DNA of 62,210 nucleotides from Halobacteriaceae archaeon (GTDB taxonomy: Archaea; Halobacteriota; Halobacteria; Halobacteriales; Halobacteriaceae), in assembly GCA_042216675.1 (NCBI GenBank), contig JBDGTS010000002.1, positions 1 through 62,210 of the forward strand, given 5' to 3'. How positions within the stretch are numbered: the stretch's first letter is position 1; every line of letters begins with the position of its first letter. Position numbers and translations under genes: made by a program. The notes below the pieces were generated by a model, which had not been told where the DNA came from, did not search any database, and saw nothing but the letters and a program-made list of their open reading frames with translations. Below are positions 1-62,210 of the stretch, piece after piece.

Positions 1-54
1 CAATCATATGGGCCTTTGGAGCCCATGACGGCGGTTCGAATCCGCCCGGGACTA
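1..54 (+). tRNA. tRNA-Gln(UUG), 5'-truncated by window edge
   Basis: Anticodon arm TGGGC-CTTTGGA-GCCCA, T arm GGCGG-TTCGAAT-CCGCC, acceptor 3' strand CGGGACT-A. Confidence 0.9.
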
Positions 55-56
55 TC

Positions 57-145
57 TTCTCGCGAACAGTAGTGAGCGAGAGATATCCTTACGGATTCGA
101 AGCAGGGAGTGACAGCGACTGGGGTTCAATCCGCCCGGGACTATC
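57..145 (+). repeat. tRNA-Gln trailer: hairpin, antisense T-arm copy (92-101) and direct copy of the tRNA 3' end (123-145)
   Basis: GGTTCGAATCCGCCCGGGACTATC (33-56) vs GGTTCAATCCGCCCGGGACTATC (123-145); CGGATTCGAA (92-101) is the reverse complement of TTCGAATCCG. Confidence 0.8.
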
Positions 146-159
146 CTGATGGCCTCAAC

Positions 160-474
160 TCAGTTCTTCCCCCAGTCCGAATCCTTGAGCGACGAGAGCG
201 CGGACCCGCTCTCCGACCCGAGCGTCGCGCCGGACGTGGTGAGTTTGTACACGACCAGCACGTAGCCACCGACGGCGGCGGCGAGGAGGACCGCCGCGAG
301 GGCGTCGCCCCCGCCCACGGCCGGTTCGACGACGTTGGTGGTGGCCCAGCCAACTCCGGTGACGACGGCGACGAACCCGCCGACGATGACCGCGGCGTAG
401 AGGGCGAGGAAGCCGACGGCGAGGGCGTACCGGAGAAGCGTCGTCTTCAGCTCGGGGTCTTGGTCGTCGCCCAT
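160..474 (-). CDS. small membrane protein, two TM helices
   Basis: 104 aa ORF, two hydrophobic stretches, host-like codon usage. Confidence 0.65.
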   Translation of the reverse strand: MGDDQDPELKTTLLRYALAVGFLALYAAVIVGGFVAVVTGVGWATTNVVEPAVGGGDALAAVLLAAAVGGYVLVVYKLTTSGATLGSESGSALSSLKDSDWGKN

Positions 475-535
475 GGGTGGTCCTCTTCCCCGCCCAAGTT
501 ATGTTTTCCGGCCAACAAATCGTGTCCGCCGGCAC

Positions 536-1528
536 TCACTCCTCCGCGATGAAGCCCTCGATGTCGCCGGTGGCGCTGTCGCTGACGACGAACTGGCCGG
601 CGGCCTGCGTGCGGCGACTCACCGCCGCGACCCGGAGGACGTAGCTGCCGACGAGGATGAACGGGGCGAGGGCGACGGCCTCCACGGACGCGACGAGGAG
701 GTGGCTCGTCGGAATCACGCCGAGGAAGTGCATGAACGAGGCCGTGGTCGCGACGGCGCCGAGCGACGTGAACACCAGATTTCGGGAGAGGTTCGCGAAC
801 TCCTGTCGGATGTAGAGCGACTTGAAGTACGACCGCGCGGTGGCGAAGTACTGGAGCAACTGGAGCAAGTCACCGATGGCTTCGTCGGCCGTCTCCGGGA
901 GCGAGTCCTCGTGAGCAGTCTGCAGGCGCCGCAGGTCGTTTATCTGCCGGTCGTGGTTGTAGTCCATCATCGCCATGACGATGTCCGCGTTGGCGGTGGC
1001 GTCACGGAGTTGGCGGTTCATCTCGCCAGTCTCGGCACCCAACGAGTGCAGATAGCGGTCGAGGTCCGCGCGTAGGTCGAACTCCGAGGTGCGCAGATCC
1101 GAGTCGAGACGCTGTGCGCGACCGAGAATCTCCGCCGAGAGCAGGCGGACGAGACCCGACGGTTCGGCCGGGACGTGTTTCACGTCGAGAATGTCTTCGA
1201 GGTGCCGCCGGTACTCGACGATGCTCTGGACCCGGCCGAGTTTCTGCCCGAGTGCGGCCTCCTCTTGGGTGACGAACAGGGAGTTCACGGACACGACGAT
1301 GGAGAACAGGAGGAAGTTCCCGCTCAGCAGCGCTCCGATGAGTGGGACTGTCGTCTCATCGTGACCCGTCGGGTCCGCGACGCTGAACTCCACGAGGTGG
1401 CCGCCGACGCCGACGAGCAGAAAGCCGCCGAGCAGTGCGACGCCGGCCACCGTCTCCCTGTCGCCGTCGAGCGTGACCCACCGGTAGAGGCGCCGGCCAC
1501 GGGTCCGAAGCCACGAGTCGGGGTCCAC
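536..1528 (-). CDS. hypothetical multi-pass membrane protein
   Basis: 330 aa, N- and C-terminal TM pairs around an acidic helical domain; GTG start. Confidence 0.7.
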   Translation of the reverse strand: MDPDSWLRTRGRRLYRWVTLDGDRETVAGVALLGGFLLVGVGGHLVEFSVADPTGHDETTVPLIGALLSGNFLLFSIVVSVNSLFVTQEEAALGQKLGRVQSIVEYRRHLEDILDVKHVPAEPSGLVRLLSAEILGRAQRLDSDLRTSEFDLRADLDRYLHSLGAETGEMNRQLRDATANADIVMAMMDYNHDRQINDLRRLQTAHEDSLPETADEAIGDLLQLLQYFATARSYFKSLYIRQEFANLSRNLVFTSLGAVATTASFMHFLGVIPTSHLLVASVEAVALAPFILVGSYVLRVAAVSRRTQAAGQFVVSDSATGDIEGFIAEE

Positions 1529-1606
1529 AGGGGCAGGTGCCGGCGTGACGCCTTAGCGGTGGTGGCTACCGCCAGCGTATTGCCCCCGCCGCCCACACCA
1601 CGTCGC

Positions 1607-2689
1607 ATGCACCAGCGATTCGTCGCGCCCCGGACCTATGTGCAGGGCGCGGGGGCACTCGACGACGCAGCGGAGGCGTTCGACGGCCTCGGGACCGACC
1701 GGGCGTTTGTTCTCGGGGGCGAGACGGCCCTCGCCGCGGCCGAGTCGCGCCTCGTCGACGGCATCGAGACGGCGGGCACCGACGTGGGCGCCGTCTCGCG
1801 GGGCGTGACCGCCTGTACGGATTCGACGGTGGAGACGCACGTCGGTCGGGTCGAGAACACCGGCGCGGACCTCGTCGTCGGCGTCGGCGGCGGCGTGGCG
1901 ATGGACGTGGCTACGGCCGTCGCGACTCGGACGGACGCCGCACTCGCGGCCGTACCCACCGTCGCCAGCACCGACGCGCCGTGTAGCACCGTCGCGGTCA
2001 TCTACGACGAGGCGGGGACCTTCCTGCGGACCGACCTCCGCGACCGGAACCCCGAACTCGTCCTCGTGGACACCGCCGTCGTCGCAGGGGCGCCGGCGCG
2101 CTTTCTCGCGGCCGGGATGGGCGATGCGCTGGCGACACACTTCGAGGCGCGGGCCGTCGGCCGTTCCGGCGCCGAAACCGTCGCCGGCGGCACGTCGAGT
2201 TTCGCCGCGCGGGACGTGGCGGAGACGGCTCTCGAACGCGTCGAGGCGTACGGCCCGGACGCGCTGGCGGCCGTCGAACGCGACGCCGTCACGCCCGCTG
2301 TCGAGCGCGTCGTGGAGGCGAACACGCTCCTCTCGGGGCTTGGCTTCGAGAGCGGCGGCACCGCGGGCGCCCACGCAGTTCAGATCGGCCTGACGAACGT
2401 CGGCGTCCGGGCGCCCCACGGCGTCCTCGTCGCGTTCGGCACGATTGCTGAACTCGTGCTGGAGGACGCGCCACCCGAGACGCTGGCGCGAGCGCTGGAC
2501 GCCGTGTTTGCCGTCGGCTTGGACCGCACGCTCGCGGAGTTCGACGCCGCCGACGCCGACCTGACGCGCGTCGGCGAAATCGCGGTGGCGAACGGGATGG
2601 GCGACGAACCCATCGACCCCTCGCCGGCCCGCGTCGCCGACGCGGTGCGGACGGCGGACGAGCTGGTGGCGCGGCGCCGTCAGGCGTAG
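1607..2689 (+). CDS. gldA: glycerol dehydrogenase (metal-dependent polyol dehydrogenase family)
   Basis: Start MHQRFVAPRTYVQG; GVGGG, PTVASTDAPCS, GMGDAL, LSGLGFESGG, AH and HG motifs. Confidence 0.85.
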   Translation: MHQRFVAPRTYVQGAGALDDAAEAFDGLGTDRAFVLGGETALAAAESRLVDGIETAGTDVGAVSRGVTACTDSTVETHVGRVENTGADLVVGVGGGVAMDVATAVATRTDAALAAVPTVASTDAPCSTVAVIYDEAGTFLRTDLRDRNPELVLVDTAVVAGAPARFLAAGMGDALATHFEARAVGRSGAETVAGGTSSFAARDVAETALERVEAYGPDALAAVERDAVTPAVERVVEANTLLSGLGFESGGTAGAHAVQIGLTNVGVRAPHGVLVAFGTIAELVLEDAPPETLARALDAVFAVGLDRTLAEFDAADADLTRVGEIAVANGMGDEPIDPSPARVADAVRTADELVARRRQA

Positions 2690-2877
2690 CGCTTCGTGTC
2701 CGCGTACCCGCAGTGTTCACACCGCATCCTGACCTGTTCGTCCTCGACGTCCCACTCGTACTCGGTGGCGCCACAGGAGGGACAGGACACGTCGCCGGTG
2801 TCGCCGCTCTCTTGCCACGCCGACCGGAGTTCCGTCTCGGCGCCTTCGATGGACGCCGCTGGCTCTTCTGGTGCCAT
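2680..2877 (-). CDS. small Zn-ribbon protein
   Basis: 65 aa with CPSCG...CEHCG. Confidence 0.7.
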   Translation of the reverse strand: MAPEEPAASIEGAETELRSAWQESGDTGDVSCPSCGATEYEWDVEDEQVRMRCEHCGYADTKRYA

Positions 2878-2915
2878 AGACCGGACGTGGACGGCACGCC
2901 CCTTGTGTCCCGGGC

Positions 2916-3341
2916 CTAGTCCTCACGGTGGACCGTCAGCACCGGCACCGACGACGTGCGCACGACGCGTTCGGTGACGCTCCCCAGCAGATAGCGGTCC
3001 AGCCCCTCTCGGCCGTGGGTCGGCATCACGATGACGTCCACGTCGCGCGTCTCGGCATAGTCGAGAATGGTGCGGTAGGGCGGCCCCTGCACGACTTCGC
3101 CCGCCGCTTCGACGCCGCGGCCCTGCGCCCGGTCCACGAGGTCAGCGATGGCCTCCTCGCCTTCGGCTTCGAGGGCGTCCACCACTTCGCCCTCCACCAT
3201 CGTGACGCTCTCGCGGGACGTGTCGGCGACGAACAGGACGGAGAGCGACGCGTCGAACGTGGCGGCGAGGTCGATGGCGTGGTCGAACGCGCCCGCCGCG
3301 CCCTCGCTCCCGTCCGTCGGGAAGAGAATCGACTCGTACAC
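2916..3341 (-). CDS. universal stress protein
   Basis: YESILFPTDGS and MPTHGREGLDRYLLGSVTERVVR motifs. Confidence 0.92.
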   Translation of the reverse strand: MYESILFPTDGSEGAAGAFDHAIDLAATFDASLSVLFVADTSRESVTMVEGEVVDALEAEGEEAIADLVDRAQGRGVEAAGEVVQGPPYRTILDYAETRDVDVIVMPTHGREGLDRYLLGSVTERVVRTSSVPVLTVHRED

Positions 3342-3381
3342 GCCCCGCCATTTGGTGAGGCGGACAAAAAGCCCCGTGGCG

Positions 3382-4614
3382 TCACACGGTGACCGTGTCG
3401 CCGACGGCCGGGGCGGTGGCGTCGAAGCCCATTCCCCGGAGGTCGTCGGCGAAGGCGGCGCAGTCGTCGCCGTGGTTCACGACGACCCGGGCGTCGCGGT
3501 AGGCGTCGAGAAACGACAGGAGGCCCGCCCGGTCGGCGTGCGCCGAGAAGTCGTAGGACTCCACGCGGGCGCTGACCGGCATCACGCGGCCGTCGATTTC
3601 CGCGCGACCGGTGTCGAGCAGTTCTCGGCCGGGAGTGCCTTCCACTTGATAGCCCGTGAGCGTAATCTTGTTCGTCGGACTGCCGCGAATCTCGGGCACG
3701 TAGGTCATCGCCGGGCCGCCCGAGAGCATCCCGCTGGTGGTGACGATGGCCGTCTGCTGGTCGGCGATACGCTTCCGCTGGCCGTCACGACCCGTGACGG
3801 TGCGGGCGTGACCCGCCGCCTCGTCGAGGGCGTCGCCGTCGCGGAGGTACTCGGGGTGGCCCCGGAGCATCTCCGTCACGTCCACGCCCATCCCGTCGAC
3901 GTAGCAGGGGATGTCGTGGCGCGCACAGAGCAGGAGCATCTCCTGTGTCCGCCCGATGGCGAACGCGGGGACGACGACCGTGCCGCCCTCCCAGAGCGTC
4001 GACTGCACGCTCTCGGCGAAGCGCTCCTCGACGGCGCGCCTGTCCTCGTGGTCGACGTCGGCGTAGGTGCTCTCGCAGATGACCACGTCCGCGTCCGGGC
4101 GGGCCGTCGTCCCCGAGACGAGGCGCTGGTCGTCGGTGTGGAAGTCGCCGGTGTAGAGCAAGCGCGTCTCCCCGTCGTCCACGAGGACGTGTGCGCTCCC
4201 GGGGATGTGGCCGGCGTCGTAGAGCGTCACCTCGTAGCCCGCCGCCTCGAACCGCTCGCCGTAGCCGTGCGTCTCCGAGAACTGCGAGACGCGGGCCACG
4301 TCGGCCTCGGTGAACGGACAGCGGTAGGTGTTGCCGTGGAGTTTCAGCGTGTCGCGCGCCAGCGTCCGGCAGAAGTCACGCGTCGGCGGCGTCCAGTGAA
4401 TCGTCGGGTCGCGCTCCCCCGCCACGAGCGACGGGACGGCCCCCGCGTGGTCGAGGTGGCCGTGGGAGACGACGACGGCGTCGGGGGCCACGTCGCCCAC
4501 GGGGGTCCGCGGCGGCGTCCCGGTCAGCAGGCCGTAGTCGAGGAGGAGGCTGTCGTCGACGAGGACGGCGCTCCGTCCGACTTCGCCGGCACCGCCGAGA
4601 AACCGAACGTCCAT
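3382..4614 (-). CDS. MBL-fold beta-CASP ribonuclease (aCPSF-like)
   Basis: HGHLDH, AGHIPGS, TGD, ESTY, FAIGRTQE, FSAHAD and HG motifs. Confidence 0.9.
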   Translation of the reverse strand: MDVRFLGGAGEVGRSAVLVDDSLLLDYGLLTGTPPRTPVGDVAPDAVVVSHGHLDHAGAVPSLVAGERDPTIHWTPPTRDFCRTLARDTLKLHGNTYRCPFTEADVARVSQFSETHGYGERFEAAGYEVTLYDAGHIPGSAHVLVDDGETRLLYTGDFHTDDQRLVSGTTARPDADVVICESTYADVDHEDRRAVEERFAESVQSTLWEGGTVVVPAFAIGRTQEMLLLCARHDIPCYVDGMGVDVTEMLRGHPEYLRDGDALDEAAGHARTVTGRDGQRKRIADQQTAIVTTSGMLSGGPAMTYVPEIRGSPTNKITLTGYQVEGTPGRELLDTGRAEIDGRVMPVSARVESYDFSAHADRAGLLSFLDAYRDARVVVNHGDDCAAFADDLRGMGFDATAPAVGDTVTV

Positions 4615-4691
4615 CGCGCGAACGTAGCGCCCGGCGGCGCTTGTGTTCGTCGGTTCCGGACCTTGAAGTCGCGCCCGGCCCTCGTGCCGCT

Positions 4692-5075
4692 ATGACGCCG
4701 CGCGAGACGGTGGAGGCGTACTACGATGCGCTCCGAGGCGGCGACCCGCTCGTCCCCTTCTTCGCCGACCGCGAGGACGTGGTGAAAGTCGGCGTGCGCG
4801 AGCGACTGGTCGGACGTGATGCCGTCGTTCGGGGTCTCCGCTCGCAGACGCGGGCGACGGCGGACTGGACCGTCGACAGCACCGACCTCAGCGTGGCGCG
4901 GGTCGGCCCGGACGCGGCCCGCTTCTCCGACGCGGTGGGGCTGGCGTGGACGAACGAGGAGACGGGCCAGCGCCGACGCTTCGAGACGCGGTGGGACGGG
5001 GTGCTGGAACGCCGAAACGGCGCGTGGGCCCTCGTGAGCCTCCACGTCAGCGCTCCGGCGGAACTGCCGTCCTGA
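4692..5075 (+). CDS. SnoaL/NTF2-like protein
   Basis: ETVEAYYDAL start; ...RWDGVL...W..VSLHVS end. Confidence 0.75.
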   Translation: MTPRETVEAYYDALRGGDPLVPFFADREDVVKVGVRERLVGRDAVVRGLRSQTRATADWTVDSTDLSVARVGPDAARFSDAVGLAWTNEETGQRRRFETRWDGVLERRNGAWALVSLHVSAPAELPS

Positions 5076-5161
5076 GTCGGGCCGTCGTAACGCCTAAGAG
5101 CCAAACACGCGTAGTTCTCGACAACTATGAACGCGACTGCGCTCCCGGCGGAGGTGATGCT

Positions 5162-5854
5162 GTGGGTGTCGAAATAAAGGAATCGCCCGTCACCGACGCC
5201 GAGTTCGCGGAGATGAAGGAGTTCGTCCGCGATTATCTCCGCGCCAGCGTCGAGAACGAGGACGAGGGCGGCCGAATGCGGTGGTACCCGTGGCACTCCG
5301 CGGAGTACCGGTTCAACCACATCCTGAACGTCGTCGACCTCGCGACTGACATCGCCCGCGAGGAGGGGGGCGACGAGGACGTCGTGCGCGTCGCGGCGCT
5401 GTTTCACGACATCGCCAAACTCGACGCGGAACAGGACGCCCACGCCGACGAGGGCGCCCGCGTCGCCCGCGAGTACCTCGAAACCCACGGCGACTTCCCC
5501 GAGTCGTTTCGGGACCGGGTCTGTCGCGCCGTCGCGGACCACTCCCATCAGGGCCCCCTCGACGAGGTGTCCCTCGAAACCCGGTGTCTCATCGAGGCCG
5601 ACGTCCTCGACAAGGTGGGCGCCAACGGCGCGGCACTGATGCTCCTGCGAATGGGCTACGAGTCCCGAACCCACATGGACAGCGCCGAGATGGTGGACCG
5701 CGTCCTCGAACGCGGCGTCGATGCCCTCGATACGGTGGAGAGCGACTACGCCCGCGACGTGGCCCACCGCCGCCTCAAGCGCGTCAAGTGGTTTCGGGAG
5801 TGGCTCACCGACGAGGTGGCCGAGATGGACGTCGAAGACGACGAGTCAGAGTAG
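5162..5854 (+). CDS. HD-domain hydrolase
   Basis: H...AALFHDIAK...EADVLDK; GGAGGTGA SD before GTG 5162. Confidence 0.85.
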   Translation: MGVEIKESPVTDAEFAEMKEFVRDYLRASVENEDEGGRMRWYPWHSAEYRFNHILNVVDLATDIAREEGGDEDVVRVAALFHDIAKLDAEQDAHADEGARVAREYLETHGDFPESFRDRVCRAVADHSHQGPLDEVSLETRCLIEADVLDKVGANGAALMLLRMGYESRTHMDSAEMVDRVLERGVDALDTVESDYARDVAHRRLKRVKWFREWLTDEVAEMDVEDDESE

Positions 5855-6559
5855 CGTCTGCACCAGACCGGGCACCTCACCGACGGTCTGGCCCCACACC
5901 GACACGCCGAGGGTGAGCGCCAGCACCGTGTCGAGTCCGAAGAAGGCGAAGAGCGCCGCGCCCGCGTAGTGGGCCTTCCGCACGTCGAAGTGGTGGGAGA
6001 ACCGATGGAAGAAGTAGCCGTTCGCGAGGCTCACCGGGATGATGGCGAGCATCTCGCCCAGCCAGATTGCCGTCGGGTGCGCGCCGTAGTTCGACGCGAG
6101 ACCGATGGTGACCAGTTGGGTCTTGTCGCCGAACTCGCCGAACGCCATCATCGCGAAGATGGGGAGCCACCCGCCGAGGACGGAGGGGACCCTCCACCCC
6201 ACGAACGGCACCGTCACGTCGAGGTTCCCGTCCGTCCCGAACGCCCCGCCGTCCGTCTCGACCACGTCGGCGCCCGATTCCGGCGCCGAGCGGTACAGCA
6301 TCACCGCGAACAGCAGGAACAGCCCCGCGGTGAACGCGTCGAGGACGACGCCGGGGAACGTTCGCTGGAGCCACTGCCCGAACACGATTTCGAGGGCGGT
6401 CCAGCCCGCGAACGCCGTCCCGGCCGCCGAGACGACGAGCAGGGGGTGATACCGCGTCGCTAGCCCGGCGATGATGAACTGCACCTTCTCGCCGGGGAGG
6501 ACTGCCAACTGCGTCCCGAAGGCGATGAGGACGACGCCGAACCACGTCGGGTCGGCCAT
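5846..6559 (-). CDS. TMEM165/GDT1 (UPF0016) Mn2+/Ca2+ transporter
   Basis: Two motif halves LPGEKVQ and EFGDKTQ; 6 TM. Confidence 0.88.
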   Translation of the reverse strand: MADPTWFGVVLIAFGTQLAVLPGEKVQFIIAGLATRYHPLLVVSAAGTAFAGWTALEIVFGQWLQRTFPGVVLDAFTAGLFLLFAVMLYRSAPESGADVVETDGGAFGTDGNLDVTVPFVGWRVPSVLGGWLPIFAMMAFGEFGDKTQLVTIGLASNYGAHPTAIWLGEMLAIIPVSLANGYFFHRFSHHFDVRKAHYAGAALFAFFGLDTVLALTLGVSVWGQTVGEVPGLVQTLL

Positions 6560-6576
6560 CTACGCCCACCTCCGGG

Positions 6577-7272
6577 TCACGCCTCGGTCACCCGGTTTGG
6601 GACCTCCTCGGCCGACCCCGCCGGGCGCACCCGAATCCGCGCCGCGAGGTCTTCCGGAAGGTGCTGGCGGCCCTCCTCGTGTTCCACGACGACGATGCCG
6701 ATGGGTTGGACCTCCGCGACGCGGAGTTCACGCCCCGGTTCGACCCCGGCGTCGGCGAGGTGGTCCAGTTCCGCCGGGTCACGGTCCTGCACTCGTGCGA
6801 CGACGACCCGGTCGTCCTCCTCGCAGGCCGAGAGGGGCGCCGTGTCGTCCTCCGCCAAGGGGTCGAGGTCCGCGTTCGGAATCGGGTCGCCGTGCGGGTC
6901 GATGGCCGGGTCCCCGAGTGCGGCGGCGACGCGTCGCTCGAACTCCTCGCTGATGTGGTGTTCGAGGGCGTCGGCCTCCTCGTGGACCTCGCTCCACTCG
7001 TAGCCCAACTGCTGAGCGAGATACGACTCCAGCAGGCGGTGGTGACGGAGCACCTCCAAGGCGAGTCGCTCGCCCTGGTCCGTGAGTTCGACGCCCTTGT
7101 ACTTCTCGCGGCGGACCAAGTCGCGGTCGGCGAGTTTCTTCAGCATGCTCGTGACCGTCGGTGCGGTCACGTCGAGGTACTCGGCGATGGCGGAGTTGGC
7201 GACGGGCGGTCCCCGCTCGCGCTCCAGCGTGTGGATCGCTTTGAGATAGTCCTCCATCACGTCGCTCGACAT
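6577..7272 (-). CDS. DtxR/MntR (SirR-like) metal-dependent regulator with FeoA-like domain
   Basis: MEDYLKAI, RHHRLLESYL, EADALEH, DPHGDPIP motifs. Confidence 0.92.
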   Translation of the reverse strand: MSSDVMEDYLKAIHTLERERGPPVANSAIAEYLDVTAPTVTSMLKKLADRDLVRREKYKGVELTDQGERLALEVLRHHRLLESYLAQQLGYEWSEVHEEADALEHHISEEFERRVAAALGDPAIDPHGDPIPNADLDPLAEDDTAPLSACEEDDRVVVARVQDRDPAELDHLADAGVEPGRELRVAEVQPIGIVVVEHEEGRQHLPEDLAARIRVRPAGSAEEVPNRVTEA

Positions 7273-7277
7273 ACGCC

Positions 7278-7297
7278 GAGTTAGACGCATCTAACTC
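7278..7297. promoter_or_regulatory. putative DtxR-family operator
   Basis: Perfect inverted repeat GAGTTAGA-CGCA-TCTAACTC (TTAG-N6-CTAA) between the TATA box and the regulator start. Confidence 0.7.
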
Positions 7298-7317
7298 TTA
7301 ACTCTGTCGGGCCTAAT

Positions 7318-8484
7318 TTAGACGCCCCGCCCCATCAGGTGGCTCCGTAGCACGTCGGCGTCCTTGCTCCCGTCGTCGGGGTTCACGAGGACGATGGTCT
7401 CGTCGCCGTCGAAGGCGCCCTCGTCGGCGAGGTCCCACGCCGCGGCCGCGGCGACGCCGCCGGCCACACTGAGTTCGACGCCGGCGCGGGCGGTGAGACG
7501 GACCGCGCTCTCCAGAATCTCGGGGTCCGCGACGGACACGGCCGCACCCCCCGACTCGCGGCAGGCCGCGACCGCCGCCTCGCCGCCCGGCGGGTCCGGG
7601 TCCTCCACGTCGCCGGCGATGGTGTCCGGGTGTTCGACCGGTTCGACCGCCTCGCCGGACTCGAAGGCGTCGACGATGGGCGCACAGCCCTCGGCTTGGG
7701 CGGCGTAGAGCGACGGCGACCCGTCCAGCAACCCCAGTTTGGTGAGTTCGCTCGCGGCGCGGTGGCTGGCGACGACGCCCGCGCCCGACCCCGTCGGGTG
7801 GATGACGGCGTCCGGCGCGGTCCAGTCGCGGGCCGCGGCCACCTCGTACAGCATCGTCTTCAGGCCGTCCACGACGTAGGGTGAGTCGAACGCCCGCGCA
7901 GGCGCCCAGTCGCCCTCGGACTTCTCGTAGGACCGCACGGCGTCGTTCAGGCGCCCCTCCACGACGGACATCTGGCCGCCGTGGACGTTTATCATCGCCT
8001 TGCGAACGAACCCGGCCCGCGTGGGGACGAACACCGTCGAGTCGACGTCAGCGCGGCCCGCGTACGCCGCGACGGACTGGCCGGTGGTGCCCGGGGAGGG
8101 GAGCGCCACCGACTCCGCGCCCGCGGCCGCCGCGGCGGAGACGGCGACGCTCGCGCCCCGGTCGGCGAACGCGCCCGTGGGGTTGCGCCCCTCGTCTTTC
8201 ACGAGGACGCTCTCGACGCCCAGTTCCTCGGCGACGGACGGGCACGCGACGAGTGGGGTGTCGCCCTCGTCGATGCTCACTGCCGCCGACGCGGGCATCG
8301 GCAACACGGCGTCGAAGTCCCACGCCGACTCGCCCGCCGCCACCGCGTCGGCGTCGACGGCGTCGAGGTTGTAGTCCGGCGCGAGGGGCGCGCCGCAGTC
8401 CGGGCACCGCCCGGTCGTCTCCGCGTCCTGTCGCTCGCCGCAGTCCGTACACGAGAGGCCCGTGAACGCGGCCGTCGTCTGCAT
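7318..8484 (-). CDS. threonine synthase-like PLP fold-II protein lacking the Schiff-base Lys
   Basis: N-terminal CxxC...CxxC, EGDTPL, KDEGRNPTGAFADRG (canonical SFKDRG). Confidence 0.8.
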   Translation of the reverse strand: MQTTAAFTGLSCTDCGERQDAETTGRCPDCGAPLAPDYNLDAVDADAVAAGESAWDFDAVLPMPASAAVSIDEGDTPLVACPSVAEELGVESVLVKDEGRNPTGAFADRGASVAVSAAAAAGAESVALPSPGTTGQSVAAYAGRADVDSTVFVPTRAGFVRKAMINVHGGQMSVVEGRLNDAVRSYEKSEGDWAPARAFDSPYVVDGLKTMLYEVAAARDWTAPDAVIHPTGSGAGVVASHRAASELTKLGLLDGSPSLYAAQAEGCAPIVDAFESGEAVEPVEHPDTIAGDVEDPDPPGGEAAVAACRESGGAAVSVADPEILESAVRLTARAGVELSVAGGVAAAAAWDLADEGAFDGDETIVLVNPDDGSKDADVLRSHLMGRGV

Positions 8485-8566
8485 GTCCGCCCGTCGTGGG
8501 CGGCGTGGGAAAGCGCTGCCGGTCGCGGTCGGAAGGCGTTTGTCGGCCCCCCACGAGGACCCGTCT

Positions 8567-9820
8567 ATGCAGGACTCGACCGTCGCCGTCGCGGGCGGTG
8601 GCCTCGCGGGCCTGACCGCCGCGCGGCGCCTCGCGGACGCGGGCGCGAACGTAACCGTCTTCGAGCGTCGCGAGACGGTCGGGGGCCGCGTCAGAACGGA
8701 CCGTGTCGACGGCTTCACGCTCGACAGAGGGTTTCAGGTGCTGTTCACGGCCTATCCGGCCGCACGGCGCGAACTCGACCTCGATGCGCTCGAACTGCGC
8801 CGCTACGCGCCGGGCGCGACCATCTGTCGGCCGAACCACCGTGCCGTCCTCGCGGACCCCCTCGGCGACCCGCGCGCCGCCGTCGAGACGCTGTTGAACC
8901 GGGACGCGACGCTCCGGGACAAGGTGCGCATCCTCCGCCTCCGCCGGGCGCTCGCCGGCCGATCCCCCGCGGACATCTTCGACGGCCCGGACCAGTCGAT
9001 TCGGGCGTTCCTCGACGACTGGGGCTTCTCCGAGCGCATCGTCGAGAACTTCTTCGCGCCCTTCTACGGCGGCATCACGCTCGACCGCTCGCTGGGCACG
9101 TCGGCGGCCGTCTTCGAGTTCACCTTCGCGATGCTCGCCGCCGGCGACGCCGCCGTGCCCGTCGACGGGATGGGTGCGATACCCGAGCAGATGGCCGAGA
9201 CGGCTCGTGACGCCGGCGCCACGGTCGAGACGAACGCCGCCGTCACCGCTCTCGACGGCACGACGCTCACCGTCGACGGCGAGACGGTCGACGCGGACGC
9301 CGTCGTCGTCGCGACGGACCCGCCGACGGCGCGCGACCTGACCGGCGTCGAGGCGATTCCGACCGACGGTCGGGGCTGTGTGACCCAGTACTACCGGTTC
9401 CCCGGCTCGTTCTCGCTCGACGCGGGGAAGCGCCTCCTGCTGAACGCCGGCGAGAACGGGCCGAATCACGTCGCCCCCCACTCCGCCGTCGCGCCCGGCC
9501 ACGCGCCGGACGACGCGACGCTCGTGAGCGCGACGTATCTCGGCGACGCGCCCGACGCCGACGAACTCCGCGCACGTAGCGTCGAGGCCCTCCGCTCGTG
9601 GTTCCCCGAGCGACAGGTGCCCGACCCCGAGGTGGTGCGGACCGACCGCATCCCGTTCGCGCAGTTCGCGCAGCCACCGGGATTCTATCGGGACGGACCG
9701 GCCGCCCGGACCCCCGAGGGGGCGGTGTATCTCGCCGGCGACTACACCCACGACTCCTCTATCAACGGCGCCATCGAGAGCGGTCGGGCCGCCGCGGCGG
9801 CCCTGCGCGGGGACCGCTAA
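8567..9820 (+). CDS. FAD-dependent oxidoreductase (amine oxidase/phytoene desaturase-like)
   Basis: GGGLAGL, ER..VGGR, DRGFQV, LAGD...SINGAIESG. Confidence 0.85.
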   Translation: MQDSTVAVAGGGLAGLTAARRLADAGANVTVFERRETVGGRVRTDRVDGFTLDRGFQVLFTAYPAARRELDLDALELRRYAPGATICRPNHRAVLADPLGDPRAAVETLLNRDATLRDKVRILRLRRALAGRSPADIFDGPDQSIRAFLDDWGFSERIVENFFAPFYGGITLDRSLGTSAAVFEFTFAMLAAGDAAVPVDGMGAIPEQMAETARDAGATVETNAAVTALDGTTLTVDGETVDADAVVVATDPPTARDLTGVEAIPTDGRGCVTQYYRFPGSFSLDAGKRLLLNAGENGPNHVAPHSAVAPGHAPDDATLVSATYLGDAPDADELRARSVEALRSWFPERQVPDPEVVRTDRIPFAQFAQPPGFYRDGPAARTPEGAVYLAGDYTHDSSINGAIESGRAAAAALRGDR

Positions 9821-10398
9821 GTCGCTTGCTGGCGAGCGGTCGTGTACGCCTGTCGAACCCGCCGGAACGCGCGCTCGTCGCCCCCTTGGTCTGGGTGGAC
9901 TTCCTTCACCTTCTCGCGGTAGGCCGTCCGCACCTCCTCCAGCGACGCGTCCGCCGAGAGGCCGAGGACCGCGAACGCGCCGTTCGGGTCGCTCGGCTCC
10001 GGGCCGTCCGGGTCGCTCGCGGCGCCCATCTCGGGCGTCTCGAAGGGGAGGCGCGCGCCGAGGTGGGCGCCCGGCATCTCGTGTTCGACGAGGATGGGGT
10101 GCGTCTCCGTCGCCGCGATGCGGAAGTACGCCCGCGCGTCGAAGGTGATGGCCACGTCCCGACCCGGCAGATAGAAGGCGACGTGTTGGCCGGCGACGAA
10201 GTGCTCCTCGGCGTACCGCTCGCCGATGGCGTCGAGGTACGCCCGGATTTCGGCGCGGCGCTTCTGCTCGCCCGCGTCCGACTCGCCCTCGGGTGCGGGT
10301 GGCGTCGGGTAGCGGCGCTCCGCGACGACGAAGACGGCGGCGAACACGACTGAGAGCCCCGCCGTGATGGCGAGGCCCTGCCACAGCGGCGACAGCAC
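9817..10398 (-). CDS. membrane-anchored J-domain protein
   Basis: N-terminal TM; C-terminal FAVLGL...VHPDQGG J domain. Confidence 0.85.
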   Translation of the reverse strand: MLSPLWQGLAITAGLSVVFAAVFVVAERRYPTPPAPEGESDAGEQKRRAEIRAYLDAIGERYAEEHFVAGQHVAFYLPGRDVAITFDARAYFRIAATETHPILVEHEMPGAHLGARLPFETPEMGAASDPDGPEPSDPNGAFAVLGLSADASLEEVRTAYREKVKEVHPDQGGDERAFRRVRQAYTTARQQAT

Positions 10399-10438
10399 GT
10401 CCCGGGGTTAGGGACGCGAGAAAATCAATCCAGCGCCC

Positions 10439-11200
10439 TCAGCCGATGTACCGAAGGTCCTCGTTGCCGCCGGCGGCCGGGCCGACGCTCTCGTCCATCT
10501 CCTGCAGTTGGCTGACGACTTCCTCCATCTCCTCGGCGCGCTCTTCGAGGCTCTCGAAGTCCACCTCGAAGTCCAGTGCGGTTTCCAGCACTTCGAGGAC
10601 GGCCTGTGCGCTCTTCGGGTCGACGAGGTAGCCACTCGTCTCGCCCATCAGGCAGGCGCCGTCGAAGCCGCGGCGCTCCCCGATGCCGAGGAGCAAGCCG
10701 CTCGTGCCGACGATGCCACCCGCGGGTTCCTCGCTCCGGAACTCGACGCCGTACTCCTCTAAGTCCGCGATGGTCTCATCGGTGGTGGCGGCGCCGAGGA
10801 CGCTGTACTCCTCGATGAGCTCGCCCGTGGGGACGCCACCCAGCGCGAACAGTTCGTCGGCGCCGGCCTCCGCCGCCACGTCGAGAAAGGCGTTCGCGAG
10901 GCGGTAGTGGCCCTGTGTGTCGCCGGCCTGATGGTCGCCGGTGAGCACGAGGAGGTCGCGGCCCTCGGTTTCGACCGCGTGGAACGCGGCGTGTGCGAGC
11001 GCCGTCCGGCCGTCGTCGTCGACGGTCACTTGCGGCGGGAGGTGCTCGGAGTACACCCGCCGGACCAGTTCGCCGTCCGCCTCCTCGACGAGATGCTCGG
11101 CGGCCAACTTGCCGACGTGCCCCACGCCGGGGAGGCCCTCGACGAGGACCGGGTCGTCGAGGTCCATCTCGGCGACGGTTTCGATGTCGACGCTGTCCAT
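10439..11200 (-). CDS. proteasome assembly chaperone (PAC2) family protein
   Basis: EGLPGVGHVGKLA, CLMGETSGY, C-terminal YIG; conserved position after nop10. Confidence 0.9.
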   Translation of the reverse strand: MDSVDIETVAEMDLDDPVLVEGLPGVGHVGKLAAEHLVEEADGELVRRVYSEHLPPQVTVDDDGRTALAHAAFHAVETEGRDLLVLTGDHQAGDTQGHYRLANAFLDVAAEAGADELFALGGVPTGELIEEYSVLGAATTDETIADLEEYGVEFRSEEPAGGIVGTSGLLLGIGERRGFDGACLMGETSGYLVDPKSAQAVLEVLETALDFEVDFESLEERAEEMEEVVSQLQEMDESVGPAAGGNEDLRYIG

Positions 11201-11204
11201 GGGG

Positions 11205-11387
11205 CTATTCCCGGCTTCGGCGCTTAAGTGCGCGTCGATACTCGCCGTACTGGTCCGTCGGGTCGAACGGCGCCGGAGCGCTGTTCACGGCCTCGGCACC
11301 GCACTCGGGGCAGGTGTCGTCCAGCGTGTACACCGGTCGCTCGTGGTTCTGTTCCCACGCCGCGCAGACGTGGATGTCGGCTTTCAC
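11205..11387 (-). CDS. nop10: H/ACA RNP protein Nop10
   Basis: VYTL..CPECG...[15 protein letters not shown]; GTG start overlaps the aIF2alpha stop. Confidence 0.9.
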
Positions 11388-12184
11388 TCTTCGACGCGGC
11401 GCTCGCGGTGGTACTCGCCGCTCCCGCCGGCGGCCTCGACGTTCGCGGTGGCGCGGTCGGCGCTGGCTTCGAGGGCGTCCTCGGCCGTCTTGTAGTTGGG
11501 CGCCTGCACCTTGATGCGGTACTCGGGGGCGCCGACGTACGTCACGTCGAGGTCCACCTCGTCGGGCACGTCGCCGTTCTCGCCCTCGGCGGCCTGCAGG
11601 GCGTCGCGGACGACGTCGACGCCGTCGGGCGCGGGGCTCTCGAGCGTGACGTAGCCCGTGACGTTGACGTAGGGCACCGAGACGTTCTCCCGGGCCGTCT
11701 CGACGATGGTCTCGACCTCGCTCTCGTCGAGGTCGACGTTTTCGAGGGCCTCCTCGCCGTGGATGGCCGCCTCCTCGAAGGCGTCGTAGAGCGAGGGGTA
11801 CTGGTCGAGCATCGCCTCGGCGACGCGGCGGAACTCCTCGTCGCTGGCGTCCTCGCCGAGGGCGAGTTCCATCCAGTTGTCGGCCTTCTGCTCGTTTTTC
11901 CACTCCTGAATCTTCTCGCTGCGCTGGTGGTCGTTGACGTCCTTCAGCGAGAGGTCGATCTGCTTGGACTCCGTGTCCACTTCCAGCACCTTCGCGACGA
12001 CGGTTTGTCCCTCGCTGACGTGGTCGCTGATGCTCTTTATCCAGCCACTCGCGACTTCGCTGACGTGGACGAGGCCCCGCTTGTCCTTGTACTCCTCGAG
12101 GTCCACGAACACGCCGAAGTCCTCGATCTCGTCGATTTTGCCGACGACGAGGTCGCCGGGTTCCGGCCACCCTTCGTATTTCAT
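11384..12184 (-). CDS. eif2a: translation initiation factor aIF2 alpha
   Basis: S1 domain ([21 protein letters not shown]), YVGAPEYRI. Confidence 0.95.
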
Positions 12185-12238
12185 ACGCGGGGATTAGGCG
12201 CTGGGGCGAATAAAACCTCCGTGATGGCCCCCAGTCGC

Positions 12239-12433
12239 TCAGATGGCGGCGACGTTCTCGTCGCGGTCCTCGACGACTTCGAGGATTTCGCCCTCGACCT
12301 CGGCCTCGCCGCCCGTCGGGCGAGCGAGCGTCTGGCCACAGACGGCGCACTCGACTTCCGTCGAGGTCTTGCCGAAGACAATCTGCTCGTTCTCACAGTC
12401 CGGGCACTCGACGCGGATGAAGCTCCCCGCCAT
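12239..12433 (-). CDS. rps27e: 30S ribosomal protein S27e
   Basis: [20 protein letters not shown]...CAVCG..LARPTGG. Confidence 0.95.
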   Translation of the reverse strand: MAGSFIRVECPDCENEQIVFGKTSTEVECAVCGQTLARPTGGEAEVEGEILEVVEDRDENVAAI

Positions 12434-12717
12434 TATTCTTGCAGCTCCAGTCGGCCGGCGCGCCATCCCTCTCGGAGGTGGGCCTTGCCACAGTCGCCAC
12501 AGCGGTACTTGAGGTTCGTCTTCTTCGTCGGCTTGTCCCCACCGGGCACCTTCGAGAACTTGCCGGAGTTCCCGATGCTGGACGTCTGGCGCTCGCGCTG
12601 GCGACCCTGCACCTTCGTCATCCCCGACGGACGGCCCGACCGAACACGCTCGACCTCGTGTTCTTGATGCGAATCGCAGTGCGGGCAGTACGTGTTGAAT
12701 CGGCGTGGCATTTCCAT
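12433..12717 (-). CDS. rpl44e: 50S ribosomal protein L44e
   Basis: [22 protein letters not shown]. Confidence 0.95.
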
Positions 12718-12824
12718 GGTTGTTGTTCCGTATTCCGTCGTGGCGGTTGAAATGGGTTTGGTTTCTCGACGGGGCCTCGCGCCGTGACGAAACGTTTACC
12801 GTCCGGGCCGCCACAGCCCACGTC

Positions 12825-13091
12825 ATGAAGCGGCTCATCATCCACGGCGACCCCGGCGTCCGGCGCGACGGCATCGTGGAGGTCGGTGGGGAGGAGTACG
12901 TCCTCTTTCAGGTCACTCGGCAGGGTGACTGGCACGGCCCGGACCGCGTCCAACTCTGGTGCATCGCGGGCGAAGAGGACGAACGCGAGGCCTACGACAC
13001 GCAGGACTACATCCCCCACTTCCTCGACGTCGAGACGGCCGACGCCGACGACGTCACCGTGACGAAGCAGGGCGGCGAACTCGCCGTTTAG
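12825..13091 (+). CDS. conserved haloarchaeal small protein (HAH_0734-like)
   Basis: MKRLIIHGDPG...WHGPDRVQLWC...YIPHFLDV. Confidence 0.75.
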   Translation: MKRLIIHGDPGVRRDGIVEVGGEEYVLFQVTRQGDWHGPDRVQLWCIAGEEDEREAYDTQDYIPHFLDVETADADDVTVTKQGGELAV

Positions 13092-15382
13092 GCGAGGTCC
13101 CCCTCGGTCACGCGGTAGATGACCACGCTCCCGAGTTCCACTTCTCGCTCGATGCCCGGTTCGGACGCGAACGCCGCAATCGAGTCGCCGTACTGCTCTC
13201 GCGCCACCGGGCCGACGTAGATGTACTGTACGTCGTACACCGCGAGCAGTCGCGCCCGCTCCGCCGTGGTGCCCGTGAATATCGTGTCCACGTCGTTCGC
13301 CCGCCGCTCGACGGCGGCCTCGTCGTGATAGCGGCTCTCGTGGTGCGTCCAGTCCACGACCGTCGGCACCCCCGTGAGTGCCGCGGGCGCGCCGCTCCAG
13401 TCGTAGGCCGTCCCGTAGCCGGAGACGACGTTCGGCTGTCCCGACAGGTCGTTGAGCCACCGGATGGCCGCCGCTTCCTCGGGGTGGCTCCGCTCCACGA
13501 AGTTCCGCGCGTTCAGCGTCGGGTCGTCGCTCGCCGGCGACTCGAAGTCGCTCGTGAAGTGCGCGTGGAGCGCCAAGCCGCCGTAGATGGACGCCGAGAG
13601 CAGGAGGGCGACGCCGAGGCCGGTCCGCAGGAGCGTCCGGGCGTCCGGCCCGTCGCCGCTTTCGGTCAGTCGCCGCCGTATCGCCGCCGCCGTCGCTCCG
13701 AACCGCGACACGTCGGCGAGTATCGCGCCCGCCGCGACGCCCCAGAGCGCCCACACCTGTGCGTACGTCTTGAACACCGTGTTGAACCGCGTTCCGGCGC
13801 CGCCGTACTCCTCTAAGTGGACGAGTTCGACGAGGACGAGGAGCCCCGCCGCGCCGACGACGAGGACGGCCTCGAAGCCGACGCGGTCCGTCCGGGCCAG
13901 ATACCAGCCCCCGAGGACGAGCGGACCGAACAGCGCGAGCGCCGTCAGCGACTCCGGCGCGGTGAGCGCCAGCGCCGCCACCACGACGAGGAGTGCCACA
14001 ACCGCCGTTCGGAGCGACGGGGCGGCACGCTCGACGCCGTAGGCCACCGTCGGCAGGAGAAACACGCCGTGGACGACGAGGAGACCGGCGAGCCCCGACC
14101 GGAGCGCCGGCGTGTTGACGGCGATGGAGCGCCCGGACGCGGCGTTCGCGAGGAACGGGAAGACGACGACGGCGGCGATGGCCATCACCGCCGCCGCGCC
14201 GACGAGGGCGACGGCGGGTCGTGCCACCTCCCGAAGCGCGCGGCGACCGGACGCCGACTGCACGCGGTTCGTGACTGCCGCGCCCCGCTCGACGACGGCC
14301 GCCGGGAGCAGCGTCCACGGCGACGCGGGCGCGAGCGCGAGCGTCAGCCACGTCAGCCCGCCCACGGCGGGAAAACTCCACGTGTTGACGAGAGCGATGA
14401 GGCCGCCGACCGGACCGACGGCGGCGACGAGGCCCCGGCGGCGCCACACCGCCGACTCGGGCGTCTGCGCGTAGGCAAAGAGCAGGCCCGCGACGAGCAA
14501 CAGTAGCGGCGGACTCATCATGTGCGCGTGCAAGTCGCCGTTGAGGAACGCGAAAAACGGGAACTCCTGAATCGCGCCGGGGATGACCGTCCGCGCGTCC
14601 CAGAAGTGGAACTTCGACGGACCGACGGCGAGGGTGTCCTCGACTTGCAGTTCGGCCGCGCGCACGAGGCCCCGCCCGGTGTCGCCGAGGAGCCACCCCA
14701 GCGTCCGGATGGGCGTCGCGAGGTTGCTCGCCAGCCCCACGAGAATGGCGGCCGACGCGCCGGCCGCGCGGTAGGAGCGATTCCGCGCGGCGGCAATCGC
14801 GCCCGCCAGTCCGTACGCCGTCGAGACGTACGTCGCGTAGAACACCGCGAGCGCCGTGTTGTAGGCGTAGGCGACGTCGGTGGCCGTCAGTTTGGCGAGC
14901 ATCGCGGCCACCATGTGCCCGCCGTAGTAGTAGCGGGCCGGTTCACCAGCGAACCAGACGTCCTCCGGCGGCAGGAACTCAGCGCGGAGGAGCGACGCGA
15001 GCAGTCCCATGTCGAGGAACTTCTCGCCGCCGACGGGGTACGCCGAGGGGTCGACGGCGCGAATCGCTATCAGGAGGCCGAAGGCGAGCGTGAACACCGT
15101 CGCCACCTCGGCGAAGCGGCCCCAGTCGGGCCGCGCGTCGCGCCGGAGGGCCGTGACCATCCCGCCGAGAAGAACCGCGAGCGCGGCCAGCACGGCCGGC
15201 CAACCGAAGGCGAGCCGTCCGACCCAGTAGCCGACGACGCCGAACACGGCCAGCACCAGCGGGAGAGCGAGTCCGGCCCCGCCGTCGTCGAGGCGGCGAC
15301 AGATGAGCGCCGCGGACGGCACGGCCGCGACGGCTAGCGTGAGAACCGTCATCCACCAGACGAAGACCAGCGCGTACTCCAT
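13088..15382 (-). CDS. DUF2298 (Chlor_Arch_YYY) polytopic membrane protein, GT-C-like
   Basis: GGEKFLD, YYYGG, EFPFF...GDLHAH, RFNTVFKTY. Confidence 0.85.
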   Translation of the reverse strand: MEYALVFVWWMTVLTLAVAAVPSAALICRRLDDGGAGLALPLVLAVFGVVGYWVGRLAFGWPAVLAALAVLLGGMVTALRRDARPDWGRFAEVATVFTLAFGLLIAIRAVDPSAYPVGGEKFLDMGLLASLLRAEFLPPEDVWFAGEPARYYYGGHMVAAMLAKLTATDVAYAYNTALAVFYATYVSTAYGLAGAIAAARNRSYRAAGASAAILVGLASNLATPIRTLGWLLGDTGRGLVRAAELQVEDTLAVGPSKFHFWDARTVIPGAIQEFPFFAFLNGDLHAHMMSPPLLLLVAGLLFAYAQTPESAVWRRRGLVAAVGPVGGLIALVNTWSFPAVGGLTWLTLALAPASPWTLLPAAVVERGAAVTNRVQSASGRRALREVARPAVALVGAAAVMAIAAVVVFPFLANAASGRSIAVNTPALRSGLAGLLVVHGVFLLPTVAYGVERAAPSLRTAVVALLVVVAALALTAPESLTALALFGPLVLGGWYLARTDRVGFEAVLVVGAAGLLVLVELVHLEEYGGAGTRFNTVFKTYAQVWALWGVAAGAILADVSRFGATAAAIRRRLTESGDGPDARTLLRTGLGVALLLSASIYGGLALHAHFTSDFESPASDDPTLNARNFVERSHPEEAAAIRWLNDLSGQPNVVSGYGTAYDWSGAPAALTGVPTVVDWTHHESRYHDEAAVERRANDVDTIFTGTTAERARLLAVYDVQYIYVGPVAREQYGDSIAAFASEPGIEREVELGSVVIYRVTEGDLA

Positions 15383-15494
15383 CCTGCCGGTGAGTGCGCG
15401 TGACGCGCCTAAACGCTTTGTGTTAGCTTCAGGGCCAGCGTGCCCTACCCCTGTTGGCCGGAGATATAACCGCGGCCCGGCGGCACAGTGTCCT

Positions 15495-15557
15495 ATGTGC
15501 TCTTACAGCACACGAGCGATGCGTCTCTCGCTCGCTCGAACGGAGGTGGGGTCCTGA
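15495..15557 (+). CDS. putative leaderless uORF MCSYSTRAMRLSLARTEVGS
   Basis: ATG about 28 nt after TATAA (15465-15469); stop overlaps the DoxX start (TGATG); GGAGGTG inside. Confidence 0.35.
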   Translation: MCSYSTRAMRLSLARTEVGS

Positions 15558-15973
15558 TGGCCATCGAGGGGTCGGCAGGGGCGTTCCTGCTCGCGGGACG
15601 CGGTCTGTTCGCACTGACCATGGGCTTTCTCGCGGTGAATCACTTCACGAACGTCGAGCAGATGGCAGGCTACGCGGGGTCGAAGGGCGTCCCCGCGCCG
15701 GCGTTCGCCGTCGTCGCGTCCGGCGTGACGCTGGCGCTCGGTGCGCTCTCGATTCTCACCGGGGCCTACGCGACGTTCGGCGCCGGCGCCACGGCGGTGT
15801 TCTTCCTCGTCGTGACGCCCATGATGCACGACTTCTGGGCGGCCTCGGAGGACCAGAAGACCCAGCAGATGCAGGACTTCATGAAGAACGCCGCGCTCCT
15901 CGGCGGTGCGTTGGCGTTGCTCGCCATCAGCGGGCAGGACTGGGCCTACGCGGTGAATGTGGGTCTGTTCTGA
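15557..15973 (+). CDS. DoxX family membrane protein
   Basis: GR..F..NHF, YAGSKGVP, MHDFW, FMKNAALLGG. Confidence 0.88.
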   Translation: MAIEGSAGAFLLAGRGLFALTMGFLAVNHFTNVEQMAGYAGSKGVPAPAFAVVASGVTLALGALSILTGAYATFGAGATAVFFLVVTPMMHDFWAASEDQKTQQMQDFMKNAALLGGALALLAISGQDWAYAVNVGLF

Positions 15974-16170
15974 CCCACGTCGCTCGCTTCGCTCGCGTTC
16001 TCTCGTTCAAATAGTGACCGAACTACGCGAGCGTCGATGCCGTGTGAGAAGTAGCGGGAGGGAGATTTGAACCGACGTCACTTCGCGACCGACGGCCGCT
16101 CGTTCCGTGGTTCAAATCTCCGTCCGCGACAGAGGGTCACCGCTGCCGGGCCAGCGGCGACGATAGAACA
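15967..16170 (-). repeat. tRNA-iMet trailer: direct copy of the tRNA 3' end (16051-16073), inverted T-arm copy (16109-16121), degenerate extra unit (about 15967-16011)
   Basis: GTAGCGGGAGGGAGATTTGAAC (16051) vs GTAGCGGGAGGTAGATTTGAAC (16171); GGAGATTTGAACC/GGTTCAAATCTCC is a perfect 13-bp inverted repeat. Confidence 0.8.
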
Positions 16171-16171
16171 G

Positions 16172-16246
16172 TAGCGGGAGGTAGATTTGAACTACCGATC
16201 TCCGGGTTATGAGCCCGGCGGAATCTCCTGGCTATCCCATCCCGCT
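16172..16246 (-). tRNA. initiator tRNA-Met(CAU)
   Basis: Reverse complement AGCGGGATGGGATAGCC...CCGGG-CTCATAA-CCCGG...GTTCAAATC...TCCCGCTA; A1-U72 and three G-C anticodon-stem pairs. Confidence 0.95.
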
Positions 16247-16310
16247 ACCCTCTCGTAACGCGGTGGAACTGTTAAGGGTTGTGTTTCGGATGCCGTATGC
16301 GAGATTTCCG

Positions 16311-16880
16311 CTATCCGTCGCCGTGTTCGTCGACGATGACAACTTCGCCGTCCACCACGTCGACGTTGATGAGCGTCTTCACGTCGCGGCCGCTGGCCTC
16401 CAGTTTGTTCTCGCCGCCGACTTTCTTGATGACCGCGACGATGTCGCCGACGTCCGCGCCGATGTGTTCGAGGGCGTCCGTGATGGCGTCGAGGGTGCCG
16501 CCCGTCGAGAGGACGTCGTCGAGGACGAGGACGCGGTCCCCCTCTTGTACGTCGTTGATGTACATCTGGTTCTCGGAGTAGCCCGTCTGCTGGGCCAGCG
16601 ACACCTCGCCCTCCAATCCGTACTGGCGCTTGCGCACCACGACGAGGGGGAGGTCAGTCATCAGCGAGACGGCCGTGGAGATGTGGATCCCCATCGCCGC
16701 CGGCGTCACGATCTTGTCGACGTCCTCCAACTCGGCCTTGCGGATGATGCCGATGACGATTTCACGGAGGAGTTCCGGCTCAAGCATCGGAACGCCGTCG
16801 CTGACGGGGTGAACGAAGTAGTGGTATCCGTCCTTCTCGATGATGGGCGCGTCGAGGAGGGACCGCTTGAGTCGATCCAT
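16311..16880 (-). CDS. hpt: hypoxanthine/guanine (adenine-type) phosphoribosyltransferase
   Basis: [33 protein letters not shown] motif. Confidence 0.9.
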
Positions 16881-16924
16881 GTTGGCCGTATCGGAGCGGG
16901 TCGTAAAAAGTCGTCTATGACCGC

Positions 16925-17335
16925 CTACAGCGACAGGGCGAGCGGCCACGCCGCGCCGCCGACGGCGAGGAGTGACAGCGCACCGCCGGTCAGCGCGACG
17001 TTCTTCAGGAAGTCGGTCATCTCGGACTGCTTCTCCTCGGGGTCCTCGACGTTCCAGAAGTCGTGGAACAGAACGGCGGACGAGAGCAAGAACGCCCCCA
17101 GCGCCGCGCCGGCGACGACTGGGAGGACGCCGAGGACGATGGCGACGCCGCCCAGAATCAGCACGGCGCCGGAGCCGAGGACCGATACCTTCGGCAGCGG
17201 GACGCCCTTCGACTCGGCGTAGCCCGCGAGCCAGTCCGTCTGCTGGAAGTGGTTCAGACCCATGAACGCCAGGACGCCGCCGAACAGGAGGCGACCGAGC
17301 AGGAAGGCCACGTCGCTGACGGTGGCGAGCGTCAT
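16925..17335 (-). CDS. DoxX family membrane protein (second paralogue)
   Basis: [31 protein letters not shown]. Confidence 0.88.
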
Positions 17336-17403
17336 TCGCTTCCCTCCGCGCCACAGACTGTCTCGACTACGGTGCAACTGCCAGTTTCGAATGCTGGTTC
17401 CAT
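17332..17403 (-). CDS. putative leader peptide [23 protein letters not shown]
   Basis: 23-codon ORF ending in an ATGA overlap with DoxX; GGAGG inside; AT-rich box about 30 nt upstream. Confidence 0.45.
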
Positions 17404-17471
17404 TACGTTACCTACTTCGTTCCGGAACCTATTTGTACTCTATGCGACAACAAGGTTAGTAGGTAGTACCC

Positions 17472-17825
17472 GTGTCATCGATATCTAACGAAGCTGACGA
17501 GACCGTCGAGAAGAACGCGGAGGCCTGCTCCGTCGTCGAGGCCGTCGAACAGATCGGGTCCCAGTGGCGGCTGGTGGTCCTCCACGACCTTCAGGGGGGA
17601 GAGAAGCGCTTCAACGAACTCAAGCGGTCGACGGGCGCGAGTTCCCGGACGCTCTCCCGCGTCCTCGACGACCTCGAAGACGCTGGCCTCGTGAACCGGC
17701 GCGTCGAGGACCGTCCCATCGCGACGTACTACAGCCTCGCCGAGAAGGGCGAACGCCTCTGTCCGGTCTTCGACGAACTCGAATCGTGGGCGGACGACTG
17801 GCTGGAGACGCCGGTCGAGGCGTAA
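17472..17825 (+). CDS. HxlR-family winged-helix regulator with N-terminal Cys
   Basis: ACSVVEAVEQIGSQW, KRFNELKRS, SRTLSRVL, YSL. Confidence 0.9.
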   Translation: MSSISNEADETVEKNAEACSVVEAVEQIGSQWRLVVLHDLQGGEKRFNELKRSTGASSRTLSRVLDDLEDAGLVNRRVEDRPIATYYSLAEKGERLCPVFDELESWADDWLETPVEA

Positions 17826-17879
17826 GAACGCCCGATTTGAGAAGGGTTAAGTCGGCGGTGGCGAAGATGCACGTAGTCG

Positions 17880-20219
17880 ATGACGCCCAACGAGACGGTC
17901 GTCTTCGCGTTGGTCTTCCTGCCGTTTCTGGCGGCGGCGACCGTCCCGCTCGTCTTCCGGGCCCTCGGTGAGCGCACCGCCTACTACGCGGCCGCGGTCG
18001 CGCTCGCCTGCTTCGCCCTTACCGTCTCTCAACTGGGCCGCCACGGCGCGGTGGGCGTCCCGTGGATTCCGGCCTACGGCGTCACGCTCCGCTTCTACGT
18101 CGACGGCCTCTCGCTTCTCGTCGGACTGCTCGCCAGCGGCGTCGGCGTCCTCGTGTTCACCTACTCGGGGGCGTACATGCACGCCGAACCGGGCAAGCGC
18201 AAGTACTACGCCACGCTGCTGGCGTTCATGGGGTCGATGCTCGGCGTCGCGTTCGCCGCCGACCTCGTCGCCCTGTTCGTGTTCTGGGAACTCACCAGCG
18301 TCTCCTCGTTCCTGCTCATCGGGCACTACGAGGAGACGGCCCCCGGCCGCTACGCCGCGCGCAAGTCGATGCTGGTCACCGTCGGCGGCGGCCTGTTCAT
18401 GCTCGTCGGCTTCCTCCTCCTCCACGACGCCACGGGCACCTTCGCGCTCGCGGGCACCCCCGACGCACTCCTGACGAATCCCGAGGCGACTCACGCCGCA
18501 CTCGTGGACGCGGGGCTGCTCTGGCCCGTCGTCGCCCTCGTCGGTATCGGCGCGGCGGCGAAGTCCGCGCAGTGGCCCCTCCACATCTGGCTCCCGAACG
18601 CGATGGAGGCGCCCACGCCCGTCTCGGCGTTCCTCCACTCCGCGACGATGGTGAAGGCGGGCGTCTATCTCGTCGGCCGCCTTCGACCGCTCCTCGTCGG
18701 CGAGGAGTGGACGCTCCTGTTCGCCACGCTCGGACTGGTGACGATGACCGTCGCCGCCATCCTCGCCGTCGCCGCCACCGACATCAAGGAACTGCTCGCG
18801 TACTCGACGGCCTCCCATCTCGGTCTCATCGTCGCCGGCTTCGGCTTCGCGAACATCTACGGCGCCGAGGCCGGCGCGTTCCACATCCTGAACCACGCGC
18901 TGTTCAAGGCGGCCCTGTTCCTCGTCGCCGGCATCGTCGCCCACGAGGCAGGGACGCGCCGCATCGACGAACTCGGCGGCCTGCGTCACGAACTGCCGGT
19001 CACCGCTGGCATCACCGTCGTCGCGGCGCTGAGCATGGCCGGCGTCCCGCCGTTCAACGGCTTCTACTCGAAGGAACTGCTGTTCGAGGCGGCCGTCCAC
19101 GCCGCCGAACACGCGGGTGGCGCGGCGTGGCTGTTCCCCGTTCTCGCCGTCGTCGGGTCGGTGTTCACGTTTCTCTATTCGGTGCGCTTCCTGATGCTGT
19201 TCTTCGGGGAGACGCCCGCCGAGTTGGGACACGTCCACCGTCCACCGACGCTGATGCTGGCGCCGCCGCTGCTACTCGCCGTCCTCGCCGCCGTCGTCGG
19301 CGCCGTCCCGCAACTGGCCGTGGACACCGTCATTCAGTCCGTCTTCGAGAGCGCCAGCGGGAGCCACAAGCACATGCACGTCGGCCTGCCGACGCACGTC
19401 TCGCCGGCCCTCGTGATGAGCGCCCTCGCCATCGGCGGCGGCCTCGTGGCGTACCCGTTCCTCGATGCGCTCATCGGGGCGATTCGGCGCGGCCTCGCCG
19501 TCGGGCCCCTGACGCCGAACTGGTACTACGACCGACTCGTGAACGGCGCGACGGCGACGAGCGCCGCCGTCACCCCCGTCGTCCAGAACGGCCTGCTCCG
19601 TACGTACGCGGCGTGGGCGCTGGGCGCGGCGGCAGTCGGGACGCTCGCCGCCTACGCCGCCGCGTCAGTGACGCTCCCTGCGGGCGTCGCGGTGAACCTC
19701 ACGCTCCCCGTTCTGCTAGTCCTCGGCGTCGGCGTCGTCGCCGCGGCGGCGGTCAGCGTCGCGCCCTCGCACGTCGCGGGGGTCCTCACGCTCTCGATTC
19801 TGGGCTTCATGATCGCCATCTTCTACATCCTCGCCAGCGCCCCGGACCTCGCGCTCACGCAACTGGTCGTGGAGACGCTGGTGCTCGTCCTCTTCCTGCT
19901 CGTCCTCGACAAACTCCCGTCGTTCTACGGCGAGGCCCGGCGGGCCGTCGTCGCACGCGACGCCGTCCTCTCGGTCGTCGTCGGCGCGACGGTGACGCTC
20001 ACCGTCCTGCTGGCGACCAGCGCGAAACCCGAGGGCGGCGTCACGACCGCGGGCCTCGTCGAACGCGCCACCGGTCCCGGTGGCGGTGGTAACGTCGTCA
20101 ACGTGATCCTCGTGGACATCCGCGCGTTCGACACGCTCGGGGAGATCTCCGTCGTCGCGATGGCGGCGCTGGGAATCGTCACGCTGGTCGCGATGCGAGA
20201 ACAGGGTGAGACGCAGTGA
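17880..20219 (+). CDS. mrpA: Mrp Na+/H+ antiporter subunit A
   Basis: FWELTS, KSAQWPLHIWLPNAMEAPTPVSAFLHSATMVKAG, NVILVDIRAFDTLGE. Confidence 0.95.
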   Translation: MTPNETVVFALVFLPFLAAATVPLVFRALGERTAYYAAAVALACFALTVSQLGRHGAVGVPWIPAYGVTLRFYVDGLSLLVGLLASGVGVLVFTYSGAYMHAEPGKRKYYATLLAFMGSMLGVAFAADLVALFVFWELTSVSSFLLIGHYEETAPGRYAARKSMLVTVGGGLFMLVGFLLLHDATGTFALAGTPDALLTNPEATHAALVDAGLLWPVVALVGIGAAAKSAQWPLHIWLPNAMEAPTPVSAFLHSATMVKAGVYLVGRLRPLLVGEEWTLLFATLGLVTMTVAAILAVAATDIKELLAYSTASHLGLIVAGFGFANIYGAEAGAFHILNHALFKAALFLVAGIVAHEAGTRRIDELGGLRHELPVTAGITVVAALSMAGVPPFNGFYSKELLFEAAVHAAEHAGGAAWLFPVLAVVGSVFTFLYSVRFLMLFFGETPAELGHVHRPPTLMLAPPLLLAVLAAVVGAVPQLAVDTVIQSVFESASGSHKHMHVGLPTHVSPALVMSALAIGGGLVAYPFLDALIGAIRRGLAVGPLTPNWYYDRLVNGATATSAAVTPVVQNGLLRTYAAWALGAAAVGTLAAYAAASVTLPAGVAVNLTLPVLLVLGVGVVAAAAVSVAPSHVAGVLTLSILGFMIAIFYILASAPDLALTQLVVETLVLVLFLLVLDKLPSFYGEARRAVVARDAVLSVVVGATVTLTVLLATSAKPEGGVTTAGLVERATGPGGGGNVVNVILVDIRAFDTLGEISVVAMAALGIVTLVAMREQGETQ

Positions 20220-20680
20220 CGACGACCATCCTCCGCACGACGGCGCGGACTGTCGTTCCGCTCATCATCGTCGTCTCGGTGGCGCTGTTCGTGCAGGGCC
20301 ACAACCAACCCGGCGGCGGCTTCATCGCCGGTGTGCTGACGACGACGGCGTTCGCGCTCGTCTACATCACGTACGGCATCGACTTCCTCGAGGAGCAGGT
20401 GTTCGACCGGACCGTCGAGGACGTGGTGAGCCACCTCCAACACGGCATCGTGGCCGACTACCGACGGCTGTTCGTCGTCGGACTGGCGGTGGCGGCGGGG
20501 AGCGGCCTCGTCCCCCTCTACTGGGACGTCCCCTTCCTCGCGCAGGACCACTGGTACGTCCACGGCGTCCCCCTCTGGAACAAGGTCCACGTCGCGAGCG
20601 CCATCGTCTTCGACCTCGGCGTCTACTTCGTCGTCGTGGGCGCCCTCCTGACGATTCTCTCGGTGGTGGGTGCCGAATGA
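20216..20680 (+). CDS. mrpB: Mrp subunit B
   Basis: GHNQPGGGFIAG, FDLGVYFVV. Confidence 0.93.
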   Translation: MTTTILRTTARTVVPLIIVVSVALFVQGHNQPGGGFIAGVLTTTAFALVYITYGIDFLEEQVFDRTVEDVVSHLQHGIVADYRRLFVVGLAVAAGSGLVPLYWDVPFLAQDHWYVHGVPLWNKVHVASAIVFDLGVYFVVVGALLTILSVVGAE

Positions 20681-21021
20681 CCGAGTTCGTCCTCGCCGTC
20701 GTCGTCGGCGCGCTGTTCGCCCTCGGGACGTTTCTTGTCCTCCGACGGGACCTCGTCCGCGTCGTCTGGGGCGTCTCCATCATGAGTCAGGCCGCGAACG
20801 TGTATCTCATCACGATGGGCGGCCTCGCCGGGAGCGTCCCCATCGTCGGCCACGGGGGCCACGGCGCCGGTCACGTCACCGACCCGCTGGTGCAGGCGCT
20901 GGTCCTCACGGCCATCGTCATCGGCTTCGGGACCACCGCGCTGGCGCTGGTCCTGACCTACCGCACGTACGAGGAGAACGGCTCCATCGACGTCACGTCG
21001 CTCCGAGGTGACCGCCCGTGA
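20677..21021 (+). CDS. mrpC: Mrp subunit C
   Basis: MTEFVLAVV start (ATGA overlap); DPLVQALVLTAIVIGFG. Confidence 0.93.
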   Translation: MTEFVLAVVVGALFALGTFLVLRRDLVRVVWGVSIMSQAANVYLITMGGLAGSVPIVGHGGHGAGHVTDPLVQALVLTAIVIGFGTTALALVLTYRTYEENGSIDVTSLRGDRP

Positions 21022-22580
21022 GTCCACACATCGCCATCGCGCCGATGCTCGTCGCACTGCTGACCGCAATCCTCTCGTTGCCGGCCCGGAAGCGCCCCCG
21101 CCTGCGCACCGCGGTCAGCGTCGGCGGCGCCGCCGCCTACGCCGCCGTCGTCGCGGTGCTGGCGCTCCGGGTGTTCCCGGACGGCGTCCTCGTCTACACG
21201 CTCGGTGGCTGGCAGGCACCCTTTGGCATCGTCCTCGTCGCGGACGCGCTCTCGGCGTTCATGCTCGTCCTCTCGGCGCTCGTCGCCGTCCCCGCCGCGG
21301 CGTTCGCGGCCCGCTACGTCGACGAGACGGGCCAGCGCGTCTCGTTCCACGCGCTGTTCCACTTCATGCTGCTGGGCGTCGCTGGGTCGTTTCTCACCGG
21401 CGACGTGTTCAACCTCTTCGTCTGGTTCGAGGTGATGTTGATGGCGAGCTACGTCCTCGTCGTCCTCTACGGCGGCGCCGAACACACCCGCGCCGCGATG
21501 CGCTACGTCGTCCTCAACCTCATCGCCAGCGCGGTGATGCTCGTCGCCATCGGTGGCCTGTACGCGAGACTCGGGACGCTCAACATGGCGGACATGGCGC
21601 GTCGCCTCGCCGACCCCGCCGCCTACGGCGTCGACCCCGCGCCGGTGCTGGGCATCTCGGCGCTCCTGTTCGCCGTCTTCGCGCTGAAAGCGGGGATGGT
21701 CCCCTTCCAGTTCTGGGTGCCAGACGCCTACCGCGCCGCGCCCGCGCCGGTGACGGCGATGCTCGCAGGCGTCGTGAAGAAAGTCGGCGTCTACGCCATC
21801 ATCCGCCTCTACTTCACCGTCTTCGCCGCGGCCGAAATCGGCGTCTCGCTCCCGTTCCTCGGTGGCGACTCACCGCTGGCGTTCTTCGGCCCCGTCCTCT
21901 TCGTCATGGCCGCCGCGAGCATCCTCTTTGGCGGCATCGGCGCCGTCGCGCGCGACGACGTCGATGGTCTGCTGGCGTACTCCTCCATCAGTCAGGTCGG
22001 CTTCATCGCCCTCCCCTTGGCCGTCGGCGCCGCGGCGGCGGGCGTCCGGTCGCTGGCGCTCGCGGCGGCCCTCGTCTACGCGCTGAACCACGCCGTCGCC
22101 AAGGGGCTGCTCTTCCTCGTCTCGGGCGCCGTCTCCGACGCGACGGGCACGGACGAACTGGGCAACCTCGGCGGCCTCGCCGCCTCGACGCCCGTGGTCG
22201 CGGCGACGTTCCTCGTCGGCGCGCTGGCGATGATCGGTATCCCGCCGCTGTCGGGATTCTTCGGCAAACTGCTCGTCTTCGACGCGGCGGCCCGCGCCGG
22301 CGACGTGGTGGCGCTGGCGGTCGCCCTCGGCGGCGCCCTCCTCACCATCACCTACATGTCTCGGGGCTGGAACCGGGCGTTCTGGGGGGCGCCGACGCCG
22401 CTCGTCTCGCGGGCGACGCCCGACCCCGTGTTGGTGGCCATCGTCGCGGCGCTCGCTCTCGTCGTCGTCGCTCTCGGCGTCGGCTTCGACCCGGTGTTCC
22501 GCTTCGCGACGGCCGCGGGCGACGCGGCACTCGCCCGTGACGCCTACGTCGGGGCTGTCTTCGGAGGTGGTGGCGCGTGA
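21018..22580 (+). CDS. mrpD: Mrp subunit D
   Basis: GGWQAPFGI, TGDVFNLFVWFEVML, GIPPLSGFFGK. Confidence 0.93.
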   Translation: MSPHIAIAPMLVALLTAILSLPARKRPRLRTAVSVGGAAAYAAVVAVLALRVFPDGVLVYTLGGWQAPFGIVLVADALSAFMLVLSALVAVPAAAFAARYVDETGQRVSFHALFHFMLLGVAGSFLTGDVFNLFVWFEVMLMASYVLVVLYGGAEHTRAAMRYVVLNLIASAVMLVAIGGLYARLGTLNMADMARRLADPAAYGVDPAPVLGISALLFAVFALKAGMVPFQFWVPDAYRAAPAPVTAMLAGVVKKVGVYAIIRLYFTVFAAAEIGVSLPFLGGDSPLAFFGPVLFVMAAASILFGGIGAVARDDVDGLLAYSSISQVGFIALPLAVGAAAAGVRSLALAAALVYALNHAVAKGLLFLVSGAVSDATGTDELGNLGGLAASTPVVAATFLVGALAMIGIPPLSGFFGKLLVFDAAARAGDVVALAVALGGALLTITYMSRGWNRAFWGAPTPLVSRATPDPVLVAIVAALALVVVALGVGFDPVFRFATAAGDAALARDAYVGAVFGGGGA

Positions 22581-23161
22581 GCGAGCGCCCCGCCCGCGGT
22601 GTTCCGCGCTGGCCCGTCATCGGCCTCGCGCTGGCGCTGTTGTGGCTGTTCGTCCGGGGCATCCCCCTCGACGCGCGGGTGCTGGCGAGCGAACTCGTCT
22701 TCGGGTCGGCCGTCGGCCTACCTACCGCGTTCGTCTTCCGGCGCCTCTACGCCGACCGCATCGACCTCGTGCGCGTCGTCCGCGTCCTCCCGTTCGCGGG
22801 CATCTATCTCGCCACGTTCCTCTGGGAGTTGGCCACCGCCAATATCGACGTGGCGTACCGCGTCCTCGCGCCGAGCATGCCCATCGAACCGCGGGTCATC
22901 GAGATTCCGCTCCGCGTCGAGTCAGACGCGGCCGTGACGACGATCGCCAACTCCATCACGCTCACGCCCGGCACGCTGACCATGGACCACGACGAGGAGC
23001 GAAACAGCCTCTACGTCCACGCCATCGACGGCCGCGACAGGGAGGCCGTCGTCGCGCCCATCCGGCGCTGGGAGGGGTTGGCACTCCTCATCTTCGCCGA
23101 GGACCGCAATCCCGACGACCCGGTTCCCGACCCCGACGGAGGTGAGACCGATGGCGAGTGA
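22577..23161 (+). CDS. mrpE: Mrp subunit E
   Basis: ANSITLTPGT. Confidence 0.92.
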   Translation: MSERPARGVPRWPVIGLALALLWLFVRGIPLDARVLASELVFGSAVGLPTAFVFRRLYADRIDLVRVVRVLPFAGIYLATFLWELATANIDVAYRVLAPSMPIEPRVIEIPLRVESDAAVTTIANSITLTPGTLTMDHDEERNSLYVHAIDGRDREAVVAPIRRWEGLALLIFAEDRNPDDPVPDPDGGETDGE

Positions 23162-23438
23162 CCCCGCGTTCCTCACGCACGCGCTCCGGATTGCGCTCGT
23201 CGTCACGTCGGGGCTCACGCTGCTCGCGGCCTACCGAGTCATCGAGGGGCCGACGGTTCCGGACCGCGTGGTGGCACTCGACACCATCGGGACGAACGTC
23301 GTCGCCATCGCCGTCCTCTTCGCCCTGCTGACCGGCGAGGGCCTGTTCGTCACGGTGAGCCTCGTCCTCGCAATCATCGGGTTCATGAGCACCGTCGCCG
23401 TCGCGAAGTACGTCATCGAGGGTGACATCATCGAATGA
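23151..23438 (+). CDS. mrpF: Mrp subunit F
   Basis: GPTVPDRVVALD; SD GGAGGTGA. Confidence 0.92.
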   Translation: MASDPAFLTHALRIALVVTSGLTLLAAYRVIEGPTVPDRVVALDTIGTNVVAIAVLFALLTGEGLFVTVSLVLAIIGFMSTVAVAKYVIEGDIIE

Positions 23439-23767
23439 CTGTGACCGCCCAGACCGTCCTCGTGACCGCGCTCGTCGCCATCGGGGCGTTCTTCACCACT
23501 GTCGGGACCATCGGCCTGCTCCGCCTGCCGAACGTGTTCAACCGGATGCACGCCACGTCGAAGGCGACGACGCTCGGCGCGGCCTCTATCTTCCTCGCCG
23601 GGGCCGTCCGCTTCGGCATCTCCGGGGCGGGGGTCACGTCGCTCGTCGGTGTCGTCTTCCTGTTCATCACCGCCCCGACGGGCGCGCACATGATTTCCCG
23701 GTCGGCACACCGGATGGGCGTCCCGTTCGTCACCGGTGCGGAGTGGCCCAACGACGACGAGGACTAA
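23435..23767 (+). CDS. mrpG: Mrp subunit G
   Basis: GLLRLPNVFNRMHATSKATTLG, TAPTGAH. Confidence 0.92.
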   Translation: MTVTAQTVLVTALVAIGAFFTTVGTIGLLRLPNVFNRMHATSKATTLGAASIFLAGAVRFGISGAGVTSLVGVVFLFITAPTGAHMISRSAHRMGVPFVTGAEWPNDDED

Positions 23768-24924
23768 AGCGACGCCGCGAGTTCGTCGGCGATGCGCCGG
23801 CCGAGGTCCGTTTTCGAGCCGACGAACTCCGACTCGGCCTCGCGTCGCACGATGAGCGCCCGCGTCTCGTCGCCGCCCATCGCGCTCGCGTCGTTGGCGA
23901 CGACGAACGCGAGCCCCGTCCGGTCGATGAGGTCCCGGGCCGCCTCCACCATCGCCTCGTCCTCGCCGCTCGGTTCGAGTTTGAAGCCGACCATCGTCAG
24001 GTCGGGGTGTCGCTCGCGCACGGCGTCGAGCAGTTTCGGCGTCGGTTCGAGGTCGAGGGTGAGGTCGGTGCGCCCCGAGCGAATCTTCTCTGGCGCCGCC
24101 TCGACGGTGTAGTCGCCGATGGCCGCCGCGGAGACGAGGGCGTCCGCCCCCGCCGCCGCCTCCTCCGCGGCCGCGAGCATCTCGGCGGCGCTCTCGACGC
24201 GTTCGATGGCCGCATAGGGCACGGTCGCGCCGTCGTGAACGAGCGTCACGTCGGCACCGAGGGCGTAGCACGCCTTCGCCACCGCGCGGCCCGTGCGCCC
24301 GGACGCGCGGTTCGTCAGCACGCGCACCGGGTCGATGCGCTCGCTCGTCGCGCCGGCCGTGACGACGACGCGGCGGCCGTCGAGCGGTCTGTCACCGGCC
24401 GCGCGGGCCACGTCGAGCGCGATCGCCTCGTCGGACGCGATTTTGGCCTTTCCCTCCTCGATGCGCGGGTCCACGACGCCGACGCCCCACGACTCCACGC
24501 GCTCCAAGGCGTCGAGGACGCCCGGATGGTCGTACATCGGTTCGTGCATCGCCGGCGCGAGGACCACTGGCACGTCCGCGCCGAGGGCCGTCGTCGCGCA
24601 CGTCGTCACCGGCGTGTCGTCGATGGCGGCGGCCATCTTCCCGACGGTGTTCGCCGTCGCGGGCGCGACGAGGAACACGTCGGCCCACCCATCGCGGCCG
24701 CACAACTCCACGTGTTCGACCGCGCCCGTGATTTCGGTCACCACGTCGTGATCGGTGGCGAACTCGACTGCCCACGGGTGGACGATGGACGTCGCGCTCT
24801 CCGACATCACGGCCCGGACGCTCGCGCCGCGGCGCCGGAGTTCGTGCGCGAGTTCGACGACGCGCACGGCGGCGATGCTCCCGGTCACCCCCAACGCGAC
24901 GTTGACCCCATCGAGGTGCGTCAT
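23764..24924 (-). CDS. coaBC: phosphopantothenoylcysteine decarboxylase/ligase
   Basis: LGVTGSIAA, APATANT, PAMH, TAGATSERIDPVR.LTNRASG, VGFK; alternative GTG start at 24930. Confidence 0.93.
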   Translation of the reverse strand: MTHLDGVNVALGVTGSIAAVRVVELAHELRRRGASVRAVMSESATSIVHPWAVEFATDHDVVTEITGAVEHVELCGRDGWADVFLVAPATANTVGKMAAAIDDTPVTTCATTALGADVPVVLAPAMHEPMYDHPGVLDALERVESWGVGVVDPRIEEGKAKIASDEAIALDVARAAGDRPLDGRRVVVTAGATSERIDPVRVLTNRASGRTGRAVAKACYALGADVTLVHDGATVPYAAIERVESAAEMLAAAEEAAAGADALVSAAAIGDYTVEAAPEKIRSGRTDLTLDLEPTPKLLDAVRERHPDLTMVGFKLEPSGEDEAMVEAARDLIDRTGLAFVVANDASAMGGDETRALIVRREAESEFVGSKTDLGRRIADELAASL

Positions 24925-24961
24925 CGCCACCCGATTCGCTCCCGCCCCTCAAAACTCCCCC

Positions 24962-25690
24962 TCACTCCTCGACGCTGGGGTGTTGCTGTGGCTCGTCGGT
25001 TCGGGGGGCGGAGAAGCGTTCTCGCATCACGTCGAGGGACGCGCGTTCCCGGCGCTGACGCTCGTCCTCGTCGATCTCCTCACAGCCCGGCGGCACGTCG
25101 CGGCCGCGGCCGGTGAAGTAGCCCTCGGGCGCCACCCAGTCGTGGTAGAACGGTTCGTCGCTGTCTTCGAGGAGCGTCACGCCGACTTCGGCGCCGTGCC
25201 CCGCGGCGACGGCGACCTGATGGGGCTTCCCGGCGAGGCGCCCCGCGGCGTACAGGCCGTCGACGCCCGTGCGCCCTCGCTCGTCGGTGTCGACGAACGA
25301 CTTCCCGCGCTCTACGGTGTCCACGTCGAGGCCGTCGAGGTAGCCCACCTCGTTCTTCGTCGCCGCCACGACGTACGTCGAGGCGTAGCGCTCGCCGCCC
25401 TCGGTTTCCGTGACGAACCCTCCGTCCGCTCGCTCGACGCGGGCGGCGCGCGCGTCGCGGAACGCGGCCCCTGCGCTCTCGGCCTGTTCGCCGAGCAGAT
25501 CGAGGAACAGCCGCGAGTTCACGCCCGCGGGGAAGCCGGGGACGTTCTCCAGATGCGCGTTGCGCCGGAGGAGCGAACTGTCGCCGTCGACGACGAGCGT
25601 CTCGACCCCGTGTCGTGCGGTGTACGTCGCGGCCGTCCGGCCGGCGACGCCGCCGCCGACGACGACCACGTCTACGGACTCTGTCGGCAT
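24962..25690 (-). CDS. short NAD(P)/FAD-dependent oxidoreductase (TrxB-like, no CxxC)
   Basis: VVVVGGGVAG, LENVPGFP, TGVDGLYAAG. Confidence 0.8.
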   Translation of the reverse strand: MPTESVDVVVVGGGVAGRTAATYTARHGVETLVVDGDSSLLRRNAHLENVPGFPAGVNSRLFLDLLGEQAESAGAAFRDARAARVERADGGFVTETEGGERYASTYVVAATKNEVGYLDGLDVDTVERGKSFVDTDERGRTGVDGLYAAGRLAGKPHQVAVAAGHGAEVGVTLLEDSDEPFYHDWVAPEGYFTGRGRDVPPGCEEIDEDERQRRERASLDVMRERFSAPRTDEPQQHPSVEE

Positions 25691-25769
25691 GTGTCCGCGT
25701 CGGACGCTTGGCACCGTAACCGTGTCGCTCCGCCCCGGGATTGAAGGTGCCGCCGCCGGTAGCGCCCCC

Positions 25770-26294
25770 GTGGACACCGTCGAGGTCAGCACGCTCGTGT
25801 ATCTCCCGCCCGAGGACGTCTTCGACTTCCTCGTGGACTTCCCGCGCTACGCCGACTACTCGAAGCACCTCCGCGGCGTGCGACAGGAGGGCGACGGCGG
25901 GCCGGGCACGCGCTACGCGCTTCGCTTCTCGTGGTGGAAGGTCAGCTACACCGCTCACACCGAGGTGACGGGGATGGACCCCCCGCGCACGCTCTCGTGG
26001 CGCGTGACGCGGGACCTGTCCGCGCACGGCCACTGGCGAGTCGACCCCGACCCGGAGGCGGCGCCGCCGGACCGCGAGACGGCGTCGCGCGTGTCGCTCA
26101 CGGTCAACTTCGACCCCGAGAGCGCGGGCGACGGCCTCCTCGACTTGCCTCGATTCGTCTCGATGGACTGGGTGCTCGACCGCATCTCCGGACTCATCCG
26201 CGCGGAGGGCGAACGTGTCGTCGAACGCATCGTCGCGGACCTCGAAGGGGAGCGTCGTCCCGTCGAGGTGACGGTCAGCGTCGACGGCGACTAA
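25770..26294 (+). CDS. SRPBCC/polyketide cyclase family protein
   Basis: VEVSTLVYLPPEDVFDFLVDFPRY. Confidence 0.8.
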   Translation: MDTVEVSTLVYLPPEDVFDFLVDFPRYADYSKHLRGVRQEGDGGPGTRYALRFSWWKVSYTAHTEVTGMDPPRTLSWRVTRDLSAHGHWRVDPDPEAAPPDRETASRVSLTVNFDPESAGDGLLDLPRFVSMDWVLDRISGLIRAEGERVVERIVADLEGERRPVEVTVSVDGD

Positions 26295-26930
26295 CTACTC
26301 CAGTTCGCCGTAGTCGCCGCCGTACTTCAGGAAGAAGTAGGTGAGGCCGAGGACGGAGACCATCGTTCCCGTCGCCGCGACCCCGAGCGTCTGTGCGCTG
26401 TCGGGCAGAATCGACTGATAGCCGCCGCCGGCAGGCGGTTGACCGCTGGCGTTGACGACGATGGTCCCGACCATGCCCCGTGACTCGTGCGGCGTGCAGA
26501 CGTAGTCGTACGTGCCGAGCGTCTCGAACGTGTGCGAGTAGGTGAACGGCGCGGTTTCGAGGCTCTCGTGGCCCTCCCACGAGGCGCCGCTGGGTTGGCT
26601 TTTCACCGAGACGTTGTGGGTGAGGTTGCCCTTCCAGACGAACTCGACCGTCGTCCCGGGTGTGATGTAGAGCGGTTCCGAAGTGCCGGGCTTGAAGATG
26701 AGGTCGTTGTCCGGCGTCGAGACGCTGACCGTGACTGTCTTGCCGCCGCCGCTGCCGCCCGTCGTGGTCGTCTGGTTGCCGGTCGTCTGCGTACCGGTGG
26801 TCCCGTTTCCGGCTGTCGTGGTCCCCTCTTGGGCGGTCGCAGCGCCCGTGACGCCGGCCGCTGCCGCGGTGCCCGCGGTCGCGGTTCGGAGGAAGCCCCG
26901 CCGGGAGACGCCGTCCTCGCTGTCACTCAT
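26295..26930 (-). CDS. halocyanin (blue copper protein), Tat signal, C-terminal TM
   Basis: SRRGFL; HNV; YVCTPHESRGM type-1 Cu motif. Confidence 0.9.
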   Translation of the reverse strand: MSDSEDGVSRRGFLRTATAGTAAAAGVTGAATAQEGTTTAGNGTTGTQTTGNQTTTTGGSGGGKTVTVSVSTPDNDLIFKPGTSEPLYITPGTTVEFVWKGNLTHNVSVKSQPSGASWEGHESLETAPFTYSHTFETLGTYDYVCTPHESRGMVGTIVVNASGQPPAGGGYQSILPDSAQTLGVAATGTMVSVLGLTYFFLKYGGDYGELE

Positions 26931-27012
26931 GGTCGGCGCTTGACCCCCGCGGCTACTGAATACTTTGGTTTCGCTCCACAACCCTTTTGCTCCGCCCGCA
27001 CCGCCGTCCGCT

Positions 27013-27270
27013 ATGACAGACGTCGAAGCAGACCTCCGCTCGCAACTCAGAGAGGCCTTCGAGGGCGCCGACTACCCCGTCGAGAACCAGATGGACCTCG
27101 TCCCGGCGCTTCCGCAGGGTCCCGGCACCACCTTCGAGGCCGGCGACGTGCGCTTCACCGCGATGGAACTCGCGTCGAAGGTTTCCGGTCATCAGGACTT
27201 CCCCTACGACGACGTCGACTCCCTCGTGGACGACGTCATCACCGGTCTGAAGGCCGAGGGGATGCTCTGA
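27013..27270 (+). CDS. MTH865-like protein
   Basis: AFEGADYPV..MDLVPALPQGPGT, DFPY. Confidence 0.8.
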   Translation: MTDVEADLRSQLREAFEGADYPVENQMDLVPALPQGPGTTFEAGDVRFTAMELASKVSGHQDFPYDDVDSLVDDVITGLKAEGML

Positions 27271-27358
27271 CCGCCGCCGCCGAACCACCGAGCCTTTTAT
27301 CACCCGCAGTCCAAACCCGGTCGATGCACCAGCACGGCCGTTCCGCGGGTGGTCGTCC

Positions 27359-28078
27359 GTGATCGCAGTCGTCGGGGACGACGCTCTCGCGTCGGCGCTG
27401 GACGAGGCGGGACACTCCGCAGCGTCGGGCGAGGGCGCCGTGTCCCCGGCCTGTTCGCTCGTCGTGGCCGTCGGCGACGAGGCGCTTGCTGACGTAGCGG
27501 CGCGCGCGCCCGACTCGCCGGTCCTCGCCGTCGCCACTGACCGGACAGTCCCGTCGGTCGCGAACGACCCCGAGGCCGTCGTGACGGCCGTCGAGGCGTT
27601 CCGGGCGGGCGAGGCGGACATCGTCGACCGGACGCTCCTCTCGGTGGCCGTCGCCGACCGGCAGTACCGCGCGCTGTTCGACGCGATGCTCGTCACGGCC
27701 GAACCCGCACAGATATCTGGGTTCCGGGTCGGCGCCGACGCCCACGGCACCCTCGACGACGTGCGCGCCGACGGCGTCGTCGCGGCGACGCCCGCCGGAA
27801 GCCGGGGCTACGCCCGTGACGCCGGCGGGCCGACCGTCGCGCCCGGTACCGACGCCCTCGCCGTCGTCCCCATCGCGCCGTTCACCGTCGATCCGCACCG
27901 CTGGGTCGTCGCGCCGCCCATCTCGCTCACCGTGACGCGCGACGAGGGCACCATCGAACTCCGCGTCGACGGCCGCGAACGGGGTACCGTCGCACCCGAG
28001 GCGACGGTCCACATCGAACGCGACGGCGCGCTCTCGGTTCTCGCCCCCGGACGCGCCGCGACGATGGAAAAGACCTAA
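27359..28078 (+). CDS. NAD kinase-like protein (degenerate)
   Basis: ADGVVAATPAGSRGY..AGGP, VVPIAPF, VDG; lacks GGDG. Confidence 0.75.
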   Translation: MIAVVGDDALASALDEAGHSAASGEGAVSPACSLVVAVGDEALADVAARAPDSPVLAVATDRTVPSVANDPEAVVTAVEAFRAGEADIVDRTLLSVAVADRQYRALFDAMLVTAEPAQISGFRVGADAHGTLDDVRADGVVAATPAGSRGYARDAGGPTVAPGTDALAVVPIAPFTVDPHRWVVAPPISLTVTRDEGTIELRVDGRERGTVAPEATVHIERDGALSVLAPGRAATMEKT

Positions 28079-28103
28079 GACCGAAACCGACACATCTCCG
28101 CAC

Positions 28104-28547
28104 ATGGCGGAACCCTCAGTCACGTTCTTCGGCCCGGTCGACACGCTGGTCGGGCCTCACATCGAGTACGTGCTCCTCGCGCTCGTCCTCGCGAACTTCG
28201 TGACGCGGAAGTTGGCGAACGAGCGACACAAGCGGCAGGCCGCCGAGGGGGGCGCAGAGGCGATTTCGCGACACCCGGCCCACGTCGCCACGACGTGGCT
28301 GCTCGTCATCGGGTCGCTGTACTACCTCACGCTCCACCACCACTCCGGGGTGGTGCTGTCCTCGCTCGTCCTCACCACCTTCCTCGCGGACTTCTTCGAG
28401 TTCGAGGCCCGGAAGGTGGAGGCGCGGGAGGACAACCCCATCGAGGCACCGAAGGGGGCCATCACCGCGGCCGCGGTGACCCTGCTGTACGCGGCCTACC
28501 TCTCGGTGTTCTTCATCATTCAGCCCATCTGGAGCAGCGTCGTCTGA
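28104..28547 (+). CDS. conserved haloarchaeal membrane protein of the bc cluster
   Basis: 4 TM, DFFEFEARKVEAR. Confidence 0.7.
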   Translation: MAEPSVTFFGPVDTLVGPHIEYVLLALVLANFVTRKLANERHKRQAAEGGAEAISRHPAHVATTWLLVIGSLYYLTLHHHSGVVLSSLVLTTFLADFFEFEARKVEAREDNPIEAPKGAITAAAVTLLYAAYLSVFFIIQPIWSSVV

Positions 28548-28693
28548 GCGCGGTCTCTTCTCGCAGTTCCGACGTCCGACAGCGCCGTGGCCGTCTCACG
28601 CCCGGCGCGGTGGCCGGCGTCCTGCCCCCTTCGGTGCCGGTGCTACGGCTCCTGACCGTCGAGCGGCGACGCGTGCGGCAGAAGAAGTTGCAG

Positions 28694-28954
28694 TTACTCG
28701 GCCAGCGTTTCACGGGCTTCCCGGTAGGCGGGAACGAGGACCCAGAAGGTGAGCGCGCCGAGGATCGCGAACCAGAATGCGGCCTCCTTGACCGTCAGCG
28801 CGATTTCGCCGAACGTTCCCAGTCCGGTCGGGTCCGGACCCGTGAGCTGAGGGCCGTCGAAGTGCGGCGTGTTGTACCAGCCTGCAAGCGTCATCCACAG
28901 GAGCCCGGAGCCAGTGAGGATGCCAAGACCCTTTGCGAATTCGTCAGCCATCAT
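28694..28954 (-). CDS. small membrane protein, bc-complex associated
   Basis: MADEFAKG...WYNTP; overlaps the upstream gene; start 28954 or 28951. Confidence 0.75.
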   Translation of the reverse strand: MMADEFAKGLGILTGSGLLWMTLAGWYNTPHFDGPQLTGPDPTGLGTFGEIALTVKEAAFWFAILGALTFWVLVPAYREARETLAE

Positions 28955-29243
28955 CGGCGGCTTCGTCCGCCTGCTGTTTATCCTTTCCCATTCCCTCGGC
29001 CCGGAACCGTGACGCGAAGGCGTACACGGCGCCGCCGCCGGCGATGAGGAGCACTCCGAGCAGTCCGGCGATGGGGTTCACCTGCCCGGGTTGGAGCGTC
29101 GCTCGCTGGGTTGCAACGTCGAGAACGATGAACCCGGCGATGACGAGGACGATGGCTATCAGCGTCGCGAAAACGATGACCGTCTTGTACAGGCGGAGCG
29201 GAACAACGACGTCCCGCCCGCCGCCCTCGTCGGCGTCGTCCAT
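28944..29243 (-). CDS. small membrane protein, bc-complex associated
   Basis: VVVPLRLYKTV, 2 TM; abuts petD. Confidence 0.75.
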   Translation of the reverse strand: MDDADEGGGRDVVVPLRLYKTVIVFATLIAIVLVIAGFIVLDVATQRATLQPGQVNPIAGLLGVLLIAGGGAVYAFASRFRAEGMGKDKQQADEAADDG

Positions 29244-30011
29244 CTACTTCGGCGGGCGGAGCCGGTAGTAGCGGCGGTTGAGGTCGAACATGTAGCCCTC
29301 GCGCATCGTCTTCAGCACGGCGTAGGTGAGCCCCGCGAAGACGATGGGCAGGAGGAACGTCAGGTCGAACAGGAGGTGGGGCGCGATGGGCAGGAGGTTC
29401 TTCATCGATAGCGCCGCGATGGTGATGGAGAACACGACGCCGGACATGCCCACGGCCGCCCAGAACGGCTCCTCGACCGGACGTCGCGCGCTCCCCTTGT
29501 TGAGGAACGGCACGACGGCGATGACGCCGACCACGACGATGTTCGCGATGACGCCGTACGTTCGGTCGGCCATCAGCTTCTCGCCGCCGAGAATCGCCAA
29601 CTTGGGGTTGAGCGGGCCGAGCTTCAGCAGGCCGAACGACCAGTACAGGTACCAGTCCGGCAGGATGATGGACGGCGTCTGGCTCGGGTTCGCCGGAGCC
29701 GCGATGTGCGGCGGGAGCGTCGACGAGAGGAAGAAGATCATCCCTACGAAGAACGCCGTCAGCGAGAGGTTCCGGATGACCTCGTGTGGCCACGTCGGGA
29801 ACGCCAGCACGTCGCGTTCGACGTAGTCGGACTCCTGTCGGAGGTCCTGGTCCTCCCGCCGAGCGCGCTCGAAGTATTCGTAGGTCAGTCGGGAGAGGCC
29901 CACACTCCGCTCCTTCCGCTCGCGCCACGTCGGCGTCTCGTCGTCCGGCGGCACCGGTGCGTTGCCACCGTCGGTCTGTGCGTCCGCCGCGGTGTCTGTG
30001 TTGTCGGTCAT
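29244..30011 (-). CDS. petD: cytochrome b subunit IV-like
   Basis: ANPSQTP.II.PDWYL (PEWY-like). Confidence 0.9.
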   Translation of the reverse strand: MTDNTDTAADAQTDGGNAPVPPDDETPTWRERKERSVGLSRLTYEYFERARREDQDLRQESDYVERDVLAFPTWPHEVIRNLSLTAFFVGMIFFLSSTLPPHIAAPANPSQTPSIILPDWYLYWSFGLLKLGPLNPKLAILGGEKLMADRTYGVIANIVVVGVIAVVPFLNKGSARRPVEEPFWAAVGMSGVVFSITIAALSMKNLLPIAPHLLFDLTFLLPIVFAGLTYAVLKTMREGYMFDLNRRYYRLRPPK

Positions 30012-30015
30012 TGTA

Positions 30016-30846
30016 TCAGTGCGGTTCCGCGATGCCTTGCATCCAGACGATTCCGATGTGGACGGCGATGAGCGTCGTCACCACGAAGGGCAACAGGAAG
30101 ACGTGCAGGATGTACATCCTGCGGAGCGTCGCCGCGCCCGGCGAGAAGCCCCCGAAGACGAGTTGTGCAATCCACTCGCCCGCCAGCGGAATCGAGAGCG
30201 ACATCTCGACGCCGATCTGACTCGCCCAGTAGGAGAGCTGGTCCCACGGGAGCAGGTAGCCGGTGTAGCCGAACACCATCGTGAGGCTGATGAGAACGAT
30301 GCCGATGAGCCAGTTCAGTTCGCGTGGCTCCTTGTACGCGCCCGTGAAGTAGACGCGAAGCATGTGCAGGAAGACGGCCGCCGTCATGACCTGTGCCGCC
30401 CACCGGTGGATGGAGCGGAGCATGTAGCCGAAGTTGAGTTCGGTCATGATGTTCGTGATGGAACAGTAGGCGACCGTCGCCCCATCGATGCTTCCGCCCA
30501 TCGACGACGCACACGCCCCCGTCGCCGCGGAGGGCGCGTAGTAGAAGCCAAGTAGCGCACCGCTCACCGCGGCGACGATGTACGCGAGCGTCGAGAACGA
30601 CCCGAGCGCGTACAGTGGATACCAGTACCAGAACTTGTTGTCGAGGTTGTACTGTTCGGTGTGGCTCTTGGGCAGTTGGAAGTTGATGCGGTAGTACATC
30701 GTCTCCAACAGCTCCAGATAGTCCACGAGCCGGAGCCGGCGGTCCAGCCAGATGAGCACCGTCAGGAACGTGTGCTCGACGGGCGTGAGGTCCTTCTCCT
30801 CGAGCCACGCGTCGTGGTCGTGGTCGTCCGCGCGTTCCAGACTCAT
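30016..30846 (-). CDS. petB: cytochrome b (b6-like)
   Basis: RSIHRW..LHMLR, TGYLLPWDQ, YILHVF..VHI heme ligands. Confidence 0.93.
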   Translation of the reverse strand: MSLERADDHDHDAWLEEKDLTPVEHTFLTVLIWLDRRLRLVDYLELLETMYYRINFQLPKSHTEQYNLDNKFWYWYPLYALGSFSTLAYIVAAVSGALLGFYYAPSAATGACASSMGGSIDGATVAYCSITNIMTELNFGYMLRSIHRWAAQVMTAAVFLHMLRVYFTGAYKEPRELNWLIGIVLISLTMVFGYTGYLLPWDQLSYWASQIGVEMSLSIPLAGEWIAQLVFGGFSPGAATLRRMYILHVFLLPFVVTTLIAVHIGIVWMQGIAEPH

Positions 30847-30847
30847 G

Positions 30848-31693
30848 TTATCCGTCCTCCGGGCGCGGGTACGCCACGAACGCACTCTTCACGACGCTGA
30901 ACGGGTCGTAGATGGACTGGTGACACGGGCAGTACACCTTGTTCGCGCCGCCGAAGCGCTCTGCCTGCTCCGAGGACTTGAACCCCGGCGCACAGCAGAA
31001 GTGGGTGCACTTGTTGAGCCACGCCATCACGCCCTGTTGGGTGCTGGCGGACAGCCACTCGTCGTCCTGACTCGCCATCTCCTCGACGCGCGTGGAGCGA
31101 ATTACCTGCACCGGAATCGTGTTCTCGGTGTCCTGCGAGCGCCACGTGACCATCGCCGGCTTGCCGATGCCATCGGCACCGACGCTGTTGCCCCACGTCT
31201 CGTAGTTGCTGAAGTCGTCGATGTGGACCCGGTCACCGACTTCGACGTCCTGCTTTTGCCACTCGTACGGCGGGTCCGAGGCGTAGCGGAAGTAGTCGTC
31301 GCCCTCGTAGTCGGGGGAGATGCCCTGATAGCCTTGCACGCCGCAGTACTGGTACCACTCGGCGCCGTACGTGATGCCGCCGATGTCCTCCTCGGCTATC
31401 TTGATCGTCTCACCGCCGACCTGCTGTTCCTCGACGCTCGGGTAGTGGCCCTTGATGTACCCCTCGTCGTCGATGTCGATGACGACTTGGGGCATCGCGC
31501 GCGGCGCGGGGCCGTCGGTGTTCTCGATGCCGTAGAACTCGGTCGTTCCGCCGCCCGCGCCCGCCCGGTTCGTCAGCGCGTCGACGCTGACGGCGCCGAG
31601 CGAGCCGAACCCGACGAGCGTGGCGCTACCCACGACGCCTTTCACGAACTGCCGTCGGCCGGAACTCTCCGGATATTTGTCGCTTTCGGACAT
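30848..31693 (-). CDS. petA: Rieske Fe-S protein
   Basis: Tat RRQFVK; CTHFCC and CPCHQS boxes. Confidence 0.93.
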   Translation of the reverse strand: MSESDKYPESSGRRQFVKGVVGSATLVGFGSLGAVSVDALTNRAGAGGGTTEFYGIENTDGPAPRAMPQVVIDIDDEGYIKGHYPSVEEQQVGGETIKIAEEDIGGITYGAEWYQYCGVQGYQGISPDYEGDDYFRYASDPPYEWQKQDVEVGDRVHIDDFSNYETWGNSVGADGIGKPAMVTWRSQDTENTIPVQVIRSTRVEEMASQDDEWLSASTQQGVMAWLNKCTHFCCAPGFKSSEQAERFGGANKVYCPCHQSIYDPFSVVKSAFVAYPRPEDG

Positions 31694-32080
31694 TTACTTC
31701 CTCCTGTAGGGGTACACTGCTGTCTTGAACTGTTCGATCGCGCTCTTCATCGCGCTCTCGCCCTCGGCCATCTCCTCGCGGACGTAGAGGTCCTCCCACT
31801 TGCGACGACGCTTCTTGACGATCATCACGTCCGGCAGGAACTCCTTGCGGTACAGCAGGAGGATAAACGAGAGGTCGATGAAGATGGCCGTCAGCATGAA
31901 CCCGAGATACATGTTCCCGATCGGGTCCACGCCCCACCCGCTGACGAGGCCGTAGCTGAACAGGCCCACGAAGATGACCTCGATGATCGTCAGCAAGACG
32001 ATGGCGATGGCCGCGGCCGTGCTCTCGCGCGGGGGCTCGTAGCGGTGGATGTCGCCGTACGTACTTCCTGTGGATGACAT
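31694..32080 (-). CDS. bc-cluster membrane protein
   Basis: STYGDIHRYE, 2 TM, YRKEFLPDVMIVKKRRRKWEDLY. Confidence 0.75.
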   Translation of the reverse strand: MSSTGSTYGDIHRYEPPRESTAAAIAIVLLTIIEVIFVGLFSYGLVSGWGVDPIGNMYLGFMLTAIFIDLSFILLLYRKEFLPDVMIVKKRRRKWEDLYVREEMAEGESAMKSAIEQFKTAVYPYRRK

Positions 32081-32081
32081 G

Positions 32082-32762
32082 TTAGGTACCTCCGCTCGCG
32101 TGCCGTGATTCGCCGTACTTCAACACGAAGAACGTGTAGATGGTGGAGACGATCATCATCAGCACGGTGGCGATACCGACGAAGTGTGCCTGAAACGGGA
32201 CGCCCATCTCGTGGGGCGAGAGTTTGCCGCCGCCCTCGCTCGCGGGCGGCTGGCCGGTTTCGTTGACGACGATGGTGCCGACCATGCCCTGCGACCGGTG
32301 GGGTCGACAGTAGTAGTCGTACGTGCCGAGCGTCTCGAAGGTGTGCGTGTACGTGAACGGAGCGGTTTCGAGCGTCTCGTGCCCGCTCCACGACGCGCCC
32401 TCGGGCTGGCTGTCGACCACGATGTTGTGAGGGAGGTTCCCTTTCCAGACGAACTCGACCGTCGTCCCGGGCGTGATGTAAAGCGGTTCGGAGGTCCCGG
32501 GCTGGAACACGAGGTCGTTGCTCTCCGTCGAGACGTTGACGGTGACCGTCTGGCCGCCGCCACCGCCACCGCCGCCGCCGCTCGTCGTGGTCGTCTGGTT
32601 GCCGGTCGTCTGAGTACCGGTGGTCCCGTTTCCGGCGGTCGTCGTGCCCGACTGTTGGGCCGGTGCCGTCCCCGAAGGGTCGCCCTCGGCCGCCGCACCG
32701 TCGACGGCGACAGCGGTGCCGACAGCACCGCTGGCTACCTTCAGGAAGTCCCGCCTTCTCAT
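32082..32762 (-). CDS. halocyanin, first gene of the bc operon
   Basis: RRRDFLK; HNI; YYCRPHRSQGM; C-terminal TM. Confidence 0.9.
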   Translation of the reverse strand: MRRRDFLKVASGAVGTAVAVDGAAAEGDPSGTAPAQQSGTTTAGNGTTGTQTTGNQTTTTSGGGGGGGGGQTVTVNVSTESNDLVFQPGTSEPLYITPGTTVEFVWKGNLPHNIVVDSQPEGASWSGHETLETAPFTYTHTFETLGTYDYYCRPHRSQGMVGTIVVNETGQPPASEGGGKLSPHEMGVPFQAHFVGIATVLMMIVSTIYTFFVLKYGESRHASGGT

Positions 32763-32822
32763 ACATGTGGCGCTCGGGATGGGACGGCCATAAACCCACC
32801 GATGCCCCGCTCGTACGCGGTT

Positions 32823-33557
32823 TCACTCCGTGTCGCGGTCCTCGCCCTCCGCGCCGCTCCCGGGCACGAACGCCGGCCGCTCCTCGGAGTCCACGCCGGC
32901 CGAGCGGAGCCGTTCGCGGTACTCCTCGGCGCGGAACCGGTCCGAGAGCCGCGCGTTCGCGACTACCGTCAACAGCAACACGCCGAACGCGACGAACGCG
33001 AACGCGACGAACGCGACGACGACGTGGAGCGCGTAGCCGACCCACGCCCCGAAGAGGATGAGGCCCGCGATGACCTGCGCGAGGCCGACCACCTGCAACA
33101 CGAGGTTGCCGAGGTCGCGGCCGCGCTCGGTCACTGCCTCGGGGTCGGGGAGGCCGCGCTCCTCGGTCACCTCGGCCGGTTCGTAGTCCGGCATCGAGCA
33201 GAGCGCGACGGTCGGTTTCACGTCCCGGAGGACCGTGCCCTGCCCCTCTACGGCCCCATCGGGATGCACGACGGCGTACCCCTCGTCGGAGTAGGCGACG
33301 ATGCGCTCGCCCTCGTCGGTGTCGTCGCGTTCGACGACAGCGAAGACCTCCCGCGTGGCGACGCGGGCGTTCAGCTCCTGTTCCACGCGGTCGAGGAGTT
33401 CGCGCCCGGTGACCCAACTGTCCGCGTCGAAGGCCGCCTCCCACTCCTCGGGAGACATCTCCGCCATGTCCGCCGGCCCGAAGTCGTCGAAGTCGTAGCG
33501 CTCCTCGACGTCCTCCGGTTGTGGCGGCTCGTCCCCGTCGTCGCTGGCGTCGGCCAT
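32823..33557 (-). CDS. conserved haloarchaeal membrane protein
   Basis: YDFDDFGPADM, VALCSM, 2 TM. Confidence 0.7.
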   Translation of the reverse strand: MADASDDGDEPPQPEDVEERYDFDDFGPADMAEMSPEEWEAAFDADSWVTGRELLDRVEQELNARVATREVFAVVERDDTDEGERIVAYSDEGYAVVHPDGAVEGQGTVLRDVKPTVALCSMPDYEPAEVTEERGLPDPEAVTERGRDLGNLVLQVVGLAQVIAGLILFGAWVGYALHVVVAFVAFAFVAFGVLLLTVVANARLSDRFRAEEYRERLRSAGVDSEERPAFVPGSGAEGEDRDTE

Positions 33558-33652
33558 TAGCGGGGATTCGGGCCGGCGGCCCGATAAGCGCTTCGTGGTC
33601 GTCCCGAGATGCGCTTCGTGCGTTTTAACGCGGGCGACGGCAAACCTCGGGC

Positions 33653-34129
33653 ATGGTCGCAGACCGGGTCATCGCCGCCCTCGCCGTGGCCCTCGTCACT
33701 GCGAGTTTCCCGTTCTACCTCTACGGCGCGTGGATAATCGTGGACGCGGAGACCGTGACGTGGGACGTCTTGCTCCACCACCTCCGCTACATCGTCGTGG
33801 GCCTCGCGCTCACGACTGGTCCCGTCGTCTTCTGGATGCTTCCGCGGCTCTCCTACCGGCTCAACGGCGTCACCGGCGTCCACGCTTTCTTCGGCCTGCA
33901 GGCGTACGCGATGCTCACGTTCGCGCTCACGGGCATCGTCCGCATCTTTCAGGTGAAGCGCCGCCACGACCTGTACAGCGACCCCGAGGCCGACGTGGAC
34001 TTAGACGACCTGCACGAGAACATGACGGACTGGCGGCGGCGGCTCCGGGTCGGCGTCGCGGGCTACGTCGTCCTGTGGCTCATCGCGTGGGTCGTCGGGA
34101 TGGCGTATTTCCTCCTCCGCTACCTCTAG
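33653..34129 (+). CDS. conserved haloarchaeal membrane protein
   Basis: SFPFYLYGAW, 4 TM. Confidence 0.7.
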   Translation: MVADRVIAALAVALVTASFPFYLYGAWIIVDAETVTWDVLLHHLRYIVVGLALTTGPVVFWMLPRLSYRLNGVTGVHAFFGLQAYAMLTFALTGIVRIFQVKRRHDLYSDPEADVDLDDLHENMTDWRRRLRVGVAGYVVLWLIAWVVGMAYFLLRYL

Positions 34130-34812
34130 GCCCACGACTCGCCGCTGGCGAGGTCCACGTCCGAATCGAGCTTCGAGGACGGGCAGATGTCCTCGAGCGT
34201 GCAGTCCTCGCAGTCGGGGTTCCGCGCCGTGCACGTCTCGCGCCCGTGGCTGATGAGCAGATGCGTGAACTCCTGCCACTCGTCTCCGGGCACCACGTCC
34301 ATCAGGTCCTGCTCGATTTTCTCCGGCGACTCCAGTTCCGTCAGCCCGAGGCGCCGGGACAGGCGCTGGACGTGCGTGTCGACGACGATGCCCTCGACGA
34401 CTTCGTGGCCGTGTTGGAGGACGACGTTCGCCGTCTTGCGCCCCACGCCGGAGAGGTCAGTCAGCGCGTCCATCGTGTCCGGCACCTCGCCGTCGTGGTC
34501 CGCGATGATCTGCTCGCAGGCGTCCTGAATCCAGCCCGCCTTCTGGTTGAAGTACGTCACCGAGGAGATGTCCTCCGCGAGTTCGTCTTGGCTCACCGCG
34601 ACGTAGTCCTCGGGAGAGTCGTACTTCTCGAACAGGTCGTCGGTCACCTCGTTCACGCGCTCGTCGGTGCACTGCCCGGAGAGGACGACGGCGACGAGCA
34701 GTTCCAGTCGGTTCGAGAAGTCCAGCGAGATTTCGGGGTCGGGATACAGTTCGTACAGCCGGTCGATGACCTCCTCGGCCTGCGCCTCGCGGTCGGAGAG
34801 CGCCTCGCCCAT
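34126..34812 (-). CDS. nth: endonuclease III
   Basis: LSGQCTD, GVGRKTANV HhH, VDTH, C-x6-C-x2-C-x5-C. Confidence 0.95.
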   Translation of the reverse strand: MGEALSDREAQAEEVIDRLYELYPDPEISLDFSNRLELLVAVVLSGQCTDERVNEVTDDLFEKYDSPEDYVAVSQDELAEDISSVTYFNQKAGWIQDACEQIIADHDGEVPDTMDALTDLSGVGRKTANVVLQHGHEVVEGIVVDTHVQRLSRRLGLTELESPEKIEQDLMDVVPGDEWQEFTHLLISHGRETCTARNPDCEDCTLEDICPSSKLDSDVDLASGESWA

Positions 34813-34891
34813 GGGGGTGCCTCGCCCGCCCGCCGCTTGAGTGGTTCGCTCCATCGGGACGTTTATGCGCTCGCTCGTTCCCCCTGTGAGC

Positions 34892-35869
34892 ATGAAGGCG
34901 ACAGCGAAGGCCCACCCGATTCAGGGCCTCGTCAAGTACCACGGGATGCGCGACGACGACTTGCGGCTCCCCTATCACGACAGCATCAGCGTCTGCACGG
35001 CACCCAGCCACACCAAGACCACCGTCGAGTTCCGCCCCGACGCCGCCGACGACGAGTACTCCATCGACGGCGAGGCGGTGACGGGCCGCGGCGCCGAGCG
35101 CATCCGGCACGTCCTCGACCACGTCCGGGCGCTGGCGGACCGCGACGACCCGGTGCGCGTCGAGAGCGAGAACTCCTTCCAGTCGAACGTCGGCCTCGGC
35201 TCCTCCTCGTCGGGGTTCGCGGCGCTCGCCACCGCGGCCGTCGAGGCGGCGGGACTGGACCTCACGCGCCCCGAAATCTCAACCGTCGCCCGTCGCGGCT
35301 CCTCGTCGGCGGCCCGCGCCGTCACGGGGGCCTACTCCGACCTGCACGCGGGCCTCAACGACGCCGACTGCCGCTCGGAGCGCATTTCCGACACGGACGA
35401 ACTCGAAGCCGAACACCGCATCGTCGCGGCCCTCGTCCCCGCGTACAAGGAGACGGAGGCCGCCCACGCCGAGGCCGCCGACTCCCACATGTTTCAGGCG
35501 CGCCTCGCGCACGTCCACGACCAACTGGCGAAGATGCGCGACGCCCTCTACGAGAACGACGCGGAGCGCGTCTTCGAAATCGCAGAACACGACTCGCTCT
35601 CGCTGGCCGCGACGACGATGACCGGGCCGGCGGGGTGGGTGTACTGGAAGCCCGAGACCGTCGCCATCTTCGACGCCGTGCGCGAACTCCGCGAGGAGGG
35701 CGTGCCCGCCTACTTCTCCGTGGACACCGGCGCGAGCGTCTACGTCAACACCACCGCCGACCACGCGGACCGCGTCGAGTCCGTCGTGGCCGACTGCGGC
35801 GTCGAGACGCGCACGTGGCGCGTCGGCGGCCCCGCGCGCGTCCTCGATTCGACCGAGGCGCTGTTCTAG
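34892..35869 (+). CDS. mvaD: phosphomevalonate decarboxylase
   Basis: AHPIQGLVKYHG, GLGSSSSGFAA, ARRGSSSAAR, DTGASV. Confidence 0.92.
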   Translation: MKATAKAHPIQGLVKYHGMRDDDLRLPYHDSISVCTAPSHTKTTVEFRPDAADDEYSIDGEAVTGRGAERIRHVLDHVRALADRDDPVRVESENSFQSNVGLGSSSSGFAALATAAVEAAGLDLTRPEISTVARRGSSSAARAVTGAYSDLHAGLNDADCRSERISDTDELEAEHRIVAALVPAYKETEAAHAEAADSHMFQARLAHVHDQLAKMRDALYENDAERVFEIAEHDSLSLAATTMTGPAGWVYWKPETVAIFDAVRELREEGVPAYFSVDTGASVYVNTTADHADRVESVVADCGVETRTWRVGGPARVLDSTEALF

Positions 35870-36225
35870 ACGCCCGGCACGCCGGTCGCGCTCAGTCCCT
35901 CGACACCGAGTCGTGCGAGGAGGTGGATGATGCCCACGGACGCCGCCCACGCGAGGAGCGCGATTGCGGCGGCGTTCACCCACCCGCCCGGATACCGACG
36001 GTTCACGACCCAGACCCACGCGAGGAGCGTCAGCGCCGGGCCGACAGCGGGGAGCCAGCCGAACAAAAACGAGGCGACGCCCCAGACGAGGGCGCCGATG
36101 GCCGCGGTCCAGACGGCGTGTTCGTAGTCCCGGGTGTCGGTGACGACGGCGCCACCGACGTAGATGCCGAGTCCCCCGACGAGGAGGCTGACGACGAACG
36201 CGACGGCGGACGCGGTGAGTCCCAT
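35866..36225 (-). CDS. small membrane protein
   Basis: Hydrophobic ORF, RYPGGW..AA. Confidence 0.7.
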   Translation of the reverse strand: MGLTASAVAFVVSLLVGGLGIYVGGAVVTDTRDYEHAVWTAAIGALVWGVASFLFGWLPAVGPALTLLAWVWVVNRRYPGGWVNAAAIALLAWAASVGIIHLLARLGVEGLSATGVPGV

Positions 36226-36315
36226 AGCCGTCGTACCGGCGGCCCACACTTAGCCGCGGTGGCCGGAGTTCCCAACGACTGTTAAACCCCCGGGGGCTAT
36301 TGGGGCACCACGGAC

Positions 36316-37482
36316 ATGTCCGGACGCCTCTCGACAGTCGAGGACGCCTTCGCCGCCGAGTTCGGGCCCGACGAGCCGTCGGTCGCACACTCGGCCCCGG
36401 GGCGGGTGAACCTCATCGGCGGTCACACAGACTACAACGACGGCTTCGTCCTGCCGGCGGCCATCGACCGGCGCACCGTCGTCGCGGGCCGGCCGCGCGA
36501 CGACGCCAGCCTCCACGTCCACTCGGCCACCTTCGAGGAGACGGCTGTCGGGTCGGTGACTGACCCCGACCCCCTCGACCAGACGTGGGCGAACTACGTC
36601 CTCGGCGTCGCCGCCGAACTCGGTGACCTCGGTCACGACGTGCCGGGCGCGAACCTCGCCATCGCCAGCGACGTCCCGATGGGCGCGGGGCTCGCGTCCT
36701 CGGCGGCGCTGGAGCTCGCGGCGGCCGCCACGCTCGCGGACCTCGCCGACGCCGACCTCGACCCGGGGACGCTCGCCGACGTGTCCCGCCGTGCCGAGAA
36801 CGAGTTCGTGGGCGTCAGCTGTGGCCTGATGGACCAGTTCGCGGCCGCCTTCGGCAGGGCGGACAGGGCGCTCTTCCTCGACTGTCGGACCCGCGCCTAC
36901 GACCACATCCCCCTCGACGCCGAGCAGGCGCGCCTCGTCGTCACCGACACCTGCGTCGAACACGAACTGGTGGACTCGGAGTACAACCGCCGCGTCCGAC
37001 AGTGCGAACAGGGCGTCGAGCATCTCGGCCGGCTGCTCGACCGCCCGGTCCAGTCGCTTCGCGACGTGTCGCCCGCGGACCTCGACGCGCACCGTGACCG
37101 CCTCCCCGGCCCGGTGGCGAACCGCGTCGAGCACGTCGTCACCGAGAACGAGCGGGTCCAACAGGCCCGCGACGCGCTCTCGGAGGGCGACGTGGCCGCC
37201 GTCGGCGACCTGATGGCGGCGTCCCACGAGAGCCTCAGGGACCTGTACGAGGTCAGCTGCGACGAACTCGACGCCGTGGTCGAAATCGCCGCCGACCAGC
37301 CCGCGGTCCTCGGCTCCCGGATGACGGGCGCCGGCTTCGGTGGCTGTGTCGTCTCCCTCGTCGAACCGGCCGGCGTCGACGAGGTGGTGGCCGCCGTCGA
37401 GTCCGAGTACGAGGCGCGCACCGGCATCGACCCGGACGTCCACGTCTTCGAGGCGGCGGACGGCCTCGAACGCGAGCGGTAG
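36316..37482 (+). CDS. galK: galactokinase-like GHMP kinase
   Basis: APGRVNLIGGHTDYNDG, PMGAGLASSAA, CGLMDQ, SRMTGAGFGG. Confidence 0.88.
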   Translation: MSGRLSTVEDAFAAEFGPDEPSVAHSAPGRVNLIGGHTDYNDGFVLPAAIDRRTVVAGRPRDDASLHVHSATFEETAVGSVTDPDPLDQTWANYVLGVAAELGDLGHDVPGANLAIASDVPMGAGLASSAALELAAAATLADLADADLDPGTLADVSRRAENEFVGVSCGLMDQFAAAFGRADRALFLDCRTRAYDHIPLDAEQARLVVTDTCVEHELVDSEYNRRVRQCEQGVEHLGRLLDRPVQSLRDVSPADLDAHRDRLPGPVANRVEHVVTENERVQQARDALSEGDVAAVGDLMAASHESLRDLYEVSCDELDAVVEIAADQPAVLGSRMTGAGFGGCVVSLVEPAGVDEVVAAVESEYEARTGIDPDVHVFEAADGLERER

Positions 37483-37554
37483 GCCACAGACTGAAACCGT
37501 CGCCGCCCCAAACCCCGCCGATGCACGCACGCAGGCCACGGAGGTGTCCCTGAC

Positions 37555-38253
37555 GTGGTGGCCATCGCGATGGGGTGGCGCCACCTCCTGTTCGCGAACT
37601 GGCCCGTCGCGCCGGAGACGCTGGCGCCCCACCTCCCCCCGGACCTCGACCCGGACCTCCACGACGGCGACGCGTGGCTCTCGGTCGTCCCGTACACGAA
37701 CGTCGCCGTCCGTCCCCGGGGCCTCCCCGCCGCGGCGGGGGTCCGCCTCCCCGAACTGAACCTCCGGACCTACGTCACGCACGGCGACGACGCCGGCGTC
37801 TACTTCCTCAGCCTCGACGCCGACGGCGTTCTCTCCGTGGCGCTGGCCCGCCTGCTCCACGGTCTGCCCTACTACAACGCCGACGCCGCCCTCGACGCGT
37901 CTGGTGACGCCGTGGCCTTCGAGAGCCGTCGGCGCCACCCCGGCGCCCGCGCGGCGCAGTTCGCCGCCGCCTACGGCCGCGACGGCCCCGAAATCGACCA
38001 CGAACCCGGCGACGTGGCGCACTTCCTCACCGAGCGGTATCGCCTGTTCACGGAGACGACGGACGGGTCGATTCACGAGGTGCCGGTCGACCACCCCCGC
38101 TGGTCGCTCTACCCCGCGCACGTCGAACTCGCGTCGAACACGCTGTTCGGCGCCAACGGTCTCGACGCGCCGGCGGGCGACCCGCTCTGTTACTACAGCC
38201 CCGGCGTCGACGTCGTCGCCAAGCGCGGCCGAACGGTGGTGGGCGCGCCGTGA
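37555..38253 (+). CDS. YqjF/DUF2071 family protein
   Basis: WRHLLFANW, ELNLRTYV, GVYFLSLD, FLTERY. Confidence 0.88.
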   Translation: MVAIAMGWRHLLFANWPVAPETLAPHLPPDLDPDLHDGDAWLSVVPYTNVAVRPRGLPAAAGVRLPELNLRTYVTHGDDAGVYFLSLDADGVLSVALARLLHGLPYYNADAALDASGDAVAFESRRRHPGARAAQFAAAYGRDGPEIDHEPGDVAHFLTERYRLFTETTDGSIHEVPVDHPRWSLYPAHVELASNTLFGANGLDAPAGDPLCYYSPGVDVVAKRGRTVVGAP

Positions 38254-38663
38254 GCGACGCCGAGGGGCCGGTCCTGCTGTTCGACGGGCACTGCAACCTC
38301 TGTAACGGCGCCGTCCAGTTCGTCATCAGACACGACCCCGAGGCCGTCTTCTCGTTCGCCCCGCTCCAGTCGGAGACGGGCGAGCGACTCCGGAAGCGCG
38401 CGGACGTGCCCACCGACGCCACCGAGTCTGTCGTCCTCGTCGAGGGCGACGACGCCCACGTCAAGTCCGACGCCGTCCTGCGGGTGGCGCGCCGCCTCGG
38501 CCTCCCGTGGTCGCTTCTGTGGGGCTTCCGGTTCGTTCCGGGGTCGATTCGGGACGCCGTCTACGACGTCGTCGCCGAACACCGCTATCAGGTGTTCGGC
38601 CGGCGCGAGGAGTGCATGCTCCCCTCGCCGGAGGTGCAAGACCGCTTTCTCGACACGGCCTGA
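38250..38663 (+). CDS. DCC-family thiol-disulfide oxidoreductase
   Basis: FDGHCNLC, FAPLQS, RYQVFG. Confidence 0.88.
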   Translation: MSDAEGPVLLFDGHCNLCNGAVQFVIRHDPEAVFSFAPLQSETGERLRKRADVPTDATESVVLVEGDDAHVKSDAVLRVARRLGLPWSLLWGFRFVPGSIRDAVYDVVAEHRYQVFGRREECMLPSPEVQDRFLDTA

Positions 38664-38709
38664 GCCGGGTTTGGCCGCACTATTTAGCGGATTCTGGTCG
38701 GCCGTCTAG

Positions 38710-39144
38710 ATGGCCATGCCAGTCAAGCACCTCGCTGTCGACCCAGTGACGGGCGACCCTGCCGAATCGGTCGCGGCCATCGTGGAGACGATGGCGCGCG
38801 AGAACGTCGGCGACGTCATCATCGAAGACCGACAGGAGCCAGTCGGCATCGTCACGGACCGCGACGTGGCACTCGCTTACGCCCGCCGCGACGAACCGCT
38901 CGACGACCTCGAAGCGCAGGACCTGATGACCGAGGACCCGGCGACGATTCACGGTGACGCCGAGGCCGTCGACCTACCACGGAAGATGGCCGAGGCGCGG
39001 GTGCGCCGCCTCCCAGTCGTGGACGACGACGGCAAACTCATCGGCGTCGCGACCCTCGACGACGTGGTGGCGACGGCCGGCGAACAACTCGAGGACGTGG
39101 CGACGGTCATCGAGTCCCAGTCCCCGGACTACTCGCCGGACTAG
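38710..39144 (+). CDS. CBS-domain protein
   Basis: GIVTDRD, RRLPVVD..GKLIG. Confidence 0.88.
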   Translation: MAMPVKHLAVDPVTGDPAESVAAIVETMARENVGDVIIEDRQEPVGIVTDRDVALAYARRDEPLDDLEAQDLMTEDPATIHGDAEAVDLPRKMAEARVRRLPVVDDDGKLIGVATLDDVVATAGEQLEDVATVIESQSPDYSPD

Positions 39145-39680
39145 AACGGCGCCGAGGGACCGGGTCCCGCGGGCGCGTCGGCGTCCGTTTCGTCCGGAAC
39201 TGTCCCCGTCTCCCGAAACTCCGATTCGAGAGTCGCCAGTTCCTCGTTTATCGCCTCGCTCTGGTGGTGGTCCGGTGCGGCGCGCACGCGCACCACCTCG
39301 TAGTCGTGGCGCTCCCGCAGGCCGTTCCACGCTCGGAACGACCCGATGGTGAGCGTGTGCGTCTGCGGGCAGAACGGTGTCGTCGGCGTGAACTCGGCGC
39401 GGAGAATCGACTCGCTCTCCTCGGCGTAGCGGTAGCCCGCACCGGGATGTCGCGTGTCGAGGTTCAGGCGGGCGAGGTTGTAGTCGAAGGTCATGTCGTA
39501 CACCGTCCGTTCCTCGAACAGTTCGCGGGTCACCGCGTGGAATCGGACGTGTTCGGGACCCGTCAGCACGTCGTGGTCGGCCAGAAACGGTCCCGGGTCG
39601 GGGACGTGTTCGGGGACGAACTCCCCGTAGTCGTCGAAGTCAGCCTCTGAACCGCCGAACGGGGACGGGATTCCGGGCAT
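39141..39680 (-). CDS. hypothetical protein with DUF59/SufT-like TTPFCP motif
   Basis: AEFTPTTPFCPQ; acidic composition. Confidence 0.65.
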   Translation of the reverse strand: MPGIPSPFGGSEADFDDYGEFVPEHVPDPGPFLADHDVLTGPEHVRFHAVTRELFEERTVYDMTFDYNLARLNLDTRHPGAGYRYAEESESILRAEFTPTTPFCPQTHTLTIGSFRAWNGLRERHDYEVVRVRAAPDHHQSEAINEELATLESEFRETGTVPDETDADAPAGPGPSAPF

Positions 39681-39718
39681 GACTCGAAGTTGTGTCGCGT
39701 CGCCCCTGTGGCTGGTCC

Positions 39719-39730
39719 CCAACACGTTCG
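39719..39730 (-). promoter_or_regulatory. CGAA-N4-TTCG-like motif
   Basis: CGAACGTGTTGG on the minus strand, 39 nt before ATG 39680. Confidence 0.45.
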
Positions 39731-39731
39731 G

Positions 39732-39959
39732 TCACGCCGGCGTAATCTCGACGCGCCACTCGTCGGCGGCCACCTCCGTCGTCTCGTAGGTGAACCCCCG
39801 GTCCTCGAGGACCGAGTACAACGGCTCCGGCTCGAAGCCGTTGAGCAGAATCAGCGTGTCACCGTCGCTGAGGTCTTCGAGGGCGGTCATAATCTCCCCG
39901 AACGGTTCGCCGTCGACCTCTCGCGCATCGAGCGTCCGCGCCTCACAGTTTGGGGCCAT
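39732..39959 (-). CDS. DUF2249 protein
   Basis: LDAR..GEPFGEIMTAL, FEPEPLYSVLEDRGF. Confidence 0.85.
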   Translation of the reverse strand: MAPNCEARTLDAREVDGEPFGEIMTALEDLSDGDTLILLNGFEPEPLYSVLEDRGFTYETTEVAADEWRVEITPA

Positions 39960-39998
39960 TACCTCTCCGTTCGTGGGGCGGCGTCGTGTCCGTTTCTC

Positions 39999-40010
39999 CA
40001 AACATGTTCG
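39999..40010 (-). promoter_or_regulatory. CGAA-N4-TTCG-like motif
   Basis: CGAACATGTTTG on the minus strand, 40 nt before ATG 39959. Confidence 0.45.
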
Positions 40011-40078
40011 CCCCGCCGCTACACAATTGTAGTTGAATTACAACAAGTGCGTTGGAAAAGTTTAAGGCAGTTCCCCCG

Positions 40079-40124
40079 ACACCAGATGTTGCGGTCGGAC
40101 GCCATCTCCCCGGATATATGGGGA
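40079..40124 (+). promoter_or_regulatory. putative tandem NrdR boxes
   Basis: ACACCAGATGTTGCGG (40079) and CCCGGATATATGGGGA (40109), 30 bp apart, downstream of TTTAAG. Confidence 0.45.
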
Positions 40125-40147
40125 CGGAGGGTCACGTAGTGACAACT

Positions 40148-40636
40148 ATGAACTGTCCAGACTGCGGCCACGGGCGAACGCGCGTCGTCGACACCGAGAC
40201 CAGTGCCGACGGAACCTCGATTCGACGGCGTCGCGAGTGCGCACGCTGTGACTTTCGGTTCACCACCTACGAGCGACCGGAGTGGGAGACCCTGCAGGTG
40301 AAGAAACGAGACGGGAGCATCGAACCGTTCGACCGCGAGAAACTCCGCGGCGGCATCGAACGCGCCGTCGAGAAGCGTCCGGTCTCCGATGAGGACGTCA
40401 CCGACCTCGTGGAGGCCGTCGAGGGCGAGTTAGAGGCCCGCGACACCCGAATCGTCTCCTCGCGCACCGTCGGCGACCTCGTCTCCGAGCGGCTGCGTGA
40501 CGTGGACAAGGTGGCGTACATCCGCTTTGTCTCCGTGTACGAGGCGTTCTCCGACCCCGAGGAGTTCCTCCGGGAACTCGACGCCGTCCTCACCGACGAA
40601 CTCGACGACGGGAAGCCGCCCGATCCAGACACATGA
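40148..40636 (+). CDS. nrdR: transcriptional repressor NrdR
   Basis: MNCPDC, RRRRECARC..RFTTYE, ATP cone, VAYIRFVSVY. Confidence 0.95.
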   Translation: MNCPDCGHGRTRVVDTETSADGTSIRRRRECARCDFRFTTYERPEWETLQVKKRDGSIEPFDREKLRGGIERAVEKRPVSDEDVTDLVEAVEGELEARDTRIVSSRTVGDLVSERLRDVDKVAYIRFVSVYEAFSDPEEFLRELDAVLTDELDDGKPPDPDT

Positions 40637-42999
40637 GCACTCAGGAATCGACGTTCACCGACACCATCCGCTCCATCGTGGAGCGGGCACGCACAGAGTA
40701 CGACGACCAGTTCGACGACGAGGCACTCGCCGAGATGCGCGAGGCCGCGGCGCGGGACCTGTACGACGGTGCCGACGTGAGCGAAGTGTACGACGCCGTC
40801 GTCGGCGCCGCCACCGCCCGTATCGAGCGGGACCCCGCGTACAAGCGCCTCGCCGCCGGCGTGTTCCGTCAGCGGTACTACCGCGACGTCATCGGCGAGG
40901 ACCTGACCGGCGACGAACTCGACGCCGCCTATCGCGAGACGTTCGTCGAGAACCTCCGCCGCGGGGTCGAGATGGGACTCCTCGACGAGCGCATGACCGA
41001 GCGCTTCGACCTCTCGGCGATGGCCGACGGGCTCGTCCCGGACCGGGACCGCGACTTCGAGTACATGGCCCTGGAGACGCTCTCCCAGCGCTACTTCCTC
41101 AAGACGGAGACGGACGGCGAGCACCTCGAACTGCCACAGGCCTTCTGGATGCGCGTGGCGATGGGCCTCGCTCTGGAGGAAGACGACCCCGCGGCCCGCG
41201 CCGAGGAGTTCTACGAGGTGCTCTCGCGATTCGAGTTCACGCCCTCGACGCCGACGCTGTTTCACAGCGGCACCGCCCACCCACAGTTGTCCTCCTGCTA
41301 CCTGACGACGGTGCAGGACTCGCTGGAACACATCTTCGACTCCTACAAGCACCACGCGAAACTGTCGAAGTGGAGCGGCGGCCTCGGCAACGACTGGACG
41401 AACCTCCGCGCCTCGGGCGCGCTCATCGAATCGACCGGCGTCGAATCCACGGGCGTCGTCCCGTTCCTCCGCATCAGCAACGACGTCACGGCGGCCATCA
41501 ACCGCTCGGGCAAGCGCCGCGGCGCGGCCTGTGCCTACCTCGCCGCGTGGCACCTCGACTTCCCGGCGTTCATCGACCTCAAGCGCAACACCGGCGACGA
41601 GCGACGGCGCACGCCTGACATGAACATCGCCGCGTGGATCCCCGACCTGTTCATGAAGCGCGTCGAGGCGGGCGAGGAGTGGACGCTGTTCTCCCCCGAC
41701 GAGGTGCCGGACCTGCACGACGCGTACGGCGAGGAGTTCGAGGACCTGTACCGCGCCGCCGAGGAGCGCGCCGAAAACGGCGAACTCCGGCAGTACGAGA
41801 CGGTCGATGCCGCGGATCTCTGGCGACAGACGCTCACCCGCCTCTTCGAGACGGGCCATCCGTGGATAACGTTCAAGGACCCCTGTAACGTCCGCAGTCC
41901 GCAGGACCACGTCGGCACTATCCACTCCTCGAACCTCTGCACCGAAATCACGCTCAACACGAGCGCGGACGAACACGCCGTCTGCAACCTCGGGAGCGTC
42001 AACCTCGCCACCCACGTCGCCGACGGCGAACTCGACCGCGAGCGCGTCGAATCGACCGTCGAGACGGCGATGCGGATGCTCGACAACGTCGTGGACCTCT
42101 GTTTCTACCCGACGGCGGAGGCCGAGGCGTCGAACATGCAACACCGCCCCGTCGGTCTCGGCACCATGGGCTTTCACGACGCACTGATGCAGTGTGGCGT
42201 CCCCATGGCCGACGAGGCGGCAATCGAGACGGCCAACCGCTGGCAGGAGTTCGTTTCCTACCACGCCATCTTGAACTCCTCGCGACTGGCCGCCGAGCGC
42301 GACCCCTACCCGTCCTACGAGGGGTCGAAGTGGGACCGTGGCCTCCTGCCACAGGACACCGTGGACCTGCTCGAAGACGAGCGGGGCCGCGAGATCCCCA
42401 CCGACCGGACGGAGACGCTGGACTGGGACCGCGTCCGCGACCACGTCGCGGCCCACGGGATGCGCAACTCCAACACGATGGCCGTCGCGCCCACGGCCAC
42501 CGTCTCCACCATCAACGGCACCACGGCCAGCATCGAGCCGATGTACTCGAACCTCTACGTGAAGTCGAACATGAGCGGCGACTTCACCATCGTCAACGAC
42601 CACCTCGTCGCCGACTTGCGGGAGCGCGGTCTCTGGGACGACGAGATGTTGGACCGGTTGAAGTACCACGACGGCTCCGTGCAGGACATCGACGCCGTGC
42701 CGGACGATCTAAAGCGTCTCTACCGAGGGGCGTTCGAGATCGACCCGCGCCACCAGATCGCGCTCACGGCCCACCGCGGCACGTGGATCGACCAGTCGGT
42801 GTCGCACAACGTCTTCTTCCCCGCCACGGACGGGACGCTCCTCGACGACGTGTACACCGAGGCGTGGCGCCTCGGCCTGAAGACGACGTACTACCTCCGG
42901 ACGCTGGGCGCCTCGCAGTTCGAGAAGTCGACGCTCGACATGGACCAGTACGGAAAGACACAGCACCGTAGCGGCGCCCCCGCGGAGGGTGACCGATGA
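40633..42999 (+). CDS. nrdA: class I ribonucleotide reductase alpha, ending before the C-terminal Cys pair
   Basis: SSCYL, SNLCTEI, VCNLGS, APTAT, KTTYYLR; terminus ...GAPAEGDR* has no Cys. Confidence 0.95.
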   Translation: MSTQESTFTDTIRSIVERARTEYDDQFDDEALAEMREAAARDLYDGADVSEVYDAVVGAATARIERDPAYKRLAAGVFRQRYYRDVIGEDLTGDELDAAYRETFVENLRRGVEMGLLDERMTERFDLSAMADGLVPDRDRDFEYMALETLSQRYFLKTETDGEHLELPQAFWMRVAMGLALEEDDPAARAEEFYEVLSRFEFTPSTPTLFHSGTAHPQLSSCYLTTVQDSLEHIFDSYKHHAKLSKWSGGLGNDWTNLRASGALIESTGVESTGVVPFLRISNDVTAAINRSGKRRGAACAYLAAWHLDFPAFIDLKRNTGDERRRTPDMNIAAWIPDLFMKRVEAGEEWTLFSPDEVPDLHDAYGEEFEDLYRAAEERAENGELRQYETVDAADLWRQTLTRLFETGHPWITFKDPCNVRSPQDHVGTIHSSNLCTEITLNTSADEHAVCNLGSVNLATHVADGELDRERVESTVETAMRMLDNVVDLCFYPTAEAEASNMQHRPVGLGTMGFHDALMQCGVPMADEAAIETANRWQEFVSYHAILNSSRLAAERDPYPSYEGSKWDRGLLPQDTVDLLEDERGREIPTDRTETLDWDRVRDHVAAHGMRNSNTMAVAPTATVSTINGTTASIEPMYSNLYVKSNMSGDFTIVNDHLVADLRERGLWDDEMLDRLKYHDGSVQDIDAVPDDLKRLYRGAFEIDPRHQIALTAHRGTWIDQSVSHNVFFPATDGTLLDDVYTEAWRLGLKTTYYLRTLGASQFEKSTLDMDQYGKTQHRSGAPAEGDR

Positions 43000-43133
43000 G
43001 CGAGGACGGCGACCCCGGAACGCTCCGGTGGGGCGACGACGAACCCGCCGAGGAACCCGACGCGGACGACGACAGCGACCGCGACGCCGAACTGTGCCGC
43101 GTGAGCGACCCGACCTGCGAGGCCTGCCAGTAA
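42996..43133 (+). CDS. free-standing NrdA C-terminal redox-tail peptide (45 aa, ...ELCRVSDPTCEACQ)
   Basis: SD-like GGAGGGTGA (42984-42992), ATGA overlap with the nrdA stop, TAATG overlap with the nrdB start, terminal CEACQ. Confidence 0.75.
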   Translation: MSEDGDPGTLRWGDDEPAEEPDADDDSDRDAELCRVSDPTCEACQ

Positions 43134-44125
43134 TGCCGATTATCAACCACGACGCCGAACACGACCCGAACAAGATTCTGCCCATCGACTACGAGTGGGC
43201 CCGCGAGTACTACGAGGCGGGCGTGGACAACAACTGGGTGCCCGACGAGATCCCGATGCAGGACGACGTGTCCCAGTGGGAGAGCGACGAACTCACCGAC
43301 GCTGAGCGGCAGTTAGTCGAGTGGAACCTCGGCTTCTTCTCGACGGCAGAGTCGTTGACGGCGAACAACATCGTCCTCGCCCTCTACGAGTACGTCACCG
43401 CGCCGGAGTGTCGGCAGTACCTCCTCCGGCAGGCCTACGAGGAGGCCATCCACACGGACACGTTCATCTACTGCTGTGATTCGCTCGGCTTCGACCCGGA
43501 GTACATGTACGGCATGTACGACCGCATTCCCTCCATCCAGCAGAAAGACGAGTTCGTCGTCGACCTCACGCGGGTCATCGACAAGCCCGACTTCACCATC
43601 GAGACGGAGGACGACGTCCGCGCCTTCCTCCGTGACCTCGTGGGCTTCTACGTCATCATGGAGGGCATCTTCTTCTACGCCGGGTTCGCGATGATGCTCG
43701 GCTTGAAACGCCAGCAGAAGATGGTCGGCATCGGCCAGCAGTTCGAGTACATCATGCGCGACGAGTCGCTCCACCTCGGCTTCGGTGTGGACCTCATCGA
43801 CCAGATTCGGACCGAGAACCCCGGCGTCTGGACGCCGGCGTTCGAGGCCGAGGTTCGTGACCTCATCACGGAGGCCGTCGAACTCGAACAGGTGTACGCG
43901 GAGGCGGCCTGTCCCGAGGACGTTCTCGGGATGGGGCCACGCCAGTTCGCCGACTACGTCGAGTACGTCGCGGACCGGCGCTTTGGCCAACTCGACATGG
44001 ACCCGGAGTATCACACCGAAAACCCGTTCCCGTGGATGAGCGAGCAGGCGGACCTCAACAAGGAGAAGAACTTCTTCGAGAGTCAGGTCACGGAGTATCG
44101 AAGCGGCGGGTCGCTCGACTGGTAG
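43133..44125 (+). CDS. nrdB: class I RNR beta subunit with class Ic (Mn/Fe) signatures
   Basis: FSTAES, EEAIHTDTF, MEGIFFY, RDESLH, EKNFFE..VTEY. Confidence 0.93.
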   Translation: MPIINHDAEHDPNKILPIDYEWAREYYEAGVDNNWVPDEIPMQDDVSQWESDELTDAERQLVEWNLGFFSTAESLTANNIVLALYEYVTAPECRQYLLRQAYEEAIHTDTFIYCCDSLGFDPEYMYGMYDRIPSIQQKDEFVVDLTRVIDKPDFTIETEDDVRAFLRDLVGFYVIMEGIFFYAGFAMMLGLKRQQKMVGIGQQFEYIMRDESLHLGFGVDLIDQIRTENPGVWTPAFEAEVRDLITEAVELEQVYAEAACPEDVLGMGPRQFADYVEYVADRRFGQLDMDPEYHTENPFPWMSEQADLNKEKNFFESQVTEYRSGGSLDW

Positions 44126-44202
44126 CACCCACCCAAATTTATTGTCACTGCGGATAGTAGAAAAAACACGGTCCGGCTGCCGGGCCGGGAGGTCACAGAA
44201 CT

Positions 44203-44577
44203 GTGTCTCACGGGTCCGGTCGGGGAGGCAGCGACGACGCGGAGGTTCTCCTCCTCGAACGCGACGACGGACTCCGGGAGCCGTTTCGAATCTGGTTGGA
44301 CGAGCGGTGGGACGTGGTGACCGCTGCGGACGCGACCGAGGCCCGCGACCGTTTCGACCCGTCGCTCGACGCCGTCGTGACGAGCGACCACCTCCTGTTG
44401 GAGACGCCGGAATCGCTCATCGAGTCCTTCGCCGAGGACGGCTTCGACCGGCCGGTGCTGGTCCTCGTGAGCCGAATGGAGCGCCCCGACGTGGAGTGCC
44501 TCGACGTGCAGTATCTCACGAAGCCGGTCACGAAAGCGGACCTCGTGGAGGCCGTCGCGGACCTCGTGGACGACTAG
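44203..44577 (+). CDS. degenerate receiver-domain protein
   Basis: Receiver-like pattern ending YLTKPV; phospho-Asp not evident; start uncertain. Confidence 0.6.
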   Translation: MSHGSGRGGSDDAEVLLLERDDGLREPFRIWLDERWDVVTAADATEARDRFDPSLDAVVTSDHLLLETPESLIESFAEDGFDRPVLVLVSRMERPDVECLDVQYLTKPVTKADLVEAVADLVDD

Positions 44578-46073
44578 TCGTCGGTGGCGTCCTCCTCGGG
44601 GGTGGGCGCGGGACCCGGCCCGGGTCGGCCGTCGCTCTCCACGACGCTGTCAGCCCACGTCCCGCGAAGGAAGTAGCCGCCCGCGAGGACGACGACGAGG
44701 ACGTTCGAGACGGCGATGGCGTACCAGACGCCCGTCGCGCCGAGGTCGGCCCACGTCAGCAGGCCGTACGCGGTGGGGACCCGGATGACGATGAGGCCCA
44801 GCACCGAGAATATCATCGCCGCGCGCGTGCTTCCACTCCCTCGGTAGGCGCCCTGTACGACGCGGAACACGCCGAGGAACACGAACGAGAGACCCACGAT
44901 GCGGAGGTAGTCCGCACCGATGGCGACGACAGTCGCCGCGTCCTCGCCGGTGATGAACACGCTCACGATGGTCGACCCGTAGACGTAGGCGACGGCGCTC
45001 ACGACGGCGAGGACGGCCGCGGTGAGGGCCGCGCTGACGTAGACGGCGTGCTTGGCCCGGTCCGCTTGGTCGGCACCGAGGTTCTGCCCGACCATCGTCT
45101 CGGTGCCCCGTGCCAGCCCCATCGCCGGCAGGAAGACGAGCGAGGTGAGTCGGCTCCCGATGCCGTACGCCGCGACGGCCGGGTCGCCCGCGATGGCGAT
45201 GAGCGCCGTCAGAATCGTCACCGACAGCGACTGGGTACTCTGTTCGACGCTCGCGGGCGCTCCGATGCGCAGAATCTTCCGCCCCATCTCCTTCGTCGGT
45301 CGGAAGTCGGGAAGCGAGGGGTTCAGCCCCACGCGACCCGACAGCAGGAGGCCGAAGGCGATGGCGGCGCCCAGTCCCCGGGAGCCGATGGTGGCGTACG
45401 CGGCGCCCTGCACGCCGAAGCCCTCGAACCCGGTCAGCGCGTACAGCGTCGACTGCAGGCCAGTGAGCCCTAGCGCCTCGAACAGGACGTTCCCCTTGAA
45501 CCCGAGGATGAGAAACGGGTCCGCGACGACGTTCAGCGCCACGCCGAACGCCATCAGGTACAGCGGCGTCCGGGTGTCGCCCCACCCCTGCAGGAGCGCC
45601 TGAAACACGAAGAACCCGAAGACGAACGGGATGCCGAGGAACATCGTCCGCGTGTAGGAGAGCGCCATCCGATAGGACGCCTCGCCGGGCGTCGCGCCCA
45701 CGAGTTGCAGGAGCGTCGGCGCCAACGCGTAGCCGATGACGGCGAGGCCCGCCGAGACGAGGATGACGAAACCGATTGTCTGCCCGGCGACGTGGTCCAC
45801 CTCGTCGAGGTTCCCCGCGCCCTTGTTCTGTGCGACGAGGACGGTGCCGGCGACGGTGAACCCGCCCGCCAGCGTGATGAGGAGAAAGACGATGGCCCAC
45901 GAGTAGGAGATGGCGCTCACCGCGTCCTGTCCGAGACGGCCGACCCAGAACGTGTCCGCGAGGTTGTAACCGACCTGCAGGAGATTCGTGAGGATGATGG
46001 GCAGCGAGAGGACCAACAGCGGTTTGACGAGGTCGCCGTCGGTGAGATTGACGGCGCGGTCCGTCTCACTCAT
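44574..46073 (-). CDS. MATE family efflux transporter
   Basis: YNLADTFWVGRLG, GWGDTRTP, GQNLGA; 12 TM. Confidence 0.92.
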   Translation of the reverse strand: MSETDRAVNLTDGDLVKPLLVLSLPIILTNLLQVGYNLADTFWVGRLGQDAVSAISYSWAIVFLLITLAGGFTVAGTVLVAQNKGAGNLDEVDHVAGQTIGFVILVSAGLAVIGYALAPTLLQLVGATPGEASYRMALSYTRTMFLGIPFVFGFFVFQALLQGWGDTRTPLYLMAFGVALNVVADPFLILGFKGNVLFEALGLTGLQSTLYALTGFEGFGVQGAAYATIGSRGLGAAIAFGLLLSGRVGLNPSLPDFRPTKEMGRKILRIGAPASVEQSTQSLSVTILTALIAIAGDPAVAAYGIGSRLTSLVFLPAMGLARGTETMVGQNLGADQADRAKHAVYVSAALTAAVLAVVSAVAYVYGSTIVSVFITGEDAATVVAIGADYLRIVGLSFVFLGVFRVVQGAYRGSGSTRAAMIFSVLGLIVIRVPTAYGLLTWADLGATGVWYAIAVSNVLVVVLAGGYFLRGTWADSVVESDGRPGPGPAPTPEEDATDD

Positions 46074-46683
46074 CGGCGGCCCCCGTGAGCCGACAGCGCA
46101 CGTACGCCGCCATCTCCTCGCGGGCCGCCGCCACGCCCTCGCCGGTGCCACCGGTCACCCGTTGGGTCCGGGCGCCGTTGAGGACCACGAGGACGAAGTC
46201 GGCCACCCGTTCGGGGTCCACGTCGGCGAAGGCGCCGTCCTCGACGCCGGCCCGGACCACCTCGGCGATGTGGTTCCGGAAGAACGCGTCGCTCCGCGCG
46301 AAGTGGTCGCGGTAGGCCTCGTCGTGGGCCGCCTGTGCCCGGAGTTCGGCCATCGCGCGGGTGAAGCGCTCGCGGTCCTCGTCGAGTGTCGCCGCGAGGC
46401 CGTAGTCGAGGATGGCGTCGAGGTGGTCCGCGGGGTCCTCGATGGGCGGCGCGGGCACCTCCGCCTCGAAGCGGTCGAGCATCAGCGCCAGAAAGTCGAG
46501 GAGGAGGTCGTCTTTGCCGTCGTAGTGGTGGTAGAGAAGCGACTTGCTCTTCCCGAACTCGTCGCCGATGCGCTGAATCGTGAGGTCCGGGTAGCCGTGT
46601 TCACAGAGGGCGCGAAACGTGGCCTGCATGATCGCCTCCTGTGTGGTCTCCGGGTCGCCGTGGAGGAGGTCGTCCGGTGGCAT
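46066..46683 (-). CDS. TetR/AcrR regulator
   Basis: IMQATFRALCEHGY..LTIQRI...KSKSLLYHHY.GK. Confidence 0.92.
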   Translation of the reverse strand: MPPDDLLHGDPETTQEAIMQATFRALCEHGYPDLTIQRIGDEFGKSKSLLYHHYDGKDDLLLDFLALMLDRFEAEVPAPPIEDPADHLDAILDYGLAATLDEDRERFTRAMAELRAQAAHDEAYRDHFARSDAFFRNHIAEVVRAGVEDGAFADVDPERVADFVLVVLNGARTQRVTGGTGEGVAAAREEMAAYVRCRLTGAADE

Positions 46684-46685
46684 CG

Positions 46686-46705
46686 CTGACTGAACGTTCA
46701 TTCAG
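46686..46705. promoter_or_regulatory. putative TetR operator
   Basis: Near-perfect palindrome CTGACTGAACGTTCATTCAG just upstream of the tetR start. Confidence 0.65.
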
Positions 46706-46770
46706 AAATAAAGGACTTTCCACTCCGCTCGGCCGTAACGTTTTAAACGCAGAGATTGTGAATTGATGAC

Positions 46771-47550
46771 ATGGAGCAGCTGTCGTCGCCCCCGGCGGAC
46801 ACGGCCCCCGTCGACGAGGACATCTTGGTTCTCCACGTCGACGACGACGAGAGTTTTGCGGACTTGGCGACGACGTTTCTCGAACGCGAGGCCGACACGT
46901 TCGAGACGGTGACTGCCACGAGCGTCGACGACGGCCTCGACGTCATCGAGCGTCGAGACGTGGACTGTGTGGTGAGCGACTACGAGATGCCGCGCGCGGA
47001 CGGCATCGACTTCCTCGACACAGTGCGCGGGTCGTGGCCCGACCTCCCGTTCATCCTCTTCACAGGCGCGGGGAGCGAAGCAATCGCGGGCCGCGCCATC
47101 TCGCGGGGCGTCACCGACTACATCCAGAAGGGTGGCCGCGAGCAGTACACGCTCCTCGCCAACCGCATCGAGAACGCCGTCGCGGCCCACCGCGCACAGC
47201 GCCGGGTGTACGACGCCCACCTCGCCATCGAGACGGCCCGCGAGGGCATCGCCATCCTGAACGACGACGGCGAGTTCACCTACGTCAACCGCGAGTACGC
47301 CGACCTGTACGGCTACGACCCCGGCGAACTCGTCGGCGAACACTGGGAGACACTGTATCGCGAGGAAGACGTGGCCGAGGTCCACGAGGAAATCCTACCG
47401 ACGGTCGAGGAGCAGGGCATCTGGCGCGGCGAGACAGTCGGCGAGCGTGCGGACGGCGAGACGTTCGTCGAGGACCACTCGCTCGCCACCACGAAACACG
47501 GCGGCCTCGTCTGCGTGGTGCGACCGGCCCGGGAGTCACCCAATATGTAA
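46771..47550 (+). CDS. receiver + PAS domain protein
   Basis: LHVDDD, VSDYEMP..DG, FTG, YIQK; then PAS (YVNREYADLYGY). Confidence 0.88.
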   Translation: MEQLSSPPADTAPVDEDILVLHVDDDESFADLATTFLEREADTFETVTATSVDDGLDVIERRDVDCVVSDYEMPRADGIDFLDTVRGSWPDLPFILFTGAGSEAIAGRAISRGVTDYIQKGGREQYTLLANRIENAVAAHRAQRRVYDAHLAIETAREGIAILNDDGEFTYVNREYADLYGYDPGELVGEHWETLYREEDVAEVHEEILPTVEEQGIWRGETVGERADGETFVEDHSLATTKHGGLVCVVRPARESPNM

Positions 47551-47586
47551 GTCGGTTCCGGCGCGATTTCTAGGGGGTGACCGCGC

Positions 47587-48225
47587 ATGGAGTCCATGGA
47601 GGAGCGCGTTTCCGGCTTCCGTCTCCGGGGCTCGTGGACCGACGTCGTGGAGTTCGGAGAGCGCGTCACGGAGGCGTTCAGGGACGCCGGCGTCTCCGGC
47701 GAGGCGTTCGAGGAGTGGGAGTCGTGGCGCCCGAAGGCACACGAGCGACTCGGCGAGGAGATGCGGACGAAGACGGCCGAACAGGCCCGGACCGAGGCCG
47801 GCGCAGAGGAGTCGCCGGGCGCGGACCTCCAGCGCGCGGGCCAGAAACTGCGGGCCGCCTCCGAGGAACTCCGCGACGACGGCACCGAGGAGGCGGCCGA
47901 ACGCGCCGCCGAGTCCGTGGACTACGCCGCTCGGGCCGCCGACACCGCCGGCAGGGAGGCGCTCCGGGCGATGGAAAGCGCCGTCTACGAGAACGTGATG
48001 GTGCCCGTGACGCCACACTACTTCGACAACGACCTGGTGAGCGCGAACGTCCGGCGCACCCGCGAGGGCGACTACGTGTTCGAGGTCGACGTCAACGACG
48101 ACGACCTGAAAGACGAGGTGAGCGCCCGACTCGCCGAGTACGAGGACGTCGAGCGGTGGCACCTCACCGTCCAGACGGAGACGAGCGCCCACGAGAGGGC
48201 CGAGAAGGCCGAAACGGACGACTGA
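47587..48225 (+). CDS. DUF5828-like haloarchaeal protein
   Basis: MEERVSGF..RGSW..VVEFGE, WRPK, PHYFDNDLVSAN. Confidence 0.75.
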   Translation: MESMEERVSGFRLRGSWTDVVEFGERVTEAFRDAGVSGEAFEEWESWRPKAHERLGEEMRTKTAEQARTEAGAEESPGADLQRAGQKLRAASEELRDDGTEEAAERAAESVDYAARAADTAGREALRAMESAVYENVMVPVTPHYFDNDLVSANVRRTREGDYVFEVDVNDDDLKDEVSARLAEYEDVERWHLTVQTETSAHERAEKAETDD

Positions 48226-48226
48226 G

Positions 48227-48622
48227 TCAGTCGAGGCGCGCCCCGAACTCGCTGAGGTAGTCGAGACACCACGCCACGTCCGCCATCGTCGCGTCGCCGT
48301 CCCGGGAGATGGAGACGTTCACGCCGGATTTCCGCTCCTGCCCGTCGGCCCACGAGACGACCCACGCCTCCCCGAAGACGCGGACGACGGCCTCCAGTTC
48401 GCCCGCCTTGATTCCCCGTTCGGTTTCGGAGAGCCCCAACTGCGCGACGATGGTGTCGTCGGCGACGTTGCGCTTCTCTTCGAGAGTGTACGTCTCGCGC
48501 ACGTCGGGCCGCATCTTCGCCGCGTGGTCGGTCGGCGTGAACCGCATCACCGCCCGCAGGTCGTCACCGATCTGACTCGATACGTCCGTCCAGATCTCCT
48601 CCGCTGCGTCGGCCGCGTCCAT
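48227..48622 (-). CDS. hypothetical protein
   Basis: Acidic ORF, GDDLRAV...R.DVRETY. Confidence 0.6.
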   Translation of the reverse strand: MDAADAAEEIWTDVSSQIGDDLRAVMRFTPTDHAAKMRPDVRETYTLEEKRNVADDTIVAQLGLSETERGIKAGELEAVVRVFGEAWVVSWADGQERKSGVNVSISRDGDATMADVAWCLDYLSEFGARLD

Positions 48623-48743
48623 TCGGCTATAGAGCCTCCAACGAGCGATAGTTCTTGTGGTCTCCCGAACACGTCCGCTCGGCGTCCGTGGTATCACGAC
48701 TCGCGGAAGGGTTATGCCGGTGTCACGCCTACAATCGTTTGTA

Positions 48744-48938
48744 ATGGCAAACGGTACGGTTGATTTCTTCAACGACACAGGCGGCTACGGTTTCATCGAA
48801 ACTGAGGATGCGGACGACGACGTGTTCTTCCACATGGAAGACGTTGGCGGGCCGGACCTCGAAGAAGGACAGGAAGTGGAGTTCGACATCGAGCAGGCCC
48901 CCAAGGGCCCCCGCGCGACGAACCTCACCCGTAACTAA
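48744..48938 (+). CDS. cspA: cold-shock protein
   Basis: GTVDFFNDTGGYGFI, DVFFH, KGPRA. Confidence 0.95.
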   Translation: MANGTVDFFNDTGGYGFIETEDADDDVFFHMEDVGGPDLEEGQEVEFDIEQAPKGPRATNLTRN

Positions 48939-49010
48939 CGAATCGGTTCGTCGCCACACGGCGACGGTGACCGGATTTTTCACGACGCAACGCACGGAGC
49001 GGCGGGTCCG

Positions 49011-50009
49011 TCACCAGACGCCCTCGCGCCGGTCCATCCACGTCACGACGGCGACGTGGGGAAGCGTGAGGACGGCCACGAAGACGAGGTACAGCCCCAC
49101 GTACTCACCGGGGCGCGTCGGCGAGACGGGCACGAGAGCGGCGAACACGACCAGAAACAGGAGCGCCACCGCCGTCAGCGGCGCCGCGTCTCGCGTGAAC
49201 CCCGCGAGCGTCGCTCTCGCCGTCGTCGCGTCGCCGCCGACGACGGAGACACGGAGCACGTGGCGGAGCGAGTGCCAGACGCAGAAGTAGACGCCGATGG
49301 CGACGAGCGGCGACACCGTGGCGAAAAACAGCCACAGGAGCGCCGTCTCCCCCGCGTCGACGCGCCACGCTCGCGTCGCCCCGCCGCGTCGGTAGCCCCA
49401 CACGAGGACGAGCCCCGTCAGCGCGAGGAAGAGCGCTCCTGCGGCGAGTCGCGTCTCGGCCGCGAACAGCCACCACACGGTGAAGTCCACCCCGAACAGT
49501 CCGACCCACGTTTCGACGACGGCGCGGTAACGGCCCGGAAACGCGAGGAGCGGAACGAGCATCGGGAGGCCTCCGCGGACGACGCCCGTTGCCACCCGCA
49601 GCGGCCGCGAGCCGAGGTGACCCGCGCCGACGAACACCCGCAACGCGTGCACGTCGCCCTGCCCCCAGTGAAACCACGTCAGTCCGATGAACAGCGCCGC
49701 GGCAGGCCGCGGTGCGACGAGCCACAGCGCCGCGTAGGAACCGCCGAGAGCGGCGTAGAGGGCCCCGACGGCGGCCATCGACGCGCCGAGCGAGAGCCTC
49801 CCGAGGCGCGCCGGGACGAGGTAGTCGACGGCGCCGTGCGGGAGGCCGAAGACGACGACGCTCGCCGCGAGCGGTGCGTAGGCGAGCGCCGACGGGACCG
49901 AGAGGCCGTCGAACGACGCCAGCGCCGACCCGACGAGGACCAGCGCACACGCCGCCCAGCCCGGACGTGCGGCGAGTCTGTCGTACAGCGCGGCGTCGCT
50001 CACGCCCAT
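49011..50009 (-). CDS. brp: beta-carotene 15,15'-dioxygenase Brp/Blh
   Basis: GLPHGAVD, HWGQGD, YFCVWHSLRH, LTLPH. Confidence 0.92.
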   Translation of the reverse strand: MGVSDAALYDRLAARPGWAACALVLVGSALASFDGLSVPSALAYAPLAASVVVFGLPHGAVDYLVPARLGRLSLGASMAAVGALYAALGGSYAALWLVAPRPAAALFIGLTWFHWGQGDVHALRVFVGAGHLGSRPLRVATGVVRGGLPMLVPLLAFPGRYRAVVETWVGLFGVDFTVWWLFAAETRLAAGALFLALTGLVLVWGYRRGGATRAWRVDAGETALLWLFFATVSPLVAIGVYFCVWHSLRHVLRVSVVGGDATTARATLAGFTRDAAPLTAVALLFLVVFAALVPVSPTRPGEYVGLYLVFVAVLTLPHVAVVTWMDRREGVW

Positions 50010-50797
50010 CGGTCGGTCACCCACCGGAACAGCACCAATCCCTGCACGACGAACAGCGTCGTGACGAGGAAGAACAGCGCCTCCTCGACTGGAAGCCCGA
50101 ACAGCGTGTCCCCCGTCGTGTAGCGCGGTGAGACGTACCAGATGCCCGCGTCGAGCGCGATGCGGTCGGCGCCCCAGAGATACAGCGTCGGCGCCGCGAC
50201 GCCGAGCGCGACGGCCCGGCGCTGGTACCACAGTTGGGGCGCGCCGACGGCCCACTGCAGGACGAGGACCGGTGCGGCCCACGCGAGGACGGCGCCGAGG
50301 TAGAACGTGGCGGGCGACGCCAACAGCGTCCAGCCGACGAGGCCGACGCCCACGCCCGCCCCGGCGCTCGCCAGCCGGGGCGCCACTGACAGCGCGTCGA
50401 GGTCAGCGACCCGTTCCCCGTCGGGTCCCCGCCGGGCGAGTTCGGGTTCGGGCCAGCCACGCCGGAGCGGCACGTGGCCGAGCCACAGCGCCGTCAACAG
50501 CGGCTGGAGGACGAAGAACGCGTACTCCCCGACGGGTGCGAGGCCGAACCGGGCGAGGACCCGCCCCTCTCCGTACCCCCACACGCCGCGGGCGATGAGG
50601 TAGTTGTCCCACGGCGTCGTGTAGAGGACGGCCACGACGGTGACCGCGGCCACGCCGTACCAGTACGGCGTCGCACCGCCCGTCCACACCGTCGAGCGCT
50701 CCATCCGTGGGCGGAACACCGCCGCCGTCGCGACGAGGACTGCCACGACGGGGACGAGCAACGCGACGTGGAACTGGACGTACGTCGGCCCGCTCAT
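50000..50797 (-). CDS. crtY: lycopene beta-cyclase (membrane CrtYc/d-type)
   Basis: YTTPWDNYLI, PVGEYAFF, LPVEEALFF. Confidence 0.9.
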   Translation of the reverse strand: MSGPTYVQFHVALLVPVVAVLVATAAVFRPRMERSTVWTGGATPYWYGVAAVTVVAVLYTTPWDNYLIARGVWGYGEGRVLARFGLAPVGEYAFFVLQPLLTALWLGHVPLRRGWPEPELARRGPDGERVADLDALSVAPRLASAGAGVGVGLVGWTLLASPATFYLGAVLAWAAPVLVLQWAVGAPQLWYQRRAVALGVAAPTLYLWGADRIALDAGIWYVSPRYTTGDTLFGLPVEEALFFLVTTLFVVQGLVLFRWVTDRWA

Positions 50798-50908
50798 GGC
50801 GGTGCCGTTGCGTGACCGGCGGCTTCTGCCCTGACGACCATCGGCCGGAGGTGCGACGCCGGGGCACAAAACTGTCCCCCTCGTGGTCGACGCTTGGACC
50901 CCTTCCCC

Positions 50909-51490
50909 TCACACGTCCTCGCGATGGTACGTTCCCTTGTAGCCGAGACGGCGGCCGAGTGGCGCGAGCGCCAACGCAAGCAGTCGCTGGACGCTGGCCG
51001 GGACGCCCGCCAGATACGCGCTGGCGTCGGGGTACTCGTCGAACAGCACCAGCAGTTGGAGCCACTTCGGCGTCCCCTCCGCGTCGGCGTGGCCGACCTG
51101 AGCGAGGGCGTACACGCTCTCCGCCCACTCTTCGGTGCGGTAGGGCGGCGAGCGCTCCCAGATGACGCGGGCGGGGTCGCCCGTCGCGTTCCAGTGGCGG
51201 TGGGCGGTGTTCTTCGGGATTGTGGCCTCCTCGCCCACCCGGAGCGTCTCCGCCGCGCCGTCTACTCGGACCTCGATTTCGCCGGCCACAACCTCGATTC
51301 GCTCCGTCTGGTCCGGATGGACGTGTGCGCCGGCGAAGTCGATTCCCCACCGCTCGTGGGGCAGTTCGGTCGCGTTCGCCGCGTCGCGCGCGGGGTGGAC
51401 CGTGCTCTCGAAGCGAACGAACTCCCCGCCCGTCTCCGCGGCGCTCTGCCGCACGACGTGCGGGTTCACCGACGCCAAGTCGTCGGTCAT
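50909..51490 (-). CDS. cupin-domain protein
   Basis: HVHPDQTE..EV..G, IPKNTAHRHWN. Confidence 0.85.
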   Translation of the reverse strand: MTDDLASVNPHVVRQSAAETGGEFVRFESTVHPARDAANATELPHERWGIDFAGAHVHPDQTERIEVVAGEIEVRVDGAAETLRVGEEATIPKNTAHRHWNATGDPARVIWERSPPYRTEEWAESVYALAQVGHADAEGTPKWLQLLVLFDEYPDASAYLAGVPASVQRLLALALAPLGRRLGYKGTYHREDV

Positions 51491-51584
51491 AGCCAACCGT
51501 ACGGCCGGCGTGACCTTAGTGGTGGGGCGGTCGGAACCGCGTGCCAGCCGAAACCCCTTGTACCGCCGCGCGCAAGCGGGACGT

Positions 51585-52064
51585 ATGAGCGAGTACGAAC
51601 TCGACGACGTGGACCGCGAAATCCTCTACGCCCTGCAGGAGGACGCCCGGAACCTCTCGTCCGCGGAGATAGCCGACCGGACGGACGCCTCCTCCAGCAC
51701 CGTCCGCAAGCGAATCCAGCGCCTCGAAACCGAGGGCATCATCAAGGGGTACAGCGCCGACGTGGACTATCAGGCGTCGGGCTATCCGCTCCGGATGCTC
51801 CTGTTCTGTTCGGCGCCGATTCCGGAGCGCGGTGAACTCATCGACGACATCCTCGCCATCTCGGGCGTCGTGTCGGTCCAAGAGTTGGTCACCGGCGAGC
51901 GGAATCTACTCGTCACCGCTATCGGAGAGTCGGACGACGACATCACGCCCGTCGCGAAGGAACTCCTCGACATGGGACTCACCGTCGCGGACGAAGTGCT
52001 CGTCCGAAGCCACAAGACGACGCCCTTCGACGATTTCTCCTCGCGAGCGACGGACGCCGAGTAG
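51585..52064 (+). CDS. Lrp/AsnC regulator
   Basis: LDDVDREILYALQEDAR, STVRKRIQRLE.EGIIKGY. Confidence 0.92.
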   Translation: MSEYELDDVDREILYALQEDARNLSSAEIADRTDASSSTVRKRIQRLETEGIIKGYSADVDYQASGYPLRMLLFCSAPIPERGELIDDILAISGVVSVQELVTGERNLLVTAIGESDDDITPVAKELLDMGLTVADEVLVRSHKTTPFDDFSSRATDAE

Positions 52065-52117
52065 GCCCGCGAGCGCTGTTCTCGCCGTTCGCACCCTCGC
52101 TCCCCTATCCTTCATGA

Positions 52118-52164
52118 TTTACCATACTGTTCCTAGAACCGGGTTTAGAGAACAATTTGGTAAA
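52118..52164. promoter_or_regulatory. AT-rich imperfect palindrome upstream of dabB
   Basis: TTTACCA..TGTTC....AACC-G-GGTT....GAACA..TGGTAAA (17/23 arm matches). Confidence 0.45.
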
Positions 52165-52270
52165 ATCGGAGAATATAACAACCAGTCTGTTCTTATACTG
52201 GGATAGATTCGGTCAGCACGGCGGACCGCGTCCGGTCCGGCGCGCCGCGTTGGCCGGTTGGAGACGACCG

Positions 52271-53755
52271 ATGTCCGAGAACACCCACCCGAACGGCCGC
52301 GTACAGCTCCCTGAGACGACGCCAGCGTCCTCAGTGGTGCCGCGAGCCGCGACGGTCGGAGTGTGGGCGCTGTTCCTGCTCAGCCTGACCGTCCTCGCGC
52401 TCTCGGCCGTGCGCGGCGCGGACTGGCGGCTCCCGGGTCTCGTCGTCGTAGACGGACTGACGGCCGTCATGTGGGTCGTCGTCACGTTTTTCAGTGGCAT
52501 CGTCCACTCCTACTCCCGCCGCTACATGGCCGGCGACGCGCGTCTCGACCAGTTCTTCGGTCGCATCTTCGCGTTCACGCTCGTGGTGATGGTCGTGACG
52601 GCGGCTGACCACGTGGCGCTGTTCGCGGCGGCGTGGCTCGGCATGGGACTGACGATGGCTTCGCTCATCGGCCACGTTCGTGGCTGGGAGCAGGCACAGG
52701 CCGCGGCCGCCCTCGCGCGTCGCTACTTCCTCGCGAGCAGCGGACTGCTCGCCGTGAGTCTGGCCCTGCTGGCGTGGGGAGCCAAAACGACCTCGATTAT
52801 CGGCATCCTCGCGCAGGCCGGGTCGCTTCCGCAGACGCTCTCGACGCTCGCCGTCGGTGGACTTCTGCTCGCGGCTCTCGTCCAGTCGGCGCTGTTCCCG
52901 TTCCAGAACTGGCTCCTTTCCTCGATGACGGCGCCCACGCCGGCGTCCGCGCTGATGCACGCCGGGTTCGTCAACGCGGGCGGCATCCTGCTCACCCGCT
53001 TCGCACCGCTCGTCGCGGACGACGCGACGGTGCTGGCGCTCCTCGTCGTCGCCGGCGCGGTGAGCGCCCTCCTCGGACAGGCGCTGTTGCTCGTCCAGAC
53101 GGACGTGAAGCGCACGCTCGGGGCCTCCACGATGGCCCAGATGGGGTTCATGATACTGCAGTGCGGGCTGGGCTTCTTCAGCGCCGCCATCACGCACCTC
53201 ATCCTGCACGGCTTCTACAAGGCGTATCTGTTCCTCTCCTCGGGGGCCACGGTGGAGCAGACGGCGCCCTCGGACAAGTCCCGCGACGGCCTCGGCCTGC
53301 CGGGGCTCGCGGTCAGTCTCGCGGCCGCGCTCGCCGGCGGCGCGCTCTTCGTCGCCATCACCGGCAAGGGGGCCAAGCTGAACTCGGGCGCGTTCCTCGC
53401 CCTCGTCGTCGTGCTGACGACGCTCCACGCGGCGCGCGACGTGCTCCGGCAGTCCACGCTCTCGCCGACGCTCAAACTCGTCAGCATTCCGTTCGTCGTC
53501 GCTATCCCCATCGGCGTCTACGGGCTGCTGTTCGAGGGCATCTCGGCCCTGCTGGCGGACGTGCCGATGGCCACCGCGCCGACGGACCTCACGGCTGTCC
53601 ACGTCGGCGTCGGCGCGCTGTTCGTCGCCGCGTACGTGGCCGTGGACCTCGGCTGGCACCGCGCCAGCAAGCGCCTCTACGTCGCCCTGCTGAACCTCTC
53701 ACAGCCCGCTCCCGACACCGTGTTGACCACCACGGAGGACTACAATGACGCATAA
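52271..53755 (+). CDS. dabB: DabB/MpsA NuoL-like membrane subunit of an inorganic carbon transporter
   Basis: WLLSSMTAPTPASALMHAGFVNAGG, HLILHGFYKAYLFL; overlaps the DUF2309 gene. Confidence 0.88.
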   Translation: MSENTHPNGRVQLPETTPASSVVPRAATVGVWALFLLSLTVLALSAVRGADWRLPGLVVVDGLTAVMWVVVTFFSGIVHSYSRRYMAGDARLDQFFGRIFAFTLVVMVVTAADHVALFAAAWLGMGLTMASLIGHVRGWEQAQAAAALARRYFLASSGLLAVSLALLAWGAKTTSIIGILAQAGSLPQTLSTLAVGGLLLAALVQSALFPFQNWLLSSMTAPTPASALMHAGFVNAGGILLTRFAPLVADDATVLALLVVAGAVSALLGQALLLVQTDVKRTLGASTMAQMGFMILQCGLGFFSAAITHLILHGFYKAYLFLSSGATVEQTAPSDKSRDGLGLPGLAVSLAAALAGGALFVAITGKGAKLNSGAFLALVVVLTTLHAARDVLRQSTLSPTLKLVSIPFVVAIPIGVYGLLFEGISALLADVPMATAPTDLTAVHVGVGALFVAAYVAVDLGWHRASKRLYVALLNLSQPAPDTVLTTTEDYNDA

Positions 53756-56108
53756 GGACACCGACATCGAGCAACGCATCGACGACGCGGCGGAGCGCAT
53801 CGGCTCGGTCTGGCCGCTGCACTCGTTCGTCACGGCCAACCCGCTGTCCGGCTTCGAGGACCGACCGTTCCACGAGGCCGTCGCCGAGGCCGAACAGCTG
53901 TTCGGCGGCCGCGGCTACCCCCACCCCTCGGTCTTCAGGCAGGCGTGGGAGCGCGGCCAGATCGACGACGAGATACTGCACGCCGAACTGGACGCCAACG
54001 GCGTCGACGCTGACCCGGAGACGCTGTTAGACGAGATGGCCGCGACGGAATCGGACGACGCGGACCCCGACGCCGACTCGGCGACCGCCGAACTCGACCG
54101 CGTCCTCTCGAAGTGGCTCGCCGCGTTCCTCGACCACGGTACCGCCGCGTGGCCGATGCCCGACCGCGAGGACGGCTTCTACGCCGCGTGGCGCGCGGTG
54201 GCGCCCCACGACGGCGACGTCCCCGGCTGTGACAGCACCGCCGACGTCCCCGAACGCCCCGAGAACGCGATTGAGACGGTGCTCGCGGAGTATCCGCGTT
54301 CGGAGTGGGGCGACGTCTTCGAACACCACCTCGCCGCGCTCCCCGGCTGGACCGGTTTCATCAAGCAGCGCACCGAGAACGCCGACGAGTGGCAGTCGGC
54401 GTCACCGATTTCGCTCACCGACTACCTCGCCGTGCGCCTCGTCCTCGCGGAGTTCCTCGACGCGCCCATCGAACCGGACGCCGACGACGCCGCCCCCGAC
54501 GACGAGGTGCCGCTTCCCGAACTCTGGCTGTCGGCGTGGGAGAAGAGCCACCGCGCCCGCCTCGTCGGGCAGTTGGCGGACCCGAGCGAGGCCACGGACA
54601 CCGGGCGCCCCGACGCGCAACTGGTGTTCTGCATCGACACGCGTTCGGAGGTCATCCGGCGTCACGTCGAGACCGTCGGCGACTACGAGACGCACGGCTA
54701 CGCGGGCTTTTTCGGCGTCCCGATGCGCCATCAGGCCTACGACGCCGAGGTGGCCGTCGACGCCTGCCCGCCCATCGTCGACCCCGAGCACCGCATCAGG
54801 GACCGCCCGACAGAGGACGACGCGCGCGAGCGTTACGACCGCTGGACGGGCGTCCTGAAGACGGGAAAGACGCTCCTCAAGGACCTGAAGACGAACGCGG
54901 CGACGGCGTTCAGCCTCGTCGAGAGCACTGGCGCCGGATACGGGGCGGCGCTCGCCGCCCGGACGCTTTTGCCCGGCCGCGTCTCGAACCTGCTCGACAC
55001 CCCCGACGAACACGAGTTCGTCGGGCCGTCGGTGGACTACAACCCCGACTCCGTGCACGCCCTCCGCGAGGGACTCACGCACGCCGAGAAGGTCGAGTAC
55101 GCACAGACGGCCTTCGAACTGATGGGCTGGGAGGAGTTCGCCCGCCTCGTCGTGTTCACCGGGCACGCCAGCGAGACGACGAACAACCCGTTCGATTCGA
55201 GTCTCGACTGCGGCGCCTGCGCCGGCAACCCCGGCGGACCGAACGCCCGCGTCCTCGCGGCCATCTGCAACGACGACGACGTGCAGGCCGACCTCCGCGA
55301 ACGCGGCTTCGACGTGCCCGAGGACACGGTGTTCCTCGCGGCCGAACACAACACGACGACCGACGAAATCACGCTGTTCGACGGCGACGTGCCCGCGAGC
55401 CACGAGGCGGACGTCGAGCAGTTGCGCGCGGACCTCGGGACGGCACAGGAGCGTGCGACGGCCGAGCGCACGAACGGCGTCAGCGAGGCCGAACGCCGGG
55501 CCGGCGACTGGGCGGAGACGCGCCCCGAGTGGGGACTCGCCGGCAACGCTTCGTTCGTCGTCGGGCCGCGCGAACTGACCGACGGCGAGCACCTCGACGG
55601 GCGCACGTTCCTCCACTCCTACGACTGGACCACCGACCCCGACGGCGATGCACTGGAGGCAATCATGACCGGGCCGCTCGTCGTCACCCAGTGGATAAAC
55701 AGCCAGTACTACTTCGCCACCGTCGACAACGCCGTCTACGGAAGCGGCTCCAAGGTGACCCACAATCCGGTCGGCAACGTCGGCGTGTATCAGGGCAACG
55801 GCGGCGACCTCATGACCGGACTTCCCCTCCAGTCGCTGTACGCCGACGCCGACACCCCGCACCACCAGCCGCTGCGCCTGACGGCAGTCATCCACGCCCC
55901 GGTCGAACAGGTCACCGAGATTCTCCGTGACAACGAACAGCTCGCCCAGCTTCTCGACAACGGTTGGCTCCGCCTGACGGTCCTCGACCCCGAACAGGAC
56001 GGCGCGCCGGTTCACTATCAGGGCGACTTCGAGTGGGAGTCGCCGCAGGCCGAGCGGACCCCGGTGAAACAGCCGGCGCCAGTCGCGTCCGGTGGCGCGG
56101 CCGACTGA
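53745..56108 (+). CDS. dabA: DabA/MpsB (DUF2309) beta-carbonic-anhydrase-like subunit
   Basis: WPLHSFVTANPL, FCIDTRSE, GH, LDCGACAG, RPEWGLAGN, GSGSK..HN. Confidence 0.92.
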   Translation: MTHKDTDIEQRIDDAAERIGSVWPLHSFVTANPLSGFEDRPFHEAVAEAEQLFGGRGYPHPSVFRQAWERGQIDDEILHAELDANGVDADPETLLDEMAATESDDADPDADSATAELDRVLSKWLAAFLDHGTAAWPMPDREDGFYAAWRAVAPHDGDVPGCDSTADVPERPENAIETVLAEYPRSEWGDVFEHHLAALPGWTGFIKQRTENADEWQSASPISLTDYLAVRLVLAEFLDAPIEPDADDAAPDDEVPLPELWLSAWEKSHRARLVGQLADPSEATDTGRPDAQLVFCIDTRSEVIRRHVETVGDYETHGYAGFFGVPMRHQAYDAEVAVDACPPIVDPEHRIRDRPTEDDARERYDRWTGVLKTGKTLLKDLKTNAATAFSLVESTGAGYGAALAARTLLPGRVSNLLDTPDEHEFVGPSVDYNPDSVHALREGLTHAEKVEYAQTAFELMGWEEFARLVVFTGHASETTNNPFDSSLDCGACAGNPGGPNARVLAAICNDDDVQADLRERGFDVPEDTVFLAAEHNTTTDEITLFDGDVPASHEADVEQLRADLGTAQERATAERTNGVSEAERRAGDWAETRPEWGLAGNASFVVGPRELTDGEHLDGRTFLHSYDWTTDPDGDALEAIMTGPLVVTQWINSQYYFATVDNAVYGSGSKVTHNPVGNVGVYQGNGGDLMTGLPLQSLYADADTPHHQPLRLTAVIHAPVEQVTEILRDNEQLAQLLDNGWLRLTVLDPEQDGAPVHYQGDFEWESPQAERTPVKQPAPVASGGAAD

Positions 56109-56114
56109 GCGCCC

Positions 56115-56966
56115 TCAGCGCCGCGCAGCGGCGTATCGGACGGTCACGAGCGGCAGTCCGAACAGGCGAATCCGTTGTTCCGCTCGGACGGCCGCCTCGC
56201 GTGTCGGTCCGCCGCCCGGGGGTTCGGGCGCCTCCGGGTCCTCCGCTGGCGCGACCCGGAACAGCTGGCTCGCGGGGAGCCTGAACGCCCCCGCATCGGT
56301 GTGGAGATACAAGCCGCCGTCGGGGCCGTCTGTCGTGAGTTCGACGCCCTCGCCGTGGTGGCTCATCCGGAGGACAGTCGAAAGATTCACACCGGGAAGC
56401 GGCACTGCGATGTTGACTACGCGCTCTCCGTTCGTGACGTGGCTGGCGTAGATGGCGACGAAGACGCCGGCGCCGGCGTCGTCCGTCCGCACCCACAGCC
56501 GGGGGTCGTCGCGCGGGTCGGCCGTCGCGGCCGGGCCGGCGAGCGCGAACAGGTCACTCGTCACGCGTTTCGGGTCGTCGCCGGGGCCGGGAAGGCTCAA
56601 CTGCTCGATTCGGCTCGTCCACCGACTGGCGACGGCCGCGCCCGTCCGGAACGGTCGGTGCCACGTCGCCGAGAGCCGCATTTCGAAGTCCGCGGTCCGC
56701 TCGTAGAGCGCCTGTACGGCCGGGTGGACGGCGTCCGGGTCGAACCCGGGCCGGGCGTACGCCGCAAGCGAGTCCATCTCGCCCGCGACCCGTTCGCCGC
56801 GGAGGTTCCTGCGGTCGGGCCACGTCGGACCGACGTGCTCGTCGCCGTGGAGCGGCGAGAGCGGGACGCCGCGTGCGCTCCGCCGCGCCGCCCCGAGTGC
56901 GACGCTCGCGGCCGCGGCGACTCCAAGACACCCCGCGGCGGCCCGCCGAACCAGCGACATGGTCAT
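56115..56966 (-). CDS. hypothetical protein, YndJ C-terminal-like
   Basis: FDPDAVHPAV..LYERT, IEQL, VNIAVPLPG.N. Confidence 0.6.
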   Translation of the reverse strand: MTMSLVRRAAAGCLGVAAAASVALGAARRSARGVPLSPLHGDEHVGPTWPDRRNLRGERVAGEMDSLAAYARPGFDPDAVHPAVQALYERTADFEMRLSATWHRPFRTGAAVASRWTSRIEQLSLPGPGDDPKRVTSDLFALAGPAATADPRDDPRLWVRTDDAGAGVFVAIYASHVTNGERVVNIAVPLPGVNLSTVLRMSHHGEGVELTTDGPDGGLYLHTDAGAFRLPASQLFRVAPAEDPEAPEPPGGGPTREAAVRAEQRIRLFGLPLVTVRYAAARR

Positions 56967-57016
56967 CGTTCGCCCGTCGCGGAGTTAAAGCCGGTGTCAG
57001 ACCGCCCGCGGGCTAT

Positions 57017-58464
57017 CTTTCTTCGAGGAGAGAATCCCGCCCTTCAGGGCGGGAGTGAATCCGACAACCCTGACGCCAACTACCGCCGATAGCAGTCTGG
57101 ATATTCAACGGCATCCACACCATTAACGAGATTTATCTACATAGTCTATGCATGGCGATTGAGGTCACTCGTACCTACGTTGGTTCCATCCAGAACCATC
57201 GGCAGGTCTGCAACGGCCTCGATTCGCTCGGAGACTCCGCTTCGAAAATCTGGAACGTCGCACGATGGACAGCCGACCAAATCTGGGATGAAACAGGCAA
57301 AATTCCAGACGAGGGCGTACTGAAATCGTACATGAAGAACCAAGTGTGCTGGAAAGACTTGAACGCGCAATCCAGTCAGAAAGTCATTAAAGAACTTTCT
57401 GACGCTTTCCAGTCGTGGTTTGACCTGCGACAGAAAGACCCGGAGGCGAATCCGCCCGGCTACCGTAAACACGGCGACACCCGACCACGAAGTACGGTCA
57501 CGTTCAAAGAAGACGGCTTCAAACACGACCCCGAGAACAACCGTGTCCGACTCAGCAAAGGCTCGAACCTCAAGGAGTCATGGTCGGACTTCCTGCTCTG
57601 CGAATACCAGACACGCCCCGACGTTGATCTCGCAGAAGCCAACCGAGTCCAGAACGTTCGAGCTGTCTGGAACGGCGGCGAGTGGGAACTGCACTTCATC
57701 TGCAAAGTCCAACTCGAAACCAACGACTCCGCAGGTGACAAAGTTGCGGGGATCGACCTCGGCATCACGAACATCGCCACGGTTGCATTCCCCGACGAAT
57801 ACGTCCTGTATCCCGGTAACTCGCTCAAGCAGGACAAGCACTACTCCACCCGAGCAGAGTACGACACTGAGGGTGAGAATGGTCCATCAGAGAGGGCGAT
57901 ATGGGCGCGTCAGAAGCTCACTGACCGTGAGACACACTTCTACCACGCGCTTACGGACACCATCATCACGGAGTGTGTCGAACGTGGTGTTGGCACACTC
58001 GCTGTGAGTTGGCCCGAAGACGTACGAGAGGACGACTGGGGGAGGACGGGGAACAAGAAGTTGCACTCGTGGGCGTTTGACCGCATCTACCAGTACCTCG
58101 CGTACAAGGGGGAAATGCGTGGCGTTGAGGTGCTCAAAGAGAACGAGTGGGACACCTCAAAGACGTGTTCACAGTGTGGTGATGACACGAAGTCTAATCG
58201 TGGCGAACGTGGGCTGTACGTCTGCTCGTCATGCGAGTTGGTCGGGAACGCGGATTGTAATGGGGCGGAGAATATGCGGCAGAAGATAACTCCGAGTCCT
58301 CACGGCGAGGATAGGAGTAACGGCTGTGTGGCACAGCCATCGACACACTTGTTCGACCGCGAGAGCGGGACGTTTCACACGAGAGAGCAAGTCGTGTCGT
58401 AGACCGGAAAATATCCCACCTGCGGCACGGGAAGCCCCGCCGTTCACGGCGGGGAGGATGTCAC
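57017..58464 (+). mobile_element. IS200/IS605-family (IS1341-type, TnpB-only) element
   Basis: Subterminal hairpins TCCCGCCC-TTCA-GGGCGGGA and CCCCGCCG-TTCA-CGGCGGGG; right end TCAC; target CTAT at 57013-57016; lower GC than flanks. Confidence 0.85.
57152..58402 (+). CDS. tnpB: RNA-guided endonuclease TnpB
   Basis: AGIDLG (RuvC-I), TSKTCSQCG...CSSC Zn finger, NADCNGA.N (RuvC-III). Confidence 0.93.
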   Translation: MAIEVTRTYVGSIQNHRQVCNGLDSLGDSASKIWNVARWTADQIWDETGKIPDEGVLKSYMKNQVCWKDLNAQSSQKVIKELSDAFQSWFDLRQKDPEANPPGYRKHGDTRPRSTVTFKEDGFKHDPENNRVRLSKGSNLKESWSDFLLCEYQTRPDVDLAEANRVQNVRAVWNGGEWELHFICKVQLETNDSAGDKVAGIDLGITNIATVAFPDEYVLYPGNSLKQDKHYSTRAEYDTEGENGPSERAIWARQKLTDRETHFYHALTDTIITECVERGVGTLAVSWPEDVREDDWGRTGNKKLHSWAFDRIYQYLAYKGEMRGVEVLKENEWDTSKTCSQCGDDTKSNRGERGLYVCSSCELVGNADCNGAENMRQKITPSPHGEDRSNGCVAQPSTHLFDRESGTFHTREQVVS

Positions 58465-59198
58465 GCGAGCAAAAGGACGGCCGCGTATCCCGTCGCGCCG
58501 AGGGCGAACGCCGAGAACCGGCTCTCCCGCTCCGCCGGTACCTCCTCCTTGATGACGTTGAGGATGACGCCGCCCGCGAGGAAGGCGAAGAGGACTGCAA
58601 GCGCCTCGCGGTCCATCGGGACGACGAAGCCGACGCCCAACCCGAGGAGGATGGCGCCGGCCAGCACCCAGCGACCCCGGTCGTGGTAGGCGTCGCCGTG
58701 GTGGTGGCGGAGTCCCCAGTCGTTGACGACGAAGTGAAGCGCCATCGCGACGCCGAACAGTAGCAGGCTCTCGACCCCCGGCTGCTCTCGGTGGAGGAGT
58801 AGATACCCCACCAGCAGATTGTAGCCCGAGAAGGCCGCGACGTGCATCCAGAACACACGCAGTCCCTCGCCGCTCGCGGTCGGCGCACCCCGCTTGGCCG
58901 CACGTTCGACGCCGTAGTACGTGACGAATCCGGCCAGCGCGACGAGATACACGTGTCGCTCCAGAAAGCCGATTCCCAGCGGTTCCTCCCCCACGTGCGC
59001 GGCCGCACGGCTGATTTCGGGGAGGACGTGGACGAACACGTACGCCACGGAGACGCCGCCGGACACGGAGAGCCATCGGCTCCGTGGCTGTCGGTCGAGT
59101 ACCCGCAGGCGGCGGCCGAAGACGTGGACGGCCGCGAGCCCGAACGCGACGGCGACGGCGGCGAGTTTGACTGTCGCCGTCGGCGCGTGACCGCTCAT
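58461..59198 (-). CDS. ZIP-like membrane protein
   Basis: GGVSVAYVFVHVLPE, AMALHF, GGVILNVIKEEVP. Confidence 0.7.
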   Translation of the reverse strand: MSGHAPTATVKLAAVAVAFGLAAVHVFGRRLRVLDRQPRSRWLSVSGGVSVAYVFVHVLPEISRAAAHVGEEPLGIGFLERHVYLVALAGFVTYYGVERAAKRGAPTASGEGLRVFWMHVAAFSGYNLLVGYLLLHREQPGVESLLLFGVAMALHFVVNDWGLRHHHGDAYHDRGRWVLAGAILLGLGVGFVVPMDREALAVLFAFLAGGVILNVIKEEVPAERESRFSAFALGATGYAAVLLLA

Positions 59199-59442
59199 CG
59201 ACCCTCGATTGGGCCATCCGTCAGGTAACGGTTCTGGCCGTCTCCGGGCACACGACTCGCGAATCGCCGTTTGGGCCGTGCAGGCTCCTGAATTCGGCGT
59301 CGCTCCACTGATGGGCCGGCCACGGGATTCGATGTCGGTTCGAAGCGTGACATCTCGAGTCACGCATCAACGAGTGCCACAAATCAACTACCATTCTAGT
59401 AGTAAATTATTTATAGGAATGTTCCAATTTTCTGACGGAAAC

Positions 59443-61602
59443 ATGGCAAACGATAGCAGTGATGCTGGAGAGGCGTTAGAGATCGACCTGAGCGTTCCCT
59501 CCGATCGGCGGAAGTTCCTCAGTGCGATGGGGGTCGCCGGGGCAGCGGGCCTCGCCGGCTGTAGTGGTGGCGGCGGCGGCAGCAGCGACGACACCGCCAC
59601 CGAGACGCAGACCCAGACGGCCGGCCAGACATCGACTGGCGGGACCGGGACGACAAACAACACCACGCAGAAGACGACGCAGGGCGAGGCTCCGATGACG
59701 GAGCGGACGCTCTCGACGTTCATCGCCTCGACCACCGCGGACAGTTCCGAACCGAAGGCGCTGACCGAGTGGGGCTGGGCACCGTCGAACTACCGGTCGC
59801 AGTATCCGCGGATGCTGTATCCGTATCTGTTCGGCCGGAAGGTGTCGAGCATCATCGCGACGGGTGAACGCATCCCGATGCTCATTCAGGAGTGGAACGC
59901 GTCACCGACTGAGTTCCACTACAAGATCCACGAGGACGCCACGTGGTCCGACGGCTCGGACATCACCGCCGAGGACATGTTGGGCGCCGGGATGGTCGGC
60001 CACAAAGTCGGCCACGACAAGCCGGCCTCCGAGCGTGACACGTACGAGTCGTTCGGGCAGGCCATCACCGGCTTCCGCGCCGAGGGCAAGGACTACTACA
60101 TCGAGTCCGAGATGGGCGCCTTCGACAACTTCTGGATGGACCCAATCCTCTGGGATACCATCGCCCACGCGGGGTCCGCCGAGTTCACGACCAAAGGCGA
60201 GTACGGCCAGTGGCTCGCCGACCAAGTCAAGGACAAGTACGACGACCTCTGGGGCAATCAAAAGGCGTCTCAGTACATGACGACAGAAGGGAGCAAGACG
60301 ATTCAGAAGTCCGAGTACTGGCCCAACGACCCGAAGGAACTGCCGTTCTCGGGCGCCTTCAAGATCGACCAGATTCTCGAGAGCGAAGTCCGTCTCACGA
60401 AGAACGAGGAGTGGCTCCACTCGGAGTCCATCAACTGGCCCGAAGTCAAACTCATCCAGCAGACGAACTCACAGGCGCAGAACGCCCTGCTGCAGAACAA
60501 CGAGGTCGAGATGGCTCCGCTACACTCGCCCTCGGAGTCCATCATCGACTCGTTCCCGAAGAACTTGCAGGAGTTCAAGTACGCGGCCGGGAACTCCACG
60601 AACCTGTTGGCGCAGGGCCAGCACCCCCACTTCGGGAAGCCACCGGTGCGGAAGGCGCTCCTGCAGGCCATCGACACCCAGCAGCTCCTGAACATCGCGA
60701 ACTCCTACACGACGGCGAAGATTTCCGAGCCGCCGGGCCTTCACGCCACCCAAGAGGAACGCTTCGTCGGTCAGGAGTTCCAGAGCCAGTTCACGGAGTA
60801 TCCCTACGACACCGAGGCCGCCGCGGAGCGGATGCGTAGCGCGGGCTACACGAAGGACGGTAGCACCTGGATGACGCCGGACGGGAACCGCCTCACGGCG
60901 GAGCTCATCACTGCCGACGACAACATCCAGCTCGAGGCCACCCTCGTGTCCCAGCTGAACTCCTTCGGCATCGACACGAGCCTCACCAAGGTCACCAGCA
61001 CGCAGTTCGGCAGCCGTCTCGACAACGGCAACTTCGAACTCGCCATCGAGAACTGGTTCACGGGGTACCCCGTCTGGAGTGCCGCGATTCTGGGTATCTT
61101 CTACCGTGCGTTCCAGCAGTCGGTGCGCCGGAAGAAGTGGGGCATGTTCCCCGAGGACAAGACGATGGCCTTCGTGGACCGCCACGACGAGGTCGTCAAC
61201 AAGGAGTACTCGTGGACGAACAACGTCGAGGGCATCTGGCCGAACCCGTCCCTCGTCAACCCCGAGAAGCAGGACGAGTGGGTTCCCCACCTCAAAGCGC
61301 CGCCCATCGGCGAGCCCAACTCCGACGAGGAAGTCGTCTACCCCGTCGTCTACTGGGGCCTCATCTGGAACCAGAACATCAGCCGGGAGAAACGCAAGGA
61401 GATCATCCGCGGCGTGACGTGGGTGTACAACCAGACGCTGATGCCCTACATCCCGATTCTCGAGTCGAACTCGCTGGTGATTCAGGACGTCGAGGACTGG
61501 GACGTCCCCGAGAAGGGCAACAAGTACTGGGACCAGGGAGAGCCACAGCACAAGCTCATCGAACAGCCACAGAACACGTTCCAAGCCGTCCCCAAGGAGT
61601 GA
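59443..61602 (+). CDS. ABC transporter substrate-binding lipoprotein (family 5-like), Tat-exported
   Basis: RRKFL...LAGC lipobox, Thr-rich linker, WSDGSDITAED, VRKALLQAID, YPYD. Confidence 0.8.
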   Translation: MANDSSDAGEALEIDLSVPSDRRKFLSAMGVAGAAGLAGCSGGGGGSSDDTATETQTQTAGQTSTGGTGTTNNTTQKTTQGEAPMTERTLSTFIASTTADSSEPKALTEWGWAPSNYRSQYPRMLYPYLFGRKVSSIIATGERIPMLIQEWNASPTEFHYKIHEDATWSDGSDITAEDMLGAGMVGHKVGHDKPASERDTYESFGQAITGFRAEGKDYYIESEMGAFDNFWMDPILWDTIAHAGSAEFTTKGEYGQWLADQVKDKYDDLWGNQKASQYMTTEGSKTIQKSEYWPNDPKELPFSGAFKIDQILESEVRLTKNEEWLHSESINWPEVKLIQQTNSQAQNALLQNNEVEMAPLHSPSESIIDSFPKNLQEFKYAAGNSTNLLAQGQHPHFGKPPVRKALLQAIDTQQLLNIANSYTTAKISEPPGLHATQEERFVGQEFQSQFTEYPYDTEAAAERMRSAGYTKDGSTWMTPDGNRLTAELITADDNIQLEATLVSQLNSFGIDTSLTKVTSTQFGSRLDNGNFELAIENWFTGYPVWSAAILGIFYRAFQQSVRRKKWGMFPEDKTMAFVDRHDEVVNKEYSWTNNVEGIWPNPSLVNPEKQDEWVPHLKAPPIGEPNSDEEVVYPVVYWGLIWNQNISREKRKEIIRGVTWVYNQTLMPYIPILESNSLVIQDVEDWDVPEKGNKYWDQGEPQHKLIEQPQNTFQAVPKE

Positions 61603-62043
61603 GAACAGGATAGGAACACAGCCACGACACGCCACATTCGCCACTACGCCATTCGGCTTGCGGTCACTTTTTCGACGCGGATCGGTCGTCTCCGGTGCTG
61701 TCCGCTGCTGGACGACGAGGCAGGTATCCCTCGCCCTCTGAGCGTGCGCTCGTCGCAAAATCGTCGCCGCTGGGGGCTTCTGTTCGACCTTCGAACGGTA
61801 TCGTCTTGCAGAACGATTCGACGCACGGCGAGCGAGGCCGGCGGCCCAACCGCCGCTTTTGGTCCAGTTTTTCGCGAGAAGTGGTGTGCCGACGGCGCAC
61901 CCGACGAAGTAAAACAGTGGATGGGCGCTGCAGGCTCCAGTCCGACTATCGAACGAATCGATGTTTCAAGCGTGAGGCGTCCGAATTTGAGAGGTCCGAA
62001 TCCACCGAAAGACACAGTATTCTGTGCAACCATAGGTTCCTGT

Positions 62044-62210
62044 ATGCCCAGTATCACAGTCAACGTAGACGACGACCTCAAAGAGCGAATGGAGAAGCAC
62101 CCGGAAATCAACTGGAGCGAGGTCACACGGCAGGCCATCCAAGAGAAAATCGAGGCGCTGGAAGTGATGGACGAACTCACTAGCGAGAGCGAACTCACTG
62201 AGAGCGACGT
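62044..62210 (+). CDS. RHH/CopG-type antitoxin-like protein, 3'-truncated
   Basis: MPSITVNVDDDLKERMEKHPEINWSEVTRQAIQEKI; absent from the ORF track because it runs off the window. Confidence 0.7.
   Translation, partial: MPSITVNVDDDLKERMEKHPEINWSEVTRQAIQEKIEALEVMDELTSESELTESD

Follow-up and report, generated by a model that had tools for sequence, protein, structure and literature searches.

Gene organization of the locus

The window (the whole stretch of DNA that was analysed, 62,210 nucleotides) carries an operon, nrdR-nrdA-(45-aa ORF)-nrdB, that encodes a class I (Ic-like) ribonucleotide reductase (RNR); its features are collected in Table 1. The longest ORF of the nrdR-like gene starts from TTG 40052, the probable start, as read from the sequence, being ATG 40148 (MNCPDC...), and its stop overlaps the start of nrdA in an ATGA, the same arrangement as at the junction of nrdA and the micro-ORF.

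Table 1. Features of the nrd operon in the window
Feature	Position	Strand	Remarks
nrdR-like regulator gene	40052..40636	+	Pfam Zn_ribbon_NrdR PF22811 (residues 33-74) and ATP-cone PF03477
nrdA, class I RNR large subunit	40633..42999	+	788 aa; core complete, C-terminal Cys pair absent
GGAGG, Shine-Dalgarno-like, within the 3' end of nrdA	42984..42988	+	7 nt upstream of the peptide ATG
Micro-ORF, 45 aa: putative redox tail (C34, C41, C44) and N-terminal L10-x-W12	42996..43133	+	
ATGA stop/start overlap nrdA/micro-ORF	42996..42999	+	identical in L033 and L034
TAATG stop/start overlap micro-ORF/nrdB	43131..43135	+	identical in L033 and L034
nrdB, small subunit, 330 aa	43133..44125	+	Pfam PF00268, E 1.3e-84

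The large subunit is complete as far as its catalytic core is concerned. The barrel domain PF02867 is matched over its full length (positions 1-523 of 523, E 2.5e-186) along with the all-alpha domain PF00317 (E 5.8e-24), the core is 66-91% identical to ordinary fused NrdA, and the best solved relative is 5im3 (E 1.6e-252), which we take to be the P. aeruginosa enzyme. A preliminary description of this DNA had stated that all catalytic residues are kept, and indeed C222, N434, C436, E438, C451, Y753 and Y754, presumably the catalytic residues and the Tyr-Tyr pair of radical transfer by matching to the E. coli residue numbering, occupy invariant columns of an alignment of 44 NrdA sequences. The same description held that the chain lacks C-terminal cysteines, and this is borne out: the terminus reads ...QHRSGAPAEGDR, there is no cysteine among the last 30 residues, and after the final ...APAEGDR comes the stop TGA 42997-42999. 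The redox Cys pair is on the next ORF, in the -1 frame, not on the same chain.

The small subunit, which ends with ...SLDW, appears from its sequence to be class Ic-like. In the alignment to 6y2n (...EEAIHTDTF... vs ...EEAVHTHTF...) it has Phe in place of the class Ia radical Tyr, on the assumption that this column is the radical Tyr site, and its best solved relatives are 6y2n, 1syy and 4d8f (E about 1e-121), the last two of which we take to be the Chlamydia class Ic protein. The same genome also contains, on its contig 4, a second, class II-like RNR of 720 aa, so that nrdAB need not be essential.

The coordinates of the micro-ORF, its Shine-Dalgarno (SD)-like element and its two overlaps are as previously described. 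The peptide ATG lies inside the nrdA stop, the peptide TAA (43131-43133) overlaps the nrdB ATG, and GGAGG is part of GGAGGGTGA at 42984-42992. Upstream, the tail frame contains TGA 42990-42992 and TAG 42969-42971; therefore, as had been argued, an indel in the C5 run at 42977-42981 cannot rejoin the two frames, and a one-base change could do so only within 42993-42996. The micro-ORF had been called unannotated, which is not borne out, since the identical 45-aa sequence exists as a called protein (source NCBI). A Pfam search with the 45 residues matched zero families. D38, T40, C41, C44 and Q45 are invariant among 45 tails, the Cys motif being the most conserved part of the peptide. The third frame across the peptide is likewise open, open frames being cheap in such GC-rich DNA.

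Two marks of coupled overlapping genes are present here, a 4-nt ATGA overlap and an SD motif that lies within the preceding gene. The pattern GGAGG-N5-9-ATGA is observed at 5 sites in the window vs 1.43 expected (5 is reached in 2 of 100 shuffles), and long ORFs join at two or more of the remaining sites. Conservation of the GGAGG may be at the protein level, because it falls in codons for a conserved A-E-G. The sequencing runs listed for the stretch include no RNA run.

Recurrence of the split and selection since its origin

Among 171 NrdA loci, 164 are fused (163 scored as such, plus L104, which had been scored as split through a chance CxxC). One and the same frameshift splits the gene in three, namely the window, L033 and L034; the remainder comprises L098, with an in-frame stop, one locus that runs off the contig end and two that gave no motif. 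L033 is a JGI contig of 141,805 nt and L034 an ENA contig of 1,928 nt (coverage 2.3), both independent metagenome contigs from data sets other than that of the window; their NrdA C-termini are 93% and 89% identical to that of the window, and their peptides are called genes, found on 4 and 2 contigs. The suggestion that the split, the SD element and the overlaps should be sought in relatives has been answered: the three loci share GGAGGG, ATGA and TAATG without any difference. The last sense codon of nrdA differs (CGA, CGA and CAA), and neither L033 nor L034 has the C5 run. The three sequences form a single NrdA clade (SH-aLRT 100), and one state change on a 66-row tree accounts for them. Thus, the split goes back to a single event in the common ancestor of a small clade of haloarchaea, which has three members, one of them the 1.9-kb contig. 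G133 and P0025 were considered as a second split and rejected, being an internal-deletion remnant of nrdA in which the N-terminus is joined to the tail; an example of decay is provided by G267, a remnant with a Cys changed to Trp and stops in nrdB.

Purifying selection has preserved the peptide along with nrdA and nrdB. Since the split, dS has reached 0.36-0.52; dN/dS of nrdA is 0.10-0.15 vs L033 and L034, and that of nrdB is 0.108 vs L033. For the peptide, dN/dS is 0.32-0.49, three to four times the nrdA value, from small pairwise counts (Sd about 8, Nd 12-17). Indels of 3 and 6 nt in the peptide leave its frame intact, and it has retained its ATG and 12 of 14 motif residues. In a simulation of neutral drift over these distances, the probability of keeping the ATG with no stop was 0.09-0.18, that of keeping the three Cys was 0.008-0.027, and that of keeping at least 12 of the 14 motif residues was <2e-4 per pair, under a crude F81 model that takes the split to be older than the divergence of the three lineages.

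These data bear on the notion of a tolerated truncation, whereby NrdA would work tail-less with a small-molecule thiol, or would be dispensable given the class II enzyme, the small ORF being an undecayed relic that is not made or not used. The second RNR in the genome, the nrdA or nrdAB remnants that other haloarchaea carry (G133 and G267) and the higher dN/dS of the peptide as compared to nrdA would all be in line with it, and some RNRs without C-terminal cysteines, for which small reductants have been suggested, are described in a preprint (bioRxiv 10.1101/2022.04.23.489257). Nevertheless, we consider such a relic unlikely: at this level of synonymous divergence it should have lost the ATG, the frame or the cysteines, its indels are in frame, and the strong constraint on nrdA and nrdB indicates that the enzyme is in use. 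Nor is this a pseudogene unique to one strain, as the preliminary description had considered, given a three-member clade with purifying selection on all three genes.

A redox tail probably supplied in trans

We argue that the flexible redox tail of NrdA has been cut off and is probably made as a separate, translationally coupled micro-protein that supplies the tail in trans, both translation and activity being inferred. The peptide would be translated by termination-reinitiation at the ATGA overlap, aided by the upstream GGAGG, in which case roughly one peptide would be produced per NrdA chain. In Haloferax volcanii, termination-reinitiation was shown to take place where genes overlap by ATGA, in most cases with the help of an SD motif, the contribution of which differed between gene pairs (PMC6728339); the present pair resembles those coupled pairs in having the ATGA overlap and the SD motif in the upstream gene. 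After each turnover, the Cys pair of the peptide (C41/C44, with C34 close by) would enter the NrdA active site and reduce the active-site disulfide, to be re-reduced in its turn by thioredoxin or glutaredoxin, so that the peptide would take the part that the covalent tail plays in fused NrdA.

How might a separate tail find its enzyme? The peptide had been pictured as diffusible, which now seems doubtful. In 20 stand-alone tails, L10 and W12 are at least 90% conserved, whereas the linkers of the 164 fused tails are all devoid of Trp and, hence, of L-x-W; this suggests docking rather than free diffusion. The N-terminal L-x-W, with the acidic residues that follow it, could hold the peptide on NrdA non-covalently. 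By sequence, the motif resembles the C-terminus of NrdB (SLDW in 67, SLEW in 25 and QLEW in 11 of 131 loci, and similar endings), and the anchor may thus occupy the groove that binds the NrdB end. If so, it would compete with NrdB, as could be expected of an inhibitor no less than of a shuttle.

Prediction of the NrdA-peptide complex lends weak support to binding, with a score of 0.50 vs 0.01 for the best of three controls. Of 80 solved complexes, 58 reach the mark applied to such predictions, as do 2 of 110 mismatched pairs, and passing scores at 0.60 or under comprise only 7 of those 80 complexes together with both mismatches that passed, these benchmark counts holding only roughly because our own alignments were used. 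The runs agree in at least 57% of contacts, with a partner pLDDT of 52-55 and no interface given, and the tails of fused relatives in the alignment may have helped the prediction.

The resemblance to the NrdB end could also point to a different job, i.e. that the micro-protein binds NrdA through its L-x-W mainly as a regulator or a competitor of NrdB, not as a shuttle. In the same vein, look-alike peptides occur in viral contigs in which an RNR large subunit was found in none of five records, one of them 97% complete. We give this explanation little credence, however, because NrdA of this clade has no other terminal Cys pair, so that the shuttle function must come from elsewhere, and because it is the Cys motif that is most conserved, with five residues that do not vary across the 45 tails.

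It is still less plausible that the two frames are rejoined into a fused NrdA by a programmed -1 ribosomal frameshift or by transcriptional slippage. The tail frame is, indeed, -1 relative to nrdA, and in L033 and L034 it is open for more than 35 codons upstream; in the window, however, it is closed by the TGA at 42990-42992, which leaves two codons, an X-XXY-YYZ heptamer was not found at the site, the last sense codon varies, the C5 run is missing from L033 and L034, and a conserved ATG with an SD element would be unnecessary for frameshifting.

Finally, the split is real DNA. The Logan contig from run X2 (395 nt, depth 12.3) covers 42792-43186 with 0 differences and 0 gaps; that from run X1 (686 nt, depth 17.9) covers 42532-43186 with 45 substitutions and 0 gaps, the 34 substitutions that are listed all lying at or before 42780 and the other 11 positions not being listed. 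An extra base fusing the two ORFs, as envisaged in the preliminary description, was looked for in these contigs, and both bridge the junction with no indel across it. A sequencing or assembly error in this metagenome-assembled genome of 58 contigs and 80% completeness is hardly credible, given that in two samples, at depth 12-18, an independent assembler returned identical letters and that two diverged contigs, each from a different data set than the window, are split in the same way; as both runs may be the genome's own source samples, the former check tests the assembler, not the biology.

Comparison with known reductases

The redox tail of RNR is normally disordered and covalently attached. 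A naturally separate 45-residue tail would be a clean system in which the re-reduction step could be titrated, labelled, mutated and trapped, and it would be a further example of gene fission giving rise to a functional micro-protein. With fused haloarchaeal and P. aeruginosa/Chlamydia-type NrdA the locus shares the C-terminal motif ...LC.V.DPTC.ACQ as well as the nrdA-nrdB order with the TAATG overlap; unlike here, the tail is on NrdA itself in 164 of the 171 loci. The window NrdA is placed with the P. aeruginosa/Chlamydia-type group only via 5im3, presumed to be the P. aeruginosa enzyme. That group has been named NrdAz (PMC9669993).

The closest functional analogy is with NrdJa/NrdJb, a split class II RNR known from Pseudomonas aeruginosa and further Proteobacteria, of which the present system would be the class I counterpart. 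As described by Crona et al. (2015), class I and II enzymes exchange thiols and disulfides with physiological reductants through their C-terminal cysteines, NrdJb provides redox cysteines in trans and is essential in vivo, and, among non-viral organisms, no enzymes other than class II ones of proteobacteria had been found split (PMC4520616). Both systems consist of two polypeptides from one operon, derived from a single-chain ancestor, the first with the whole catalytic machinery and the second with the redox cysteines. NrdJa/NrdJb, however, is class II, uses AdoCbl, has no NrdB and is bacterial, whereas the enzyme considered here is class I, has NrdB and is archaeal; NrdJb has about 230 aa in folded domains, as opposed to a 45-aa acidic peptide with no Pfam match; and the second piece here lies between nrdA and nrdB, with overlaps of 4 and 1 nt. 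Accordingly, the proposal of an undescribed three-component RNR has to be narrowed: the principle is known from class II, but a redox tail split off from a class I enzyme of an archaeon, in the form of a 45-aa peptide, appears to be undescribed in the literature searched, and it would extend the split-RNR principle to class I and to archaea.

In Aeromonas phage Aeh1, too, the class I large-subunit gene is in two ORFs, the products of which must reassemble; there the split is reportedly inside the catalytic core. This genes-in-pieces nrdA has been ascribed to a mobile genetic element (PMC3045599), and RNR gene splits in phages to introns, inteins or homing endonucleases (PMC3653736). Here, no mobile element is present at the haloarchaeal junction, and only the disordered tail is separated.

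Free-standing look-alikes and the origin of the peptide

Peptides of a similar kind, likewise free-standing, are encoded in other metagenomes and in viral contigs. One stand-alone group, from lower-GC halophiles (P0006, P0007 and P0010-P0022), has N-termini that look, by sequence, homologous to that of the window peptide. A gene of this group was found in none of the genomes of a 401-genome class sample; the complete 257-genome family of G133 has fused tails only (13 of 13 matches), tblastn of P0010 against plasmids gave only two matches, both fused NrdA tails, and the ESM Atlas gave clusters without recorded taxa, with borderline scores. On the viral side, a scan of viral contigs with A4 for the lower-GC group gave 29 pattern matches, 0 of them confirmed, and tblastn of P0159 and P0165 against phage genomes gave zero matches. 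The fused loci L225-L228, all of one genus, matched the whole stand-alone profile, yet have only ...EW... and no L-x-W.

A bolder proposal, which we regard as possible but doubtful, is that the 45-aa product is a two-headed adaptor, the N-terminal L-x-W-acidic part of which mimics the ...SLDW end of NrdB and docks in the NrdB-tail groove of NrdA, with the C-terminus serving as the redox tail, so that it would alternate with NrdB on every NrdA chain (radical delivery, then re-reduction). It would then be one member of a larger, undescribed family of RNR-tail peptides that stand alone, including the lower-GC halophile branch and a phage-encoded branch that could feed or jam the host class I RNR. 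RNR is an established drug target; should the L-x-W anchor and the phage look-alikes hold, they would point to small peptides that address RNR via a subunit-interface groove. Given such a family, the split may stem from the capture of such a gene, not from a simple frameshift. By sequence, in-situ frameshift and capture of a free-standing gene are not told apart, the likeness of the peptide N-terminus to fused linkers (e.g. ...PAEGLESDGGRP... in L036) being too weak and of low complexity. Among the best 120 of 8000 matches in a protein search, only the NrdA of L033 (P0038) is tail-less; P0072, P0149 and P0100 have short linkers and are of the fused type.

Operon layout and reality of the split

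The preliminary description placed the redox tail of NrdA, the large subunit of class I ribonucleotide reductase (RNR), in a 45-aa ORF between nrdA and nrdB, and this layout, with its ATGA and TAATG overlaps, was confirmed when the region was read and its ORFs were listed (see the table). In Pfam searches, NrdA matched the full barrel and the all-alpha domain, with no ATP-cone match, NrdB matched the small-chain family, and the 45-aa peptide had no match. Relative to nrdA, the tail is in the -1 frame, which has upstream stops at 42990-42992 (TGA) and 42969-42971 (TAG). As claimed earlier, these stops leave only 42993-42996, and not the C5 run at 42977-42981, as the place where one extra base could rejoin the frames.

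Features of the nrdAB operon and of the GGAGG-N5-9-ATGA motif in the window
Feature	Coordinates	Strand	Remarks
NrdR-like gene	40052-40636	+	operon head; zinc ribbon and ATP-cone; stop overlaps nrdA start by ATGA
nrdA	40633-42999	+	788 aa; ends ...QHRSGAPAEGDR; stop TGA 42997-42999 (ORF listing)
GGAGG	42984-42988	+	7 nt upstream of the ATG of the 45-aa ORF
45-aa ORF	42996-43133	+	ATG at 42996, ATGA overlap with nrdA stop; TAA 43131-43133
nrdB	43133-44125	+	ATG at 43133, TAATG overlap with stop of the 45-aa ORF
Other GGAGG-N5-9-ATGA site	17332-17347		in the window
Other GGAGG-N5-9-ATGA site	30843-30860		in the window
Other GGAGG-N5-9-ATGA site	53734-53748		in the window
Other GGAGG-N5-9-ATGA site	55655-55668		in the window

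The split is real, shared by the whole clade, and has been kept by selection. Since the window sits in a genome of 58 contigs that is 80% complete, an indel error had to be weighed. The junction stretch is contained in two salt-lake sequencing runs of one study: the Logan contig from one run (395 nt, depth 12.3) shows zero differences over 42792-43186, and the contig from the run X1 (686 nt, depth 17.9) carries 45 substitutions, the 34 listed all lying within nrdA at 42611-42780 and the remaining 11 not being among those listed. Both contigs bridge the junction gap-free, and in neither was an insertion or deletion reported there, so that the sought extra base is missing from both contigs; as these may be the source samples, this rules out a slip of the genome assembler and nothing beyond. 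The X1 contig, with these substitutions and gap-free over the junction, shows a strain variant or recombinant to be present within the same sample.

Recurrence in related genomes

When 41 relatives were searched with the junction DNA, the nrdA-nrdB junction was found in 10 genomes, all ten with a fused NrdA, i.e. one ending in the Cys motif. Against a collection of 5.8 billion proteins, the 45-aa peptide matched only itself and P0002, a 43-aa protein with 76% identity that is found on four contigs, the longest of 141,805 nt. With the NrdA C-terminus as query, scanning metagenome contigs and a set of one genome per species yielded 160 additional loci. Among the 171 loci, 164 are fused (163 scored so, plus L104, wrongly scored as split) and three show the frameshift split, namely the window, L033 (the same 141,805-nt contig; 93% identity over the C-terminal 299 aa of NrdA) and L034 (a 1,928-nt contig from ENA; 89% identity at the NrdA C-terminus), the peptide of the latter being a called gene too, on two contigs. 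L039 runs past the contig end, L056 and L086 yielded no motif, and L098 has an in-frame stop instead of a frameshift. The junctions of the three split loci are identical to the base (GGAGGG, then ATGA, with TAATG at the far end); hence the split, the Shine-Dalgarno (SD) sequence and the overlaps, whose recurrence in haloarchaea the preliminary description had left to be checked, are repeated in L033 and L034.

In L098, a non-halophile metagenome contig, the stop follows the NrdA core, and the 66 codons beyond it, with an internal Met 43 codons before their end, close with the Cys motif (locus position 1796); the gene is either broken or split in a second way.

Origin and selection

In a 66-row NrdA tree (IQ-TREE quick search, LG+G4), the three split loci form one group (SH-aLRT 100), corresponding to a single change of state, with within-group path lengths of 0.09-0.16. 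By the Nei-Gojobori method, dS among them is 0.36-0.52 and dN/dS is 0.10-0.15 for nrdA and 0.108 for nrdB; therefore, the enzyme genes have been in use since the split. For the peptide, dN/dS is 0.32-0.49, values that, like the others, come from three lineages only, one of them with low coverage, and from small pairwise counts. The peptide substitutions are located in the acidic middle, the same part that varies freely in fused tails, and the indels are of 3 and 6 nt. In a crude neutral simulation (F81, third-position base frequencies, at the observed distances), the ATG was kept and no stop arose with P of 0.09-0.18, all three cysteines were kept with P of 0.008-0.027, and at least 12 of the 14 motif residues, as observed, were kept with P <2e-4. 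The open-frame argument is weakened by the third reading frame across the peptide, which is likewise open in the ORF listing. In contrast, in the relic found in the genome G267 the tail motif has Cys replaced by Trp, beside an nrdB interrupted by stops.

This relic, a decayed nrdAB remnant at about 3200-3500 of L224 (G267 contig 36), shows the appearance of an unselected tail. In L223 (G133 contig 21), the 37-aa ORF that immediately precedes an intact-looking nrdB and ends at locus position 3493 is what an internal deletion has left of nrdA, an NrdA-like N-terminus running straight into the Cys tail; P0025 (85 aa) is its longer version.

Proposed mechanism

Recoding that rejoins the frames into a fused NrdA is unlikely: the junction lacks a slippery heptamer, the three lineages do not all end on the same sense codon (CGA, CGA, CAA), and just two codons are open for a shift in the window. 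In class I and class II RNRs, according to Crona et al. (PMC4520616), thiol-disulfide exchange with the physiological reductants runs through the C-terminal cysteines; in the split class II RNR these come from the small chain NrdJb, which is needed in vivo. By analogy with NrdJb we infer, as the best-supported mechanism, that the 45-aa product would provide the missing redox tail of NrdA in trans. Its translation would proceed through termination-reinitiation, as suggested by the ATGA overlap, the SD and the enrichment of GGAGG-N5-9-ATGA in the window (five sites against 1.43 expected; 2 of 100 shuffles as high); an ATGA overlap and SD couple genes in Haloferax volcanii, as shown by Huber et al. 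2019 (PMC6728339). Two of the other sites, at 30843 and 53734, lie at junctions of long ORFs, apparently coupled gene pairs.

How might a free peptide stay with the enzyme? In class I enzymes generally, NrdB attaches to the large subunit through its C-terminal end. Conservation of L10 and W12 is at least 90% across 20 aligned stand-alone tails, and NrdB C-termini at 131 loci read SLDW (67), SLEW (25), QLEW (11) and close variants such as ...SWDD, with ...SLDW in the window and ...ALDW in the solved relative 6y2n; thus, the stand-alone tails carry a look-alike of the NrdB end near the N-terminus. We read this L-x-W motif as a putative non-covalent anchor of the peptide, which may use the groove for the NrdB end. 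None of the 164 fused tails has Trp in the linker. The sole fused tails seen with Trp are those of L225-L228 (four genomes, one genus), with a conserved ...EW.S... right before the Cys motif.

A complex prediction for NrdA and the peptide, made with custom alignments and giving an output without interface, scored 0.50, the best of three controls reaching 0.01. Among solved complexes 58 of 80 passed the mark, against 2 of 110 mismatched pairs; both of these mismatches, but just 7 solved complexes out of the 80, did so at 0.60 or below. Contact agreement between runs is at least 57% and the partner pLDDT at least 52. The prediction lends weak support to association.

Enzyme class and known systems

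The closest solved relative of NrdA is 5im3 (E 1.6e-252), and those of NrdB are 6y2n, 1syy and 4d8f (E about 1e-121). In the alignment to 6y2n, NrdB has Phe at the radical Tyr position of class Ia, so that the RNR is class Ic-like. The entry 5im3 is the P. aeruginosa enzyme, and on this basis the NrdA of the window would belong to the NrdAz group. The NrdAz group includes the P. aeruginosa and Chlamydia enzymes (Burnim et al., PMC9669993).

The closest known system is NrdJa/NrdJb, which has the same division of labour but differs in class, domain of life, size and fold. Outside viruses, Crona et al. in 2015 knew such a split from proteobacterial class II enzymes only. Dwivedi et al. 2013 (PMC3653736) describe phage RNR splits that come with introns, inteins or homing endonucleases. 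In the main texts of open-access papers that were searched, a separate gene for the tail of a class I enzyme is nowhere described.

The genome of the window also encodes a class II-like RNR of 720 aa (contig 4, 77955-79655; L032 1405-3567, minus strand), with Cys-Cys-Pro-Leu at the end of its tail, and therefore has two routes to deoxynucleotides; nrdAB need not be essential, which weakens the case for selection on the split enzyme.

Stand-alone tails in other organisms and viruses

A profile alignment of 45 tails, run against short proteins, gave 36 matches among 1875 candidates, and 32 of the matching sequences were read. Fragments of fused NrdA at contig ends make up several of them; 14, the window peptide and P0002 included, are small proteins that are complete (41-78 aa). 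Twelve of these (P0006, P0007, P0010, P0012, P0013, P0015, P0016, P0018-P0022) use fewer G+C-rich codons, end in the haloarchaeal Cys motif and have N-termini (..P.L.W..) much like that of the window peptide; one sits on a 1,125,078-nt contig. The same Cys motif is also attached to unrelated N-terminal parts, in P0023 (103 aa; N-terminal PF24398) and in P0014 (91 aa).

When 1.84 billion representatives were searched exhaustively by profile, 22 matched at E <=0.001, 21 of them 29-85 aa long; among these matches are non-halophile peptides that end in KLC[RK]IEDP.CEACQ, many of which have acidic residues after a W. Matches were also found in 10 viral contigs, six of which (L244, L245, L246, L248, L249, L250) carry free-standing tail ORFs of 47-77 codons with the Trp-acidic motif and a Cys end of ...CEACQ or ...CEACGS. 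In none of the five viral records with tail ORFs that were searched, one of them 97% complete, was an RNR large subunit found; therefore, not every free-standing tail need be a piece split off a neighbouring nrdA.
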